Source of the DNA: a virus
Taxonomy: Duplodnaviria > Caudoviricetes
Strand: one strand, 5' to 3'
DNA length: 62,814 nucleotides
IMG/VR virus record: IMGVR_UViG_3300042543_000362
Location: 1-62,814 of that record
Shown here: positions 1 to 62,814 of the stretch, one piece after another
How the letters are laid out: each line of letters opens with the position of its first letter
Numbering within the stretch: position 1 is the stretch's first letter
The notes under the pieces: generated by a model
Seen by the model: the letters and a program-made list of their open reading frames with translations, nothing else
Told to the model about the DNA's origin: nothing
Databases searched by the model: none
Position numbers and translations under genes: made by a program

Positions 1-1
1 C

Positions 2-400
2 CGGTTTGGCTCCAATGGCTACAACTCCGTCAAGACCCGTGGCGTGCTGCTGGGCAATGAGGGCCTGGTAGATCAGGAGCGCGGCGCAACAGTGTTTCTT
101 GCCGCTGATTCCAGGTTGGGCAGCGGAGCTCCTGACAACACCGCATTAAGTATCTTCAAGGTGGCAGGACTGGCAATCAATCAGACCACGCAGATCCTGC
201 CTAAGTACGTCCCTAGCTCTGCCACCTTCGGCGCACCAAACCCGGTCGGCGGCACCGGCAAGGAATACAACCCCGTGATCACCGCCGCCGCTCTGAATCA
301 GGCAAATGGCACGTTCTTCCTGAACATGGCGCTGAGGTCCTACGTGCGGGGGATCAGCCCCGAACATGGCTTCAACATCACCCCTAACGTTGTACTCTGA
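2..400 (+). CDS. C-terminal fragment of a large structural protein (probably tail fibre), 5'-truncated
   Basis: Frame is open from base 2 (RFGSNGYNSVKTRGVLLGNE...). It is G/N/T/A-rich and sits directly upstream of the lysis genes; probably the distal end of the gene cut at the window's right end. Confidence 0.6.
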   Translation, partial: RFGSNGYNSVKTRGVLLGNEGLVDQERGATVFLAADSRLGSGAPDNTALSIFKVAGLAINQTTQILPKYVPSSATFGAPNPVGGTGKEYNPVITAAALNQANGTFFLNMALRSYVRGISPEHGFNITPNVVL

Positions 401-579
401 TGACTCTCCCATCCGATCCTGGCTACATCCCTGCCACCACTGATGATCGGGTGCTGGCGTGTGAGTTGTATCAGTGGCTGCTTAGCATGAACACAGACCC
501 CTACGCATCGCACAGCTACGACCCTGGGCTGATCAAGGCGATAGAGGAGTGTGCGATGAGCAAGGCCTCCGCAGACTGA
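400..579 (+). CDS. small hypothetical protein (59 aa), possible fibre-associated protein
   Basis: Manually translated MTLPSDPGYIPATTDD...; TGATG coupling to the upstream ORF. Confidence 0.55.
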   Translation: MTLPSDPGYIPATTDDRVLACELYQWLLSMNTDPYASHSYDPGLIKAIEECAMSKASAD

Positions 580-599
580 GGCAGATCCGCTCCGCACCA

Positions 600-791
600 G
601 TGGGACCCGAGCTCATTCTTACCGCTCTTGGCCTCTGCGGCGCAGGGGTCACAGCTCTCTGGAAGATCGCCAACGGCCTAGGCAGATTTGAGGCCCGCAC
701 CACCACCATCCTTGGGGGGATTCAAGAGATGCTCAGAGACCACGAAGAGCGGATTAGGGACGTGGAGCGGCGGGCGGAGGCGGGGCGATGA
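600..791 (+). CDS. membrane protein with coiled-coil tail, holin-like
   Basis: GTG start; one hydrophobic segment (LILTALGLCGAGVTALW) followed by a heptad tail (LRDHEERIRDVE); lysis-cassette position. Confidence 0.5.
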   Translation: MGPELILTALGLCGAGVTALWKIANGLGRFEARTTTILGGIQEMLRDHEERIRDVERRAEAGR

Positions 792-1075
792 AACCCGACA
801 TGACCCGCCAAGCACCCGCGTGGCTAGGAGGCGTGACGGCCGGCCTGGCGATCGTCGGCGGCGTTGGTTACATCATTGATTGCCGCGTGGCGGGCGAGGA
901 ATTGGACAGCTGCTGGATGACCGGCCACAGCATGATCGCCCGCGCCTCTGACCTGGCCCTGGGCGCGGCTGCGGGCGGGGTGGTCGGGTACTGGACCAAG
1001 AACCCCGCCCTGCACCGCCGCGAAGACAACGCCCCACCCGGCGCCCGGCGCCTCCCCACTGACCCCGACGCATGA
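788..1075 (+). CDS. two-TM membrane protein, holin candidate
   Basis: Two hydrophobic stretches; ATGA-coupled; upstream of the endolysin. Confidence 0.5.
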   Translation: MKPDMTRQAPAWLGGVTAGLAIVGGVGYIIDCRVAGEELDSCWMTGHSMIARASDLALGAAAGGVVGYWTKNPALHRREDNAPPGARRLPTDPDA

Positions 1076-1227
1076 GCAAGATCCACCCTACCGCCGATCT
1101 CTTCCTCGGCCTGTTGGCCTGGCTGTTCACCACAGGGTTCACCGAGCTGGTGGTGAAGCCCGCCTGGCGCCGGCTCTACCGCCGCGCTGATCAATCCCTT
1201 TCCGACCGCTTGCCTGATCTGAAATGA
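1072..1227 (+). CDS. small membrane protein (51 aa), lysis accessory
   Basis: MSKIHPTADLFLGLLAWLFTTGFTELVVKPAWRRLY...; ATGA overlaps on both sides. Confidence 0.5.
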   Translation: MSKIHPTADLFLGLLAWLFTTGFTELVVKPAWRRLYRRADQSLSDRLPDLK

Positions 1228-2504
1228 CTTTCGCCACCTTTCGCGCCGCTTTTGAGCACGCCATCCGCCAAGGCCATTTGACGCCGCATCAGCTGGCCGC
1301 ATTGGAAGCGCACTGGGAACGGCAGACTGATAAGCAAAAGCAGGAGTTTACTGAAGACTGGCGGGCACAGGGGAGCCCTGCAGCGCCGGCTCCGGTGGCT
1401 GAGCTGGTGACGATGGCTCAGGCCACGGCGGTGTTCACCAGGTCGCCCAGCGCGTCGCAGCTGGCGGACCTGAACTCCTGCCTGCGGAGATTCGCGATCA
1501 ACACCCCGGCGAGGATCCGGCACTTCCTGGCCCAGGTCGGTCATGAATCCGGCGGCCTGCGGTGGATGCTGGAGCTCGCCAGCGGCGACGCCTACGAAGG
1601 CCGGCAGGACCTGGGCAACACCCGCACCGGTGACGGTCGCCGGTTCAAGGGCGCCGGGGCGATCCAGCTCACCGGCAGATACAACTACCAGCGCTTCGCC
1701 GACTACATCAAAGACCCCGACGTGATGGACGGGGCGGCCTACGTGTCGATCCGGTATCCGTTCACCTCCGCCGGATTCTGGTGGCACCTGAACGCGATCA
1801 ATGCGTTCGTGGATCAGGGCGCCAGCTGCCGGCAGGTGTCGGCGAAGGTCAACGGCCGCGACCCCGCCAACGGCTTGGCGGATCGGGAGGCCTACTTCGC
1901 CCGGGCAGTGGCGGCGATCTCGCTGGCTGGGCGGCCGGCGGTGCAGCTGCAGCAGCAGGGCGGCCACGGCAACCCGCTGCAGGTGCCCTGGTACGCGCAG
2001 ATGGACAGCGCCGACCGGGCCCAGGCGGCGCGGATGTGTTTCAGCTCCAGCTGCGCCATGCTGCTGCAGTACCTCAAGCCCGAGACCCTCGCCGGCCCGA
2101 ACGGCGACGATCAGTATCTGAAGCGGGTCCAGCAGTACGGCGACACCACCGACCCCACCGCGCAGATTCGGGCGCTGTCGAGCTTCGGGATCCGGGCGAA
2201 GTTCACCAAGGTGGCCGGGTTCGCCGACCTGGAGCAGCAGATCAACTGCGGCGTGCCCGTGCCGGTCGGGTTCCTGCATCGAGGCCCGGTGTCGGCACCC
2301 TCCGGCGGCGGCCATTGGCTAATCGTGGTGGGCTACACGAGGGATCACCTAATCGTGCATGATCCGTTCGGTGAGGCTGATCTGGTGAGCGGCGCCACCC
2401 TGGGCGGCGTGGCGCGGTTTATGAAGTACAGCCGGCGAAACTTCGGCCCACGGTGGATGGTGGAAGGCGCGAACACGGGATGGGCAGTCATCGCTGAGCG
2501 CTGA
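1224..2504 (+). CDS. endolysin: GH19-type glycosidase plus C39-like peptidase
   Basis: FLAQVGHESGGL and FKGAGAIQLTGRYNY (GH19); MCFSSSCAM, GGGHWLIVVGY and VHDPFG (papain-fold C/H/D). Confidence 0.85.
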   Translation: MTFATFRAAFEHAIRQGHLTPHQLAALEAHWERQTDKQKQEFTEDWRAQGSPAAPAPVAELVTMAQATAVFTRSPSASQLADLNSCLRRFAINTPARIRHFLAQVGHESGGLRWMLELASGDAYEGRQDLGNTRTGDGRRFKGAGAIQLTGRYNYQRFADYIKDPDVMDGAAYVSIRYPFTSAGFWWHLNAINAFVDQGASCRQVSAKVNGRDPANGLADREAYFARAVAAISLAGRPAVQLQQQGGHGNPLQVPWYAQMDSADRAQAARMCFSSSCAMLLQYLKPETLAGPNGDDQYLKRVQQYGDTTDPTAQIRALSSFGIRAKFTKVAGFADLEQQINCGVPVPVGFLHRGPVSAPSGGGHWLIVVGYTRDHLIVHDPFGEADLVSGATLGGVARFMKYSRRNFGPRWMVEGANTGWAVIAER

Positions 2505-2848
2505 TGCCCTTCGATCACCTGATCGACGAAACCCAACTCCAGCCCAAGAAAATCACCAAGGCCCGATTCAGGCGGCGAATCTTCGCCGAGTGGAACCACG
2601 CCTGCGCGTACTGCACCGACCCGGCGGACACCCTTGACCACGTACTGGCCCGCTCCTGTGGTGGGCTGACGGTGGCTAAAAACCTGGTGCCGGCCTGCCG
2701 CCGGTGCAACGGGGCGAAATCCTCGACGGACTGGCGGGAGTGGTTCGAGGCCCAAGACTGGCACTGCCAAGAGCGGGAGGACAGAATTGATGGATGGCTA
2801 GGAGGTGGTGTGCACACTGAAGGCATAGCCCAGGCTCCCCCGTCGTGA
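2504..2848 (+). CDS. HNH endonuclease
   Basis: CAYC...TLDHVLARSCGG...NLVPACRRCNGAK. Confidence 0.9.
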   Translation: MPFDHLIDETQLQPKKITKARFRRRIFAEWNHACAYCTDPADTLDHVLARSCGGLTVAKNLVPACRRCNGAKSSTDWREWFEAQDWHCQEREDRIDGWLGGGVHTEGIAQAPPS

Positions 2849-2863
2849 TAGCTATCTGAAGCA

Positions 2864-4015
2864 ATGACGACCGAACGCACCTATCAATGTCGCCGGTCAA
2901 AGGCTTGCAAGGCGTGGATTCCTGAATCGTCGGTTGAGTGGGTTGAACAGTCGAGCCAGCGGCGCCCTTTATGCAAGCCAGGGTACTGTCCGAGCGGCAA
3001 GCGAAACGACACGGCAGAGGAGCTGCTGGAGCTGCAGCTGGAGGCGCGCCGGCTGCGGGCAGAGACGCGGGATGCCAAGGCCAGCGCAGAGAGGGCCCTG
3101 GCCAAATTGGAGGCGGTGCAGGATGCGCTGACCGTAGCGCTTGAGATCAGGGACATTTTTGATCAGGGCGTTATCACCCCGCCAGAGGATCCGCAGAAGG
3201 ATGAGGCGGTGCCGATCCTGCTGCTGTCTGATCTGCACTGCGGGCAGATCGTCAAACCGTCATCCGTCAACGGGCTCAATGAGTTCAACCCCGAGATATT
3301 CGACGACCGGCTAGATGCTGTGTTCCGCAATGCGCTGAAGGTGATCAACGGGCAGCGGAGCACAGCAACAATCCGCGAGGCGGTGGTGTGGCTAGGTGGC
3401 GACCTGATCGAAGGGGAGCTGCACGGTGATGCGGTGCAGAATCAGACGCTGACCACGACTCAGCAGATCGTCAGGTGTGAACGGGCGATCGTGCGGGGGC
3501 TGGACTACCTGCTGCAGCATTCCGACCTGGAGAGGATCCTGATCCCCTGCAACGTGGGCAACCACGGGCGAAACACCAAGAAGCAGCAGAGCAACGCAAC
3601 AGAGAACAGCTACGAACACCTGGCGTACTGCTCAATGCGCCGGCACTACCGGGATGAGTCGCGGCTGGAGTGGTTCATCGCTGATGCTGACTGCCTCTAC
3701 CTGGATGTGTACGGCAAGCGATTGCGGTTCATGCACGGTGATCGGGTGCGTTATATAGGTGGCGCTGCGGGCCCAATGTGGAACGTGGACAAATATGTAA
3801 AGGATCTTGACCAAACGCTAGCGGCACACCATACTTTCCATGGCCATTTTCATACGCTTAGCTTCGGATCAAGGGCCACAGGTAATGGCAGCCTGCCAGG
3901 ATGCGCACCCTACGGCCTGCAAAGCGGCTACCGGATCGAGCGCCCACAGCAGGGGATGCGATTCCTGCACAGCCACAAGGGATTTGCCGGATCGTTCCCG
4001 ATCTTCACCGAGTGA
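2864..4015 (+). CDS. calcineurin-like metallophosphoesterase with N-terminal Cys/coiled-coil region
   Basis: SDLH, GGDLIEG, GNHGR, MHGD and GHFH motifs. Confidence 0.85.
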   Translation: MTTERTYQCRRSKACKAWIPESSVEWVEQSSQRRPLCKPGYCPSGKRNDTAEELLELQLEARRLRAETRDAKASAERALAKLEAVQDALTVALEIRDIFDQGVITPPEDPQKDEAVPILLLSDLHCGQIVKPSSVNGLNEFNPEIFDDRLDAVFRNALKVINGQRSTATIREAVVWLGGDLIEGELHGDAVQNQTLTTTQQIVRCERAIVRGLDYLLQHSDLERILIPCNVGNHGRNTKKQQSNATENSYEHLAYCSMRRHYRDESRLEWFIADADCLYLDVYGKRLRFMHGDRVRYIGGAAGPMWNVDKYVKDLDQTLAAHHTFHGHFHTLSFGSRATGNGSLPGCAPYGLQSGYRIERPQQGMRFLHSHKGFAGSFPIFTE

Positions 4016-4019
4016 CCGC

Positions 4020-4208
4020 CTAGGGCGTCGAGATCCCCCGGCTGGCGAGCATCATTCTGAGCACCGCGATAGCCCGCTCCCCTGAGTAGCACCTGACCCG
4101 CTTGCCCATCCCCACCACGACCCAACAGACGCCGCCGTTGGTATCGGTTCCTACTGTGATATGGGGCCGATCGTCGCCAGACTGGGGGATCACTGCAGCG
4201 GCTGTCAT
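4020..4208 (-). CDS. small hypothetical protein (start uncertain)
   Basis: Fills the gap between genes; residue pattern resembles ORF 12890..13102. Confidence 0.35.
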   Translation of the reverse strand: MTAAAVIPQSGDDRPHITVGTDTNGGVCWVVVGMGKRVRCYSGERAIAVLRMMLASRGISTP

Positions 4209-4596
4209 GCTCGGCCTGAATCTTTGCCTCAGTCTGTCGCGTCAGGCCATGATGGCTGATCACCGGCAGAGGGCCGCCAGGCTCAGCCGGGATGAGCTGT
4301 CGCAGTGGTGCGACGAGCTGATCCAGCGCTGCCACCAGCAAGAGCACCTGATTCTGGAGCTGCAGCGGTGCGCTGCCAACCTGATGGTGCAGAACGCCCT
4401 GGACGGCGCCCCGTCGTTCGGCGCTGTGAGCGATGAGCACCGGCAGATGGCCCGCGAGGTGCTGGGGGCAGGCCCTGAGCGCCCTGAGGGCTGGGTGCGG
4501 CGTGTGATGCGCCCTCACCTGCTGCGGGCCGCCAGGCTGGGCCGCGATGAGCTGGCGCTCAAAGGTGCGCAGCCGCTGGGGAGAGCCGACGGGTGA
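4207..4596 (+). CDS. helical protein, possible NblA-like
   Basis: LNLCLSLSRQ...LSRDELSQWCDELIQR...QEHLILEL resembles the two-helix NblA pattern; by eye only. Confidence 0.35.
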   Translation: MLGLNLCLSLSRQAMMADHRQRAARLSRDELSQWCDELIQRCHQQEHLILELQRCAANLMVQNALDGAPSFGAVSDEHRQMAREVLGAGPERPEGWVRRVMRPHLLRAARLGRDELALKGAQPLGRADG

Positions 4597-4715
4597 GCAT
4601 CACCAGTGGGCGCGGGAGTTGGGGAGGCGGTTGCCGTAGCGGTGACGTGTCGGCGGGTCAGCTGTTTCGCTGACGGGTTTGGTGGACGTGTTAAGAGGGT
4701 TGGGGTGGTGAGTGG

Positions 4716-4882
4716 GTGACGGATTGTGAACTGACCCCGTAGGTGGTTGCCAGTGTGTGCCCCACGGGTTACAGTGATGGCATCGGGAGGGAAACCTCTT
4801 CCGGGGCTCCGGCCCCTGGCCCACGGGGAGCCTGCCAGATCGTCGGCATTCCCCGCACCCACTCCACCGCCACTCGCCAGCT
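4716..4882 (+). promoter_or_regulatory. cassette promoter A1 with structured leader
   Basis: GTGACGGATTGTGAAC starts 54 bp before the -10-like TACAGT (4770); also GTGCCCCACG box, hairpins and CCACTCGCCAGCTATG; matches the copy at 6428. Confidence 0.7.
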
Positions 4883-5053
4883 ATGACCACTATTCGCTAC
4901 ATCCGAGCCATTGGCACCGTGATCAGTCGCCGCCTTTGGGCAACGTGCAAGTTCGGCAGCCTGGAAACCCTTAAAGGCATTTGGGCCGATTACACATCCG
5001 GCAAAATTGATTCTGCTGAGTATCACCAGCTGGCCGCCGATTTACTCGCCTAA
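4883..5053 (+). CDS. hypothetical cargo protein (56 aa)
   Basis: MTTIRYIRAIGTVISRRLW...; first ATG after promoter A1. Confidence 0.65.
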   Translation: MTTIRYIRAIGTVISRRLWATCKFGSLETLKGIWADYTSGKIDSAEYHQLAADLLA

Positions 5054-5057
5054 CCCA

Positions 5058-5084
5058 CCCCACGGCCCGCCGGAGCCCATCCGG
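5058..5084 (+). repeat. 27-bp direct repeat with hairpin, copy 1
   Basis: CCCCACGGCCCGCCGGAGCCCATCCGG; 26/27 identical to 5366..5392. Confidence 0.9.
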
Positions 5085-5110
5085 TAACCCATCCCACTAA
5101 ATTCAAACCA

Positions 5111-5365
5111 ATGGACACTCCCAGAAACATGCAATCCGAAACTGACACATGCTTGTGGACATTAGAAAATAACCTAGCGACCTACAAACATTGGCACGGT
5201 AAGACTGTCCGTTACGACCGACCCAGCCTGGAAGTGGCCATCCAAAACGTAAAAAACAATCAAAACGCCTACGCAACTTATGAAGCATATCAACGCGATT
5301 TGTTTCATTTTGAGCGCGGCCTAGGCCTTTTTAAGGCCGCCGAAGCTGCGCATCAAGCCGCCTGA
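5111..5365 (+). CDS. hypothetical cargo protein
   Basis: AT-richer ORF between the two 27-bp repeats. Confidence 0.65.
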   Translation: MDTPRNMQSETDTCLWTLENNLATYKHWHGKTVRYDRPSLEVAIQNVKNNQNAYATYEAYQRDLFHFERGLGLFKAAEAAHQAA

Positions 5366-5392
5366 CCCCACGGCCCGCCGGAGCCTATCCGG
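5366..5392 (+). repeat. 27-bp direct repeat with hairpin, copy 2
   Basis: CCCCACGGCCCGCCGGAGCCTATCCGG immediately after the stop codon. Confidence 0.9.
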
Positions 5393-5417
5393 CAGTCATT
5401 CACTCGCCACCACAACC

Positions 5418-5633
5418 ATGACCATCCCCACCCGCGCCGAGCTCCGCGCAGCGTTTGCTGATGCGATGGAGCGTGCCGGCTATGGCCTGATCCTGCCATC
5501 GCATGCCCTCGCCATCCGCGCCGCCGTGGAGGTGGTGCTGGGCGATCCGTCCCGTGACGCCACCCGCCCCACCACGGCCCGCCACCGTGCCCAGCTCCTG
5601 GCGCTGGCCGATGCGATCGAGAGTGGGGACTGA
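5418..5633 (+). CDS. hypothetical protein
   Basis: ORF after a CACTCGCC leader; GC-rich third positions. Confidence 0.6.
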   Translation: MTIPTRAELRAAFADAMERAGYGLILPSHALAIRAAVEVVLGDPSRDATRPTTARHRAQLLALADAIESGD

Positions 5634-5665
5634 GCATCACCACCCATCCACTCGCTATCACTACC

Positions 5666-5896
5666 ATGAACGTCCAGCAACTAATTGAAGAACTGCAGAA
5701 GCATCCGCCTGAAATGCGGGTGATTGTCGATGGCTACGAAGGCGGCTACAGCGATTGCAAGCCGCCAGAATCCACCCGGATTCGGCTGAATGTGCATGAA
5801 GAAGATAGGTGGTACTACGGGCGACACGATGACGCAAGCTATCCGCTCGGAGACCAAGCCGGCGCCATCGAAACCGCATTGCGGCTGCCTCGCTAA
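5666..5896 (+). CDS. 'MNVQQ' family protein, paralog A (76 aa)
   Basis: 22 of the first 30 aa identical to 31074..31304; same length. Confidence 0.8.
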   Translation: MNVQQLIEELQKHPPEMRVIVDGYEGGYSDCKPPESTRIRLNVHEEDRWYYGRHDDASYPLGDQAGAIETALRLPR

Positions 5897-6126
5897 TGCC
5901 CCTAACCCCCGCCGACAAAACCGCCCGCCATCGCCTCCGCCTGGCGGGCGACATCCCCCAGCTGCCCACCTGCCCCCAGTGCGGCCGCACCGTGATCAGC
6001 GACCGCACGGCGCCCCTGTGCTCCCGGTGCTGGAAACGATCGCCAGCTGCCAGGGAGTGGAACCGGGAGAGGGTGGTGAGGCAGCGCCAGAAATCACGCA
6101 CGCCATCATCAGGAGATCAGGGATGA
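5896..6126 (+). CDS. small basic C4 zinc-finger protein A, putative regulator
   Basis: CPQC...LCSRCW flanked by Arg-rich helices; paralog of 31304..31528. Confidence 0.7.
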   Translation: MPLTPADKTARHRLRLAGDIPQLPTCPQCGRTVISDRTAPLCSRCWKRSPAAREWNRERVVRQRQKSRTPSSGDQG

Positions 6127-6431
6127 GCAGCCACACCGCATTCAGAGTGATCACACCTCAGCGCCACACGCCTGGCTGGTTCCGCCGCTGGCTGCTGGCT
6201 CCACCTCCTGGCCCCACCATCGGCCGCAAGCGCCGCGCACGCAGGGCCAGGGGGCGGCGGAACGAGGCTAGGCAGGCACTGGGCCATGGCCACTGGTCCC
6301 GCGTGCCGCTCGACCCCAGCCGCCCGAGTCTGCTGGAGATGGGTGCCGCAAGGGGACACGTGATTGCTAAAACAAGCATTTTCAGCGTCAACCACTCACT
6401 GGGCGAGCCGTGGGAGGGCGCCGATTCGTGA
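6123..6431 (+). CDS. hypothetical Arg-rich protein
   Basis: ATGA-coupled to the zinc-finger gene; its stop overlaps promoter A2. Confidence 0.45.
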   Translation: MSSHTAFRVITPQRHTPGWFRRWLLAPPPGPTIGRKRRARRARGRRNEARQALGHGHWSRVPLDPSRPSLLEMGAARGHVIAKTSIFSVNHSLGEPWEGADS

Positions 6432-6529
6432 CGATCTGTAAACCGTCCGCCCTGGTGGTCGCCAGGGTGTGCCCCACGGGTTACAGTATGGGCATCGGAG
6501 GGGAACACCTCCACCGCCACTCGCCAGCC
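6428..6529 (+). promoter_or_regulatory. cassette promoter A2
   Basis: GTGACGATCTGTAAAC 54 bp before TACAGT (6482); shares GTGTGCCCCACGGGTTACAGT with A1; GGAGG/CCTCC hairpin. Confidence 0.7.
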
Positions 6530-6787
6530 ATGACCGCTCTGATCCCCGCCGCCAACTTCACCGCCCGCAAGCTGGCTGATTTCCGCGTTGATGTTCAGCC
6601 GGGCCAGTACATGCTCTGCAATGGCTGGGGTATCTGGGACGCCGCCGCCGCCGCATGGGTCGCCGGCCCGCGCGATGCTGAGGGCGTGACGGTGCTGGCG
6701 CCTTGGGCCTTCAAGACTCGCAAGGTGGCTCAGCTGGCCGCACGTGATGGCCTCATCTTCAGCCCCGGCTATCAAACCGTGGCCTGA
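6530..6787 (+). CDS. hypothetical cargo protein
   Basis: First ATG after promoter A2. Confidence 0.65.
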   Translation: MTALIPAANFTARKLADFRVDVQPGQYMLCNGWGIWDAAAAAWVAGPRDAEGVTVLAPWAFKTRKVAQLAARDGLIFSPGYQTVA

Positions 6788-6851
6788 TCCCACCCCACGG
6801 CCCCAGCGCCGGGCTTCCTATCACCCACCTCACCGCTTCGCCAGCGCCGCC

Positions 6852-7130
6852 ATGAACAACACCCAGCTCAAAAACCAGTTATTCCCCGAGCACCTCACTG
6901 GTGATCGCCCTGTTTTTACATGGCAAAAGACCGCCAACATTGGCGACGATCATGTGATCTGGTGGCTTTATTACGGATACGCAGATGGAGGGGGCACGCT
7001 TTGCTGCAGATTCTTTCATCCGCGCTCTGCGCCTCTTACTGGAAAAAGAAGAAAGGTCGTAGCGTTTCACTTGCGCGAACTAAAAGCGCAAGTTCGCAGG
7101 GATTGGCGCGCTCGCTTTCCCGCTTATTGA
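6852..7130 (+). CDS. hypothetical cargo protein
   Basis: AT-richer ORF after a CCCCACGGCCC element; converges on the sigma gene. Confidence 0.55.
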   Translation: MNNTQLKNQLFPEHLTGDRPVFTWQKTANIGDDHVIWWLYYGYADGGGTLCCRFFHPRSAPLTGKRRKVVAFHLRELKAQVRRDWRARFPAY

Positions 7131-8223
7131 CTGGCTGACCCCCCCCAGCAGCAGCGACCCGCAGCCGATCGCCGAGACAGACCCAGTTCCTGGGGAATCC
7201 CCCAACCCTGCGCAGCGCCGGGGACGCGGGCTTCACCCTTTCAACCGGCACCAGCACCAGCTGATCAGGCCGCTCGCGGCGCCGCCTGCTCTTGTCCTTT
7301 GGCTCCGGTTTCTTCCGCTCCACCGCCACCAGCACCAGCTGCACCGACTGCGACGCCAGCGACGCCTGCAGCCGTGCAAGCCGCACCTCCAAGGCCCGTG
7401 TGCTCAGGCCTTCCTGCTGGGCCAGCTCGCTCCGGGGGATCTCCACCCCGTCAAGGCCCCAGGCCAGGGACAACAACCTGCGATCCGGCGGCGCCAACCT
7501 GGCGATCAGCCCCCGCAGCTGCTCCGCCTGGCGCCAGCGTTCGCGCTGTTCCTCTTCATCCTCTGGCGTGCGGTCGTAGGCGGCGCACAGGCTGCCCAGC
7601 TCTAGCCCGTCATCGGTCACGACCTGATCCAGCGAGGCCACCGGCCGGCCGTTCTCAATCACCTGCTCCAGCACCCGCAGCGACACGCCCAGCTCTGCGG
7701 CGATCTCCGCCTGCGTCGGCGTGCGGCTCAGTTCCCGTTCCAGCCGTCGGGTGATGGCGTCCAGCTTCGCTAGATGCTGGCAGTGGCTGCCGGGGATGGC
7801 GATGGCGCGGCCGTGCTGATCGACCCAGCGGTTGATGGCCTGCCGTATCCACCAATATGCGTAGGTGGAGAACCGGTAGCCCTTCGCCGGATCAAACCGC
7901 TCAGCGGCGGTGATCAGGCCCATGTTCCCGGCTTGGGTCAGATCTTCGCGGTCGAATGACCGGGTGAGCCTGTGGCAGCGCTTGGAGATGTACGCCACCA
8001 CCAGCCGCAGATTCGCCGATACGAACCGGTCCCGGGCCCGCTGGCCGCGGCGCCGGATCCCTGGTGGGCACGGGTCGGGGTGCTGCTGCCAGCGCTGGAT
8101 GGCCGTGCCCAGTTCAATCTCTTCGGCTGGGGAGAGCAGGGGAATGCGCCCGATCGAGTCGAGCCACCAGGACTGGTTGCTGCTGGCCGGCACGGATCGA
8201 ATGTGACGATTTGCCCCCATCAT
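7036..8223 (-). CDS. sigma-70 family RNA polymerase sigma factor (cyanobacterial RpoD/group-2-like); start may be slightly downstream
   Basis: IGRIPLLSPAEEIELG, ANLRLVV, DLTQAGNMGL and ERFDPAKGYRFSTYAYWWIRQAI. Confidence 0.92.
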   Translation of the reverse strand: MMGANRHIRSVPASSNQSWWLDSIGRIPLLSPAEEIELGTAIQRWQQHPDPCPPGIRRRGQRARDRFVSANLRLVVAYISKRCHRLTRSFDREDLTQAGNMGLITAAERFDPAKGYRFSTYAYWWIRQAINRWVDQHGRAIAIPGSHCQHLAKLDAITRRLERELSRTPTQAEIAAELGVSLRVLEQVIENGRPVASLDQVVTDDGLELGSLCAAYDRTPEDEEEQRERWRQAEQLRGLIARLAPPDRRLLSLAWGLDGVEIPRSELAQQEGLSTRALEVRLARLQASLASQSVQLVLVAVERKKPEPKDKSRRRRERPDQLVLVPVERVKPASPALRRVGGFPRNWVCLGDRLRVAAAGGGQPVNKRESERANPCELALLVRASETLRPFFFFQ

Positions 8224-8255
8224 AGGGTGCGAAAGGGGAACCGATCCGGTATGGT
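8219..8255. promoter_or_regulatory. divergent promoter pair with GGGTGC/GGAACC box
   Basis: TATGAT on the minus strand (8219-8224); GGGTGCGAAAGGGGAACCGATCCGGTATGGT on the plus strand. Confidence 0.65.
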
Positions 8256-8283
8256 GTGGGGGCGTTCACCACTCGCTACGACC

Positions 8284-8781
8284 ATGGCACAGGAATGGAT
8301 CACAGACCGACCGCCGACAGGGGCGGATGGAGATCACATCGGGTCGGTGCATGTGAAGATGCACCCTCGCGGCGGCAGCTTCTGCCGTATTTACTGGAGC
8401 TACGTCGCTGCCGGCGCCCCGTGGCAGCACACCAACCACTGGCAGCCACCTGCTGAGCCCGCCCCCACCGAGCCCGACCGCATCGCCGCGCTGGAGCAGC
8501 GGGTGGCGGAGTTGGAAGGTGTCGCTGAGCTGCCGGGTGGCCTCCCCGACCTGGAGCAGCGGGTGGCGGAGTTGGAGGGCGGTGAAGATGCGGTTGGACT
8601 GCTCTATTCGCATCTCCAATCTCGGCTAGCGAAGCTAGAAGGAGCCCAAGACGATGGCTCTGCGCCCAAGTGGACGCTCAACCGCATCGCCGACCTAGAG
8701 GATCAGCTGGCGGCGCTGGAAGCCACCACGCGCCAGCTGCTGCACGGGTCCCGGTTCCGCCTTGTTGTGGAGCCTCGCTAA
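8284..8781 (+). CDS. hypothetical protein with coiled-coil repeats
   Basis: LEQRVAELEG twice; a 26-bp exact repeat at 8491 and 8551. Confidence 0.65.
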   Translation: MAQEWITDRPPTGADGDHIGSVHVKMHPRGGSFCRIYWSYVAAGAPWQHTNHWQPPAEPAPTEPDRIAALEQRVAELEGVAELPGGLPDLEQRVAELEGGEDAVGLLYSHLQSRLAKLEGAQDDGSAPKWTLNRIADLEDQLAALEATTRQLLHGSRFRLVVEPR

Positions 8782-9938
8782 TGACCACCTTCATAACAAA
8801 AGACGGCATTTCAATTGATCCCGAAATCCCGCAGACATGGGAAAAGGGCGAAGAAATGGCCGCCGACCAGCACACTCCGCCCCCAGCCATGACCACCCTC
8901 TTCGACCTAACTGGTGAGGCCGCGTTAGCCGCCGCGCCAGACATCGCCGAGACATCCGCGCTAACCCGCTGGGACGCCCTAGCGGCCGACATCGCCTTTG
9001 CCACCGAACAGGCAGAAGGAAAGGAGTTCGACTACCGCGACAAATGGGATAACAAGCAAGCTCGCAGCTGGGTCGCTCAACTGCGAAAGCTCAAGGGCAA
9101 AATTGAGCGCGCACGCAAGGACGCCAAGGCGGTTCACCTAGAGCGCGGCCGCGCAGTGGACGAAACAGCCAAGTTGCTGGAAACATCGGTTCAAGGGCTG
9201 ATCGAGCCCCATGAGCGAGAGCTCAAGGCTCTGGAAGCCGAGGAACAGTCGCGCATCGACGCGCACAGAGCAGTGCTGGAGCGCATCGCCGCGCTGCAGG
9301 AAGGTGTCACCACCGCCGACGAAGCCCAGGTCCGGCTGACGCAGCTTGCCGCGATTGACCCCAGCGCCTTGGAGGAGTTCACCACCGCTGGCGCCAACCG
9401 CAAGCTGGAAGCAACCGAAAAACTTCAGTCCCTGTGGGATTCCCTGCGGGTTCAAGAGGCTGAGCGTGCCGAACTGGAAAAGCTCCGGACGGAAAAGGCA
9501 GCACGGGAGGAGGCTGAGCGGATTGAGCGCATCCGACGGGAAGCAGCTGAAGCCGAGCGACGGAGCGCCGCCGAAGCCGCACAACGCGCCGAAGCTGACC
9601 GCCTGCAACGGGAAGCCATTGCAGCCGCAGAGGCAGCACGCCGTCAACAGGAGGCCATCGCGGCCGCTGACGCTGCGCGCCGTGCGCAGGCCCAAGCCGA
9701 AGAGCGCGAACGCATGGCAATCGCCGCGGCGAACGCCGCACAGCAGGCCGAGGCTCAGCGTCAAGCCGAAGAGGTCAGCCGCCAACAGCAAGCCGAAGAG
9801 GCCCGCGAAAAGCGCGCCGCCGACCTAGAGCTGTCGATCTTGGCGGCACTGGGCCGCATGACCCGAGAGCAGGTGGCCGCGGCGATTGTCGCCGGCACTC
9901 TGCACCCGGCGGTATGCGTTGACTGGACGCGCGCCTAA
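8781..9938 (+). CDS. long coiled-coil phage protein
   Basis: A/E/R-rich helical ORF coupled to the upstream stop. Confidence 0.7.
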   Translation: MTTFITKDGISIDPEIPQTWEKGEEMAADQHTPPPAMTTLFDLTGEAALAAAPDIAETSALTRWDALAADIAFATEQAEGKEFDYRDKWDNKQARSWVAQLRKLKGKIERARKDAKAVHLERGRAVDETAKLLETSVQGLIEPHERELKALEAEEQSRIDAHRAVLERIAALQEGVTTADEAQVRLTQLAAIDPSALEEFTTAGANRKLEATEKLQSLWDSLRVQEAERAELEKLRTEKAAREEAERIERIRREAAEAERRSAAEAAQRAEADRLQREAIAAAEAARRQQEAIAAADAARRAQAQAEERERMAIAAANAAQQAEAQRQAEEVSRQQQAEEAREKRAADLELSILAALGRMTREQVAAAIVAGTLHPAVCVDWTRA

Positions 9939-9943
9939 TTGCC

Positions 9944-10249
9944 ATGCCCACCCCCACCCCACCCCTCTCCTGTGACGGCGCCCTGTCGGACCTGATCCTT
10001 CAGGCCGCCCGCCAGGCGCTGCCGGCACACGTGGACTCCCTGATTGAGCTGCCCGACTGCGGCGAGCGCAACCGCCCGCTCATGCCCCTGCTGGTGGGGC
10101 TGATCGATGCGGCGAAGGTCACGGCCAGCGCAATCAACGACAACGCCTGGGACTCGGGCCCAGCGCTGCCCACGGGTCTGGCAGACAGCCTGCTCGCTGA
10201 GCTGGAGATTGTTCGCCAGCTCATCACCTCTGCCTGTGACGCTTTCTGA
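9944..10249 (+). CDS. hypothetical protein
   Basis: In-operon ORF with phage-like codon usage. Confidence 0.6.
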   Translation: MPTPTPPLSCDGALSDLILQAARQALPAHVDSLIELPDCGERNRPLMPLLVGLIDAAKVTASAINDNAWDSGPALPTGLADSLLAELEIVRQLITSACDAF

Positions 10250-10392
10250 GCCATGTTTACTCACGATACAATGCTTATTATTTCAATGATTTTTTGTGCA
10301 TCCGTAATTGACAACAAACCATGGAAAACCGCATTGGGCTTAATTTACGGCGTTCTTGCTTTTTTGCACTGACCAATGAATCTCCGCAACCC

Positions 10393-10581
10393 ATGCCTGT
10401 ATTCACCGGAATCACCCACAAGATCACTTATCGCCGTCCCACCGATGACACAATCCACAAACTTGAATGGAGCTGCCCCAAGGGGTGGGGTCGTACTGCC
10501 GTTCGCGAGGCCTTCTACGCTCAGTTCCCCGGCGCCGAGATCCTCAGCATGGAGGAGGCCCCATGCTCCTTCTTCATCTGA
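10393..10581 (+). CDS. hypothetical protein
   Basis: MPVFTGITHKITYRRP...; operon context. Confidence 0.55.
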   Translation: MPVFTGITHKITYRRPTDDTIHKLEWSCPKGWGRTAVREAFYAQFPGAEILSMEEAPCSFFI

Positions 10582-10755
10582 TCACCGCCTGGCTGCTGTG
10601 CTCAGTCAGGCCCAGGCCCGCCGCGCTGCAGCTGCTGCCCAGGCCACTGCCGGTCGCCGAGCCGTGATCTGCCTGGCGCTGTGCCTGCTGGGCATGGTGG
10701 CTGGCGCCGTGGTGCTGGTTCAGGAGGTGGGGATTCAGCAGGTGGAGGTGCGGCG

Positions 10756-10914
10756 ATGAGTCGGACTGAAGCCACATGCCTGATAACCGTCACCCTTCTC
10801 TTTGGCTCTGCAGCTTTTGTAGTTGCTTTGTACGGCGATGGTTTTCTTGCAGCTCTGTTTGCCTTGATCTCAGGTATTCCTTTCATTTCCTATTTAGTGA
10901 TTCATCATGGCTGA
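10756..10914 (+). CDS. small two-TM membrane protein
   Basis: Hydrophobic, AT-rich, GGAGG upstream. Confidence 0.55.
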   Translation: MSRTEATCLITVTLLFGSAAFVVALYGDGFLAALFALISGIPFISYLVIHHG

Positions 10915-11296
10915 TCATCCTGTGAAGGTGCCGCCGGAGTTGTTCACAGAATGGCTCAACGAAGCGCTGCTGCAGCACGACGCTAAGTCTGGGATGATCG
11001 CCGCAATGGTGGCCGACCGCGCCGCCCAGTGGGGCGCAGATCAGCAGCTGTTAAAGGTCAACGACTGGATTCGTTGTTTGGGGGATGACTCGAAAACAGG
11101 CATTCGCTGGGAATTAGAAATAGTCCAGCTTGACCGCCTTGGCAGAGAGCTTTGGCAAGCTATGCGCCCCAAGCCGCCGACGCTGGCGGAGCAGGGGCTG
11201 GAAGCGCTCAATAAGGGCTGCTTCCCCTCCGACGACGAGATCGCCACCATCCGCACCGCCCTCAACCGTCTCGCCGAACTGGAGGCCCAGCAATGA
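10907..11296 (+). CDS. hypothetical protein
   Basis: Overlap-coupled ORF in the rightward small-gene cluster. Confidence 0.6.
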   Translation: MADHPVKVPPELFTEWLNEALLQHDAKSGMIAAMVADRAAQWGADQQLLKVNDWIRCLGDDSKTGIRWELEIVQLDRLGRELWQAMRPKPPTLAEQGLEALNKGCFPSDDEIATIRTALNRLAELEAQQ

Positions 11297-11547
11297 AACT
11301 CAGATTCCCCCCGACCCGCTACCGCGTTGTGCGGGATGGATGGCTGGGCTATGAAGCTCAGTACAAGGTGTGGTGGTGGCCGTTCTTTAGGCCGTGCGAG
11401 CGTGGCGGCAGTGGAGTCGAATGCAACAGCAACTACACGATTGAAAGCGCCCGTCAGCTATGCGCTGATCACGCCAGGCATCGGCGGCATGACGCCGGCC
11501 AGGTTGTCGCCCAATTCTCTGCCCGCGAACTGGAGGCCAACCAATGA
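11293..11547 (+). CDS. hypothetical protein
   Basis: ATGA coupling; GGAGG upstream. Confidence 0.6.
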   Translation: MKLRFPPTRYRVVRDGWLGYEAQYKVWWWPFFRPCERGGSGVECNSNYTIESARQLCADHARHRRHDAGQVVAQFSARELEANQ

Positions 11548-11777
11548 CCTTCACCCCCGGCGACGACGCCTGCCAGTCCGCTGGCGAGGGCATCACCAGG
11601 ACCAGCGAGCCCGGCGCCAGGTTCTGGCCGGTGCAGATCCACTGGCCCGGCTGCCGGCCGATGCGCTGCACCATCCGCGCCACCTGCAAACGGCAGGCGT
11701 ACCAGTTCGCCGAGCGCCGGCATCCTGATGCCAGCTCAATCACCATCCTGTCTCGGAGATCCACACCATGGCTATGA
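11544..11777 (+). CDS. hypothetical protein
   Basis: ATGA coupling; GGAGG upstream. Confidence 0.55.
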   Translation: MTFTPGDDACQSAGEGITRTSEPGARFWPVQIHWPGCRPMRCTIRATCKRQAYQFAERRHPDASSITILSRRSTPWL

Positions 11778-11935
11778 GACTTCCGGCGTTTCTACTCATC
11801 ATCGTCCATTCGGCATTGATTGCTTTTTGTGTGCACTGGATCAACACTGGAGCAATTGATCCAGTGGCATTCATATTCCTGGCGATTGTCAACGCCGTCG
11901 GGATCGCCTTCAACGTCTTCACCATCGCCAAATAA
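11768..11935 (+). CDS. small two-TM membrane protein (55 aa)
   Basis: MAMRLPAFLLIIVHSALIAF...; manually translated. Confidence 0.5.
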   Translation: MAMRLPAFLLIIVHSALIAFCVHWINTGAIDPVAFIFLAIVNAVGIAFNVFTIAK

Positions 11936-11937
11936 CC

Positions 11938-12150
11938 ATGGCTCTAACCGCCACCCGTACCGCCAACCCCTGGCGATTCAGCCCAGGGGATCACGTCTAC
12001 ATCGCCGGTCGCCCTCAGGAACCGGCGATCATCACCTCAGCCCTTGGCCGCGGCGCCGCCGACTGGCCGCACTACTACCTAGTGGATGCCGATGGTCACG
12101 AATGGCTTGTGCCGCAGATTCATTTAAGCAGCTCACCAGTTGTGCCGTGA
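11938..12150 (+). CDS. hypothetical protein
   Basis: FSPGDHVYI..., an SH3-like beta pattern; operon context. Confidence 0.55.
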   Translation: MALTATRTANPWRFSPGDHVYIAGRPQEPAIITSALGRGAADWPHYYLVDADGHEWLVPQIHLSSSPVVP

Positions 12151-12629
12151 AGAAAGGCCAGCAGTGCCCAGAGTGCGGCGACCCTTTGTCGTTCTGCATC
12201 ATTTACAGCCGCATGATTCGTGGGCAGCGCCGCCGGCGTAGGCACTGCAAGTCATGCGGCTTTCTCACGGTTGATCTTGACGGCGAGCCGATACAGGCAC
12301 CGGGTCGGCCTGGTTGGACACGGCGATTCACCCGGGAGCAGATTGCTCAGATCGTCATGCTGAAAGGCCATCAGACCCAGCGGCTCACGGCGCAGCAGTT
12401 CGGCTGCAGCGGTGAGATGGTGCGACAGATTTGGGCCGGGCGGGCCTACAGCGACTGGACCGGGATCAGCTACCGGCCGCCGCTGCGACCTGGTGAACCG
12501 TCGTGTGAGCAGTGCCGCGAGTGGCGGGGTCCAGACGCTGAGCATCCCTGCCGCATGGGGTTCCCCGACCCGATCAAAGAGGGCCCCGGGTTCGCTCGGG
12601 ACTGTTCGCTGTTCGAAAAGAGGGGGTAA
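12147..12629 (+). CDS. zinc-ribbon plus HTH DNA-binding protein
   Basis: CPEC...RRRRRHCKSC ribbon; TAQQFGCSGEMVRQIW HTH; GTG start. Confidence 0.65.
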   Translation: MKKGQQCPECGDPLSFCIIYSRMIRGQRRRRRHCKSCGFLTVDLDGEPIQAPGRPGWTRRFTREQIAQIVMLKGHQTQRLTAQQFGCSGEMVRQIWAGRAYSDWTGISYRPPLRPGEPSCEQCREWRGPDAEHPCRMGFPDPIKEGPGFARDCSLFEKRG

Positions 12630-12663
12630 TGCCAGACAGGCTGGGCTGCGGTATACTGCATTC

Positions 12664-12842
12664 AGTGCTCAAGTTGACTTGTTCGGCTTGGATGCTCTTG
12701 CGCCGTCTAATCACCGGCGGTTCGCGCTCCCTGGGCCCACTGCTGCAGCAGCCGGGGAGACCGAAAACCTCAGCGGCGAGATGGTGTCTGTGACCCGCTG
12801 ATGAATCCCTGCAAGGCCTCCGGTTTCCGCCGGGGGCTTTGT
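12664..12842 (+). ncRNA. candidate structured small RNA
   Basis: TATACT at 12652, several stems and a terminator-like hairpin; no convincing ORF. Confidence 0.3.
12811..12842 (+). terminator. putative intrinsic terminator
   Basis: AGGCCTCCGG/CCGGGGGCTT stem followed by a short T tract. Confidence 0.5.
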
Positions 12843-12889
12843 AGTGTTGCCATGTCTTCCGGCTCGCTGTTCCGGCCGTAGCCTGAACC

Positions 12890-13102
12890 ATGGGCTCCCA
12901 CCTCTTCACCACCGAACTGGTCATCCGCGATGGGATCCCCGTCTGGCTGGTGCAGGGCGGCGGGGTGGAGGCTGTGGACAGTGATCGGCGCACAGCTGAG
13001 GCGATGTTTCGCCAGACATGCCAACGCCGCGGACTGCAGCTCCCTGGTGGGAGTGAGCAGCCGCGGCGCGGGCCTTCGGAGTGTGATGAGCCGGGGGTTT
13101 AG
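12890..13102 (+). CDS. small hypothetical protein, probably leaderless late gene
   Basis: TAGCCT motif ends 5 nt before the ATG. Confidence 0.55.
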   Translation: MGSHLFTTELVIRDGIPVWLVQGGGVEAVDSDRRTAEAMFRQTCQRRGLQLPGGSEQPRRGPSECDEPGV

Positions 13103-13404
13103 CAAATCACTGACATGGTGCCAGCGCGCAATGAAAACAACTCGCCGCCCTCTTCCTTGATCAAAAGCTGCACATCGGACGGAAACGCCCAGTTTGCGCT
13201 TTTTACAGCTTTAACAAACTCGGGAACATCAAGCCAGTTGTAAGCTCCCGCCCAAATCTCGTGCTCTACGGCTGTTGTTCCGCCTGCAAACCCGTCAATC
13301 TGGTTCAAAGGAAGCACATCAGCACATGACAGCCACAACTGTACGTCTTTGATTCCTGGGTCTTCAATAAAGGTCAGCAGTATGACGTTGGAAACGCAGC
13401 TCAT
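13099..13404 (-). CDS. hypothetical protein
   Basis: Compact AT-richer ORF. Confidence 0.6.
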   Translation of the reverse strand: MSCVSNVILLTFIEDPGIKDVQLWLSCADVLPLNQIDGFAGGTTAVEHEIWAGAYNWLDVPEFVKAVKSANWAFPSDVQLLIKEEGGELFSLRAGTMSVIC

Positions 13405-13528
13405 GTCAGTGCGGGGTGAGTGGATAGAATGAACAGAACAGCAGCAGGATCATGCCCAAAGGCGGCAAGCCCTACAACACAGGCAAGGGCGGCGGGAAGA
13501 AGAAGCGGGTGACTGGGAGATCTGAGCG

Positions 13529-13834
13529 TCACCACTGCAGCAACGCCACCACGTCGGCGATACTGGCGACGCTGATCGCCCGTAGCCAGTAGACGTGGAG
13601 CCCGTCGATCGGCGGGCGCTCTTCCCAGCTAGTCACTAGCCAAACAATCGAGGCGTGCATGATGTGAGATCCGGGGTGCTGAATCTCTTCGCCGCTTTTG
13701 ATTTCGGCTGATAGCTCAAACCCGCCATCCTTGGCGGGTTTGCTGCTGAAATGAAACGTAGTGGAGTTGCCGCGTTCCCACAGTTCCCTGGAGATGTCCC
13801 TGAACGCTGGTGGTTGTGGTATGAAATGTGCCAT
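13529..13834 (-). CDS. hypothetical protein
   Basis: End of the leftward cluster; start uncertain. Confidence 0.5.
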   Translation of the reverse strand: MAHFIPQPPAFRDISRELWERGNSTTFHFSSKPAKDGGFELSAEIKSGEEIQHPGSHIMHASIVWLVTSWEERPPIDGLHVYWLRAISVASIADVVALLQW

Positions 13835-13955
13835 GGATTGATTGGGTAATGGGCCGTTAAAGTAGTAGGTCACCACTCCCCCTCCCGCGTCCTGGGTGAC
13901 GGCGTAGATCTCGCTTGGGCCGGTGGTGAGCTAGACGTGGTGTAGAGGCGGGGCA

Positions 13956-14117
13956 TCACCGCGCCCCTAAGCGATCAGCCTCACGCCATGGGGCGCCGAT
14001 CAGGGCGGTAACCGTGAACAGCTCGCGCCAGTATCGGGGCGAAGGGCCAGTGGCGCCGATCAGCTGAGCTCGGGATAGGGCGCAGTTGGCTAGGGACTCG
14101 AATAGGGGGGTGGTCAT
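13956..14117 (-). CDS. hypothetical protein (53 aa, starts MTTPLF)
   Basis: ATGA-coupled to the ligase gene; shares its first six codons with it. Confidence 0.55.
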   Translation of the reverse strand: MTTPLFESLANCALSRAQLIGATGPSPRYWRELFTVTALIGAPWREADRLGAR

Positions 14118-14851
14118 GGGGTGCCTCCGTCGCCAGCAGCCCGATTCCAGACTGCGGGCAGCCCGGTCACGGACTCCAGGTAGGCGCCGTCAACCTTACC
14201 GGGCTTGACGTATTTGGCAAGAAAGTCAACGGCACCCTTGCGTTCAACGCGCCACATCGCACCTTCGATCGGGTCCAAGGCGCCATGGCGGCCAAACTCC
14301 CCAAGGCGTTCCATTGCTTCTGGGATCGAAAGCGCCCCACCAATATGCGCGACAAATGGAGTGACGAATTTGCCCTTTGTTCTTTCGGCAACTTCGCTCC
14401 ATGGCGCTCTTTTGGCCTCGCGCATGATGTCAAACGCAACAAAAGGCTCATGCTGCAACAGGTAGCGGGTGCCGTGCGCTACTAGCAACCATTCGCCGAC
14501 AACACGCTCCCCGTCCTCAAGCAAATCAAGGAAGCGTTGGGTATTGGCTTCAACGAAAAAAGAAAAGTGATGATGTTGTTCGTATGGCGACGTGCTAGCC
14601 AAGTATCCGGCTCGGCTTAGCGCAAGGATTTGACCGTTAACGCGGGCGACTCCAACATTAGAGCCGTCAAGCTTTTCCTGAACAATGATCAGATCATGCT
14701 TGTCCCGAGCCTTTTCGGTGCAGATTTTTTCCTGGCCTTCGTGGCACTTATGGTCGCCAGGGCCAAGGCGCGAGCCGGGGAGGTGGGCGATACTGCCGTA
14801 GTTGCGTCGACCCAGAGGCTTTTTGCTTGCGGTGAATAGGGGGGTGGTCAT
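14114..14851 (-). CDS. ATP-dependent RNA ligase-family nucleotidyltransferase
   Basis: QEKLDGSN (motif I), VGEW, FVAFD, IEG and FLAKYV motifs. Confidence 0.8.
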   Translation of the reverse strand: MTTPLFTASKKPLGRRNYGSIAHLPGSRLGPGDHKCHEGQEKICTEKARDKHDLIIVQEKLDGSNVGVARVNGQILALSRAGYLASTSPYEQHHHFSFFVEANTQRFLDLLEDGERVVGEWLLVAHGTRYLLQHEPFVAFDIMREAKRAPWSEVAERTKGKFVTPFVAHIGGALSIPEAMERLGEFGRHGALDPIEGAMWRVERKGAVDFLAKYVKPGKVDGAYLESVTGLPAVWNRAAGDGGTP

Positions 14852-14854
14852 GGT

Positions 14855-15348
14855 TTACCGCTGGGGGGTTGGTGGGGAGGGTGGGGCGGGATCGGGAGTC
14901 GGATCGGCGGCGTCCAGCGCAATCAGCCGGTCGAGTTTGTCTTGGTGGGGTGGGCGCTCGGCCTCCACAGCCTCAGCCTCGTAGCTGAACTGTTTGCCGC
15001 CGTGCTGGAAGCTGCCCCTGACCACCATGGCGCGCGGCTTCAGCAGCTCCTGAGCGATGCGCTGCGCGTCGCCGCTGCCGTAGGTGGTCTCGACTCGGGC
15101 TTGCTGGAAATGGAGCGGGCGCCAATGGGCATCCGGGCCAGCTCCAGCGCCTCCACCCGCCGCACGATCCCCCAGCTCAGGGCGCGCACCTCGGCCTGCT
15201 CCAGCTGGGCGGCCTCTAGGGCTTCGATGCGTTCCATCAGTTCACGAAGGACTGAAGCTAGGTAGTCATCACCAAGGCCTTGAGTTCGTTTAATTACAAA
15301 CTCCCAGTGAGCGGGGTGGGCTTTGTAGGGCACGTGCTGGTCGGTCAT
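14855..15348 (-). pseudogene. possibly frameshifted hypothetical gene
   Basis: Protein-like reading switches frame near 15130 (...LELA / DAHWRPLHFQQARVETTYG...DKLDRLIAL). Confidence 0.35.
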
Positions 15349-15560
15349 GGCTGGGTTTCCGTAATGGGGTTCAGAAATGGAATGCCGGTAGTTCGGCGCT
15401 CAATGATGCGGGTTTTTCTGAGATTGGCGCCCTCTGTGTGAGTGCCGGGTGGAATTGTGATCGTTTCAGGCATTTCACCGCCTGGCGGTGCCATCATCCC
15501 CGCTCTGATCAAGGCTTGGCTGATGGTCTCGCCAGGCTGGAGGTGGATGGTGATGGTCAT
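15345..15560 (-). CDS. hypothetical protein
   Basis: ATGA coupling on both sides. Confidence 0.55.
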   Translation of the reverse strand: MTITIHLQPGETISQALIRAGMMAPPGGEMPETITIPPGTHTEGANLRKTRIIERRTTGIPFLNPITETQP

Positions 15561-16099
15561 GGTGCTTTAATTACTGCTTCTGGATTTGCGAATCCAAGTA
15601 GCGGCAGGAAGAAAAATGGCTGATTTCGTTTCCGCATGACAGCGGCACCTTGGATTTCATTGGAAGCCCTGGCCGCTGCCCTGGCCGCTTCCCTGGCCGC
15701 TTCCCTGGCCGCTTCCCCGGCCGCTTCCCCGGCCGCTTCCCAGGCCGCTGGTGTCATGTGATCAAGATGTCGCCAAAAAGCAAGCACTGCTTGCGCTTGA
15801 TCTCCTAAAATTTGCTCGGGGTTGCGAATAACACTAGAAGGCGCACCTTGTTGCTTGTCGTTGATAATGCGCAACAAGACCGAATGGGCGCGGCTGATGC
15901 CAAACAATTCAGCAACTCGCTTGTCAGCTGCAGTTTGATCAACATGGCGCAATTCTTCAACGGTTAGCCCACCAATAAAATGCAACGCTTGCCCTTGGGC
16001 GCACATGCAAGAGCCGTCGTCACTTACAAGACTTCCCTTGAAGGGCATGTTTCCAGGCCAGTAATCAAGGAGTTCTTCGACTGTGGTTGGTGTAGTCAT
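15557..16099 (-). CDS. hypothetical protein with EAAR/EAAG repeats
   Basis: Start follows a CCACTCGC leader; contains a 12-bp tandem array. Confidence 0.65.
   Translation of the reverse strand: MTTPTTVEELLDYWPGNMPFKGSLVSDDGSCMCAQGQALHFIGGLTVEELRHVDQTAADKRVAELFGISRAHSVLLRIINDKQQGAPSSVIRNPEQILGDQAQAVLAFWRHLDHMTPAAWEAAGEAAGEAAREAAREAARAAARASNEIQGAAVMRKRNQPFFFLPLLGFANPEAVIKAP
15669..15750. repeat. 12-bp in-frame tandem repeat (~7 units)
   Basis: CYGGCCGCTTCC units. Confidence 0.9.
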
Positions 16100-16217
16100 T
16101 AGAGAATGGGAATAGCGAGTGGATGACTGCCGGGATTCATACGTCTGCCCCCAACTCCCGGCGGACTGGAGGCGTTGCGGTGGTGCCGGGATGGGCTCCT
16201 GGCGGGCTGCGGTGTGC

Positions 16218-16574
16218 TCAGTCACCAGACCAGGCGCCATCGGGTCGCAGCTGAGCTAGAGCCACCAACTGGCATAGAGCTCGCTTTGCATTGCCTTCGG
16301 TAGGCGCCCAGTAATCATCGTTAACATCATCGCCAAGGCTGCTAATTGCGTCCTGTAAAACAGGAATGGAGGCGGCGCCGGTCATCCCGTAAATGGTGCG
16401 GATGCCATTCTCGCCAAAAGCCCTGTAATAGTGGCTGGAGTAATTGTAGGTAATGTTGAGCCAAAGCTCAGTTGTTCCGCCCATTGCGCAGGTGCCGCCA
16501 GTGATCTGATGCGGCTCCTGAGCATGCAGGGCTTTTTTGGTAACGGGGTCTACTAGCTGAATGTCGTAGCTCAT
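16218..16574 (-). CDS. hypothetical phage protein
   Basis: MSYDIQL...LNITYNYS...DYWAPTEGNAKRAL; globular composition. Confidence 0.7.
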   Translation of the reverse strand: MSYDIQLVDPVTKKALHAQEPHQITGGTCAMGGTTELWLNITYNYSSHYYRAFGENGIRTIYGMTGAASIPVLQDAISSLGDDVNDDYWAPTEGNAKRALCQLVALAQLRPDGAWSGD

Positions 16575-16603
16575 AACAGGAGTGGTGGGTAGTAGTGGGA
16601 CGA

Positions 16604-16789
16604 TCAAACCGCCAGCATCCTCCGAACCGTTGACCGGGAACACCCCAGTCGATCAGCGATGCGCTGCTGTGTCCAGCCGTCGCGCCGCCACCTGCGGGCG
16701 CGTTGCTGGCGGGACTCTGTGGCCCACAGCAGGAACAGCAGCGGAAGCAACAGCAGCACCAAAGCGGTGCAGAGAATCGTGGTTGTCAT
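16604..16789 (-). CDS. TM-anchored HTH protein
   Basis: Poly-Leu TM segment followed by WTQQRIADRLGCSRSTVRR. Confidence 0.7.
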   Translation of the reverse strand: MTTTILCTALVLLLLPLLFLLWATESRQQRARRWRRDGWTQQRIADRLGCSRSTVRRMLAV

Positions 16790-16829
16790 GGCGAACAATG
16801 GCGAGTGGCGGGCGTGTGCCCGTGGTCGA

Positions 16830-16860
16830 ATCATACCGGATGGGTTCCGGTTTTGCACCC
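16830..16860 (-). promoter_or_regulatory. GGGTGC/GGAACC-class promoter
   Basis: GGGTGCAAAACCGGAACCCATCCGGTATGAT on the minus strand. Confidence 0.7.
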
Positions 16861-16902
16861 CTTAGGGGCGGGGATGGGCAGGACGTGGGCGGAGCGGTCT
16901 GC

Positions 16903-17136
16903 TCATGCCCGCCCCTCCTGCCGCAGCTCGGCGGCGAGGGCGAGGAGTTGGCGCTTGCTGACCCATTCCTCTCCACTAAGCGTGGTTATTTTGGAAACAT
17001 TGGACACTGCAGCAACCAGCCCGGCGGCCAGCGGGTAACCCATGTCTTCCAGCGGCCCTTGAGCTTCGTAGGCGTCATTCCAGGCATCCCATACAGCCTG
17101 CGCGGCGGGGGATAGGGGTGGGGTTGGGGTGGTCAT
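16903..17136 (-). CDS. hypothetical protein
   Basis: MTTPTPPLSPAAQAVWDA...; ATGA coupling. Confidence 0.6.
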   Translation of the reverse strand: MTTPTPPLSPAAQAVWDAWNDAYEAQGPLEDMGYPLAAGLVAAVSNVSKITTLSGEEWVSKRQLLALAAELRQEGRA

Positions 17137-17456
17137 GATAGCTCTCCTGTGTTTGCAAACCTTTCCAGGATTGGCAGCAGTTTCGCAACTTGCGCCTGTG
17201 TCAGGTGCATCCGAGTAGTGCACTGCACCTCATCAGGAAGCGGGTAGGGGATCCAGCCACAATCAGCATTTGTCTCGATGCCAAGCCTTTTAGCGTCACC
17301 GTGAAGGATCTTGGCGTTGGGGTCAGAGGGCCCAAGCCAAATGGCATCTTCGGTAGCAAGCGAACTTTTTTGAATACTGCATTCAACTCCATATCTATCT
17401 TTGAACTCAATCACCTCGTATCCTCTTGGCGTGGAAGTGGCATGAAGATCCATCAC
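17133..17456 (-). CDS. hypothetical phage protein
   Basis: FKDRYGVECSIQKSSLATEDAIWLG...RMHLT; coupled to neighbours. Confidence 0.7.
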   Translation of the reverse strand: MMDLHATSTPRGYEVIEFKDRYGVECSIQKSSLATEDAIWLGPSDPNAKILHGDAKRLGIETNADCGWIPYPLPDEVQCTTRMHLTQAQVAKLLPILERFANTGELS

Positions 17457-18001
17457 CCCACCTCCGCGCCGGGCACCGGCAGGGCGTTGTGGGGATACCA
17501 GTGGGCCCTGCGCAGTTCGTCACTTGTGGAGTATTCACGCAATACCCAGGCGTGAGGTATCCATTCATACTCATCAAAGTATTGCTCTTTAATGCCGCCT
17601 TCTTCAACCCATACTTCTCCTTCATCGTTGCAATCCTCCCGCCCCGGCACCGGCTCACTGACCGGCACCGGCTCGGTGGTGGGGTGGGCGTAGCGGGTGA
17701 GGATGGCGCCACATAGATCGGCAACATCTTCGGCGCAGACATTGCCGATCAGTCGCGCAGTAGGTTCCCAGCCGAAAGCGCACTCTCGAACCGCCGTTGC
17801 AATGGATGCGATTCGCTCCGTCACCCCCTCCGGCTCGGGCTGGGCCAGGGCGGCGCGGGTCTGGGATAGGTGCTCGCGGCACTCCATCAGGCAGACGGGA
17901 TCGAAACAGTCACGATCAACGCAATCAATCAGATAGCGGACATTTTCAATTAGCTCGGCGCATGTCTTGCGCCAATCAGTTCGTTTAGTCATCGTTGGCA
18001 T
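17453..18001 (-). CDS. modular hypothetical protein (ALAQPEPE family)
   Basis: Shares its N-terminal module and linker with 17989..18426. Confidence 0.6.
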   Translation of the reverse strand: MPTMTKRTDWRKTCAELIENVRYLIDCVDRDCFDPVCLMECREHLSQTRAALAQPEPEGVTERIASIATAVRECAFGWEPTARLIGNVCAEDVADLCGAILTRYAHPTTEPVPVSEPVPGREDCNDEGEVWVEEGGIKEQYFDEYEWIPHAWVLREYSTSDELRRAHWYPHNALPVPGAEVG

Positions 18002-18426
18002 GGGATGGGACGGGTTGATGTCCAGTAAGGGGGGCCACCAGGTGGCACAACAAAATAAACCTCATCGTCTTGTGAGGGTTCGACAAGCTCGTATGTTTGA
18101 TTGAACAGCTCGCGGCCGATCGGATATTCCTCGCCTTTCACGCCACGCATGATCAGATCATCGTTCATTGCTGGTGTGATGCCTTCGCGTGTCGAAACAA
18201 ATGCTTCTCCAGGTCGCTGCTCTCTGACGTGTACCGTGATCGGCAGTTTCCTGCAAGGTTTCCAGTCGGGGCCGATCTCGGGCTCAAGGTTGGGCTCAGG
18301 CTCGGGCTGGGCCAGGGCGGTGCGGGCGCGGGCAACCAGTTCAGATTCGTGACCTTCATACAGCGATGTGTGGCCATTAAGCGCATCAGCCAACTCAGCA
18401 CACAACGCTCTGAAATCAGTGCTCAT
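17989..18426 (-). CDS. modular protein with PGDYG-like C-terminal domain
   Basis: TREG...DDLIMRGVKGEEYPI...FNQTYE. Confidence 0.6.
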   Translation of the reverse strand: MSTDFRALCAELADALNGHTSLYEGHESELVARARTALAQPEPEPNLEPEIGPDWKPCRKLPITVHVREQRPGEAFVSTREGITPAMNDDLIMRGVKGEEYPIGRELFNQTYELVEPSQDDEVYFVVPPGGPPYWTSTRPIPCQR

Positions 18427-18701
18427 CGTTCATCTCCAGTGTGTGTGAATCCATCCAGCCAGTCCGCAACCGAACTGGACCCACCGTGCCGCTCCCGAAG
18501 GATCTGCCCCAGCTCTGCAGCCACCCTGCGGGCGACGGCGGTGCAGGTCTGGCACGGCTCAAGGCACCGGCCCGGCATGGGGCAGGCGGCCAGGGATAAC
18601 CGGGTGGAGGGTGTTGGTGTGGGGCGAGCCTGCTCACTAGTGGCGGGCGCGGTGGCAATGCGGGCCATGGCCTGCTGGGTGGGGGTGGTGTAGGTGATCA
18701 T
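18423..18701 (-). CDS. hypothetical protein with Cys cluster
   Basis: CPMPGRCLEPCQTC; ATGA coupling. Confidence 0.55.
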   Translation of the reverse strand: MITYTTPTQQAMARIATAPATSEQARPTPTPSTRLSLAACPMPGRCLEPCQTCTAVARRVAAELGQILRERHGGSSSVADWLDGFTHTGDER

Positions 18702-18705
18702 TGAA

Positions 18706-18969
18706 TTAAGCGTCAGAATCAGCAGAGAACACGCACTTGAAGTTGTAGACGTGGCCATCGTTCCACCATGCTTCGCCATAAGCGTTGTGGTGGTCCGGTA
18801 GCTTATGCGGGCGATCTGCGTCGAACTGATAGATCACAGTTCGACCAACTTTCATGGCCCATGCCATGGCAGCTTGAAGGCTGGTGAAGCCACGAACCGG
18901 GGCAATGATGTGCCCGGTTTCGCGATACAGCTTTGCTTTCTTCGGGGTGGTTGCGTGATACAGAATCAT
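18706..18969 (-). CDS. small protein with LYHAT motif (possible ART fold)
   Basis: MILYHATT...GFTS...; coupled to neighbours. Confidence 0.6.
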   Translation of the reverse strand: MILYHATTPKKAKLYRETGHIIAPVRGFTSLQAAMAWAMKVGRTVIYQFDADRPHKLPDHHNAYGEAWWNDGHVYNFKCVFSADSDA

Positions 18970-19187
18970 CGGGCGCCCTCACCATGCAGCAGCTGTTTGG
19001 CCGCGGCGGCCAGCACTTCCAGCTCTTCGACGCTGACAGGGATCTCGGCCTCCCCGTAGTGCAGCTCTAGGCATTCTTCGCCACTGTCGGGCACCAGTAC
19101 CAGCCTGAGCGCTATGTCAGAAAACGGGCCATCAGGGGCGTTGGCGTCATAGACGACAACTTCAGTAGCTCGGGTTGCGTAGCTCAT
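18966..19187 (-). CDS. hypothetical acidic protein
   Basis: ATGA coupling. Confidence 0.6.
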   Translation of the reverse strand: MSYATRATEVVVYDANAPDGPFSDIALRLVLVPDSGEECLELHYGEAEIPVSVEELEVLAAAAKQLLHGEGAR

Positions 19188-19330
19188 CGTGATGGGGTGG
19201 GGTTGTGGATCCGGTCGTTCACGATCCGCCGGAGCAGATCGTTCATCCCCTCGCCAGGCCGGAGCTGGCGGCGGAGGGACTCGACCTCGGGGAGGGTGAG
19301 GATGAGGGTTAGGCGGCGGGTTTCGGTCAT
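19184..19330 (-). CDS. small RHH-like protein (48 aa)
   Basis: MTETRRLTLILTLPEVESLRRQLRPGEGMNDLLRRIV: strand-helix-helix pattern. Confidence 0.55.
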   Translation of the reverse strand: MTETRRLTLILTLPEVESLRRQLRPGEGMNDLLRRIVNDRIHNPTPSR

Positions 19331-20757
19331 GGGGTCACCCCCTGCCGTCTGCGCTGCTTCGGCCGGCGGTGTTGTTCCGGCAGCACCAAGCCCTTGATGC
19401 GGGCCACCCTGGCATTAAGGGCGGCCCAGTCCTCCAAGTCCTTGAACCTGAAGTGGCCCGTGCCCTTCTTGAACAGCTTGCACTCAAAGAAGCCCCAGTC
19501 GTACCACTGGCCGGCGGTTAGCCTGTCCCAACCGGCGGCGGGCGTCATCACCTCCTCGTACTTCCGGCCGGTGATGTAGCAGAGGGCCTTCACCAGATCC
19601 TGAACCTTCGGCTGGTTGCCGCCCCACTTCATGCTCACCGTGCCGCCACTCCAGTCCGGTTCGGCGATGTAGGGCACAATGAACTTCTGGTTGAACAGGT
19701 AGGCGTCGTTCGTCTTCCACCCCTCCACGTTCCACCGGTTCTCAGCGGTGTGGCGGGTGAGCTCATCGAATGCGGCCTCGACCGCCCGGTCGATCCGCTG
19801 GTCAGTGGTGCCGGCGATCACCTGCAGCATCCTGAACAGGTTCCGCTCGGTGAATGGCACCTTCGTCTGCTGCTCCACGAACTTGTTGATGTCCCCTGCC
19901 AGCTGGCTGGTGGCCATCTCGCGCGGCAGCATCTCGGCGATCACCGACTCCCAGAACGACTTCTGGAGCTGCTTGCGGAACCGGTTGCGGCTGGCGGCGC
20001 AGCCTTCCATGCTGATCTGGATGCCCAGCTCGCCTTTGTAGATGCCGCCCACCTGGGCCTGCAGACGCACGCCGGCCTCCAGCTGCTGGTCATAGATTTT
20101 GCAGGCCTCCACGTAACGGTTTACCAGGTCGCGGCTGCGGCGGTACTTGATCAGGCCCTGGCCCTCGGCCTCGATGTCATCGGGCCCCAGGAAGAACCCG
20201 TCGAACTCATCAGCGCCGCTTGCACGTTGGCCGGGCTTGGTGAGCCGCACTAGGCCGATCTCGCAGCGCGTGGTGCGCTCAGCGTCCTCGAACGACGGGC
20301 CCAGGTTCTGGCCGCTGCCGTACTGCTCGATCAGGGTGCGCAGCTGCTGGCTGGCCCTGCTGCCCCATCGGCCGGTTTCGATGGTGTTGGCGTTGCAGAG
20401 CGCAACGATCTCGCAGCCTGGCGGGGCGATCTCCCAGGCGTGCAGGATGTGCCGCTCATCGGCCGAGAACGGCGGGTTCATCACGATCAGATCGACGTGG
20501 CTGATCTGCTCGGCCGTCACCGTGAGCCAGTCCGCGGCGATCAGGCGGCAGTCGGCGGGAATGCCGGCGAGGATGGCCCGCAGCTTCGGCTCAGGCTCAA
20601 CCATGAGCACTTCGGCGGCGCCGCGTTCTAGGCAGGCCTGCACCAGGTTGCCTGAGCCGGCGGAGGGCTCCACCACCACCCGGCCGCGCAAGTCGAGCGG
20701 GTCGAGCATGGTGGCCGCCACTTCGGGCGGGGTGGGATAGAAGTCGGGGTTAAACAT
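19327..20757 (-). CDS. N6-adenine DNA methyltransferase-like protein with DUF4942-type C-terminus
   Basis: FYPTP, EPSAGSGNL and VMNPPF; C-terminal WGFFECKLFKKGTGHFRF. Confidence 0.85.
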   Translation of the reverse strand: MFNPDFYPTPPEVAATMLDPLDLRGRVVVEPSAGSGNLVQACLERGAAEVLMVEPEPKLRAILAGIPADCRLIAADWLTVTAEQISHVDLIVMNPPFSADERHILHAWEIAPPGCEIVALCNANTIETGRWGSRASQQLRTLIEQYGSGQNLGPSFEDAERTTRCEIGLVRLTKPGQRASGADEFDGFFLGPDDIEAEGQGLIKYRRSRDLVNRYVEACKIYDQQLEAGVRLQAQVGGIYKGELGIQISMEGCAASRNRFRKQLQKSFWESVIAEMLPREMATSQLAGDINKFVEQQTKVPFTERNLFRMLQVIAGTTDQRIDRAVEAAFDELTRHTAENRWNVEGWKTNDAYLFNQKFIVPYIAEPDWSGGTVSMKWGGNQPKVQDLVKALCYITGRKYEEVMTPAAGWDRLTAGQWYDWGFFECKLFKKGTGHFRFKDLEDWAALNARVARIKGLVLPEQHRRPKQRRRQGVTP

Positions 20758-21028
20758 CAGGCCGCCCCTCGAAGTTCATGTGGGCGACCACTTTGTCGAT
20801 CAGCCACTGCGGCACGGCCGGCGGCTTCGGCGCCCAGCGGCTGGCCCTCCAGGCTTGCGCGTGAGGATCCCACTGGGCGATTCGATCAAGCAGCTTGCGT
20901 TGGCCGTTGCTGCGGTGGAAGCGCACCAGGTTGGGATTGCGGCTGAAGGTAGGGTCTTGGGTGATGGTCCAGCCCGCGCCCGGCGTGTTCGCGTTGCTGC
21001 GCGAGTCGTAGATAACGTGCGGCGCCAT
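20750..21028 (-). CDS. hypothetical protein
   Basis: Overlap-coupled. Confidence 0.55.
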   Translation of the reverse strand: MAPHVIYDSRSNANTPGAGWTITQDPTFSRNPNLVRFHRSNGQRKLLDRIAQWDPHAQAWRASRWAPKPPAVPQWLIDKVVAHMNFEGRPDV

Positions 21029-21168
21029 CAGCTGGCCTCCACACTAAAGGGCGGATTGGCCAGCACCAGGCCAGGGGCGGGCGCCTGCAGCAGAAACCCG
21101 CCAGTGCCGGCGGAGGGCTGGTAGCCGCGCAGTGCGGCGAGGATCGCGGGTGGGGTGTACCAGGTCAT
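21028..21168 (-). CDS. 46-aa miniature methyltransferase-motif ORF
   Basis: MTWYTPPAILAALRGYQPSAGTGGFLLQAPAPGLVLANPPFSVEAS; TGATG coupling at both ends. Confidence 0.65.
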   Translation of the reverse strand: MTWYTPPAILAALRGYQPSAGTGGFLLQAPAPGLVLANPPFSVEAS

Positions 21169-21293
21169 CACTCCCCCTCCCCCACCAACCGCTCACACAG
21201 CGCCCACCAGAGCGAGGTGGCGAGCACGGCGGTGCCGACAATGATTAGCACGGCAATGATCTCGACCATGCCGGCGAGGATGCAGAGGGTCAT
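21168..21293 (-). CDS. small membrane peptide
   Basis: Hydrophobic 41-aa ORF, coupled to neighbours. Confidence 0.5.
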   Translation of the reverse strand: MTLCILAGMVEIIAVLIIVGTAVLATSLWWALCERLVGEGE

Positions 21294-21571
21294 GGCAGGA
21301 AGTCCTCCCGAATGCGCCGTGGGGGTGGAAATTGAGGCTTGGGCGTGGTAGGCCCACCGTTGCCGTTGCCGCGCTGGATGGGGCCTTCTTTGAAGGGCGT
21401 ACGCATGGCTTCCCATTGAGCCAGCGTGATCTCACCACCTCCACAGCGACGGGCGCTGTACTCATGCAGGTACCGGTCGCGGACCCTCGGCGGCCAAACG
21501 TCCCAGATGAAAAAGAGAATGCGGCCTAACGGTATGCCAACGGCAAGGCCAAGTAAGAAACTGCGCATCAC
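21290..21571 (-). CDS. membrane-anchored hypothetical protein
   Basis: N-terminal TM segment; coupled to neighbours. Confidence 0.5.
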   Translation of the reverse strand: MMRSFLLGLAVGIPLGRILFFIWDVWPPRVRDRYLHEYSARRCGGGEITLAQWEAMRTPFKEGPIQRGNGNGGPTTPKPQFPPPRRIREDFLP

Positions 21572-21873
21572 GCCTCCACCTCCAACCGAAGCTGAGCAGG
21601 ATCAGCAGGCCCAACCCTCCAGAACAGGTAGCCAGGGTCGCCGATCGTGCCGGCCTCGTACTCGACCAGATCAGCGGCCTTGAGCTCGCGGAGCAGTTTG
21701 GAGAGATGGTTGTGGCGAAGCACATTGCACTGCTGCATCAGCTCAGCAGTGGGCACCCGGCGGGTGGGCTGGGGATTCAGCTGAGCCAGCAGCAGGCAGG
21801 TGATGATCGCCCGGCTGGGCAGCTGGTGGTGCCGGGATAGGAGATGGTGCACGAGTGGGGTGAGGTTCTGCAT
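21568..21873 (-). CDS. winged-helix DNA-binding protein
   Basis: TAELMQQC...HLSKLLRELKAADLVEY. Confidence 0.6.
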   Translation of the reverse strand: MQNLTPLVHHLLSRHHQLPSRAIITCLLLAQLNPQPTRRVPTAELMQQCNVLRHNHLSKLLRELKAADLVEYEAGTIGDPGYLFWRVGPADPAQLRLEVEA

Positions 21874-21876
21874 GGA

Positions 21877-22332
21877 TCAGAAGGGCACATCCTCATCGCT
21901 GGGGGCATCGTTGCCGAGCCAGCTCTGAGAGGGGGCGGATTGCTGGGCTGGAGCGGACTGCTGGGCTGGGGCGCCATCACTGCGCTTCTTCATCAGGAGC
22001 TCCCACTTCTCCACGCTCACGGACCAGGCGCTGCGCTCTTCGCCGGTGGTGCGATCGGTCCAGGTCTCGGACTTCACCTGGCCGGACACCTCCACCAAGT
22101 CGCCCTTCGCGCAGGCATCAGCGAAGGCCTGGGCCCGCTCGTTCCACAGCACCAGCTTGAAGCTGTCGGGCTGTTTGCCGTCGTCACGCTTGGCGCCGGG
22201 CTGGTTGACCAGCAGGCGTGCATTGCAGACCAGCAGGCCTGACTCGAAATACTTCATCTCCGGCTCAAATCCCAGGCGCCCGATGAATCGGTGCTGAGAG
22301 GCGCGGAGCAGTTGGATCAGGAGTTCGTTCAT
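21877..22332 (-). CDS. ssb: single-stranded DNA-binding protein
   Basis: IGRLG..PEMKY, KGDLVEVSGQV and an acidic tail ending DEDVPF. Confidence 0.92.
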   Translation of the reverse strand: MNELLIQLLRASQHRFIGRLGFEPEMKYFESGLLVCNARLLVNQPGAKRDDGKQPDSFKLVLWNERAQAFADACAKGDLVEVSGQVKSETWTDRTTGEERSAWSVSVEKWELLMKKRSDGAPAQQSAPAQQSAPSQSWLGNDAPSDEDVPF

Positions 22333-22351
22333 GGATGTTCAGGGGATGGGG

Positions 22352-23260
22352 TTAGATCTTCCAGGCAGCGGGGAGATCGTCGCTGTTATCCGAAGGCGGA
22401 TCTTCACCTTCGGGCGAAGCCTCAACTTCCAAAGGATCGCCGTCGTGGTCCAAGACCGTCATGGTTGGTCGGTCTTCTTTCGCCGGCGCACCGTTGCACT
22501 TCGCCACGGTCTCGCCGCTGATGCCCTGTTGGATGATCCGGTCAAGCACCTTGGCCGGCAGGTCCGCCAGCGCGGCGATCTTCCCGCTGCTGACCATCAG
22601 GCAGAACGCCATCACGCCGTCTGAGGTCAGGCCGGCGGCATCGCAGACCTGCTGGGCATGTGGCAGGGCGGCGGCGGGATCAGGGACGCTCTCAGTCACA
22701 GTCACCGGTACCACCTCCCCGCCGATCTCGTCGGGGGTGTAGGCCGTGTGGCCGCCGAGGGCGTCGGGGCAGTGCGTGCGCATCCCGGCGGTGAGCGCCC
22801 GGCTAAACAGCATGGCCTCGGGGTAGGCCTTCCACGTGGGGTTCTTCAGGAGGCCGGCACGCTCAGCCATCTCGATGGTGAAGGTCTCCACGCCCATCTC
22901 TTCGCCGTTGGCGAGAAACCGGATCCGGCAGACCTTGGCCGATTTCTCCAGCACCCGGTAGTCGTACACCGGGTGCCGGCGCACAGCCTGGGCCAGCAGG
23001 TTGGAGCTGAACGCCGGCCGGCCGTTGATGATGTGGACGCCGGTGGCGGAGGCGAACGGGGAAAACCCGGCCTCCATGCCGGCCATCAGTCGGATGGCGC
23101 ACTCGGCGACCTGTGTTTCCTGATTGCCGGCGCGGCCGAACAGGCCAGACGCGGCAAACACCCGGGCCAAGCGGGCCAGGTCATCTACTGACTGGACCTG
23201 CAGGCTGAGGGCTGGTGTGGCGCTCGGCGCTGTGAGCGCTGAGCTGGTGTGGTCGGCCAT
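22352..23260 (-). CDS. single-strand annealing recombinase (RecT/Redbeta-like)
   Basis: AGMEAGFSPFAS..VHIINGRP and WKAYPEAMLFSRA; adjacent to ssb. Confidence 0.75.
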   Translation of the reverse strand: MADHTSSALTAPSATPALSLQVQSVDDLARLARVFAASGLFGRAGNQETQVAECAIRLMAGMEAGFSPFASATGVHIINGRPAFSSNLLAQAVRRHPVYDYRVLEKSAKVCRIRFLANGEEMGVETFTIEMAERAGLLKNPTWKAYPEAMLFSRALTAGMRTHCPDALGGHTAYTPDEIGGEVVPVTVTESVPDPAAALPHAQQVCDAAGLTSDGVMAFCLMVSSGKIAALADLPAKVLDRIIQQGISGETVAKCNGAPAKEDRPTMTVLDHDGDPLEVEASPEGEDPPSDNSDDLPAAWKI

Positions 23261-23284
23261 GGCGTCGAGCGGTTGGATGCCAGA

Positions 23285-23315
23285 ATCCTAGCGGATGGGT
23301 TCCGGTTTCGCACCC
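23285..23315 (-). promoter_or_regulatory. GGGTGC/GGAACC-class promoter
   Basis: GGGTGCGAAACCGGAACCCATCCGCTAGGAT, overlapping the 3' end of the VRR-NUC gene. Confidence 0.7.
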
Positions 23316-23707
23316 GTTCGCAGTATTTCTCTCGCATCCTCCACACTGCGCACGATTCCGGCGCACCCACCAGCGGCGGTGATGTGGTCGAGAAATGCGG
23401 TCTGCTGGGGGGTGGGCCTGCCGGTGGCCGATTTCACCTCAAGCGCCACGAACTGGGCCAGGTCGCCCACGCGGCGATACCCGATCAGGTCGGAGCTGCC
23501 GACACATAGGCCCGCATGGAGCGGCCTGGCGTTGCGCACCACCACGTCGCCAGGGCGGAGGGAATGGGCCAGCGCGGAAAGGTTCCCAGCGGTGACGCGG
23601 GTGGCGGCGCCAGCCCAGCCGGTGCCGACGTTGTTCCTGAAGAGGCGGACCGGGCCTGAGCCGTGGGCCAGGAGGATTCGTTGCTGAGTTTCCTGTTCGC
23701 TGGGCAT
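23288..23707 (-). CDS. VRR-NUC domain nuclease
   Basis: SEQETQ, LFRNNVG, GSSDLIG and LEVKSATGRPTPQQ. Confidence 0.85.
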   Translation of the reverse strand: MPSEQETQQRILLAHGSGPVRLFRNNVGTGWAGAATRVTAGNLSALAHSLRPGDVVVRNARPLHAGLCVGSSDLIGYRRVGDLAQFVALEVKSATGRPTPQQTAFLDHITAAGGCAGIVRSVEDAREILRTGAKPEPIR

Positions 23708-23831
23708 GGCGGGGGCGGGTGTGGTTCCGGCAGTCAACGGACGCCAAACAGCACAAAGCCGCCAGCGGTGGGCCGGCGGCAATGGCGGGAGCGTCCGCTT
23801 AGGCCCGGGCCTAGCGAGTGCTTCACCAATT

Positions 23832-24452
23832 CTACCCCACCTCCCGCAACGCCTCAAACGTCATCCCCAGCACCCGCACCGGGCGGGCCTGACGCATCGC
23901 CAGGGTGATGGCTGCCTGGGATACGTGCAGCTCCCGGGCGGCGCTCACCGCACTGGGCCAGACCTGGCCGGTCTCCACGCACCGCACGCGCCAGTCACCA
24001 CGGGGCCTGGGATACCGGTTGGCCACCTCTTCGGCCAGCTCGCGATCCTCCAGCAGGGCGAACAGGCGATCGGCATCGAATCCACCGAGGGCCTGCGGGC
24101 GCTGGCGGGCCAGTCGGCGCCAGTTCTGGCGGGAGACGTAGCGGAACGCGCCGCGCCACGCAGGGCGCAGGATCTCCCGGTTCCGTTTCGTGCGCAGCCA
24201 GGCCTCGACCCTGGCACAAGGGCAGCCCAGGATCTCGGCCGCGCCTCCCGATGTGACCCACTCGCCAGCACGGACTCTGGTGTGGTGGCCCATGCGGACG
24301 AGCTTCAGGTGGATGGCATTCGCTGAGCGCTCCGGCCATTTCATCTGCCCAGCCTTGCGGCGGTAGCGGTTGGCGATCTCCTTGATGGGGAACGACTCGG
24401 CCAGGGATTCGAGGAACTCGGACTCGGGGCGGGTCCAGCGTGGGGGTATCAC
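23832..24452 (-). CDS. multi-HTH DNA-binding protein with NUMOD1-like C-terminus
   Basis: GAAEILGC HTH; VRCVETGQVWPSAVSAARELHVS. Confidence 0.6.
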   Translation of the reverse strand: MIPPRWTRPESEFLESLAESFPIKEIANRYRRKAGQMKWPERSANAIHLKLVRMGHHTRVRAGEWVTSGGAAEILGCPCARVEAWLRTKRNREILRPAWRGAFRYVSRQNWRRLARQRPQALGGFDADRLFALLEDRELAEEVANRYPRPRGDWRVRCVETGQVWPSAVSAARELHVSQAAITLAMRQARPVRVLGMTFEALREVG

Positions 24453-26029
24453 GCCACCCTCCCCCACTGCCCCTTCGCCTGCCGGGCGGCGATCACGTGC
24501 CGGGCCCAGCCGCGGGGGTTCTTCATGCCCCGGCGCTTGCCGATGGCGATCAGGTCTTCGACGGTCTGGGCGCGGGATTGTTCGCGTAACAGAGGCACTC
24601 GCATGCGTTTCCGATGGCATCGACAGGAGTCCTGGAAAATGTCTTCATCATCAACAGGAAAAGGATTTTTCCTACTGATATGCCAGATTGATTCATCGTC
24701 GCTAGGCGAAAGAACAAACCACCCAGGTTCCCACTTATTAGCTTCATTCAATACTTCTATTTTTTGGCCCATCTTCAACTGCACGGTTGCATTAGAGCCC
24801 ACCTCAACCAACTCACCATCCACGTGCTGCAACGATCGCCGCTCCGGCTTGAACTCGTGGCCGCAGTCGGGACAGGCCTGGCGGGCGCTGGGCATGGCGG
24901 CGAAACATGCCGGGCAGACCTTCACGCTCGGCGCCTTCTCCCGGTCTTTCTTCGGTGTGCCCTCCAACGTCCACTCCCGCTCTTCAAGGTGGTGGCCCAG
25001 CCTCACCACGTTGCCCACGTGGTCGAGGATCACCGCCTGCTTCCCCGGCTGGGGCCTCAGGCAGCGGCCGATCATCTGCAGGTGCAGGCTCACCGACTGG
25101 GTAGGCCGCAGCAGGATGCACCCGGCCACGCTGGGCACGTCCACACCCTCGCCGATCAGCGCGCAGCTGGTGAGCACCTTCAGTCGACCGGCGCCCAAGT
25201 CCGCCAGCAGCTGCTCACGGGTGGCCGCATCCATGGTGCCGTCGATCGAGGCCGCGGCCACGCCGTTGCGCTGGAACAGGTCGGCCACCGCTTCGGCGTG
25301 CGCGACGCTGCAGCAGAACGCGATGGCCGTCCGCCCGTCGAGATACCGGCGGTAGTGCGACAGGCAGTCACCCATCGCCTGGCCTGCCTGCAGGGCCTGG
25401 CCCGCCTGGCTCATGTCGAAGTCACCCATCCGCCGACGCAGGCCGCTGGTGTCGAATCCGATCGGCGGGGCCAGCACGCGGGCCGAGGCCAGGAACCCGG
25501 CCTCGGTGAGTTCGGCGGGGGTGGGGCCCATCACCATCGCTGAGTACCACTCACCCAGGCCGCGGCCATCGCAGCGGATCGGCGTGGCGGTCACCCCCAG
25601 CACCCGAGCGGTGCGGCAGTGCTGCAGCACGCGGGCCCAGGTGCCGGCATTGCTGTGGTGCGCCTCATCGATCACCAGCAGGTCGAAGAACTCCTGCGGG
25701 ATGTGGTGCAGCCGCCTCGCCAGGGTCTGCACGGAGGCGACCTGCACCGGGCGGGACAGGTCCATGCTCCGGTTGGCGGCGATCAACCCATGCGGCACGT
25801 CGAGGGCCTCTAGGCTGGCGCTGGCCTGGCGGAGCAGCTCGGCGCGGTGGACCAGGATGCACACCCGGTTGCCGCGGGCTGCGGTCTCGCGGGTGATGTG
25901 GCTGAACAGCACGGTCTTGCCCCCGCCAGTGGGCAGCACGAACAGCACCGATCGGTGGCGGGACTGGTAGGCATGGCGGATCTCGGCGACGGCTTGGAGT
26001 TGGTAGGGGCGGAGGTTCAGGGTGGTCAC
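24449..26029 (-). CDS. SF2 DEAH-box helicase with zinc finger
   Basis: LRPYQ, PTGGGKT, IDEAHH, TATP, QMIGRCLR and CPAC...CPDC. Confidence 0.93.
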   Translation of the reverse strand: MTTLNLRPYQLQAVAEIRHAYQSRHRSVLFVLPTGGGKTVLFSHITRETAARGNRVCILVHRAELLRQASASLEALDVPHGLIAANRSMDLSRPVQVASVQTLARRLHHIPQEFFDLLVIDEAHHSNAGTWARVLQHCRTARVLGVTATPIRCDGRGLGEWYSAMVMGPTPAELTEAGFLASARVLAPPIGFDTSGLRRRMGDFDMSQAGQALQAGQAMGDCLSHYRRYLDGRTAIAFCCSVAHAEAVADLFQRNGVAAASIDGTMDAATREQLLADLGAGRLKVLTSCALIGEGVDVPSVAGCILLRPTQSVSLHLQMIGRCLRPQPGKQAVILDHVGNVVRLGHHLEEREWTLEGTPKKDREKAPSVKVCPACFAAMPSARQACPDCGHEFKPERRSLQHVDGELVEVGSNATVQLKMGQKIEVLNEANKWEPGWFVLSPSDDESIWHISRKNPFPVDDEDIFQDSCRCHRKRMRVPLLREQSRAQTVEDLIAIGKRRGMKNPRGWARHVIAARQAKGQWGRVA

Positions 26030-26379
26030 GCAGCGCCAAACCCCCTGGCGTTGGGATTATCGCAAAGGTTCAGTATTTCGCCCTTGCCAATTTCAGACTC
26101 AAGGTTTGCTTGATTGAGAAAGACGCGAGCGTTAGTTTCGCCAGCCACAACCCTAACCACCAAAACCGCAACGGCAGTTTTTACTTCACCCGTAACATCT
26201 GGGACAATCTCTAGCTCATTCAAGTCGAGATAAGGCTTGCGAATGAACATGCTGCAACGGTGTCTGCGCATTTCCCGAAGATCGCGCTTCAGAATCGCCA
26301 GAGATGGCTCTGCGATTTCCGGCTGTAGATCTCCATGGTGAACCGAGCCGTCGGGCGAGTAGATGGTGTGCTGAGTCAT
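26026..26379 (-). CDS. hypothetical protein
   Basis: AT-richer ORF coupled to the helicase start. Confidence 0.55.
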   Translation of the reverse strand: MTQHTIYSPDGSVHHGDLQPEIAEPSLAILKRDLREMRRHRCSMFIRKPYLDLNELEIVPDVTGEVKTAVAVLVVRVVAGETNARVFLNQANLESEIGKGEILNLCDNPNARGFGAA

Positions 26380-26568
26380 GGCATCAGTGATCCGAATTAA
26401 CACCACCACCCACCCCACTTGCTGCCGCCCTCAGAAACCGTTGGAGCTGGAACCAGCGACAGTCCTCGATGGGACCCGTACAGACCAGAGGCCGACTGAG
26501 ACCCACCGCCTGGCCCGGGCAGTGGTCGGCATCGTCAGGGAGTGGGGCGTGGGGGTGGTGGCTCCCAG

Positions 26569-26607
26569 ATCATACCCTGTGGGTTCCGCATCCGCACCCC
26601 TTAGGAT
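26569..26607. promoter_or_regulatory. divergent promoter pair with GGGTGC/GGAACC box
   Basis: Minus strand GGGTGCGGATGCGGAACCCACAGGGTATGAT; plus strand TAGGAT at 26602. Confidence 0.7.
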
Positions 26608-26629
26608 GGGAGAACAACAATCACCCCCG

Positions 26630-26806
26630 ATGCCCCGCTACCCGTCCCCTGAAGGCCACACCACAATCAGCCTGGAGCTGAGAACCGATCTGGTGAGCCA
26701 CCTCGACACACAGGCCCAGTACCTCGGCATGAGCAGAGCCGCATACCTCCGGCAGCTGATCGTGCGCGACACCGAACGCCAAGGCCCCGCCCCCGCCCGG
26801 GCCTGA
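26630..26806 (+). CDS. ribbon-helix-helix (CopG-like) regulator
   Basis: TTISLELRTDLVSHLDTQAQYLGMSRAAYLRQLI. Confidence 0.8.
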   Translation: MPRYPSPEGHTTISLELRTDLVSHLDTQAQYLGMSRAAYLRQLIVRDTERQGPAPARA

Positions 26807-26810
26807 CCCC

Positions 26811-29441
26811 ATGCCCCTAGACGCAGCGGACGGCAGCTGGCCCCGGCTGCTGATGGAACTGGGCGGCCTATCGCCTGAGCAGCTCACTGACACTCACCAG
26901 CCCTGCCCGAACTGCGGCGGGGAGGACCGCTACCGGTGGGACTGCGACGACGGCCCCGGAGGCTGGTTCTGCAACCAATGCGGCGGCAAGGACCGCATGG
27001 GTGGTGGCGGCAATGGCATGGACCTGCTGATGCGGGTCAAGGGTTGGGAGTTCAAGGACGCCTGCCGCAGGGTTGAGGAACACTTGGGACCGCCGCAGCC
27101 AGTGGCCGCTAAGCCGAAACCCAAGGGCCGGCCGCATCGCATCCCCGATCAGCCGCCAGCCGATGCCGCCGCCCCCGCACTGGGCCGGGCCACCGCCCAG
27201 TGGTGCTACCGCAATGCCGCTGGTGAGCAGCTGTTCTGGGTGCAGCGCATCCCCAAGCCCGACGGCAAGCTGTTCGTGCACCGGACCTGGCTGGACGGTG
27301 GCTGGCACTACCCCAGCAAGCGCGACCCGTTCAAGTCGGAATGGCCCACACCCCGGCCGCTCTACCGCCTGCCGGATTTGACAGGCAGGCCTGATGCCCC
27401 GGCGCTGATCACCGAGGGCGAGAAGGCCGCTGACGCTGCTGCTGAGCTGTTTCCTGATCACGTCTGCTTGGCCTGGTGCGGCGGCACGGGCGGCATCAAC
27501 ACCGTGGACTGGCAGGCCCTGGCGGGCCGCGACGTGACGCTCTGGCCCGATGCCGATGAGCCCGGCCGAGCGTGCATGGCGAAGGTCGCCGCCAAGCTTC
27601 TGCCCATCGCCGCATCGATGGCCATCGTTGCCCCGCCAGGGTCGGCGCCCGAAGGCTGGGACCTGGCCGATGCCACCGACTGGACCCAACGCCAGGCCGC
27701 CAACGCCCTGCGGAAGTTCGCCAAGGCCGTGGAAGCACCGGCCGAACCTGAGCCCGCGCCCTCCCCCCCGGCACCCGCGCCCGAGCCCCCGGCAGACATC
27801 CCCACGTCCCGCCCCTTCACCTGCCTGGGCTTCGACGAGGGGATTTTCTATTACCAGCCACGCAGCACCGGCCAGGTCACCGGAATATCTCGCGGCAGCC
27901 ACACCGGCACCAACCTGGTGCAGCTCGCTGAGCTGGGGTACTGGGAGGCGCTCTACCCGTCGAAGACCGGCGTGAACTGGCTGGCCGCCGCATCCTCGCT
28001 GTTCGCTGAGCAGGCCCGGGTGGGCATCTTCAGCCCTGACCGCATCCGTGGCCGTGGCGCCTGGTGGGACGCCGGCAGGTCGGTCCTGCACCTGGGCGAC
28101 CGGCTGTTGATTGATGGCGAGCTACACCCGATCGCCAAGCCGCCCCGATCGAAGTTTCACTACCAGCGCCTCGCATCAATCGACCTGCCCGACGGCATCG
28201 AGCCACTCACCGATCACCTGGGCGCCGAGCTGATCGACATCGCCTCACGGTTCCATTGGGAGGTGCCGGCCTCAGGCCTGCTGCTGGCGGGATGGATTGC
28301 TCTGGCGCCAATCTGCGGCGCCCTCCAGTGGCGTCCGCACCTGTGGTTGACCGCATCGGCCGGCTCGGGCAAGTCTGCCATCCTTGATCGGCTCGTTGGC
28401 CCGCTGATCGAATCGCTGGCGCTGTTTCCTGAGGGCAACACTACCGAGGCCTTCATCCGCCAGCAGCTCCGCTCCGATGCGGTGCCCGTGGTGTTCGATG
28501 AGGCCGAATCCAACGAGAAGGCCGACCGCCAGCGGATCCAGAACATCCTCTCGCTGGCCCGGGTCGCCAGCAGCGCCGGCCGCGGCGTGATCGGCAAGGG
28601 CGGCGCCGATGGCACTGCGCAGAGCTTCACCATTCGATCGATGTTTCTGCTGTGCTCGATTTCCACAGCCCTGAAGCAGGGCGCCGATCAATCCCGGTTC
28701 GCTCAGCTCACCCTGCGCAATCCGTCCTACCTGCCGAAGGAGCAGCGCATCGCCCACTGGTCCGCGCTGGACGCTGAGATCACCCGCCTCTGCACGCCCG
28801 AAACCGGCCACCGCCTAATGCTCCGCATGGTGCGCCAGATCCCGATCATCCGCGATTCGGTCGCCGTTTTCCGCAGGGCAGCAGCCGAGCGGTTCGACAG
28901 CCAGCGGCAGGGCGATCAGTACGGCACCCTGCTGGCCGGCGCGTGGTCGCTGATGAGTTCTAGGGCCGCCACCATTGAAGACGCCTATTGCCTCATCGAT
29001 GCCAACGACTGGGACGCCTACAAGGAACAGTCCGAGGCCGATGAGGAGCGCTGCCTGCAGCACATCCTGCAGTATCCCATGCGGATCGAATTGGAGCGGA
29101 TGGAGGTGATCGGCGGCAAGGTGTTCAACCGGGTCAGCGCCACCACGCGGACCGTGTGGGAGCTCGTTGAGGCAATGAATGGCTCAGCCGACACTCAGGA
29201 AATCCTCCCCGAGGCGGCTGAGCCTCACTTGGGCCGATTGGGCATCAGGGTCTCCGGTGGCCGGCTGATGATCGCCAACACGGCCCTGGGTCTGCAGCGC
29301 ATCCTCGCGGACACCCCATGGGCGCACAGCTGGCCCACGGTCTTGGCCCGCCTGCCCGGCGCAGAGAAGGCCGGCAAGGTCCGGTTCAAGGGCATGAGCA
29401 ACAGCAGTCGGGCCGTGTCGCTGCCGCTGCCGAAGGACTGA
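26811..29441 (+). CDS. primase-helicase (zinc ribbon + TOPRIM + P-loop), P4-alpha-like
   Basis: HQPCPNCGGEDRYRW...CNQC; ITEGEKAADA; WPDAD; SAGSGKS; FDEAE. Confidence 0.9.
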   Translation: MPLDAADGSWPRLLMELGGLSPEQLTDTHQPCPNCGGEDRYRWDCDDGPGGWFCNQCGGKDRMGGGGNGMDLLMRVKGWEFKDACRRVEEHLGPPQPVAAKPKPKGRPHRIPDQPPADAAAPALGRATAQWCYRNAAGEQLFWVQRIPKPDGKLFVHRTWLDGGWHYPSKRDPFKSEWPTPRPLYRLPDLTGRPDAPALITEGEKAADAAAELFPDHVCLAWCGGTGGINTVDWQALAGRDVTLWPDADEPGRACMAKVAAKLLPIAASMAIVAPPGSAPEGWDLADATDWTQRQAANALRKFAKAVEAPAEPEPAPSPPAPAPEPPADIPTSRPFTCLGFDEGIFYYQPRSTGQVTGISRGSHTGTNLVQLAELGYWEALYPSKTGVNWLAAASSLFAEQARVGIFSPDRIRGRGAWWDAGRSVLHLGDRLLIDGELHPIAKPPRSKFHYQRLASIDLPDGIEPLTDHLGAELIDIASRFHWEVPASGLLLAGWIALAPICGALQWRPHLWLTASAGSGKSAILDRLVGPLIESLALFPEGNTTEAFIRQQLRSDAVPVVFDEAESNEKADRQRIQNILSLARVASSAGRGVIGKGGADGTAQSFTIRSMFLLCSISTALKQGADQSRFAQLTLRNPSYLPKEQRIAHWSALDAEITRLCTPETGHRLMLRMVRQIPIIRDSVAVFRRAAAERFDSQRQGDQYGTLLAGAWSLMSSRAATIEDAYCLIDANDWDAYKEQSEADEERCLQHILQYPMRIELERMEVIGGKVFNRVSATTRTVWELVEAMNGSADTQEILPEAAEPHLGRLGIRVSGGRLMIANTALGLQRILADTPWAHSWPTVLARLPGAEKAGKVRFKGMSNSSRAVSLPLPKD

Positions 29442-29446
29442 ATCCC

Positions 29447-29727
29447 GTTCCAACCGGAACAGCGGAACAGAGGCGGAACGGCCTGAACCCAGTCGTGGAG
29501 AGGGTTTGTTCCGCTTGTTCCGCTGTTCCGCTTTTTTCCGGGGACAGCCCCATAGAGAGCAGGTGAGCTGATCACCCTGTTCCATTGGGGCAGACCCCTC
29601 TATGTATCTGTATTTCTCTTTAGAGGTGGAACAACGGAACAAAGGGGAGCCCAGGCCCGTGGTGGCCTGCTGTTTGACCCGTTCCGCTTTTTGTTCCACC
29701 CCCGGAACAGGCGGAACGGGGCGGAAC
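29447..29727. repeat. iteron cluster, probable replication origin
   Basis: 15 GGAAC/GTTCC copies in both orientations around an AT-rich core (~29598-29622), just after the primase gene. Confidence 0.75.
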
Positions 29728-29790
29728 GGGCATATCTGGTCGCTTGGTCGCACGCCAGTGTGCTACAGTTGCTTACCTGCAAATTTCCGC

Positions 29791-30450
29791 ATGGCCACCT
29801 CTGCATCGCAGACCTACATCGCTCGACTCGGGTTCCAAGACCGCGACCGCTCAAGCGAACAACACGGCCTAGCGTGCGAATACCTGTTTGAGCGGATGAT
29901 TGAACTAGAGGTTGCGCCGTTTTTTCATAAGACCAACCGAGACGATTTTGTTTATCGCATTGAAGAGGTAAAGCGTGAAATCACTACCTACGAAAGCAAC
30001 TCGTATTACAAAAACAGGCCTGAATCGCAAAAGGCTAAAGCTAAGCTTCAAGAGCTAGAACAACACTTAGAGGATTTTGACGCAAGCAGCAAGCCTTCTG
30101 ATTACATAGCAGAAGCTCGCGACCTATACAAAGTTGGCAACTGCGTAAACGTTCCGATTGTTTCGCGTTCCTTCGTCAATGGTTTCGCTGATGTCTTAAT
30201 TGATAGATATCATCATAAATGGCTTGGTGAAGTTAAAATAACAAAAGAGCCGGCTGAAAATGTATTGCAACAAATTAACTTTTATCTGAGCTATTTAGAT
30301 AACGTTGATGCTGTCTACATTCTCACCGAATACGACCCTGGTGATCTAAAACGGCTCTGCTTTGGCACGAAGATCAAGGTTTACCGCCTTGGTCAAGTCT
30401 TTCAGCAGTGGCTCGCCAGCCGGACGATGCCTGCCACCGAGGAGCTCTGA
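29791..30450 (+). CDS. PD-(D/E)XK-like nuclease
   Basis: FADVLI...GEVK...VLQQINFY; AT-rich; TACAGT upstream. Confidence 0.6.
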   Translation: MATSASQTYIARLGFQDRDRSSEQHGLACEYLFERMIELEVAPFFHKTNRDDFVYRIEEVKREITTYESNSYYKNRPESQKAKAKLQELEQHLEDFDASSKPSDYIAEARDLYKVGNCVNVPIVSRSFVNGFADVLIDRYHHKWLGEVKITKEPAENVLQQINFYLSYLDNVDAVYILTEYDPGDLKRLCFGTKIKVYRLGQVFQQWLASRTMPATEEL

Positions 30451-30602
30451 TGCCCAGCAATCTCCCCCGCCTCAACGTCGTGATGACTCCGGCTATGCGC
30501 CAATGGCTGGAGGCCCAGCGAATGCCCTGTGAGTCGGCCGCCCATGTGGTTCGCCGGATCTTGGCTCAAGCCATGGACGCGCCTCTTAAGCCGCCCGCCT
30601 AA
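30450..30602 (+). CDS. small RHH-like protein (50 aa)
   Basis: PRLNVVMTPAMRQWLEAQ...ESAAHVVRRIL. Confidence 0.6.
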   Translation: MPSNLPRLNVVMTPAMRQWLEAQRMPCESAAHVVRRILAQAMDAPLKPPA

Positions 30603-30630
30603 CAGCACCGTAACGCTCCATCCTCCCCGT

Positions 30631-30732
30631 GTGACAATCCATCAACCGGCCACCCATGGCCACCCCAGGCCGTAAGGGACGCGCTAAGGTATGGGGACAG
30701 GAGCCGAGGCGCTCCGCCACTCACTGCCAGCC
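30631..30732 (+). promoter_or_regulatory. cassette promoter B1
   Basis: GTGACAATCCATCAAC 54 bp before TAAGGT (30685); CCGTAAGGGACGCGCTAAGGTATG shared with B2. Confidence 0.7.
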
Positions 30733-31005
30733 ATGACCCGCAATCAGATCATCAAGGCCCTCAGCAAATCTGGGTTTGACATGGAAGCTGTTGCAGAATG
30801 CAATCACAGCGAAATCTTTATCGGCTACATGACAGATGGAGTGGTAGCGCTCAAGGATTACGACCGGACAGCGCAAGCTGTTGACTCCGCCGCCAAAATT
30901 CTTGGATGGGGTGGGAGTTCTTGCGCTTGGGGAGGCTTCCGTCTCTACAAGGGCTTTCAAGCAGATCCAATGGAAGGAACGATCTACGGTCGCGAGCATT
31001 ATTGA
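30733..31005 (+). CDS. hypothetical cargo protein
   Basis: First gene after B1; AT-richer. Confidence 0.65.
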   Translation: MTRNQIIKALSKSGFDMEAVAECNHSEIFIGYMTDGVVALKDYDRTAQAVDSAAKILGWGGSSCAWGGFRLYKGFQADPMEGTIYGREHY

Positions 31006-31073
31006 TCCACCGCCTAACCCACCCCACCCCGCCAGGGGCTTACCCTGGCGATCACTCCACTGCATTAACAGCT

Positions 31074-31304
31074 ATGAACGTTCAGCAACTGATTAAAGAA
31101 CTCCAGAAGTATCCGCCTGATATGCGGGTAATTCTGCAGGGGTATGAAAGCGGTTTTGATGATCTCAGCAGGCTAGAGCTTATGGAAATTGTTGTTAATT
31201 ACAATGACGACGGCCATAGTTGGTGGAATGGCAAACATGCACCCGCAAGCCAAATGCTGCCACCAACGGCGAAAGGCCATGAGCAAGCCCTGCTGATCTC
31301 CTAA
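31074..31304 (+). CDS. 'MNVQQ' family protein, paralog B (76 aa)
   Basis: Paralog of 5666..5896. Confidence 0.8.
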   Translation: MNVQQLIKELQKYPPDMRVILQGYESGFDDLSRLELMEIVVNYNDDGHSWWNGKHAPASQMLPPTAKGHEQALLIS

Positions 31305-31528
31305 TGCCTGACCCCCGCAACGCCGAACACCAGCGCCGCTGGCGAGAACGTCAAGCAGGCCGCCTGCCGCCTGTGGAGCGCCCCTGCTGCACTACCTGCG
31401 GCAAGGTCCACCGTGGCGCCCATGGCGCCCTGTGCGCCAGCTGCTGGGAGCGCATCACGCCAGAGGGCAAGGCGGCTCACTCCGAACGGGTCAGGCGCGC
31501 TCAGCGCCGCAAGCGTGACAGATTGTGA
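31304..31528 (+). CDS. small basic C4 zinc-finger protein B, putative regulator
   Basis: CTTC...LCASCW with basic flanks; paralog of 5896..6126. Confidence 0.7.
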   Translation: MPDPRNAEHQRRWRERQAGRLPPVERPCCTTCGKVHRGAHGALCASCWERITPEGKAAHSERVRRAQRRKRDRL

Positions 31529-31616
31529 ACTGGCCGCCCTGATGGTCGCCACACCGTAAGGGACGCGCTAAGGTATGTGCATCGGAGGGACGCCCTCCAC
31601 CACTCGCCAGCCAGCC
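31515..31616 (+). promoter_or_regulatory. cassette promoter B2
   Basis: GTGACAGATTGTGAAC 54 bp before TAAGGT (31569); GGAGGG/CCCTCC hairpin; CCACTCGCCAGC. Confidence 0.7.
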
Positions 31617-31967
31617 ATGACCGCCACCTTCAAGTTTTTCTGGAACGGCATCAAGGTCAACAACGGACCCCTGCAGAAAGCCAGTTTCAGCATCGGCAAC
31701 ACCCTGAACCACCCCCAAGGCACGATCACCATCTACGCCAAGAACTACCGCCGGTTCTCTGCTGAAGTGTGGGAAGCGTTCGACGTCCAGAACGATTCCG
31801 ACAGCATGACCGACTACTTCGAGTCGGACCGGATTCGCGTCCGCCCTGATCACCCCTTCTACGCTCAGGCGCTCAAGGCGGTGCATGCCTCTGATGCCCA
31901 CCACTCCAAGATGCGAGCCAAGCGGGAAGAGCGCTGGGCCCAGCGCCGCCAGCTAGCCGCCGCCTGA
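31617..31967 (+). CDS. hypothetical cargo protein with NDSDSMTDYFE motif
   Basis: First gene after B2. Confidence 0.7.
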   Translation: MTATFKFFWNGIKVNNGPLQKASFSIGNTLNHPQGTITIYAKNYRRFSAEVWEAFDVQNDSDSMTDYFESDRIRVRPDHPFYAQALKAVHASDAHHSKMRAKREERWAQRRQLAAA

Positions 31968-32017
31968 CGGCCATCCCCTACACTGCCCTCGGTGCATGGC
32001 GCATCGAGTGGACCGCG

Positions 32018-32046
32018 ACCCTCGCCCTGGCAGGCGGGGGTTTTTT
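32018..32046 (+). terminator. intrinsic terminator
   Basis: CCCTCGCC/GGCGGGGG stem plus T6. Confidence 0.8.
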
Positions 32047-32084
32047 ATGCCCGCTGGCAGACTGTGCGCAGATGCCCTGCCACC

Positions 32085-32315
32085 GTGAAGCGTGCTGCCA
32101 CCCCTTGGCATTTGCTAGACCGCTCGACCCCATGGCTGGCCTGGTGGCAGGAGCCGATCCTCAACTGGGTGTCGTCGTGGGATTCCATCGGCTGCCTGAC
32201 CGTTATCAGCGCTGCTGACCCTGACGAGTTCGCCGCCTGGGATCTGCCGACTGATCTGGACCTGCAGCGGATGGAGCTGGAGGAACTGCTGGACGTGCCG
32301 GTGGGGGAGGGGTGA
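32085..32315 (+). CDS. hypothetical protein
   Basis: GTG start; coupled to the next gene. Confidence 0.5.
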   Translation: MKRAATPWHLLDRSTPWLAWWQEPILNWVSSWDSIGCLTVISAADPDEFAAWDLPTDLDLQRMELEELLDVPVGEG

Positions 32316-33058
32316 TGTTGGAGCTCTCGATCACGACCAACATTCCCGAGAAAATCGGCAAGCTGGCGCTGCTGACGGATCTCCAGTTCCGCTATGCCGT
32401 GGCCCAAGCGATGACCGACAGCGCCAAAGCTGGACAGAAGGCCATCACCGACAGCATGAGCCGCTACATCGACCGGCCGACGCCGTTCACTCAGCGCAGC
32501 ACCTACGTGAGCTTCGCCAACCCGAACCGCATGCGGGCTGAGGTGGGCTTTAAGCAGTTCGCCACCAAGGGCACACCAGCTGGCAAGTACCTCTCAGCCA
32601 TGGCCCGTGGTGGGGACCGCTCGCACAAGCGCTCTGAGTCGGTCCTGCGCGGCGCTGGCGCCATCGGCCGCGGCCAGTACATCGTGCCCCGTCGCGAGTG
32701 GCAGGGAGACCCGTACGGCAACGTGCCACGCGGCACCATGTCGATGGTGCTGAGTCAGCTCAAGGCGTATCAGGGCAGCCTGTCCTACATGAACGCCAGC
32801 AACAGCGCCCGGTCGCAGCGCAGGCGGGCACAGGCTGGCCAGTTCTTCATGTCGCGATCAGGCCGGGCGATCCTCTACCGCCCGCCTGGCGGGGACAGCC
32901 GCGACGTGGAGACGGCCTTCATGGTGCTCGACGATGCGCCCAACCATGAGCGGCGCTTCCCGATCGTGCGGCTGCTGAATGAGGAGATCGACCGCACCTA
33001 TCCCCGGCTGATCAGGAGCAGCCTGGAGGCGGAGCTGCGGCGGGCTGGGTTCGGGTGA
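32312..33058 (+). CDS. virion morphogenesis protein (neck / minor-tail-Z-like)
   Basis: Basic protein with IDRPTPFT and DPYGNVPRG; located just before the packaging region. Confidence 0.55.
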   Translation: MMLELSITTNIPEKIGKLALLTDLQFRYAVAQAMTDSAKAGQKAITDSMSRYIDRPTPFTQRSTYVSFANPNRMRAEVGFKQFATKGTPAGKYLSAMARGGDRSHKRSESVLRGAGAIGRGQYIVPRREWQGDPYGNVPRGTMSMVLSQLKAYQGSLSYMNASNSARSQRRRAQAGQFFMSRSGRAILYRPPGGDSRDVETAFMVLDDAPNHERRFPIVRLLNEEIDRTYPRLIRSSLEAELRRAGFG

Positions 33059-33059
33059 G

Positions 33060-33200
33060 GGCGGGTGATGGCTGGGCTATGCGTCTATGCGCATAAGCGG
33101 GTCCCGTCTAGGCAAAGCCGCGCCGGGTGTATGCGAAGGTTGAACTTTTTGGCGATTTCGTTTTCGCAATAAGGTTGCACAGTTGCGAAGAACACTTGCT
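33060..33200. other. candidate cos/packaging-site region
   Basis: Non-coding gap upstream of HNH-terS-terL of lambda type; exact site not identifiable. Confidence 0.3.
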
Positions 33201-33262
33201 ACAATGGTGTGGGCCAGCGAGTTCCCGCTCCTGACCCGTGACCAACCTGCGAGCACAGGCCG

Positions 33263-34183
33263 ATGAGCGAAAGCGTAGCGCGCCACCTGCACGGCGCCGA
33301 AATTGAATCCATCCGCGAGTGGCTTTACTGCGACAATTCTTCGCCAAGTGGATTGCGCTGGCGTAAAAGTTTCGGAAAACTTCGCATTCAAGGGCAGCCC
33401 GCCGGAAGACTTACGCAGGGCTATTTCTGTTTTTCGCTTAATCAGTCTTACTATCGAGCCACTGATTTAATACTGCTACTGAATGGCATCTTCCCAGCAG
33501 ACCCCCGTCAGCGTGCCTGTTTAATTGATGCCGAAGGTCCGGTAAACGACGCACTAAACCTTCAATGGCATATACCGGTTAAAGAAAAAACCAAACAATC
33601 AAGCGTTAAACCTGATTTAGAATCAATAAAAAGGCGCAAAGAAAGGCGTTTTGTTGATAGCGCTTTAAGCGGCAGAATAGCCGTTATAACTGAAGACACA
33701 AGGCTTTTCCGCTTGTGCCCAGGCAATCATTTCTGGATGGGTCAACCCTTGACGCTGTACAAAATGGGCCATGACGGCAAATGGGAATGCCCTGAGTGCA
33801 AGCAGCATGATCAAGAGCTTTACTCTAGGTATTTGCTGGCAAGGAAAGGGTTTCACATTCGTGTTCACAGAAGCAGGCGAAACCTCAAATCCCTACCTTG
33901 GCATGAAGTGCAGCAAAGGTTTGCTCAGTTCGAGCACCGCTGCGCCTATTGCGGCTGTGATGGCAAGATGCAGATTGAGCACGTCGTGCCGATCAGCAAA
34001 GGCGGGTCTCATTCTGTGGGCAGCATCGTGCCAGCGTGCAAGCGCTGCAACGCGAGTAAGCACGCAAAGCCGGCCGAAACCTGGTACCGCTCCCAGCCGT
34101 TCTTCAGCGAGCTGCGCTGGCGGAAGATCTGCCGGGTGCCGGGCTGGCAGCGCTCCAGCGTCGGGCAGCTGGCGCTGCTGTAG
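33263..34183 (+). CDS. HNH endonuclease with extended N-terminus
   Basis: CAYC...IEHVVPISKGG...VPACKRCNASK; directly upstream of terS. Confidence 0.85.
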   Translation: MSESVARHLHGAEIESIREWLYCDNSSPSGLRWRKSFGKLRIQGQPAGRLTQGYFCFSLNQSYYRATDLILLLNGIFPADPRQRACLIDAEGPVNDALNLQWHIPVKEKTKQSSVKPDLESIKRRKERRFVDSALSGRIAVITEDTRLFRLCPGNHFWMGQPLTLYKMGHDGKWECPECKQHDQELYSRYLLARKGFHIRVHRSRRNLKSLPWHEVQQRFAQFEHRCAYCGCDGKMQIEHVVPISKGGSHSVGSIVPACKRCNASKHAKPAETWYRSQPFFSELRWRKICRVPGWQRSSVGQLALL

Positions 34184-34210
34184 CCCGCAACCACGGCTTA
34201 CGCTGGTTGC

Positions 34211-34819
34211 ATGACGGTTGCAACCAGCCAAGAACTCAGCGCTGAGAAGGGTGCTGAGTTGATCCACCGCGAAACCGGCCGCAGCTGCAGCAGGCAGAAC
34301 CTGGAAAAGCTGTGCCGCAAGGGCGCACTGAAGGAGAGCCCTTGCGTCCTGAGCGCCTATCCGCTGCGCGTGGATGCGGCCCTGCTGGTGGCTGAATACC
34401 TGGCCAAGGTGGCCCCGTACCAAGCCGAAGCGCAGCAGCCTGCGGCCAAGGTCAAGACCGCCACCCCCAACTCAGCGCCGCGCACTCTCAGCCACCCGCC
34501 CAATGATCCTGACGCTGGCGACCCTGGCGAGGTTCCCAACTACAACGAAGAGAGAGCGCGACACGAAAAGGAGCGCCGCCTAATCGCCGAACTCGACCGC
34601 CGCCAAAAAGCCGGCGAGCTTGTCTACAAGGCCGACGTGGAGCAGGCGCAGATGGCCATCGCCCTGACCCTGAAGAACCAGCTGGAGGCGCTGCCCAAGC
34701 AGATCAAGCAGCAGCTGCCGCACCTGTCGATCGGCGATGAGGAAATGATTGAACGGCTGGTGGCCAAGGTGCTCACCGCGGTGGCGGACTGGCGGATGGA
34801 TCAGGAGGAAGAGGAATGA
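34211..34819 (+). CDS. terS: terminase small subunit
   Basis: N-terminal HTH; ERARHEKE...KAGELV (Nu1-like); overlaps terL. Confidence 0.8.
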   Translation: MTVATSQELSAEKGAELIHRETGRSCSRQNLEKLCRKGALKESPCVLSAYPLRVDAALLVAEYLAKVAPYQAEAQQPAAKVKTATPNSAPRTLSHPPNDPDAGDPGEVPNYNEERARHEKERRLIAELDRRQKAGELVYKADVEQAQMAIALTLKNQLEALPKQIKQQLPHLSIGDEEMIERLVAKVLTAVADWRMDQEEEE

Positions 34820-36741
34820 TCACCCGAGACGTACCAGCCCTGGCGGCAGGGATCGCCGAGTGTTTCCGCCCCCGTCCGTTGCTCAGCGGTGTGGAGTATG
34901 CCGACACCTACGGCCACGTGACGGGCAACGCGGCCAGCAAGGGCCCATGGATCACCCGGCCCTATCAGGCCTACTGGTTCTACGCCTTCGCCTCGCGGCG
35001 GGTGCCGATCTTCGTGTGCATGAAGTCCGCCCGTGTCGGCTGGTCGGAGTCGGTGAAGATCGGCGCGGTGCAGTACTACGCCCACTGGAAACCATCGAAG
35101 GTGATGGTGGTGCAGCCGATCGAAAAGGACGCGGAGGAGTACAGCAAGGAAGACATCAGCGACCTGTTCGCTGACACGCCTTGCCTGGGTGGGTTGCTGT
35201 CGGAGTCGAAATCCCGCGGCACGGCGACCAACACCATCCTGCTGAAGAAGCTCACGAATGGCGCACTGATCGACATCGTGAACGCCAAGAGCGGCAAGTC
35301 ATTCCGGCGCAAGGAACGGCCGGTGGTGATCTTTGAGGAACCGTCTGCCTACGACCGAATCAACGAGGGCTGCCAGATCAAGCTGGGCATCCGCCGTACA
35401 GAGACCTCCTGGAATCCGAAGGTGATCATCGGCGGCACGCCGATCTTCCCAAACGACAAGACCCATCAGTGGTTCCTGCGTGGTGATCAGCAGTACCGCC
35501 ATCTGCCGTGTCCGCACTGCAACCACTACCAGCCGCTGCGGTGGGAGGCGATGGCAAAGGAGGGCCCCGACGCCGGCACCTTCGAGTGCGAGAACTGCAA
35601 GGAGCCGATCCGCTACACCTCCCTGCGGGAGATGGACGCCCACGGCGGCTGGGCCTGCCCACTGGGCCTGGACCGCTCACAGCAAGCGCTGACGGCCGAG
35701 GGTGAGCCGGCAGTTGAGAGCCAGTACATCTGGGCGGCGTACAGCTACCACGCCGGGGCGGTGTGGTCGAAGCTGATCAGTGAGTACCAGGAAGCACTGG
35801 AGGCAATGCGCCGGGGTGATACCGACCCGATGCAGACCTACCACAACACCGTGCTGGGGATCCCCTGGGAAGACAGCATCGCCGGCAAGCTCACTTGCGA
35901 CGGCCTGGCGGAGCGGCGCAAGAACATCGAGGGCGGCAACGGCTACCCGGCCGGGACCGTGCCCAATGGCGTGCTGCTGATCACCGCCGGGGTGGACGTG
36001 CAGGGCGGCGGCGGCTCAGTGGGTGAGCGGGTGGTGGTGACGGTGTGGGGCTGGGGCCGTGGCGAGGAAGGCTGGCACCTGGGCCACTGGGAGATTGACG
36101 GCGACCCGCAGCAGAAGGAAACGCTGGAGCAGCTGGAGCGGATCGCCGCGACGAAGTGGCGCAGGGAGGATGGCGCTGAGGTGCCCCTGGCGATGGGTGC
36201 CATCGACGAAGGCGGCCACTCGACACAGGAGATCAGGGACTGGTGCCGAAAGCAGGGCGGCCTGTGGGTGCCGGTGCGTGGTGATGGCGCCAAAGGCAAG
36301 CCACTGGTGGGCCGGGGCACGCCGGTGGACATCAACCGGAAGAATCAGCCGGTGCAAAAGAAGGGCCTGCTGCTGTATCGGGTGGGCTACGAAACGAGCG
36401 TCTCGCACCTACAGGGCCGGTTGCGGAACGAGATCCCTGGGCCTGGGTATCTGCACCTGGGCGAGGCCTCAACCGATCAGTTCCTAGCGGAGCTGTTCCC
36501 GTGGAAGCGCATGCCGAAGAAGGGCAGCCGTGGCCGTGAGTATCACTGGGACTGCCCGACCGGAATGCGGGATGAGGCGGGCGACTGCACCCGGTACGCC
36601 TACGCCGCGATGCAGCTGGTGAGCCGGAGATACAACCGCGCCACGATGTGGGACCAGCTGGCGGCACAGCTGGCGGCCTCCGTAGCCTTAGACCAGCAGG
36701 CCGCGCCACGAAAGGCCCGGAGTTTCACGGTGCTCAAATGA
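34816..36741 (+). CDS. terL: terminase large subunit, lambda GpA family
   Basis: MKSARVGWSE, GDQQYRHLPCPHC, AGVDVQ and DEAGDC. Confidence 0.93.
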   Translation: MITRDVPALAAGIAECFRPRPLLSGVEYADTYGHVTGNAASKGPWITRPYQAYWFYAFASRRVPIFVCMKSARVGWSESVKIGAVQYYAHWKPSKVMVVQPIEKDAEEYSKEDISDLFADTPCLGGLLSESKSRGTATNTILLKKLTNGALIDIVNAKSGKSFRRKERPVVIFEEPSAYDRINEGCQIKLGIRRTETSWNPKVIIGGTPIFPNDKTHQWFLRGDQQYRHLPCPHCNHYQPLRWEAMAKEGPDAGTFECENCKEPIRYTSLREMDAHGGWACPLGLDRSQQALTAEGEPAVESQYIWAAYSYHAGAVWSKLISEYQEALEAMRRGDTDPMQTYHNTVLGIPWEDSIAGKLTCDGLAERRKNIEGGNGYPAGTVPNGVLLITAGVDVQGGGGSVGERVVVTVWGWGRGEEGWHLGHWEIDGDPQQKETLEQLERIAATKWRREDGAEVPLAMGAIDEGGHSTQEIRDWCRKQGGLWVPVRGDGAKGKPLVGRGTPVDINRKNQPVQKKGLLLYRVGYETSVSHLQGRLRNEIPGPGYLHLGEASTDQFLAELFPWKRMPKKGSRGREYHWDCPTGMRDEAGDCTRYAYAAMQLVSRRYNRATMWDQLAAQLAASVALDQQAAPRKARSFTVLK

Positions 36742-37304
36742 CCCAACCGCTGGAGCTCTACCAAGGCGATCTAACCAGCTGGATCGAATCCCGCGTCCAT
36801 CCTGATGCCACGGCCGTTCGCGTGTGGTTCCGCGCTGCAGCAGCTGGCGCCGGTATCGAGGCGGTGGCCAGCGACACGGACGACGGCTGGCGAGTGACGC
36901 TCCCCGCGCAGACCACCGCCACCATGGCCTTTGGCGCCTGGGAGCTGCAGATCGTCTCCACGGTCAGCGGCGCCCCGCTCACCACCGGCCGTGGCAGCTT
37001 GACCGTCCGCAAGAGCCTGGCATTCAGCGGCACCCCCGGCGCCTTCGATGATCGCAGCCAGGCGCAGAAAGATTTGGAGGCGGTTGAAGAGGCCATCCGC
37101 GCCCTGACCACGGGTGCGCAGGAGTACCAGATCGGCAGCCTGGGCAACGGTGGCCGGAAGGTGGTCCGCGCCGACCTGGCGGAGCTGATCAAGTGGCGCG
37201 ACCGACTCAAGGCTGAAGTCGCCCGCGAGAAACGCGCCGAGATGATCGCGCAAGGCCTCGGCGATCCGCGCCGGCTCTATGTGCGCTTCACGGGGGTGAG
37301 CTGA
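36738..37304 (+). CDS. head completion protein (gpW-like C-terminus)
   Basis: QEYQIG...RADLAELIKWRD, between terL and portal. Confidence 0.7.
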   Translation: MTQPLELYQGDLTSWIESRVHPDATAVRVWFRAAAAGAGIEAVASDTDDGWRVTLPAQTTATMAFGAWELQIVSTVSGAPLTTGRGSLTVRKSLAFSGTPGAFDDRSQAQKDLEAVEEAIRALTTGAQEYQIGSLGNGGRKVVRADLAELIKWRDRLKAEVAREKRAEMIAQGLGDPRRLYVRFTGVS

Positions 37305-38881
37305 TGGGTGTCCGTTCCTGGCTGCAGCGGCAGATCCTGACCACCCGGCACGGCCGGCAGCAGGGCCAGCGGATGTTTGAGGGCGCCCGGCGTAACCGGC
37401 TGCTCCATGACCTGGTGGCGCCGACCACCTCCGCAGACGCCGAGCTGCGCGTCAGCCTGGCCGTACTGCGCGACCGCTGCCACCAGCTGGTCAGGGACAA
37501 CCCCTACGCCCGCCAGGCCAAGCGGACTACGCAGATCAACGTGGTGGGGCCGCGTGGAATCCAGATGCAGGGGCAGGTGATGCGCCCCAACGGCACCGAG
37601 AAGGACGTGCGCCGCAACCAGCTGCAGGAGGAAGCATGGCGCCGCTGGTGCCGGCCAGATACTTGCGACGTGGCGGGGCGGCTGAGTTTCCACGGCTTCG
37701 AGATGATGGCCGCCGGCAGCCTGCCGGAGTCGGGCGAATGCCTGATCAGGATCGTGCGGCAGCCGATGGGACAGGGCCGCACACCGCTGGCGCTGGAGCT
37801 GATTGAGGCGCACCAGCTCGATGAGGACAAGAGCGGGGTATCAGATCGCGCTGGCCACGAATGGCGGCTAGGCGTCGAGATCAACCAATGGGGCCGCCCC
37901 ACCCGGTACGCCATCCTGACCCGCCACCCTGGTGACGTGGAGCTGGGCCTGAACCGCCGTGGCGTGGAGCGGAAGCACCTCCTGGTTCCGGCGGCGGACA
38001 TGATCCATGTGTTCATGCCGGAGCGGATCGGGCAGAGCCGGGGCGTGCCGTGGTTGGCGTCGGTGATCACAACTGTCCACGGGCTTTCTGAATACGAAAA
38101 GGCTCACCTGGTACGGAAGCGCGTCCAGGCGGCATCGCTGGGGTGGATTCAGACGCCCGATGCCGGGCTGACCGGTGATGCGGTGGAGAACGGTCAGCGG
38201 CTATTCAACACTGAGCCGGGCGCCTACAACATCCTTGAGCCCGGCGAGGTTCCGGTGCCGCCAAACTTCGGGCCGGATGATGGCCAATACGATGCAGTCG
38301 TAAAAAACCTCACCAGGCGGTTTGCGGCTGGGTATGGATGCAGCTACGCCACGATCAGCAGGGACTTTTCGGACGCGAATTACAGCAGCATGCGCACAAG
38401 CGTCCAAGAGGATCGCGATCATTGGCGCGTGCTGCAGAGCATGCTGATACAGCAGCTGCATCAACGAGTCTTTGAAGAATGGCTCCGCGCTGCAATGTTG
38501 GCTGGCGAATTACCTTCGCCAGCTTTTAACGATTACTGGACTAAGCCAGAAAGATATAATGCCCCCATGTGGCAGGCCAGGAGCTGGGACGGCATAGATC
38601 CATTAAAAGACATGGTTGCCATGGAAAAAGCCAGGGCGCTGTTACTCGAGTCCCATTCGCAGCAGATAGCCAGCTACACAGGGTCCGAGTTCGGGCAAGT
38701 GATGGCACAAATCGCCCGCGAAAACGAGCTGAAAGAATCCCTGGGCCTGATGCCCACCGTGGAGCAGCCGCCTGAGCCAGCGTCGGAACCACCCATCCCT
38801 GAGCCTGAGGCGAAAGACCCCGACGACGACGAAGAGGACGCCGAGGATGAGGAAGCTCAGCCCCGGCCATCCGTAGCCTGA
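37304..38881 (+). CDS. portal protein, lambda family
   Basis: LVRDNPYA, QSRGVPWL, DFSDANYSSMR and IDPLKD. Confidence 0.92.
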   Translation: MGVRSWLQRQILTTRHGRQQGQRMFEGARRNRLLHDLVAPTTSADAELRVSLAVLRDRCHQLVRDNPYARQAKRTTQINVVGPRGIQMQGQVMRPNGTEKDVRRNQLQEEAWRRWCRPDTCDVAGRLSFHGFEMMAAGSLPESGECLIRIVRQPMGQGRTPLALELIEAHQLDEDKSGVSDRAGHEWRLGVEINQWGRPTRYAILTRHPGDVELGLNRRGVERKHLLVPAADMIHVFMPERIGQSRGVPWLASVITTVHGLSEYEKAHLVRKRVQAASLGWIQTPDAGLTGDAVENGQRLFNTEPGAYNILEPGEVPVPPNFGPDDGQYDAVVKNLTRRFAAGYGCSYATISRDFSDANYSSMRTSVQEDRDHWRVLQSMLIQQLHQRVFEEWLRAAMLAGELPSPAFNDYWTKPERYNAPMWQARSWDGIDPLKDMVAMEKARALLLESHSQQIASYTGSEFGQVMAQIARENELKESLGLMPTVEQPPEPASEPPIPEPEAKDPDDDEEDAEDEEAQPRPSVA

Positions 38882-38900
38882 GGCCAGCGACTATCCGGCT

Positions 38901-40898
38901 TTGGATCTCACGAAACTCAAAGGCCCCCAACGGCGAGAGCTGCCAGGCGGCCTCCGCGTTGAGGAAAGCACCGACGAAACCCTGACCTTCAGCTTCAGTT
39001 CTGAGGCTCCTGTGAAGCGCTGGTTCGGCCGCGAGATCCTGGTGCACGAGCCAGGCGCGATGGATCTGAGCCGAATGAATGACGGCGCCCCGTGGCTTTG
39101 GAACCATAACCCGAACGTGGTTTTGGGCGTAACCGAAAAGACTTGGCTGGGCGACGATCGCCGGCTCTACTCCACGGTGAGATGGAGCCCCAACACCCTG
39201 GAGAAGGGCAGCGAGGAGTACAAGCGCCGACAGGACATTCAGGCCGGCATCACAAGGAACGTCTCGTTTGCTTACGAGATTGAGGACTTAGACGAGCGCG
39301 ACGGCGCTTTCTATGTCACTAGCTGGCCAGTGCTGGAGGTCTCCAGCGTCAGCGTCCCCGCCGATCAGACCGTAGGCCTGGGCCGCGCCATGGATGACCC
39401 TTGGGTAGAGCCTGAGCCTGCCGCTGAGCCCACCCCTGAGCCCCCTGCGCCAGCCGAGCCGACCGTCACGATTGACCCCGAGTTGGTCGAGTCTGCCGTT
39501 AGCAAGGCCCTCCATAGCCTGACAGCACAGACCGCCGAGCGGACTGACCCCACTGATCAAATCCAAATGACCACTGAGATCAACGTGGCGGAGGTGCAGC
39601 AGGACGCTCGGCGCGCCGAGCGCGAGCGTGTTGCGACCATCCGCGGCATGTGCGACCAGTTCCAACTCCCCGAGCTGGCTGAAAAACTCATCAACGACGA
39701 CGCTTCCATCGATGCCGCCCGTGCGGTGGTGATGGAACAGGTTGGCATGCGCAAGGTTGAGTTCCAGGGCCGCGTGCACGATGCCGGCAACGCCGAGCTG
39801 GGCCTGAGCAAGCGTGAAATCAAACGCTTCAGCCTGTGCCGGCTGCTCCTTCACATGACGGAGCCAACTAACGCCAGGCTCGCTGATGCCGCTGGCTTTG
39901 AGCTGGAGGTAAGCCGAGCCGCTGCGGATCTGCAGGCCAGGACGCTCAATAAGAGCGCTCGCGGCGTGTTGATCCCTTGGGAGGTGCTGGGTGTTTCCCG
40001 CGCTGCTCAGACCCCTGGCCAGGTGGTCGGCACCTTCGGCGACGGTGGCGCACTGGTCGGCACCGACCGGCTGGATGCGCAGTTCATTGACCTAATCCGC
40101 AACCGCAGCGCCTTCCTGAACAGCGGCCTGACCATGCTCTCCGGCCTGGAGGGCAACGTCGAAATCCCCAAGAAGCTCAGCTCCAGCCAGTACTACTTCG
40201 TCGGCGAGAACGCTGACGTGCCCAACAGCAAGCTGACGTTCGGCTTGGTGAACATGGTCCCCCGCACCATCGGGGTGCGCGTGCCCATCAGCCGGCGGAT
40301 GATGCTCCAAAGCTCGCCCGATATTGACAACTTGGTGCGCCTTGACATGGCCGAGTCCGTTGCCTTGGGCATGGATTCCACCATCGGCTACGGCACCGGG
40401 TCCAACGGCCAGCCGCTGGGCATCATCAACACCACCGGCATCGGCTCGGTGACGCTAACCAACGGCAAAACCAAGCCGTTCCCCGTCAGCCTGGGTGGCG
40501 CTCCTACCAGCCTGGTTTGCGGCGAGTGGGACAACTACGTGGATCTGGAAACCGAACTGGCGATCGACAACCTCGACGACGGTTCAATGCGCTACATCAT
40601 GAATAGCGTGGTGAAGGGCGCTCTGAAGCAGACCCTCCGGGCTTCTGCTGCCGGCTCCGACTACATTATGACCGACGCCGGTCAGGTGAACGGCTATCCA
40701 GTGACGGTGAGCAACCAGATGCAGCTCAACGACGTACTCTTCGGTAATTTTGCCGACTGCGTGGTGGGCATGTGGTCTGGGCTCGATCTAATCGTGGATT
40801 CGTTCACCCAGGCGGCATCTGGCCAGACGATCCTGAATGTCCACCAGGACTTCGACGTGGCGGTGCGCCGCCCGCAGTCCTTCGCTCTGGGTACCTGA
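38901..40898 (+). CDS. prohead protease / major capsid fusion
   Basis: FSSEAPV, LWNHN and EVSSVSVPAD (HK97-type protease); Pro/Glu linker; capsid end LFGNFAD...DVAVRRPQSF. Confidence 0.9.
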   Translation: MDLTKLKGPQRRELPGGLRVEESTDETLTFSFSSEAPVKRWFGREILVHEPGAMDLSRMNDGAPWLWNHNPNVVLGVTEKTWLGDDRRLYSTVRWSPNTLEKGSEEYKRRQDIQAGITRNVSFAYEIEDLDERDGAFYVTSWPVLEVSSVSVPADQTVGLGRAMDDPWVEPEPAAEPTPEPPAPAEPTVTIDPELVESAVSKALHSLTAQTAERTDPTDQIQMTTEINVAEVQQDARRAERERVATIRGMCDQFQLPELAEKLINDDASIDAARAVVMEQVGMRKVEFQGRVHDAGNAELGLSKREIKRFSLCRLLLHMTEPTNARLADAAGFELEVSRAAADLQARTLNKSARGVLIPWEVLGVSRAAQTPGQVVGTFGDGGALVGTDRLDAQFIDLIRNRSAFLNSGLTMLSGLEGNVEIPKKLSSSQYYFVGENADVPNSKLTFGLVNMVPRTIGVRVPISRRMMLQSSPDIDNLVRLDMAESVALGMDSTIGYGTGSNGQPLGIINTTGIGSVTLTNGKTKPFPVSLGGAPTSLVCGEWDNYVDLETELAIDNLDDGSMRYIMNSVVKGALKQTLRASAAGSDYIMTDAGQVNGYPVTVSNQMQLNDVLFGNFADCVVGMWSGLDLIVDSFTQAASGQTILNVHQDFDVAVRRPQSFALGT

Positions 40899-40900
40899 TT

Positions 40901-41194
40901 ATGAGGCTGCAGATTCTCTCGAACTGCAGAGCAGACGGTCGCCACCTCTCCATGGGTGAGGTGGCTGACCTTCCGCAAGGCGTCGCCAACGAGCTGCTGG
41001 CGCTGGGCATGGCCTCAATTGCGCCAGAGCTCGAGCCTGAGCCAGCCCCGGCCTGCCCACCCAAGCCGCGGCGCTCTGCAAAGAACCCGGCGGTTGCCAT
41101 GGAAACAGCTTCTGACGAGGAACTGGCCATGCCTGCTGGCCAAGTGCCCACAAAGTGTGGGCGTCCCGTATTCACCCCCACCCCGGAGGATTGA
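40901..41194 (+). CDS. small head-associated protein
   Basis: Directly after the capsid gene; GEVADL...LLALG pattern. Confidence 0.55.
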   Translation: MRLQILSNCRADGRHLSMGEVADLPQGVANELLALGMASIAPELEPEPAPACPPKPRRSAKNPAVAMETASDEELAMPAGQVPTKCGRPVFTPTPED

Positions 41195-41197
41195 TCA

Positions 41198-41584
41198 ATG
41201 GCCATTGAACTCAGAGCCCTGGAGCAACTCCAGGCATTCACCATCCTGGCTCCTGCCACCCGCGACGCTGCGGGCAACACCACTGCGGTGGACGTGAGCA
41301 GCGTTGACGGCGATCTGCTGCTGCTGCTGTATGCCGCCGCCAGCGCCTCCAACACCGCGATCAAGGTGAAAGTGCAATCCGGCAATGCCTCTGACGGCAG
41401 CGATGCTGCAGACGTGGCCGGCGGCGTCTTTACCGATCTGGGCAGCACTGCTGCACTGCAGAAGCTGTCAATCCCCCGCGACCAGGTGGGCAAGTTTGTG
41501 CGGCTGGCCTTCACCGACGAAACCGGCAGCTTTTCCGCTACCGTCACCTGCGTGGCAGTCGGCGGCGCCCGTTACGCGGTCTGA
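41198..41584 (+). CDS. structural protein (decoration-like)
   Basis: Beta-rich; head gene cluster. Confidence 0.55.
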   Translation: MAIELRALEQLQAFTILAPATRDAAGNTTAVDVSSVDGDLLLLLYAAASASNTAIKVKVQSGNASDGSDAADVAGGVFTDLGSTAALQKLSIPRDQVGKFVRLAFTDETGSFSATVTCVAVGGARYAV

Positions 41585-41586
41585 CC

Positions 41587-41922
41587 ATGATCCAGGAAAT
41601 CCCCGATGATTTCCTGCTGGCTGACTTCGGCTCCAGCGTCACTGCTGGGGCCGTTGTTGGTTTGGGCTTCAAGGATGAGATCAGTAATTTCGTGCTCGAT
41701 GATCGGGTGATCTCGATCGACTGCACGCTGACCGTCCGCACTGACCTGTTTGGCGGGCTGCAGTATCGCGACCTAGTGGAGCACGGCGGGCAGTCCTACC
41801 GGCTATTGCATGAGCCCCTGCGGCAGGCTGACGGGCGGTTCTGCGTGATGCTGCTGGAGAAGATTGAGGCCGTCTTTACGGTGTACTTGGAAGGCGTTTT
41901 TGAGGCCGGGGTGTTCGTATGA
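41587..41922 (+). CDS. head-tail joining protein
   Basis: Size and position. Confidence 0.55.
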   Translation: MIQEIPDDFLLADFGSSVTAGAVVGLGFKDEISNFVLDDRVISIDCTLTVRTDLFGGLQYRDLVEHGGQSYRLLHEPLRQADGRFCVMLLEKIEAVFTVYLEGVFEAGVFV

Positions 41923-43682
41923 CGCTGAATCTGACCCGGCGGCTGGTCAAGGGCACGCCGCTCACAGCGGCGGAGCATGATGGCAACCTGGACAAGCTGG
42001 AGGATGGGATTGAGGCGCGGGAGGCGCTGGGCGCGGTCGCCGCCCACGTAGCAGCAGCCGATCCCCATCCCGGCTACCTGACTCAGGCCGAAGGAGACTC
42101 TCGATACAGACAATCAGCCACTGCGCTGACCGATGGCGACATCCCTGCAGGGATCGCCAGGGACAGCGAGGTAGCGTCAGCGATCAGCACCCACGTTGCC
42201 GCAGCCGATCCCCACTCTCAATACTTAACCCAAGCGGAGGGCGACGGCCGATACCGGCAATCGGCCACGGCGCTGAGCGATTCGGACATCCCTGCAGGGA
42301 TCGCCAGAGACTCGGAGGTGGCAGCGGCAATCGGAGCGCATGAGGCAGCAGTAGATCCGCATCCTGGCTACCTGACCGCCGCCGAGGGTGACGCGGCCTA
42401 TGTGGGGCTGAGCGATGCCCGGCTGAGCGACTCCCGCGAATGGACCGCTGCCACAATCGAGCAGGCTGAGGCCGAGACCGGCACCGCGACGACCCGGCGA
42501 GCGTTTACGGCGCAACGGGTGCGGCAGGCCATCGCCGCCTGGTGGACCGGCGTTAGCACCGCGGCAGGCCGCGCCATGGTGGAGGCGCTCAGCTCTGCCG
42601 CACAGCGCACGCTGCTGGGCCTGGGCACGGCTGACAGCCCATCATTTGCCGGCCTGACGATCACCGGCACGGCGCCGGTTGCCATCCCCCACATCCACGG
42701 CAGCATCGCCGGCAACTTTTACGTTCACGTCAGAAACACCAGCGGCGGCCCCCTAGCGGCGGGCACGGCGGTCTATGCGACTGGCAGCGTGGGCGACACC
42801 GATCGGATCACGGTGGCGGCCTGCGACCCGACCGACCCGCTCAAAATGCCGGCGATCGGCGTGCTGGAGACCACCCTTGCCAACAACGGCGATGGCGACG
42901 CCGTGGTACTGGGCGAGCTGAGGCCTTTCAATACCAACAGTTATCAGCTGGGCGATCATCTCTATGTCGGCGCTGGCGGCGCCCTGGTGGCGACGATCCC
43001 GGCATCTGGCGAGGTGCAACAGGTCGGCAGCGTAGTGAGGGTGAACGTCAACACCGGGACCATCCTGGTGAACACTGGCGCGGCGATGGCCCGGGTGGGA
43101 TTCACTGGGGCCTATGCGGACCTGAGCGGGTTGCCCACCCTGGGCACGGCAGCAGCAGCAGCCAGCACGGACTTCGCCCCCGCAGCGCAAGGCGTCACGA
43201 ACGGCAACAGCCACGACCACAACGGCGGCGATGGGGCACAGATCGCTTATGGCAGCCTGTCTGGATTGCCGTCGATTCCTAGCACATACGCCGACCTAGG
43301 GCCTCTCGGCGACGGCCTAATACTGGTGCTCAGCAACCGTGGCGAGACCGCAACGGCTGGCACCAACTATGCCGAGGTGCCGGTGCCAGTACCGTCTGGC
43401 AACTTCACTCTGACGGCCGTGCGGTTTGGCTCTCACATCGACACCACCGGCAGCAGCAGCACGACGTTCAACGCCTACCGCCGAACGGCGGCGGGCGTGA
43501 AGACGAGCGTGCTGACGGGCAACGCCACGCTGGCATCAGGCGCCAGCCTGGTTGACGTGTCGGCCAACATCACCGGCGCAACATTCACCGCTGGTGATCG
43601 GATCGGCGTCGATCTGATCGGCGTGGGCACTGGCGCCCAAGGCCTCTTCGCTCAATTTCTGTTTACCCGTTCTGCTGTCTAA
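41919..43682 (+). CDS. fibre-like structural protein with 49-aa DPH repeats
   Basis: AADPHPGYLT repeats with a 147-bp period; GAYADLSGLP motifs. Confidence 0.7.
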   Translation: MTLNLTRRLVKGTPLTAAEHDGNLDKLEDGIEAREALGAVAAHVAAADPHPGYLTQAEGDSRYRQSATALTDGDIPAGIARDSEVASAISTHVAAADPHSQYLTQAEGDGRYRQSATALSDSDIPAGIARDSEVAAAIGAHEAAVDPHPGYLTAAEGDAAYVGLSDARLSDSREWTAATIEQAEAETGTATTRRAFTAQRVRQAIAAWWTGVSTAAGRAMVEALSSAAQRTLLGLGTADSPSFAGLTITGTAPVAIPHIHGSIAGNFYVHVRNTSGGPLAAGTAVYATGSVGDTDRITVAACDPTDPLKMPAIGVLETTLANNGDGDAVVLGELRPFNTNSYQLGDHLYVGAGGALVATIPASGEVQQVGSVVRVNVNTGTILVNTGAAMARVGFTGAYADLSGLPTLGTAAAAASTDFAPAAQGVTNGNSHDHNGGDGAQIAYGSLSGLPSIPSTYADLGPLGDGLILVLSNRGETATAGTNYAEVPVPVPSGNFTLTAVRFGSHIDTTGSSSTTFNAYRRTAAGVKTSVLTGNATLASGASLVDVSANITGATFTAGDRIGVDLIGVGTGAQGLFAQFLFTRSAV

Positions 43683-43684
43683 CC

Positions 43685-44299
43685 ATGACTGACACCATCA
43701 AGACCAATCTCGACACCGGCATTCGGTACTACGACGAGCAAGGCCCGCGCGAGGGCCAAAGCGTCGATCTGTTTGTGCCGATGAGGGGCAGCGTGCCCAC
43801 CAACCCAGGCGGCGCCAGGTGGCCCAACCTTTTCGGTCTGCCCTATGACGGCACCCAGATCAAGTTCTACCTGAGGAGCGAACCTCAGGTGCGCGAGTAC
43901 GACTCTCAGATTTTCTACGAGGTGGCCAGCTGGGGGCCTGTGGACTATCCGAACCCGAAGGTCGGCGGCCCTGCTGGGACATGGGAAGAGACGTTGGAGG
44001 TGCTGCGCCGGCCAGATGACGAGCTGCTCAATCAGGTGGAGGCCGCGAGGCTGCAGGCTAACGCCAGGCTGTATCCGAGCAACGAAGATCCAATGCTGGC
44101 CGTGCTGCTGGCTGAGGCCATCCGGCGCGATCAGGAGGGCACGGCAACGGCCACCATGATCGACCTGCTGCAGCGGCATCAGGCGCTGGTCGAGGCGGGC
44201 TACGGCAACATAGAGCGGGCGAAAGAACTGCGCCAGCAGATCGAGGCAGGCCAGCCGTTTGACCTCTCTGCTGGATGGATCAATGAGCTGCCAGCATGA
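43685..44299 (+). CDS. hypothetical protein (possible fibre chaperone)
   Basis: Follows the fibre gene. Confidence 0.55.
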   Translation: MTDTIKTNLDTGIRYYDEQGPREGQSVDLFVPMRGSVPTNPGGARWPNLFGLPYDGTQIKFYLRSEPQVREYDSQIFYEVASWGPVDYPNPKVGGPAGTWEETLEVLRRPDDELLNQVEAARLQANARLYPSNEDPMLAVLLAEAIRRDQEGTATATMIDLLQRHQALVEAGYGNIERAKELRQQIEAGQPFDLSAGWINELPA

Positions 44300-44333
44300 G
44301 TGGCGCAGGGGGCCTTATGCAGGAGGGAATCGG

Positions 44334-45113
44334 ATGCTGATTGTTCAGAGACGGAGGGTGAGTGCCTACGACCCCGACGCACAGGCCTACATCACCGCCG
44401 TGGAGACCGCCGATGGCCAGGCACTGGAAACCGCAGTGCGCGATGCAATCAATGCGTTTGTGGTGGGGTGCAAAGCTGATGGGATCTGGAGCGCTATCAA
44501 GGCCAGTTGCATCATGGCCGGTGCCCGCACACTGGCCGGTGCGCTGGTGCCGTTGGTGGGGGCGGCGCCGACAAACTTTGGCTTTGTGGCGGGGGATTAC
44601 AACCGAAAGACAGGACTAATGGGGGATGGAAATACAAAAAATTTAGATAGCAATAGGTTGTGTTCGAGTGATGAACAAAATAACGTTCATGGCGCGGTTT
44701 ATGTAAGTACTAGAGATACTGCGGCAGGCCGATATTTATCGGGCACGACATTTCCTGCAGTTCCAGCGACAGGCACTTTTGCGATAGTGGGTAACACAAC
44801 AGGTTTTCGGGCTAGAGTTCAAACTTCAGTCCTTAATTCGCACTCATCTAATACTGCTATTCCTGTTCTCTTGGGAGTCTCTAGGGCTTCATCGGCTAGT
44901 TACTCATGGCGAGATGGTAGCAATTCGGGCACTCAATCCACTGCTAGTACTGGAGTGTCTACAGGGAATTATTTTATCTTCTCCGATAACACTGGAGGCA
45001 ATGATTCCAACGCCCGCATCGCCTTCTACAGCATCGGCGGATCCCTCGATCTCGCCCTGCTCGACGCCCGCGTGACCGCTCTGATCAACGCCATCGCGGC
45101 GGCGATCCCATGA
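44334..45113 (+). CDS. structural protein with variable S/T-rich core
   Basis: YDPDAQAYI N-terminus; AT-rich centre. Confidence 0.65.
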   Translation: MLIVQRRRVSAYDPDAQAYITAVETADGQALETAVRDAINAFVVGCKADGIWSAIKASCIMAGARTLAGALVPLVGAAPTNFGFVAGDYNRKTGLMGDGNTKNLDSNRLCSSDEQNNVHGAVYVSTRDTAAGRYLSGTTFPAVPATGTFAIVGNTTGFRARVQTSVLNSHSSNTAIPVLLGVSRASSASYSWRDGSNSGTQSTASTGVSTGNYFIFSDNTGGNDSNARIAFYSIGGSLDLALLDARVTALINAIAAAIP

Positions 45114-45565
45114 CCACCCCCAGCATCCGCGAACAGATCCTGAACCACATTCACACCGTCACCCTGCCGGGCACGGTGCAGGTCGGCATCAGAATCTACC
45201 GCAGCCGGGTGCAGGCGCTCTCTAGATCGGAGGCCCCGGCGCTGATCGTCAGCCCTGGCGAGGACAACCCGGTCAACGCACCACGCACCACGGGCGCCAG
45301 CCTGGGCCGGCTCGATCAGGCGCTGCCGGTGCTGGTCGAGATCTACGTCCGCGGCGACGTGCCCGACCAGCTGGCCGACCCTATCGGCGTAGACGTGCAC
45401 GCCCGCATGATGAGCGATCGCACCCTTGGCGGCCTGGCCCATGACGTGCAGCCCGATGGCTGGCGCCCGGAGTACGAACAGGCCGACGCCTCCGCCGGCT
45501 GGATGCAGCACCGTTTCCTGATCCGCTACCGCACCCGCGACGACGCAATCAACGCGGCTCCATAG
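45110..45565 (+). CDS. tail terminator-like protein
   Basis: SIREQIL...IYRSR...PAL; upstream of the major tail gene. Confidence 0.7.
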   Translation: MTTPSIREQILNHIHTVTLPGTVQVGIRIYRSRVQALSRSEAPALIVSPGEDNPVNAPRTTGASLGRLDQALPVLVEIYVRGDVPDQLADPIGVDVHARMMSDRTLGGLAHDVQPDGWRPEYEQADASAGWMQHRFLIRYRTRDDAINAAP

Positions 45566-45594
45566 GCTGAGCTTACGGATGCTCACCCCCAACC

Positions 45595-45735
45595 ATGGCG
45601 GCCGACCAACACTATGAGCACCACGGCCTGTCTGGGGAGTTCGTGATGCTCCCCAGTGGCCAGATGGTGCCCGCTGCTGAGGCGCCCAAGCCTGAGCCCG
45701 CCAAGCCCCAACCCGCGCCGAAGGTCAAGGACTGA
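45595..45735 (+). CDS. small hypothetical protein (46 aa)
   Basis: MAADQHYEHHGLSGEF...; TGATG-coupled to the tail gene. Confidence 0.55.
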   Translation: MAADQHYEHHGLSGEFVMLPSGQMVPAAEAPKPEPAKPQPAPKVKD

Positions 45736-46928
45736 TGACAGCACTCCTGATTCGCAACAGCTTCGCGCTGGTGAAGGCCGAGACCAGCTACGGCACCCTG
45801 GCCAGCTCGATCGCCAACACCGACGCGGTGAAGATCGTGTCGCTGGAGATCAACCCGATCACCGGTACTCGCGTAGAGCGGGCCCTGATCAAGGGCTTCC
45901 TCGGCGCCGACCGCCAGCCGCTGACCAATGAGCACGTCGCCGTCACGGTGACATTCGAGTGGGGCGGCTCTGGTGTCGCTGCCACCGCCCCCCGGTTCAC
46001 GCCACTGCTGCAGGCAGCCGGTATGAACGTCTCGGCATTCGCCGAACTGACCGGTACGGCCACCGCAGGCGGCGCCAACACCCTCACCCTGGCGGACCTG
46101 GGCGGCAGCAATCCCGCAAGCGACGCTTACCTGGGGCTGCCAATCGAAATCACCAGCGGCGCCAACACGGGCCACAAAGGCGTGATCGTGGCGCACGACG
46201 GGGCCACCAGGCAGGTGACGGTGGTTCCCTCCACCGCATCATTCACTGGCGGCGCAGTGGGCTACAAGATCCCCGCGCTGTCCCTGCTGCAGCCGATCAG
46301 CACGTTCGGCAACGGCAGCAGCTGCACCATCGTGGCGGTGAAGGACGGCACCAATGTTCACCGGATCGAAGGATTCCGCGGCAGCCCGGCCCTCAACAGC
46401 ACCCTGAACGGTTACGGCACCTTCACGATCACGGGCCTTGGCCGCTACACGACCCCCACCGCTAGGAGCGCTGAAGGATTCATCTACAGCAACCAGGCCG
46501 AGCCGGTGCCCGTCACCCCGACCCACACCAAGGCGTTGCGGTTCCAGGGCTTCAACCCCTGCTCTGAGGGCTTCACGTTCGACTGGGGCGTGTCGGCCGT
46601 GTTCCGCTCGCTGATCGGCTGCGAACCTCACGCCCGCATCACCGACCGCCCCAACCCGAACGGCACAATCACGATCGAAAACCCGCCTGTGGCGACGAAG
46701 AACTTCTTCACCGCTGCAGCTGACAACAGCGGCGCCAGCGATGGCCCGTTCGTTGTGCAGCAGGGCACGACGGCCAACGAAAGCTCCATCTTCTTCTGCC
46801 CCAAGGCAGCGATCAGCGGCGACCTCTCCTTCCCTGATTCTGACGGGGTCAGCATGCTGCAGATCCCATTTACCGCGCTGCCCAAGGCTGCAGCCGGCAA
46901 CGACGAAACCCGCCTCGTTTTCTTCTGA
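45735..46928 (+). CDS. major tail (tube) protein
   Basis: VKAETSYGT, LLQAAG and DSDGVSMLQIPF...GNDE; precedes the chaperones. Confidence 0.75.
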   Translation: MTALLIRNSFALVKAETSYGTLASSIANTDAVKIVSLEINPITGTRVERALIKGFLGADRQPLTNEHVAVTVTFEWGGSGVAATAPRFTPLLQAAGMNVSAFAELTGTATAGGANTLTLADLGGSNPASDAYLGLPIEITSGANTGHKGVIVAHDGATRQVTVVPSTASFTGGAVGYKIPALSLLQPISTFGNGSSCTIVAVKDGTNVHRIEGFRGSPALNSTLNGYGTFTITGLGRYTTPTARSAEGFIYSNQAEPVPVTPTHTKALRFQGFNPCSEGFTFDWGVSAVFRSLIGCEPHARITDRPNPNGTITIENPPVATKNFFTAAADNSGASDGPFVVQQGTTANESSIFFCPKAAISGDLSFPDSDGVSMLQIPFTALPKAAAGNDETRLVFF

Positions 46929-46934
46929 TTCGCC

Positions 46935-47411
46935 ATGTTCCATCTGTACCAGCCGGACTACATCGAGTGGCCGGTATCGGTTGATCTGCCGGCGAAGGCG
47001 GGCCTAAAGAAGGCCTACACCTTCACCGCCCATTTCCGGGTGCTGGACCAGGAGGATTGCGACGATCTCAACGAGCAGCATAATGCGCTGATCGTGGCCA
47101 CCATCAAGCGCTACGAGGCGCTGCAGAGCTACCGGAGCAGCAATGACCTGGAGGTGCTCACTGAGCCGCTGCCGTGCACCTATGAGGATCTGGCCGCCGA
47201 GGTGCTCTGCGGCTGGGGTGAAGAGGTAGTGGACGAGGCTGGCGAGCCTGTCGAGTTCACCGAGGCGAGCAAGGCCAAGATGCTGCGGATGCAGGGTGCT
47301 GCATCGGCGATCTTCAACGCCTGGGTCGCCAGTATCGGCAAGCCCAGCGCCGCCGGCGAGCCCGCCAAGTCCGCCGCCAAGCAAGGAGGCTTCCGCGCAA
47401 AAAACTCGTAG
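46935..47411 (+). CDS. tail assembly chaperone (gpG-like)
   Basis: EVLCGW...VVDEAGEPVEFT; ends ...AKNS at a slippery site. Confidence 0.8.
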   Translation: MFHLYQPDYIEWPVSVDLPAKAGLKKAYTFTAHFRVLDQEDCDDLNEQHNALIVATIKRYEALQSYRSSNDLEVLTEPLPCTYEDLAAEVLCGWGEEVVDEAGEPVEFTEASKAKMLRMQGAASAIFNAWVASIGKPSAAGEPAKSAAKQGGFRAKNS

Positions 47412-47743
47412 ACGCGGCGCTGTTCCTCGCTGGCGCCGCGAAAGGTGAGGCTGACGACGGCAAGGATGCCGCCGACGCTGCAGCCATGTTCGGCCTGGAG
47501 GTGCCTGAGGCAGAGCAGCGGCCCAAGACGTTCGGGATCCTGCCGGAGAACTGCGAAGCGCTGGCGTGGTTCCTGAAGATGCAGACCCAGTGGCGGGTCG
47601 GCATGGCTGGCCCCGTAGGCCTCGACTACGGGGTGTTCCTCCAATGCGCCAAGGATGAGGGCGTGAAGCGCTCCGACCGGGTGTGGCTGCTGGAGGATCT
47701 GCGGTTGATCGAGCGGGAGTATCTGGGGGCGGCGCGGGGGTGA
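47399..47743 (+). CDS. tail assembly chaperone -1 frameshift extension (gpT-like)
   Basis: A AAA AAC at 47399-47405; the -1 frame is open through TQWRVGMAGPVGLDY. Confidence 0.8.
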   Translation, partial: KKLVDAALFLAGAAKGEADDGKDAADAAAMFGLEVPEAEQRPKTFGILPENCEALAWFLKMQTQWRVGMAGPVGLDYGVFLQCAKDEGVKRSDRVWLLEDLRLIEREYLGAARG

Positions 47744-47744
47744 T

Positions 47745-47775
47745 GGGTGCGAAATGGGTTCCGGTGCGGTAGGGT
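47745..47775 (+). promoter_or_regulatory. GGGTGC-class promoter for the tail-region moron
   Basis: GGGTGCGAAATGGGTTCCGGTGCGGTAGGGT. Confidence 0.6.
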
Positions 47776-47819
47776 GTGGGGCAGGTGCCCGCACGGGGCG
47801 CCGTTGCTACCCACTCGCC

Positions 47820-48290
47820 ATGACCACTCCCCAGCTCATCACCGTGTCAGAAGCTCAGCAAATGGCCAGGGAAATGGCCAATAGCTTAATTGCTGACATG
47901 GAAGCCAAAGTTACTCTGCTGCAAGAATTTGCTGCAGCGATGCAGGCCGAATTGCAGCTAATCCGATTAGGGGAACTGCAATTCCCCGCGGCTGAGCCAT
48001 CTGTGCCGGTCACGGATCGCAAAATTCCCTATCACGCCCTAGTTGACGCGATCTACCTGGAATTCTCGGGCTTTACAAAGGGCCGCGCTTCTTACAAAAC
48101 TGAGGAGTTCTGCGATCACTGCCGCCCGTTGCTACCTCTCGGCAGCGTTGACGTTGCCCTGGACTGCGACGGCAAGCCGCTCTGGCGTCGGCGGTTTTTC
48201 AAGGCCCACGACAAGATTGCAGAGCGCCGGGGATTCAAGCGTTCTGCGCGTGGCACCTGGGCTGTGCCGTCGGAGGGAAGTGATGGCTGA
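47820..48290 (+). CDS. moron gene 1, C-terminal winged-helix-like domain
   Basis: DGKPLWRRRF...RGTWAV resembles Mrr-N-type winged helices. Confidence 0.6.
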   Translation: MTTPQLITVSEAQQMAREMANSLIADMEAKVTLLQEFAAAMQAELQLIRLGELQFPAAEPSVPVTDRKIPYHALVDAIYLEFSGFTKGRASYKTEEFCDHCRPLLPLGSVDVALDCDGKPLWRRRFFKAHDKIAERRGFKRSARGTWAVPSEGSDG

Positions 48291-48594
48291 AGATAAGTTT
48301 CCGCATAAAGTTGGTCTTTCTGATGAATGCAAGAAAGACTTGGAGCGGGCTGCAGCACTGGCAAACTTAGAGGGCTGGACCCATGCTCTTGAGGTAGGAA
48401 CAGAAATGGTCAAAATTGGCGCCGAAGCGTATGTGAAAGGCAAGACCGGAGTCGTGTTCTGCACCCCAGAACTCGAATCTTCCATCGAAAACAACCCAGA
48501 GTTCTTCGAGGCCCTATGCCAAAAAGGCGTAATCGAATGGCTGACACCGTTCGTGCTGGGCAAATCTACTATTCCACCCGAGGAAAACCAATGA
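48283..48594 (+). CDS. moron gene 2, possible RHH protein
   Basis: KVGLSDECKKDLERAA...; overlap-coupled. Confidence 0.55.
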   Translation: MAEDKFPHKVGLSDECKKDLERAAALANLEGWTHALEVGTEMVKIGAEAYVKGKTGVVFCTPELESSIENNPEFFEALCQKGVIEWLTPFVLGKSTIPPEENQ

Positions 48595-48971
48595 AAGACA
48601 AGCTGTATGATTTTATTGATAGGCACTATCTAGTGTTTTACTGTACTTTCTTGTTTGCTTTTATTTCTAGCGTAGCTGTTATCAGGGCCACGCCGCGAGC
48701 TGGATTAATACTGTGCTCGCTAGGTGTTGCTGCTATGTGTGCGCTTTTCTTTCACAAAACAGAGGCGTTCAACAGATCCCACGCAAAGGCCCTAAAACGC
48801 TTGCAAGACCAGTGCGACAGCGCCTCTCCTGACTGGGATGGCTTGGTGCGACTGCGGCAAGACATTGAGCCTCGCCTGAGGCTGCTACAGGCTCGGATAG
48901 AACAGGACCGGCAAGAGGTAAACGACCTTTGCGAACTCAGCAGCCGGATTGCCGAATCGGAGGAAGACTAG
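48591..48971 (+). CDS. moron gene 3, two-TM plus coiled-coil protein
   Basis: Two hydrophobic segments; AT-rich. Confidence 0.6.
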   Translation: MKDKLYDFIDRHYLVFYCTFLFAFISSVAVIRATPRAGLILCSLGVAAMCALFFHKTEAFNRSHAKALKRLQDQCDSASPDWDGLVRLRQDIEPRLRLLQARIEQDRQEVNDLCELSSRIAESEED

Positions 48972-48973
48972 CC

Positions 48974-49216
48974 ATGACATCTCAGCAAATGAAGCTGCTA
49001 GAAAAAGCTTTTTCGGCTGAAATTGAAGCAGCGGTTAGCAAATCGCAATTACCTATCATTCAGGCCAAGGCGGCCTGCGCCGATGCGTTGGTTGCAGAAG
49101 GAATGATAGAAAAAGTGTGCATCAGGCTAGGAGGCTCTTTTCCGGTGACAGTGGAAGGCTATTCTTTAACTGATTACGGTCGGCTGGTTTACTGTCAAAC
49201 TGTAGGCGACTCCTAA
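48974..49216 (+). CDS. moron gene 4, small winged-helix-like protein
   Basis: ALVAEGMIEK...YSLTDYGR. Confidence 0.55.
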   Translation: MTSQQMKLLEKAFSAEIEAAVSKSQLPIIQAKAACADALVAEGMIEKVCIRLGGSFPVTVEGYSLTDYGRLVYCQTVGDS

Positions 49217-49298
49217 CCCCACTCGCCCCGGCCACCACCGGGGCACTCCTCTGCCCGCCCTCCATAGCCTGACCCTAGGACTGGCGATCGGATAACAC

Positions 49299-52200
49299 AT
49301 GGCCCGGATGAGCCTGGATACCGCTATCCGGCTGTCGGCCGAGGTGAAGGGCGGCGGGAATATCGACCGGGTGAAGAAGTCCCTGCAGGATCTGGCAAAG
49401 GGCAGCCAGACCACGGCCCGCGAGATGAGCACGCTGCGTGCAGCGACGTTTCAGTTCGCCCGCGCCAATGACAGCACGATTGCCGGGATCCGCAGCAGCA
49501 TCGGCGCATTCCGTGGGCTGCAGGAGCAGGCCAAGATCGGTAGCCGGGAGTTTCAGCGGTACGGCGCCGAGATCCAGAAGCTCGAAGGGAAGCTGCGGGG
49601 GCTGGACGGGACAGCAAGCCAGACCAATACAAGGATCGCCGGCATGGCAGCCGCTGCCGGTCGCCTGATTGCGGCCTACGCAGGAATTGAGGCTGTCAGA
49701 TTCGTATTTGGCAACGCAGCCGAGCTGGAATCGCAAACCAGAAGCCTGGAGGTGCTGACAGGCAGCGCCGAGCGAGCAAAGGACATCGTTCAGCAGCTGC
49801 AGCAGCTTGGCGCGGTTACTCCGTTCACCAGCACAGAGCTGATTGACACGGCAAAGCGCCTTCAGGCTTTTGGCGTCGAAACAGAAAAGGTCGTTGACAT
49901 TACTAGGCGCCTAGCCGATGTCAGCGGCGCCACTGGTGCGGAGCTTGGCGGCCTAGCCACCGCCTATGGCCAGGTTCAAGCAAAGGGCAGACTGCAGGGC
50001 GAAGAACTGCTCCAGTTTCAAGAGCGTGGCGTTGCGCTACAGCAGGTTTTGCGTAAAGAGTATGGATTAACAGGCATTGAGTTTCAAAAAGCGCTTGAAA
50101 AGGGGCAAATCAGCGCTGAAGCTGTTGAGTACGCATTGCGCAAGCTGACCGACACTGGCGGAAAGTACGCCAATGGGGCTATTGCACAAAGCGACACCCT
50201 AAGGGGTCGAATGTCTACCCTGACCGATTCTGTGCAGGTTTTGGCGCAAACAATCGGCAAGACGCTAGAGCCTGTTTTCAAGTGGGCATTAACGCAAGCG
50301 ACCGCTGTAGTCAGCGAGATTCAGCGGTTGATTGACGAAGCGAATAATACCGGAGGAGCGAGAGACAGGGAGGCTCAGTATGCGCGAAACGCTGACACAG
50401 CAGTGCGGGCAATGGGGCTAAACCCATTAACACAGCAAGGCATGATGGCCGAGATGCGTCAGCGCAACATTGAACAGCAGCGTGCAGATTATGAACTGGC
50501 CAGGCAGAGAGCCAGAGCTGCTGCGCCTGCTACGTTGCCCGGCGCCCCATCAGCACCCACCCTGCCGCCGCTAAGCGGATCCGCCGGAACAGCGCCCAGC
50601 TCGACCGGTTCCGGTACCAACGGCCGAGCCGCAGCCGCCGAAGTCACCAAGGGCGTCAAGGAACTGCTCCGGCTGACCGATGCCGAGATCACCGCAGCAG
50701 TGAACACCGCAATCGGTGAGTACGGCGGGCTGGACCCTCGCGGTCGCACGGACGTGTTCGCCAACATCCTGGCCCGCTCCAGGTCGCCGCAGTATCCATC
50801 CAACCTGGTGGACGTGGTGACGCAGCCGGGCCAGTACGCCCCGAACTTCGGGCGCAGCCGGGCGCAGGTAACCAACCCGAACCTGTACGGCAGGGCCCGG
50901 TTTGAGCAGGTCAAGGCTGAACTGATGAATCCCCAGATGCTGGCCCAGTCCATTCAGGACGTGGACAGCCGGCTGTACTTCAAGGGGATCAGTGAGCAGC
51001 GCAACATGGTGCGCGGCGTGGACTTCCTGCGGGCGCCGGATCAGAACTTCTTCCACGGCCCCGGCCGCAGCGATCCCGGCCGCAATCCCCAGATCACATC
51101 GCAGCTGCTGTCGGAGCTTGGTGATACCGGGTCGCTGACTGGGTATCTGGATCAGCAGACGCAAGCCGCCGAACAACTCCGCGAACGCCAACAAGCCACC
51201 ACCACCGAGCTTGAAAAGTTCATCGAGGCCAGGACCCAGGCTGTCGTCAAGCTCAACCAGGAAAGCGAGCTACTGGGTGCGGCGACTGATCTTGATCGCC
51301 GCCGGCTGGAGTACGCCTTCGAGCAGCTGGAGATCAATGACAGGGCGATTCAGGCCAAGAGAGAGTTTCAGGAGCTGGAGAAACAGCTGGTCGAGCTGGG
51401 CATCGATTACAACGCTGAGCAACAGCTGGCGCGGATCGAATCGGAAAAACAGCACGCCCTGAAGAACGCCCAGGTCAAGGCCGAACAGGACATCAATGAC
51501 CTGATGGCCGAACGGGTGCGCATGATGCAGCAGCTGACCAGCCAGGCCGCCGAGGCCCCTGCGTTCCAGACCCAGGGCATGGCGATCGAGGCCCAGATCG
51601 CCACCCTGAAAGACGACCTAGCCGAAATGACCAGCATCGCCACCCTGGCGGGCAAGTCTGCCGAGACGATCGGTGGGGCGTTCGGCAATGCGTTCCGCGA
51701 CCTGATCAGCGGCGCAGCGAGCGCCCGGCAGGTGCTGGCCGGATTTTTCCAAGACGTGGCCCAAGGATTCGCGCAGATGGCCGCAGAGATCATCGCCAAG
51801 CAAATGACGTTGATCGCGCTGCAGACCATCTTCAATGTGCTGCGCGGGGTATCTGGTGCTGCTGGTGGATTCTCCCCAGGCAGTGCCGGCCCATTCGGCG
51901 CTGGCGGTGTGAGCCCCGGCCTCGGCTTTGACCCAGGCGGATTCGCAGCCGGCGATACCGGCATCCCGTTCTTCGGCCGCGCTCTCGGCGGCGGCGTCTC
52001 AGCCGGTCGCCCCTACCCAGTCGGCGAGAACGGCCCCGAGCTGTTCGTGCCCTACCAGGCCGGCAGCATCATCCCGGCTGAGGCCACCGAGGCGCTGCAG
52101 GCGATCAACAACGCCAGCCTGCGGGGCCTGTCGGTGCCGTTCCAGGCCACCGCTGCCACCGCTGCCAAGACCTCCCAGCAGGGCGGCGGCTCCAGCTCCA

Positions 52201-52475
52201 GCAGCGGCCTGAGTGTGCCGTTCCAGCGCGGCATGGAGGGCCTGAGCGTGCCATTCCAGCGCGGCGGCATGGATGGATCCGCAGCGGCCGGCATGGGTGC
52301 GGGCGGCGGTGATGGCCTTATCCGATTCGAGACTGTGCAGATTGGCGAGCTCGATTTCGTCACCAAGGATGAGGCGCAACGGATCGGCCGCGAGTCTGCC
52401 AAGCAAGGCGCCGCACTGGCCCTGAAGCGCTACAAGAACAACCCCACGGACCGGCGTGGAGCCGGCCTGCCCTAA
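49299..52475 (+). CDS. tape measure protein with embedded cell-wall hydrolase-like domain
   Basis: TPFTSTEL and YGQVQAKGRLQGEELLQFQERG; C-terminal RALGG...VGENGPELFVP. Confidence 0.92.
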   Translation: MARMSLDTAIRLSAEVKGGGNIDRVKKSLQDLAKGSQTTAREMSTLRAATFQFARANDSTIAGIRSSIGAFRGLQEQAKIGSREFQRYGAEIQKLEGKLRGLDGTASQTNTRIAGMAAAAGRLIAAYAGIEAVRFVFGNAAELESQTRSLEVLTGSAERAKDIVQQLQQLGAVTPFTSTELIDTAKRLQAFGVETEKVVDITRRLADVSGATGAELGGLATAYGQVQAKGRLQGEELLQFQERGVALQQVLRKEYGLTGIEFQKALEKGQISAEAVEYALRKLTDTGGKYANGAIAQSDTLRGRMSTLTDSVQVLAQTIGKTLEPVFKWALTQATAVVSEIQRLIDEANNTGGARDREAQYARNADTAVRAMGLNPLTQQGMMAEMRQRNIEQQRADYELARQRARAAAPATLPGAPSAPTLPPLSGSAGTAPSSTGSGTNGRAAAAEVTKGVKELLRLTDAEITAAVNTAIGEYGGLDPRGRTDVFANILARSRSPQYPSNLVDVVTQPGQYAPNFGRSRAQVTNPNLYGRARFEQVKAELMNPQMLAQSIQDVDSRLYFKGISEQRNMVRGVDFLRAPDQNFFHGPGRSDPGRNPQITSQLLSELGDTGSLTGYLDQQTQAAEQLRERQQATTTELEKFIEARTQAVVKLNQESELLGAATDLDRRRLEYAFEQLEINDRAIQAKREFQELEKQLVELGIDYNAEQQLARIESEKQHALKNAQVKAEQDINDLMAERVRMMQQLTSQAAEAPAFQTQGMAIEAQIATLKDDLAEMTSIATLAGKSAETIGGAFGNAFRDLISGAASARQVLAGFFQDVAQGFAQMAAEIIAKQMTLIALQTIFNVLRGVSGAAGGFSPGSAGPFGAGGVSPGLGFDPGGFAAGDTGIPFFGRALGGGVSAGRPYPVGENGPELFVPYQAGSIIPAEATEALQAINNASLRGLSVPFQATAATAAKTSQQGGGSSSSSGLSVPFQRGMEGLSVPFQRGGMDGSAAAGMGAGGGDGLIRFETVQIGELDFVTKDEAQRIGRESAKQGAALALKRYKNNPTDRRGAGLP

Positions 52476-52942
52476 TGGAACTCTGCAACTTCCTGCGGTT
52501 CAAGCGCCGGGATGGCACCTATACCACCTGGCTGGCCCAGAACTACCTCATCGGCCAGACCATCGCGCACAACGGCCAGAGCTACCCCTACCTACCGGTG
52601 GCGGTGGCCACCAACTCCAGCACCCGAGGCGGTGATCGATCCGAGGCGGTGGTGGCCGCGCCGGTGTCGGCGCTGAGCGTGAACGTGTTTGCCGAGGCCA
52701 GCCGCGAACGGTGGCTGCTCGAGGTGCGATCGGTGAAGGTCAACCGGGTTGACCAGTCGCTGGGCGTGCTGCTCACGACGGAATACTGGGCCGCGCAGCA
52801 GCTGCAGGGCGACGTGAGCGAGCCGATTGTGAGACTCCAGTTGGCCAGCCCGCTCGATGCGGTGCAGGCGCCCGGTGGCAGGGTGCTGTCTCAGGTGCTG
52901 GTGGGTGCGCTGCCTACCAGTGGAAACTTGACGCTGCAATGA
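52475..52942 (+). CDS. minor tail protein
   Basis: Position after the tape measure gene; coupled. Confidence 0.6.
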   Translation: MELCNFLRFKRRDGTYTTWLAQNYLIGQTIAHNGQSYPYLPVAVATNSSTRGGDRSEAVVAAPVSALSVNVFAEASRERWLLEVRSVKVNRVDQSLGVLLTTEYWAAQQLQGDVSEPIVRLQLASPLDAVQAPGGRVLSQVLVGALPTSGNLTLQ

Positions 52943-53340
52943 CCGCAGACTGGCCCGCCTGGGTAAGCGCCCGCCTGCCGCATGTGATCGGCGCCGACCC
53001 TGACGACGGCGAGGGTATCTGCTGCCTGGTGATGGCCGCCAAGGTCCGCCGATCCGCTGGCCTGGCCATGCCCGATCTGGACCCTCAGTGGTTCGCCATG
53101 GCTGCCACCGGGCAATGGGATCAGCTGCAGCGGGAATGGAGGCGCCTGATGGTCCCCCACAGACTGGAGCAGTACGCGCTGGCGCTCCACCGCCAGCCCC
53201 TGGGTCTCAGTGTTGGCGTGGTGGTTGATGACGGCCTGCTGATCGTGCATCACCGCCGCGGGGCGCAGTGGTTGCCGCTGGAGGTCGCCGGCCAGCTCAT
53301 GCCCCTTGAATACTGGAGGCCCCGCGATGCTGCCGTCTGA
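52939..53340 (+). CDS. tail tip protein, NlpC/P60-like
   Basis: GADP..GEGICC motif; position. Confidence 0.5.
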   Translation: MTADWPAWVSARLPHVIGADPDDGEGICCLVMAAKVRRSAGLAMPDLDPQWFAMAATGQWDQLQREWRRLMVPHRLEQYALALHRQPLGLSVGVVVDDGLLIVHHRRGAQWLPLEVAGQLMPLEYWRPRDAAV

Positions 53341-56300
53341 TCGCTATCTGGCTGAGCTGCTGGGCCTGAGCGATGAGCAGTACGAGCTCTGGCGCGATGA
53401 GGTCCGCAAGCGTGCAGCGGAGGCGCCCAAGCCTGCGGTAACGGCTGGCATCGTCGAGTTCACCGCAGCGCAGATCGTGGTGCTGGTCACTACGGCTATC
53501 AGCATCGGCGCCCAGCTGATCAGCGTCTTGCTGGCCCCCAACGCCCCCCGTAACCGGCGCACGGCGGAGCTGGGGCAGCGGCAGGTGCAGGGGCGCAACC
53601 AGACGAGCATTGAATCCCTAGCGCCCCGTGGCGGGTTTGATGCGGTCCAGGACGTGGCCGCGATCGGCGAGCCTATCCCCGTGGTCTACGCCAACCGCGA
53701 AACCATCGGCGGCGTGACCTATGGCGGCGTCAGGGTGAACGCCACCCTGCTGTGGTCGCAGATTTGGAGCCTGGGCGGCAGTCAGATGGTGCGTGCCGTT
53801 TTCATGGTTGGCGAGGGGCGGCTGGCCGGGATCGACCCCAACGGGTTTGCGATCGGCGATTCAACGATCAACACTTATGACCTGGGCAGCAGCGGCGCCA
53901 ACAGCAGCAGCGCCCGCATCACGATCTACCACCGCCCGGACGGCGGCCGGATCCGCTCGGCTGATCGCATCGCCGGCCGCGCTGCGGCGAACGACATCGG
54001 CAACGCAGAAAACGACGGCGGCGCCGATGTGTTCATGGCCCGAGGGCTGGGCAACACCTATCAGGCGGTCTTCAGCGCCACCAGCAAGCCCAGCACCTCC
54101 ACCACGTTTGGCGTCTACGGCCTGATCGGCAACAACCTGGGATTCAAGCTCAATCCGCAGCTCCGGCCGCAGTTCACCGCCCGGCTGCGGCCCATCGGCA
54201 GCAGCGGTAACGCGATCGTCGCCTGCGACATTGATCAGTCCGTGGTGGTGCAGCGGGCAAAGGAATCAGCGTTCTACTCAACCCGCTCCGGCGTGATCTC
54301 TGGGTCGTTTGGCCTGGGCGATTCGTTCACCTATCGGCTCGACCGCAGCAGCGACTATCTGACCACGTTTCAGAGCACGCAGGGCGGCGCCACCTGGACC
54401 TCTGCGGTGGTGATGCAGTCAGCCCCGAAAATCTACGAGGAAGACACCGAGGATCGGATCACCGGGTTTGATTTCGCGGCTCGCATGACGGTGAGCAGCG
54501 TGACACTCGGCACTGATCAGGTAGAGGTGACGGCCACCTTCGACGTGGACTCAGTGCGGACCCTGCTGATCAACGAGGATGCCGCCGCCGGCCAGTACCT
54601 GGTGGAGTACCTGATCGAGGTGGACAACGGCCTGACAGGACAGAGCCGCCAGACGATCCAATCCAGGTTCAACGTCACGATCACGGTCCAGAAAAAAGGC
54701 ACCGATCAATACACCTTTGAAGGCGACGTAGATGAAGACTCCGGCCCGGTGAACGCCCTCACCAGCCCGCGGCGGCTGCAGGCGCTGATCGTGTTCCCGA
54801 TCGAGGGGCTTGACGCAGCACAGGAAACCGCTGCCGACGTGGCCAGCACCGTCGCCGGCCGGCAGAAGGCCTGGGACGATGCAATCGTGGTGGGCGATCT
54901 CTACAAGATCGGCTCAGCCCTGGCGATCTGCTCCGGCCGCAGCCCCGGCGATCGGATCTTCGTCAGCGATTCTGAGGACGGCGCGGGCGGCACCGGGCAG
55001 ACGATCAATGCCACTTTCAGTGTGGTGCGGGCCGGCACTGCGGCCACGGTAAGCACCGGCACGATCACGGCAGCTGGGACCACCAGTACAACCCGACAGA
55101 CGGCCACCACGGCGCCCCACCTGCTGCGGTGTGCGCTGGGCCACGTGAGCACCACCAACGAGTGCCGGATCATTGAGGCCGGGATTCGTAGCACGCTCGG
55201 GATCCGCATCGGCGGGCTGTGCAACTGCCGCGACTCGCTGACGCTGGCCGAGATTGACGGCAGGGCCTGCCTGTTCCGCGAGAACGACAAGATCAAGCGC
55301 GGCCAACGGATCAACGTTGACCAGTACCAGAGCGGTGTGATCAGCACTTCAGAGGAGCGTTACTCGTTCTTCCGGGTGTCGTTTCGCGAGTTCGGCGATG
55401 GTGCGTTTACCCAGCTGGCGCCGTGCTTCGGGATCCGCTCCGGCAGCGATCAGCCGACCTTCAACTACCTGCGGCTGGAGATGCCATCGCTCAAGCGGTG
55501 GGAGCTGCGGTTCGAGCCCCTGACCGGCTGGGAAATCCGCAGCGGCACGGCCACCGGCGACCTGGTGATCCTCGACGCCAAGCTCTCCGGTGCAGTCAGC
55601 GGCACCAGTGGCGGCGTCACCTGGCGGAGCAGCGGCGAGGTGGTAAGCCGCGTCCGATCGCAGTTCACCATCACCACCACCCGACGAGATCCGTCGATCG
55701 GGATCCCGCGGCCGGATGAAAACAACTACCTCGACGCCTGGGGGAAGCTCGCCGAGGCCTTCGTCTACGAAGAGGCCCAGACCACGGCGGCCAACGGGCC
55801 AGAGCATGAGATCGTCTACATCAGCGAAATCAGAGAGAACGACGCCGCGCCCCAGTACACCGGCATCAGCCTGCTGGGCGTAAATGCCAGGTCAACGTTT
55901 GAGTGGCGGCAATTCAGCCAGCTGTCGCTCTATGTCATTGGCGGCACGGAGGTGCGGCGGCTGCTCAACAGCCTCACCACCGGCCCCTCGCACCTGCTGC
56001 CAGACCTGGCGCTGGACCGGCTTACCAACCCCAAATACGGCCCCGACGCTGTGCCGGATGACCTGGTGAAGCTGGCCAACTTCCAAACGGCAGCTCAGTG
56101 GTGCTACGACCGGAAATACTTCTTTGACGGCGGGGTGATCATCAGCCAGGAATCGCCGCGGCAATGGATCGCCGACACGGCCGGCGCCATGTTGCTCGAT
56201 TTCCGCGAGGTGGGCGGCCAGTACGACCTAGTGCCATTCATCTCCTTCGGCGCGGTCACCCACAAGGCGCTATTCACCGCCGGCAACATCGCCAAGGGCA

Positions 56301-56998
56301 CATTCCAGTTCGAGACCATCCCTCCCGATGAGCGCCCGGCACGGCGGATCAGCGTGAAGTGGCGCCAGGAGCGCAGCTCTACGAACCCCACCAGTCCGGG
56401 CCTGTTCCCTGAGGAGCGCGAGGTACTGGTACGTGAGGCGGCGCCCCACGGCAGCGACAGCCTGCCGATTGAGTCAATCAACCTGGCGGCGTTCTGCACC
56501 AACCGAAACCACGCCATTGACGTGGCGAAGTTCACGCTGAGGATGCGGAGATTCAGGGATCACACGATCCGCTTCAGGACCACCTACGACGGGCTGGAAG
56601 GCATCAGCACCGGCGTGGGGCCCGGCGATCTGATTCGGGTGGCAATGGACGTGACCACGTTCAACGAGTTCAACAACGGGGCAGTGCTGGGCAATGGCAC
56701 GGTGGTAAGCACCACGCCACTGGCCAACGGGACCTACGACGTGGTGAGCTGGGGCGGCAGCGGGGCAGTGAACGATGCCGGCACCCTGACAGTCACCAAC
56801 GGGCAGGGATCGCCAGCCGGGATCATGTTCACCGTGAAGCAGACCAGTACGCAGGTGCGGACCTATCAGATCAGCCGGATAACCCCGACCGAGGATGGCG
56901 TCTATGACATCGAAGCGGTGCACATGCCGATCAACAATGCGGGCGTCCTGTTGGTGGCGGCAGACTGGGATACAGCAGGCGCCTGGGTGATCCAATGA
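53327..56998 (+). CDS. central tail tip / host-specificity protein
   Basis: ~1220 aa; IGEPIPVVYA and YFFDGGV; position. Confidence 0.75.
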   Translation: MLPSDRYLAELLGLSDEQYELWRDEVRKRAAEAPKPAVTAGIVEFTAAQIVVLVTTAISIGAQLISVLLAPNAPRNRRTAELGQRQVQGRNQTSIESLAPRGGFDAVQDVAAIGEPIPVVYANRETIGGVTYGGVRVNATLLWSQIWSLGGSQMVRAVFMVGEGRLAGIDPNGFAIGDSTINTYDLGSSGANSSSARITIYHRPDGGRIRSADRIAGRAAANDIGNAENDGGADVFMARGLGNTYQAVFSATSKPSTSTTFGVYGLIGNNLGFKLNPQLRPQFTARLRPIGSSGNAIVACDIDQSVVVQRAKESAFYSTRSGVISGSFGLGDSFTYRLDRSSDYLTTFQSTQGGATWTSAVVMQSAPKIYEEDTEDRITGFDFAARMTVSSVTLGTDQVEVTATFDVDSVRTLLINEDAAAGQYLVEYLIEVDNGLTGQSRQTIQSRFNVTITVQKKGTDQYTFEGDVDEDSGPVNALTSPRRLQALIVFPIEGLDAAQETAADVASTVAGRQKAWDDAIVVGDLYKIGSALAICSGRSPGDRIFVSDSEDGAGGTGQTINATFSVVRAGTAATVSTGTITAAGTTSTTRQTATTAPHLLRCALGHVSTTNECRIIEAGIRSTLGIRIGGLCNCRDSLTLAEIDGRACLFRENDKIKRGQRINVDQYQSGVISTSEERYSFFRVSFREFGDGAFTQLAPCFGIRSGSDQPTFNYLRLEMPSLKRWELRFEPLTGWEIRSGTATGDLVILDAKLSGAVSGTSGGVTWRSSGEVVSRVRSQFTITTTRRDPSIGIPRPDENNYLDAWGKLAEAFVYEEAQTTAANGPEHEIVYISEIRENDAAPQYTGISLLGVNARSTFEWRQFSQLSLYVIGGTEVRRLLNSLTTGPSHLLPDLALDRLTNPKYGPDAVPDDLVKLANFQTAAQWCYDRKYFFDGGVIISQESPRQWIADTAGAMLLDFREVGGQYDLVPFISFGAVTHKALFTAGNIAKGTFQFETIPPDERPARRISVKWRQERSSTNPTSPGLFPEEREVLVREAAPHGSDSLPIESINLAAFCTNRNHAIDVAKFTLRMRRFRDHTIRFRTTYDGLEGISTGVGPGDLIRVAMDVTTFNEFNNGAVLGNGTVVSTTPLANGTYDVVSWGGSGAVNDAGTLTVTNGQGSPAGIMFTVKQTSTQVRTYQISRITPTEDGVYDIEAVHMPINNAGVLLVAADWDTAGAWVIQ

Positions 56999-57381
56999 CG
57001 GTTCAATTCCCCGAGATCCAACCCACCGGCCACGAGTTTGGCGAGCCGGACTTCCCTGTGACCGAGATGCGCTCACAGTCCGGCGTGCGGTCGGTGCGTC
57101 AGTGGGGCGACCGCGCCAGCGATGCGCCGATGACTCTGGAGTTCGCCAACATCACCCAGGCGGCCTATGCGCAGATCAGAGCGGCGCACACGGCAGCACG
57201 GGGCAAGGTGTTCGACGTGACGTTCCCTGCGATCGTTGGCAAGAATCTCACCGATGTGGACCTGTTCAATCCCGGTCCTGGCCTGAAGTGGTACTGGGCC
57301 AGCCCCCCTGAGGGCAGCCGTGTGCAGGGCGGCCGGCGGATCACCTGCCGGTGCACATTCAGGGCCGAGCTTAGACTGTAG
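56995..57381 (+). CDS. minor tail protein
   Basis: KWYWASPP pattern; position. Confidence 0.55.
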   Translation: MTVQFPEIQPTGHEFGEPDFPVTEMRSQSGVRSVRQWGDRASDAPMTLEFANITQAAYAQIRAAHTAARGKVFDVTFPAIVGKNLTDVDLFNPGPGLKWYWASPPEGSRVQGGRRITCRCTFRAELRL

Positions 57382-57401
57382 GCAAAGGTCGAGGCCGCCC
57401 A

Positions 57402-57797
57402 ATGACTGTCCCCAACGCAACGCACGGAGAGGTGCGATTCCAGGGCCAGAAGGTGGCCAAGGTCCGCAGCATCAGCATGGAAACCCAGCGGCAGACGCTC
57501 GAGACGACCGGCGTCGGCGACATGGATGATGAGTTTGCCTACGGCAAGCGCACCACCAGCGGATCGGCCACGCTGCTCTACAAGACCGACGATCAGGCCA
57601 CGGTGAACCTGATGAATCGGATCTTTGATGATGGCGAGACGCCTGATGATCTGGTAATGACGATCTACAAGGGCGGCAGCAAGTCCATCTCCGGGCCGGC
57701 GCTGATCAATTCGCAGGGCATCGCCACCAGTGTGGGCGACAGCACCCAAGTCAGCATCTCGTTCGTGATCAACGGCAAGCCCAGCAAGGCGTTCTAA
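57402..57797 (+). CDS. tube-fold minor tail protein
   Basis: LETTGVGD...SGSATLLY. Confidence 0.55.
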   Translation: MTVPNATHGEVRFQGQKVAKVRSISMETQRQTLETTGVGDMDDEFAYGKRTTSGSATLLYKTDDQATVNLMNRIFDDGETPDDLVMTIYKGGSKSISGPALINSQGIATSVGDSTQVSISFVINGKPSKAF

Positions 57798-58840
57798 TGG
57801 CTGTCGAAGGCCGCAAGGGAATTGTTCAACTCAGCCGCGAATGGCCAGCCCCCACGGCGTTAGCCGATCAGCGGCTGCAGCGCGGCACCTCGCCGTCACT
57901 GGACCTGACCGACCTGGCGTTTCAGTCGGGCGATGAGGTGCTGCTGGTGGGGCTGCGCGGCGTGCCACTGGGCATCGGCACGAGCGGCTTCGCGCCATGC
58001 CCCAATGGCCATGCGTTCTGGACTGGCGGGCAGACCGCCGTGGGCCCTGCGCTGGCAGCACGGACTGCCGGCGGCACATTCTGGAGCGCCAATTCATCGG
58101 CAGCGTTCTGGGAGTCAGCAGCAACGGTCGGGTTTCAGCAGACCACCACGGCCTACATCCACCGCGATGAGATGGACGACGTGCGGTTCTACTCCACCGA
58201 GCTCGACGCGATCAATGGCGGCAGCCAGGGCCTTATCCCGCTGCGCAACGTGAGCCCCGGCCCAATGCTGATCCTGCCGGCCTCCAGCCGCTCCGGCTAC
58301 GTGGCCGCAGCGCTGGCTCTGCTGCAGGCCATCGAGGACCTGGAGATCCCCGATGGTGAGCAACCGGCTCAGAACCTGGCACCGGTGCCGCAGGTCTTGA
58401 GCGACACGGCAGCGGACGCGGAAGAGCGCGGCTGGCTGATGCAGTGCGATCTGACTGGGTGGGTGTTCGAGATGGACGCGGCCCAGTTGGACCAGGAAGC
58501 AATCGGCCAGGCGTTCGGTGAGTACGCCAAGGGTGCCTTGCGCGGCGCTGGATCGTTCAACGGGGAGATGGATCACAGCCGCGTAGTAGGGGAGCAGAGC
58601 GGCCTAGGAATGCTCCGGCTAATGTTGCTCACCAGCCAGGGAAGCAAGGCCCGAGCGCGGTTCCAGCTGGTGGACCAGCGCAACAGCAACGTGGCCACCC
58701 ACGTGCGAGAGCGGATCTTCTACGAAACCGACATCCTGCTGGGCAAGACGGCAGTGAACACCAGCGCCACCGATGTGATCCTGATCTCGGCGCAGTTCGT
58801 GGCGACCGGCCAGATCAGGCTGGCAAAGGAGGCTCCATAG
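57797..58840 (+). CDS. tail structural protein
   Basis: Coupled; tube-like C-terminus. Confidence 0.55.
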   Translation: MAVEGRKGIVQLSREWPAPTALADQRLQRGTSPSLDLTDLAFQSGDEVLLVGLRGVPLGIGTSGFAPCPNGHAFWTGGQTAVGPALAARTAGGTFWSANSSAAFWESAATVGFQQTTTAYIHRDEMDDVRFYSTELDAINGGSQGLIPLRNVSPGPMLILPASSRSGYVAAALALLQAIEDLEIPDGEQPAQNLAPVPQVLSDTAADAEERGWLMQCDLTGWVFEMDAAQLDQEAIGQAFGEYAKGALRGAGSFNGEMDHSRVVGEQSGLGMLRLMLLTSQGSKARARFQLVDQRNSNVATHVRERIFYETDILLGKTAVNTSATDVILISAQFVATGQIRLAKEAP

Positions 58841-58872
58841 CCTGAGGGCAGGAATCGAGCCGGCGTAACCAG

Positions 58873-61800
58873 ATGAGCCAGCTGCAGCGGGCAGGGCAAA
58901 GCGGCGCCCTTGACGTGGCTGCCAGCCAGGCGGATGCAAAGGATCAGATCGCCGTCCTGATCGACATGCTCCGCCAGCTGGGCGGTAATGCCCGGGTGGT
59001 GGCGGGTGCGCTTGCGGTTGCTGACCCCCTGAATGCACCGTTCACCCTCTACGTTGATCCGTACATCGGCTCTGACCGGTTCGTTGGCGGCGCCTACAAC
59101 AGCCACGAAGCCGGCGCAACCGACGAAGAGGTAATCGCGCAGAAGCTGAGGCGAATCGAGCTGCAGCGCCTGGAGTGCGGCTACACCTCGGCGCGGCCGT
59201 TCAAGACAATCAACCGCGCCGCAATCGAAGCGGCGATCATCACCAGCAAGAACTGGTACACCTATTCAGACCCACGCGCTCACGTGGACTGCGTGACCAT
59301 CGTGCTGAGCGGTGGCGTCCACATCGTTCTGAACGACCCCGGCAGCGGCTCCACCAGCCTGGCGAGCTGGGGCACATCAAAAGATCCGACCCCGGCCGAG
59401 CTGATCGCGTTCAACCCCTCGACTGGTGGCGTGCTGCTGCCGCGTGGATGCTCAATGCGCGGGCTGGATCTGCGCAAGACCACCATCCGCCCGAACTGGG
59501 TGCCGGCGGTGGCGGATGAGGCCGCGGACTACAGCAACCGCCGCAGCATCCTGAAGGTCTCGGGCACGGGATTCTTCTTCGACTACACCGCAATGGACAA
59601 GATCGGCCATGCCGAATCTGTCCACCTGCTGGACGTGTTCCATCCCGCCAGCAAGGCAGAGCTCGACACGTTCTACGCCAAGATCCAATCTGCCGTTGGC
59701 ACTGGCGCCGACCTGGCGAGCGCCTTGCTAACGGCCCGGCCCAGTGAGCACGAGATCGTCGGCCCGATCGATCAGAGCCAGGCGCCCAGCTCGCAGTGGG
59801 ACACCACCAGGGGCGCCAGCTCGTACATCTTCAACGTGTCGGTCCGCTCCGACCACGGCATGGGCGGGGCGTTCTGGGATGGCAACAAGCTGAGCGGACT
59901 GCGCAGCATGGTGTGCGCCAACTTCACCGGCACCAACCAGCAGGCCGACATGCGCTGCTGGCAGGTCTATGAAGGCGGCAACTGGGTAAGCCTGACCAAC
60001 ACCCCGCAGGACTACCAGAAGTACATCAACGCAGCGCCCGACAATGTGCGCCGCAATCCTGCACGCCAGACCCGGCACATCTCGGCAATTAACAACGCCT
60101 ACATCCAAAAGGTTTCAATCTTCGGGATTGGCCAGTCTGAAGTGACGATGGTGGACTCCGGCGGGGAGATCACCGACAACGGCGGCAATAGCACGTTCGG
60201 CGGATGCTCTGCCCTCGCCAAAGGTTACAAGGGCTTCGCCTTCAACAAGGACAAGAACTGGGCGATCGGCCGGGTGCGGGTGCCGCTGAACCTCAGCGAG
60301 AAAACCTCCAACATCCGCCGCGTCGAACTGGGCGTGGTAGCTGCCGTAAGCAGCTCGACAATTACCCTAACCAACGGCCTGGCAATCGACCCGAGCAGCG
60401 CCACCAACCCGGCAGCGCTGCAGGCTCTGGGTTATTCGTTCGCCTCGGGCACCAGGATCTGGATCGATAACCCTGCTGGCGCTGACTGGCGGGCCACGCT
60501 GAGCAGCAGCGCCTGGAGCAGTTCTGCGCCGGCATCGATCGGCATCACCGCCGCCCCGCTGCAGTCGGGCACCAATGAAGCGCCGGGTAATGACGTGGTG
60601 GGCCGCCGGGTCTACATCCGCCGCGTAGTGGACACCCGCACTGTGGCCGAGCGGCGCTGCAGCCTAATCCTCAACAACACGGCGAGCGCCAGACTGCCGC
60701 AGCGAAATGCAGCGCTCCAGACCGACCCGGCTCGCAGCAACGGCGCGATTGGCCGTGTACTGGCCGGCGGCGGAGAGGAAGTGCTGCTGGTGACCGCATC
60801 TGGCACCGGGCCACTGCCTGGCTCGGGTGTACTGCGAACCGGTGAAATCACCATCCGCCGTGGCGCCGCGTCGAAAACCTACGCATCAGGCACGTACTAC
60901 CGCCAGGGAACGGTGGTAAAACACGCCGGCAAACACTGGCAGGCCACGCGCACATTCACCAGCTCCGGTGCATCGCCCGATCCGGCGTTCTGGGGCGAGA
61001 CGTTCGTTCACATGCCCTCGGACTTCAACCCTGAGGATTCGATCAGCCAAGAGGCGCCCATCCTGGTGCTCGACACCGACACCAGCGACGTTGACGATTC
61101 AACCACCCTGGGTATCAACTGGACCACGATCTGGACCAGCGCTGGCCCTGTGCGAGATCAGTATCGCACCGCCACGGACTACCTGGGCGGGTACGCCTTC
61201 CTGCGGGCGCTGGGGTTCACCGACGCCGCAGCCCACGCCGCTCTAGTGCCGCAAGCTGCCGGCAGTCGTGACCGCGACCCCAGCAGCGCAACAGACTTCC
61301 CCACGGCGCCATCTGGTGGTGCTGCGACGGGGCTGGGGAATTGGGCGGTGGAGTTTCGGCGGCCTTCGACGATCAGGCTCTACAACCACCAGTGGGAGTG
61401 GGCCGGTTTTGGCAACTACTCCAGGGCCATGCCTGCGGTGCAGGGCGATATGTCGGAGTTCAACAAGTTCACCTACTACTTCACTTCCGCAGCTGGCGGC
61501 CGGGTGGTGCCCAAGGGCAGCAACGAAGACGGCTTCGAGGTGACACCCAAGGGCCTCGAAGACATCGCCACGGGGGCCACCATCAGCCCTGAATCACTCG
61601 GCGGCCAGACGCTGGACGAGGCGCAAAGGACGGACTTTCCGAACGGCATCCAGGTGGGCAGCACGGCCCAGCTGCAGGACGTGGTGATCACCGGCACCGC
61701 CGAGTTCGGCAGCCAAGCACAGGCGAAGACCACCAGGGCTGGCGCGGTGGAGCTGGCCAGCATCGCCCAGCTGACCGAACTGCCTGGCACGGTCGCCAGT

Positions 61801-62814
61801 TCTGATGCAGCGCTGGAGGGCGCCCCGGAGGTGGTGACGATCGGCGGCCTGAACCGCTGGCGGCAGGCGCAACGGCTGATCAGCGCTGCCACCGGCACGA
61901 TCACGATCTACGTGCAATCCACGGCGGCAGACCGGACGCTCGATCAGATGTTCGACAGCCCGCCAACCGCGCCGGCCAATCCGATCCCGACCCTGGCGCG
62001 GGCGGCGGAGTACGCGAATGCTGTGATCGGCTCGGGCAACCAGACCGCAGAAATCAGGATCGCGCCGGGGCTCTACGACCCGGCGTCAGTGTGGCAGTGC
62101 AGCGTGGTGTTCAGGGCCAGCGATCCGACCCAGGCCGGCTGGCCGCTGATCTTCACCGAGACCGGCGACCCAGCCACCGCTGAGACCTGGTTTGACGGCT
62201 CGGGCTACGGCAACCTCACCACGCGGGTGAACTTCCGGGCATTCACGCTGCTGCTGCGCGACAACGCAAGCGCCGGAAATCAGCTGCACGTGAACACTAT
62301 CGGCCGGCAGATGCGCTGCCAGCGTAGCGTGGACTTCCGTGGCGGGTTCCACTTCCTAGGGGTGCCCGAGCTGATCAAGCTGGTGTCCGATGGCGCGATC
62401 ACCGCCGCACAATTCATCTCCGGCAGCGTCGCGCTTCCCAGTGGTGCATTCACCACCAACACCACTACGAACGTTGACACGTTCCTGAATCAGCTGAGGA
62501 TCAGCAATGGCCGCAACCCGTCCTACGACAGCTGGACCACCACACCGGTGCTGCAGCTGGAGGGCAACAGCACGGACGTGGCGGACCTGCGCGGGATCAT
62601 GTTCGGCCCGGCGCTGCCATCGCACAAGGAATCACTGGGCGCCACCCGTGCCCCGTACATCGCCACCAACGGCCTTGTGCAGCTGCGGTGGAGCAACATC
62701 TACCTGCGCGGAAGCGCCACTGTCACCAGTGCCGGTGCTGGCGTGACCAATGCCGTGCCGCTGTCTGGTGACGCGCACTACGGCTCCGCATCTGTTGCCA
62801 CTCCTTGGACCTGG
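58873..62814 (+). CDS. large tail fibre/spike protein, 3'-truncated (>=1314 codons; absent from the ORF track)
   Basis: ATG at 58873 after a TAGCCT motif; LYVDPYIGSD...RPFKTINRAAIEA; carbohydrate-binding-like YRQGTVVKHAGKHWQA near 60900; no stop seen in the parts I translated. Confidence 0.8.
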   Translation, partial: MSQLQRAGQSGALDVAASQADAKDQIAVLIDMLRQLGGNARVVAGALAVADPLNAPFTLYVDPYIGSDRFVGGAYNSHEAGATDEEVIAQKLRRIELQRLECGYTSARPFKTINRAAIEAAIITSKNWYTYSDPRAHVDCVTIVLSGGVHIVLNDPGSGSTSLASWGTSKDPTPAELIAFNPSTGGVLLPRGCSMRGLDLRKTTIRPNWVPAVADEAADYSNRRSILKVSGTGFFFDYTAMDKIGHAESVHLLDVFHPASKAELDTFYAKIQSAVGTGADLASALLTARPSEHEIVGPIDQSQAPSSQWDTTRGASSYIFNVSVRSDHGMGGAFWDGNKLSGLRSMVCANFTGTNQQADMRCWQVYEGGNWVSLTNTPQDYQKYINAAPDNVRRNPARQTRHISAINNAYIQKVSIFGIGQSEVTMVDSGGEITDNGGNSTFGGCSALAKGYKGFAFNKDKNWAIGRVRVPLNLSEKTSNIRRVELGVVAAVSSSTITLTNGLAIDPSSATNPAALQALGYSFASGTRIWIDNPAGADWRATLSSSAWSSSAPASIGITAAPLQSGTNEAPGNDVVGRRVYIRRVVDTRTVAERRCSLILNNTASARLPQRNAALQTDPARSNGAIGRVLAGGGEEVLLVTASGTGPLPGSGVLRTGEITIRRGAASKTYASGTYYRQGTVVKHAGKHWQATRTFTSSGASPDPAFWGETFVHMPSDFNPEDSISQEAPILVLDTDTSDVDDSTTLGINWTTIWTSAGPVRDQYRTATDYLGGYAFLRALGFTDAAAHAALVPQAAGSRDRDPSSATDFPTAPSGGAATGLGNWAVEFRRPSTIRLYNHQWEWAGFGNYSRAMPAVQGDMSEFNKFTYYFTSAAGGRVVPKGSNEDGFEVTPKGLEDIATGATISPESLGGQTLDEAQRTDFPNGIQVGSTAQLQDVVITGTAEFGSQAQAKTTRAGAVELASIAQLTELPGTVASSDAALEGAPEVVTIGGLNRWRQAQRLISAATGTITIYVQSTAADRTLDQMFDSPPTAPANPIPTLARAAEYANAVIGSGNQTAEIRIAPGLYDPASVWQCSVVFRASDPTQAGWPLIFTETGDPATAETWFDGSGYGNLTTRVNFRAFTLLLRDNASAGNQLHVNTIGRQMRCQRSVDFRGGFHFLGVPELIKLVSDGAITAAQFISGSVALPSGAFTTNTTTNVDTFLNQLRISNGRNPSYDSWTTTPVLQLEGNSTDVADLRGIMFGPALPSHKESLGATRAPYIATNGLVQLRWSNIYLRGSATVTSAGAGVTNAVPLSGDAHYGSASVATPWTW

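Follow-up and report, generated by a model that had tools for sequence, protein, structure and literature searches.

Two early-gene units in the genome of an uncultured Synechococcus-type tailed phage, which is siphovirus-like and high in G+C, look like a new family of regulator/site pairs lying amid freely exchanged small genes. The stretch of DNA analyzed, called the window here, is a complete virus record of 62.8 kb, and it contains exactly four copies of a promoter cassette of about 105 bp and exactly two genes for a small zinc-ribbon protein (ZnF). In the full reading that we favor, at a probability of roughly 60%, the cassettes would be paired early promoters, a block within each would be bound by the ZnF of its own module, binding would repress the promoter, the two modules would act independently, and the small cargo genes would be exchanged around this fixed control.

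All features of the two modules lie on the plus strand. Module A begins with cassette A1 (4716-4882), recognized by alignment, profile and promoter scan. A conserved upstream element (4716-4746) is followed by the -35 hexamer TTGCCA (4747-4752), the class-specific block (4756-4773) and the -10 hexamer TACAGT (4770-4775); from a predicted start near 4782, a long leader of 101 nt with a 5' hairpin extends to the ATG at 4883. Next come a cargo ORF of 56 aa (4883-5053) and a relatively AT-rich one of 84 aa (5111-5365), neither of which has a family match. Each is followed by a copy of an inter-gene junction element, the first of which (5047-5110) consists of a C-rich run, a short hairpin (CCGGA..TCCGG) and a leader, and is kept in relatives despite different flanking genes; the second copy occupies 5357-5417. 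A 71-aa ORF of cargo family F2 (5418-5633), present in 10 loci and mostly directly 5' of the ZnF gene, precedes the 76-aa MNVQQ gene A (5666-5896, cargo family F9) and the 76-aa ZnF A gene (5896-6126). The preliminary description of this DNA had pointed out a TAATG coupling, and both ZnF starts do overlap the stop of the preceding gene. The extra ORF that it assigned to module A is a 102-aa frame (6123-6431) between ZnF A and the second cassette, with its stop inside the GTGAC edge of that cassette; in relatives this position holds an unrelated ORF (F5) or is empty. Cassette A2 (6428-6529) has its -35 hexamer TCGCCA at 6459-6464, its block at 6468-6485, its -10 at 6482-6487 and a predicted start near 6494, with a 5' hairpin and C-rich leader ending at the ATG at 6530. 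The downstream cargo (6530-7130) comprises ORFs of 85 aa (6530-6787) and 92 aa (6852-7130), and runs into the 3' end of a convergent sigma-factor ORF.

Module B repeats the order of promoter, cargo, ZnF, promoter and cargo that had been proposed for the two loci. Cassette B1 (30631-30732) has a poor -35 hexamer (ACCCCA, 30662-30667), a block at 30671-30688, the -10 hexamer TAAGGT at 30685-30690, and a 5' hairpin and leader up to the ATG at 30733. The first cargo ORF (30733-31005, 90 aa, family F4) is found in relatives behind either the first (P1) or the second (P2) promoter of a module. A junction element (31008-31073; C-rich run, hairpin GCCAGGG..CCCTGGC, leader) separates it from the 76-aa MNVQQ gene B (31074-31304), which is followed by the 74-aa ZnF B gene (31304-31528). 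The last codons and stop of ZnF B lie within cassette B2 (31515-31616), whose -35 hexamer TCGCCA is at 31546-31551, block at 31555-31572 and -10 at 31569-31574, again with a 5' hairpin and a leader to the ATG at 31617. A 116-aa cargo ORF of family F3 (31617-31967) follows, and an intrinsic-terminator-like hairpin with a T-run (32017-32050) closes the module. The phage itself carries a single sigma factor gene, yet two block classes; no integrase was found among the ORFs scanned in the window.

The four cassettes, starting at 4716, 6428, 30631 and 31515 in the alignment, had been described as promoters sharing a GT-N5-ACG pattern, and the pattern GT-N5-ACG-N-G-N-TAMRGT indeed has exactly four matches in the window against 0.30 expected, a number reached in none of 100 shuffles. 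A second pattern, GTGAC-N8-AAC-N-G-N-CC, finds the same four sites only; it is the weaker of the two, because 6 of 100 shuffles also reach four. A search of the window with an nhmmer profile of these copies (E<=1) added no further one. The core corresponds to the 17-nt spacer and -10 of a sigma-70-like promoter, and in every copy a spacing of 17 nt separates a (T)(T/C)GCCA-like hexamer from a TAnnnT hexamer. The full order is a conserved upstream element, a weak -35, the spacer, the TAnnnT -10, a 5'-terminal stem-loop, a C-rich leader and ATG-ACC. Among the four window copies, A1 (TTGCCA-17-TACAGT, 9/12) is the only one to pass a simple promoter scan, and the -35 is poor in many copies of classes B and C (ACCCCA, GCCTGA, CGCCGG, ACGTGG). 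Judged from their sequence, the cassettes are candidate early promoters common to a group of uncultured Synechococcus-type tailed phages. The hairpin after the predicted start is conserved and has no T-run: a stem of at least 5 bp beginning at nt 1-6 is present in 45 of 50 distinct leaders (shuffles: mean 5.1, maximum 13), and 14 different stems are represented. The leader tails are 55% C, and a Shine-Dalgarno-like word occurs in 1 of 45. Leader and hairpin are common to different ZnF classes.

The arrangement recurs in related phages. With the four-copy profile (nhmmer, E<=1e-3, plus strand), 93 cassette copies were detected in 51 sources, namely the window and 50 loci fetched by ZnF or MNVQQ similarity. 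Throughout the related loci the elements follow each other as P1, cargo, ZnF, P2, cargo, except in one ZnF clade (MANTS...RWRRRLAG; loci L030 and L037-L049), where no recognizable P2 cassette follows the ZnF gene. P2 otherwise starts at the ZnF stop and leads into further variable small genes; where it follows ZnF directly, its GTGAC 5' edge doubles as the last ZnF codons and stop. The two modules of the window are real, but twin modules are not a general rule: one complete relative, G001, has a single ZnF gene flanked by exactly two block copies, and another complete relative has two ZnF genes in an arrangement unlike that of the window. In relative G002 another block type (GTCACG..TGCGCTAGG) is present, again in two copies around a ZnF gene.

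Between the fixed elements the turnover of cargo is high. As the preliminary description predicted for homologs, cargo varies, with 28 distinct cargo strings among 41 P1-to-ZnF modules. The MNVQQ gene had been taken for a constant part of the module; the two window copies are 47% identical, but the gene is present in only 5 related loci and is thus cargo. Homology between relatives is mosaic and breaks at cassettes and junction elements. The promoters had themselves been proposed as recombination points, but the crossovers for cargo fall where the leader ends on its 3' side (CCAGCC-ATG-ACC) and at the repeated inter-gene junction elements rather than over the whole promoter. Cargo gene F3 illustrates the outcome: in relatives it stands behind promoters of three block classes, each of which matches the local ZnF.

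A regulator/site relationship is supported by the co-variation of the cassette with the adjacent ZnF gene, which had been predicted for the regulator clade and the operator core. The core had been equated with the N5 of the shared pattern, and the window cores do agree within a module and differ from one module to the other (GTGCCCCACGGGTTACAGT twice and GTAAGGGACGCGCTAAGGT twice), but the class-specific stretch is an 18-bp block and not N5. The block spans spacer position 4 to -10 position 4, or about -26 to -9 from the predicted start, and covers most of the spacer plus the two least constrained -10 positions. Across 65 non-redundant promoters (two copies without an intact ZnF ORF and one cut at a contig end were left out), the class of the ZnF C-terminal helix predicts the block almost perfectly. 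REWNRERV-type helices go with GTGC(C/A)CCACGGGT (18/18), RAADAERKR-type helices with GTCC... (18/18), AAHSERV-type helices with (G/A)TAAG... (21/21), FK.(D/E)RVA-type helices with GTAACGGATGCGC (6/6), and the REANRLRM protein with GTAAC(A/T)GGTGCGC (2/2).

This specificity is limited to alignment columns 41-58. The fraction of column entropy that ZnF class accounts for is 0.65 in the spacer and 0.72 in the -10, with values of 0.75-1.0 in those columns that are most class-specific (41, 44-47, 52, 54 and 57-58), whereas in the equally variable flanks it is only 0.23 upstream and 0.24 downstream (mean H about 1.0 and 0.9). Likewise, P1 and P2 of the same module have a mean block identity of 0.93 against 0.53 in the flanks (28 pairs), while identities between classes are 0.56-0.58 for the block and 0.52-0.54 for the flanks. 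In a set of 34 distinct ZnF proteins, both C-terminal helix types are found combined with the N-terminal variant KTARHRLRLAG and also with KTQRFRLRQAS; in these the block tracks the C-terminal helix, even at the distal P1, located beyond the ZnF N-terminus. Three loci (L054, L057 and L058) are exceptions in that P1 has the block GTAAGCGGTGCGC and P2 has GTAAGG..CGCGC (identity 0.72-0.78). Because the ZnF classes are lineages nested within one another, only a small number of independent co-changes, about 6-8, underlies the match, and linkage may contribute to it at P2, which abuts the 3' end of the ZnF gene. Dyad symmetry in the blocks is not significant (2 of 51 distinct blocks reach 0.03 against shuffles), which gives no support to a repressor site of the classical dimeric kind.

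The ZnF proteins of the window are 38-39% identical to each other, and the residues previously listed as conserved (R-x-AG-x-(I/L)P, CxxC, LCxxCW, ERV-x-R) are seen in the alignment. ZnF A has a basic N-terminal helix, a CxxC-N12-CxxCW ribbon and a basic C-terminal helix of the REWNRERV type; the corresponding helix of ZnF B is of the AAHSERVRRAQ type, and cysteine spacing in the family is CxxC-N12/13-CxxC. An AlphaFold2 model (pLDDT 83.8) places helices at residues 5-17 and 50-67 on either side of the ribbon, and both are rich in arginine and lysine.

The family belongs to no named one. DZR_2 (PF18912) matches 22 of 24 members (best E-value 1.8e-05), but the window proteins score 19.4 and 20.4 bits against a gathering cut-off of 27 bits, and the similarity is generic ribbon likeness only. 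Ribosomal protein bL32 was also rejected: of 24 members, Pfam Ribosomal_L32p recognizes a single one, with an E of 0.071 that is below the cut-off. The best PDB profile matches are nevertheless all entries of this RNA binder (E 0.0066-0.1, below significance), and one source labels some homologues 'ribosomal protein L32'. The Ogr/Delta family is excluded by its different cysteine spacing, and neither it nor DksA/TraR appears among the best 25 of 29 Pfam families matched by the 24 members at E<=1. Searches with the ZnF model by Foldseek and VIA-align revealed no DNA-binding fold relative; TraR chains appear in Foldseek only at non-significant E-values of 1.8 and 5.0, and Z never exceeds 2.8 for any chain in VIA-align. 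Neither window ZnF gave a tblastn match in 50,697 GenBank phage records, and our literature search found no account of the protein family or the cassette.

These data suggest that ZnF regulates its own operon and the following one in a sequence-specific manner, probably by repression. In the proposed mechanism, two cassettes would pair around one operon ending in the 70-80-aa ZnF gene, with the second cassette driving further small genes, and each module's ZnF would bind the 18-bp block of its own cassettes. Recognition of the left part of the block would fall to the basic C-terminal helix, and that of the right part to the remainder of the protein. In a sigma-70 promoter, a site spanning -26 to -9 is generally read as repressive, and ZnF most likely represses because its putative site overlaps the position of sigma and RNA polymerase. 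As it accumulated, ZnF would shut down its own operon, a case of negative autoregulation, along with the downstream cargo operon. Small cargo genes would be swapped at the conserved leader end and junction elements while the block stayed matched to the resident ZnF. The two modules of one phage should act independently, because both their ZnF and their block classes differ.

It is also conceivable, if improbable, that ZnF reads the block but activates promoters that lack a good -35, making the modules positively autoregulated middle-gene units. T4 MotA, which reportedly acts at -30 by recruiting or re-aiming RNA polymerase, would be the model, and the left part of the block, near -26 to -20, lies where such activators are said to sit. 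The many class B and C cassettes without a recognizable -35, and the single window copy (A1) that meets the 9-of-12 promoter rule, would fit dependence on an activator, and co-variation of block and class fits activation equally well. However, the block reaches columns 57-58, within the -10 hexamer, where an activator would have to bind alongside sigma, and class A cassettes have a decent TTGCCA -35 at 17-nt spacing. Moreover, ZnF is the last gene of the P1-driven operon, and if it were an obligate activator, its initial expression would have to come from elsewhere.

An explanation that we rate about as unlikely is that ZnF does not read the block at all. The block could be intrinsic to the promoter, serving polymerase, sigma or another factor, or could be gene-converted, and would track ZnF by linkage or descent; ZnF might instead bind RNA, like bL32 or, reportedly, Mu Com, or bind RNA polymerase, as its TraR-like size and layout would allow. 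The bL32 profile matches and labels, the TraR chains among the non-significant Foldseek rows, the phage's own sigma factor and the few independent events behind the correlation are all consistent with this view. Against it, flanks linked to ZnF as closely as the block, or more closely, show no co-variation, and conversion should have homogenized the flanks too, which are only 53% identical. Two block classes coexist with one phage sigma gene, so a class-specific reader should be encoded by the module, and ZnF is the sole gene that modules have in common. The obvious RNA target, the leader with its hairpin, is common to different ZnF classes, and the Pfam bL32 family scarcely recognizes these proteins.

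The claim that no named system has this layout needs qualification: the protein family is indeed unnamed, but the idea of promoters as recombination cassettes has a precedent in the PeSLs, and co-divergence of regulator and site has one in phage immunity. [quoted passage not shown] 2010, PMC2839356; Comeau et al. 2014, PMC4122927). Like the cassettes, they are short repeated units that end at the start codon of the next gene, adjoin small variable genes of unknown function and mark points of modular exchange. As far as the available text of these accounts goes, the differences are that PeSLs occur in T4-type rather than siphovirus-like, high-G+C phages and number about 50 per genome rather than four (two per regulator; two in G001), that their stem-loop is placed within the promoter or upstream of it, as a terminator or attenuator of incoming transcription, rather than at the transcript start, and that their 3' end has the Shine-Dalgarno sequence missing from the leaders described here. 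The same text offers no counterpart to a class-matched zinc-ribbon gene tied to each cassette pair. That the cassettes are plain PeSLs, with the C-run/G-run of the spacer as stem-loop and ZnF as a passenger, is very improbable in spite of the high cargo turnover, the known shuffling of ORFan genes flanking PeSLs and the CCC..GGG of type A blocks, because possible stems within the block are only 3-4 bp and absent from types B and C, ZnF is the one constant gene and always sits beside P2, block matches ZnF class by class, and each ZnF has two cassettes, where PeSLs would number dozens in a genome.

The closest parallel to the co-variation is found in the immunity repressors and stoperator/operator sets of Cluster A mycobacteriophages, where regulator and motif co-diverge into distinct specificities, which are influenced by the repressor C-terminus in addition to the DNA-binding domain, and an asymmetric site is read by a monomer with two protein parts (Mavrich and Hatfull 2019, PMC6550527; PMC9283540). 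Regulator and putative site sequences diverge together here as well. The Cluster A proteins are helix-turn-helix repressors that also stop elongation, and their temperate phages have up to about 30 sites in a genome, whereas the present family has a 70-80-aa zinc ribbon, two putative promoter-overlapping sites per gene and two predicted specificities in one genome. The late activators Ogr of P2, Delta of P4 and B of 186 share with ZnF a C4 zinc protein of about 70 aa and, if the proposed control is correct, action on phage promoters, but have a CX2C-X22-CX4C motif (PMC3931495) rather than CxxC-N12/13-CxxC. Type A blocks can be read as an Ogr-like TGT-N12-ACA, no better than expected by chance. 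Ogr sites lie upstream, while the ZnF block overlaps the -10. The basic N-terminal segment followed by a CxxC...CxxC ribbon resembles bL32, from which ZnF differs by an additional conserved Trp after the second CxxC and by its long basic C-terminal helix, where the class differences reside. In functional terms, P22 Arc at Pant and the lambdoid Cro/cI proteins are said to be small autoregulating repressors that bind between -35 and -10, much as ZnF, a small protein made from the operon it is proposed to control, would act at a site overlapping the core promoter and, as in those systems, would have heteroimmune variants among relatives. Arc, Cro and cI are ribbon-helix-helix or helix-turn-helix dimers on symmetric sites; unlike these, ZnF has a zinc ribbon between two basic helices and blocks without significant dyad symmetry.

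A bolder extension, which falls somewhat short of even odds, sees in these phages a library of at least seven mutually orthogonal regulators of about 70 aa, probably monomeric zinc ribbons between two basic helices on asymmetric 18-bp sites that cover promoter spacer and -10. A swappable C-terminal helix would set the specificity for the left part of the site, and one phage could run two insulated circuits, each timing exchangeable host-takeover genes. To our knowledge, early-gene control in cyanophages beyond the T4 and T7 types is essentially undescribed. If the favored reading is true, the ZnF proteins are a new family of very small sequence-specific regulators whose specificity classes can be read from metagenomes, and the window provides a natural case of two insulated regulator-site pairs within one virus. 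If the library reading also holds, the family would be a new DNA-binding one with a readable recognition code and would supply ready-made orthogonal switches for cyanobacteria, with 70-aa repressor and promoter pairs from Synechococcus phages serving as engineering parts. The modules show at nucleotide resolution how phage accessory genes are exchanged without disturbing their control: the cargo moves, and the putative operator stays matched to the ZnF of its module.

The window contains two modules, A and B, each built around a gene for a 70-80-aa zinc-ribbon protein, here termed ZnF (ZnF A, 5896-6126; ZnF B, 31304-31528), and two promoter cassettes of ~105 bp. The four cassettes recognized in the preliminary description (A1 at 4716, A2 at 6428, B1 at 30631 and B2 at 31515) do align, from GTGAC through the start codon, and the core pattern proposed for them occurs four times against 0.30 expected, a number reached in 0 of 100 shuffles. 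A profile built from the four copies found no fifth cassette in the window. The core represents the 17-nt spacer and -10 element of a sigma-70-like promoter, with TTGCCA-17-TACAGT in A1 and weaker matches in A2, B1 and B2. The proposed gene layout also held, down to the TAATG junction in each module and the additional ORF in module A (6123-6431). Within pairs, the MNVQQ genes are 47% and the ZnF proteins 38-39% identical, a terminator-like hairpin (32017-32050) ends module B, and the whole genome carries exactly two ZnF genes.

This layout is a family trait and is not peculiar to the window. Related loci in viral contigs were reached through the two ZnF proteins (60) and through the MNVQQ pair (5), and a promoter profile search yielded 93 cassette copies across 51 sources. 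The order is constant: a first cassette (P1) precedes one to six small ORFs and ZnF, a second cassette (P2) begins at the ZnF stop codon or overlaps it, and further small ORFs follow. The sole gene common to all modules is ZnF. The 76-aa MNVQQ gene (family F9), originally taken as a fixed part, occurs in just 5 loci; the most frequent module gene after ZnF is F2, with 10. The ZnF start overlaps the preceding stop codon in 30 of 47 distinct contexts. When ZnF lies directly before P2, its last codons (..KRDxL) and stop form part of the cassette edge GTGAC..TGTGAAC; when an ORF is inserted between them, as happens in module A, the ZnF tail differs.

To compare promoters with regulators, all cassette copies were anchored on the -10 element and each was assigned to its own ZnF. 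Omitting two copies without an intact ZnF ORF (L006, L041) and one cut at a contig end left 90 of the 93, or 65 non-redundant promoters, and ZnF class was defined by the 18 residues following CxxCW. As the preliminary description had predicted for regulator clade and adjacent promoter core, ZnF class predicts an 18-bp block that begins at spacer position 4 and ends at position 4 of the -10 element (alignment columns 41-58). The REWNRERV-type helix goes with block GTGC(C/A)CCACGGGT (18/18), the RAADAERKR type with GTCC... (18/18), the AAHSERV type with (G/A)TAAG..CGC and a -10 of TAAG(G/C)T (21/21), the FK.(D/E)RVA type with GTAACGGATGCGC (6/6), and a single REANRLRM protein with GTAAC(A/T)GGTGCGC (2/2). 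In the most class-specific columns (41, 44-47, 52, 54, 57-58), ZnF class explains a 0.75-1.00 share of the entropy, and invariant positions (T43, G53, T55, A56, T60) frame the block.

The best-supported reading of this co-variation is that ZnF and the block form a regulator-site pair. Linkage or conversion might instead create the pattern without any ZnF-block contact, with ZnF binding RNA or polymerase; the P2 upstream flank provides a control for linkage, because it has the ZnF gene on one side and the block on the other. In equally variable flanks the entropy share due to ZnF class is only 0.23 upstream and 0.24 downstream, which makes this explanation improbable. Between P1 and P2 of the same module (28 pairs), identity is 0.93 in the block and 0.53 in the flank, the latter being the level found between promoters of different classes (0.52-0.54). 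Among 34 distinct ZnF proteins, those with the same N-terminus and ribbon and a different C-terminal helix are paired with blocks that differ at positions 3 and 5, and two N-terminal variants each occur with both C-terminal helix types; the block tracks the C-terminal helix, even at P1, beyond the ZnF N-terminus. The pairing was tested afresh on two complete relatives. G001 has a single ZnF, flanked by its only two block copies, and G002 has another block type, again in two copies around one ZnF. The exceptions are three loci (L054, L057, L058) in which the P1 block is unlike the P2 block (identity 0.72-0.78).

Some loci depart from the simple arrangement. The profile search found no cassette after the ZnF genes of the MANTS clade (L030, L037-L049, L053). 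In G002, a 56-kb genome with terminal repeats, a ZnF gene lies on each strand, the two ~1.1 kb apart (G002:C1:39205-40766; loci L074, L076-L078); one is MANTS-like and lacks a recognizable P2 cassette, and the other has its own block type GTCACG..TGCGCTAGG. Three consecutive cassettes in L064 (1466, 2222, 2887) and two ZnF-family ORFs inside one unit of L046 (946-3138) suggest that modules may be extended in tandem. The first ~20 nt of every cassette (GTGAC-N6-TGTGAAC-N-G-N-CC), spanning about -66 to -47, contain the word GTGA twice, 11 nt apart. This upstream element (4716-4746, 6428-6458, 30631-30661 and 31515-31545 in the window, and the corresponding columns of the related loci) has low column entropy and is kept whatever the ZnF class. 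It is unaccounted for by ZnF specificity and may be a host or phage factor site, an UP-like element or a cassette recombination edge.

In the proposed mechanism, ZnF would recognize the block, which lies at about -26 to -9, both in its own promoter and in the one that follows. A symmetric operator, including a TGT-N12-ACA reading of type A blocks, was rejected: the best palindromic register pairs 4-7 of 9 positions, and in the comparison of dyad symmetry with shuffles 0.03 was reached by 2 of 51 distinct block sequences. Because the blocks are not significantly symmetric, a monomer with two reading elements is the more likely form, should ZnF bind. A mycobacteriophage repressor is described as such a monomer in the relevant part of PMC9283540. 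A homodimer prediction for ZnF scored 0.00, was run without controls and counts for neither side. The block position overlaps the polymerase footprint, and repression is for this reason the most likely sign of the putative action. That ZnF is an activator seems unlikely; the poor -35 elements of classes B and C would fit such a role.

The cassette leaders begin with a hairpin. A stem of at least 5 bp starting within nucleotides 1-6 is present in 45 of 50 distinct leaders (shuffles: mean 5.1, maximum 13), with 14 different stems, and the tail that follows is 55% C, with a Shine-Dalgarno-like word in 1 of 45 tails. Stem-loops at 5' ends are linked to mRNA decay, and the hairpin is read as a 5'-end stabilizer. 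The hairpin types are common to different ZnF classes, which disfavors the leader as a class-specific target.

Further repeats join the small genes. At 5047-5110, 5357-5417, 6787-6851 and 31008-31073, a stop codon is followed by a CCCACCCCAC-like run, a short G+C hairpin, a C-rich leader and ATG. With at most one mismatch, CCCACCCCAC occurs 24 times in the window against 8.95 expected. Most copies lie on the + strand in regions whose small ORFs are also oriented +, and at 14.8-23.4 kb most lie on the - strand. These junction elements are kept in relatives whose neighboring genes differ. Compared with its relatives the window is a mosaic, in which backbone, cassettes, junction elements (5047-5110, 5357-5417, 31008-31073) and ZnF match and the intervening ORFs do not. 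The cargo does vary, as had been supposed (28 distinct cargo strings among 41 modules), and near-identical copies of cargo gene F3 lie behind promoters of three block classes, with similarity beginning at CCAGCC-ATG-ACC. The mosaic homology and the start of F3 similarity argue that cargo is swapped where the leader ends and within the junction elements, and the block stays matched to the resident ZnF. Plain cassettes of the PeSL type are a very remote explanation. PeSLs, in the portions of their descriptions that bear on this, share the promoter-plus-stem-loop design and a role in shuffling but differ in copy number, hairpin position and ribosome-binding site and have no matched regulator (PMC2839356; PMC4122927).

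ZnF is a member of no named family. It matches only generic ribbon families in Pfam, below cut-off, only families of unknown function in PHROGs, and only viral 'hypothetical protein' clusters in the Atlas; tblastn of both proteins against GenBank phages gave 0 matches. Metagenomes hold at least 392 homologues (E<=0.001, 8000 candidates scored). In an AlphaFold2 model (pLDDT 83.8), two basic helices, at 5-17 and 50-67, flank a C4 ribbon. Foldseek against the PDB returned nothing at E<=0.001 and the best Z in the wide VIA-align search was 2.8; the model thus appears to have no fold relative among the searched structures, from which fold novelty does not follow. One source labels many homologues (P0001-P0041 among them) 'ribosomal protein L32', a label that stems from weak bL32 profile matches (best E 0.0066); others use 'YacG/DUF329' or 'predicted amidophosphoribosyltransferase'. 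All three labels appear to over-call a generic zinc-ribbon similarity. Against a bL32 identity, Pfam L32p matches just 1 of 24 members, below cut-off.

The window spans an entire IMG/VR virus record of 62,814 bp, rated 100% complete by CheckV; no tRNA genes or Rfam families were found in it. By PHROGs, endolysin and exonuclease genes lie upstream of module A; RecT, helicase and primase-helicase genes between the modules; and a minor-tail-type protein, an HNH endonuclease and structural genes beyond module B. The HNH ORF (33263-34183, +; Pfam HNH, E 8.9e-09) is followed directly by 202-aa and 641-aa ORFs, ahead of the structural genes. A sigma-70-family gene (7036-8223, -) has Pfam regions 1.2, 2 and 3 and DNA ~75% identical to its counterpart in Synechococcus siphophage S-LBS1; it has no clear region 4 match, a long proline/arginine-rich C-terminal tail, and an overlap of ~95 nt with the convergent cargo ORF 6852-7130. 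Among 185,579 species genomes scanned, the sole match was a 4-kb contig binned with uncultured Synechococcus (L081), which has two tandem ZnF-like ORFs (2224-3600) and 0 cassette matches and may be phage DNA binned together with the host. At most 3% of sampled words were present in three metatranscriptome runs from the same sample. Metatranscriptome contigs, which cannot show transcript starts, matched window 2500-8500 in four short pieces (2859-3112 and 4053-4436). No piece covered the module, and there were no joints.

Phage regulator-operator modules are already known in kind. In Cluster A mycobacteriophages, too, regulator and site diverge jointly, but the repressors there are helix-turn-helix proteins, according to the pertinent part of PMC6550527; P2 Ogr resembles ZnF in size and zinc only, as far as its account in PMC3931495 extends. 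What would be new here is such a module based on an undescribed zinc-ribbon family and set in exchange cassettes. ZnF would then autoregulate, shutting off two small early operons, and this phage would carry two independent ZnF/operon sets.
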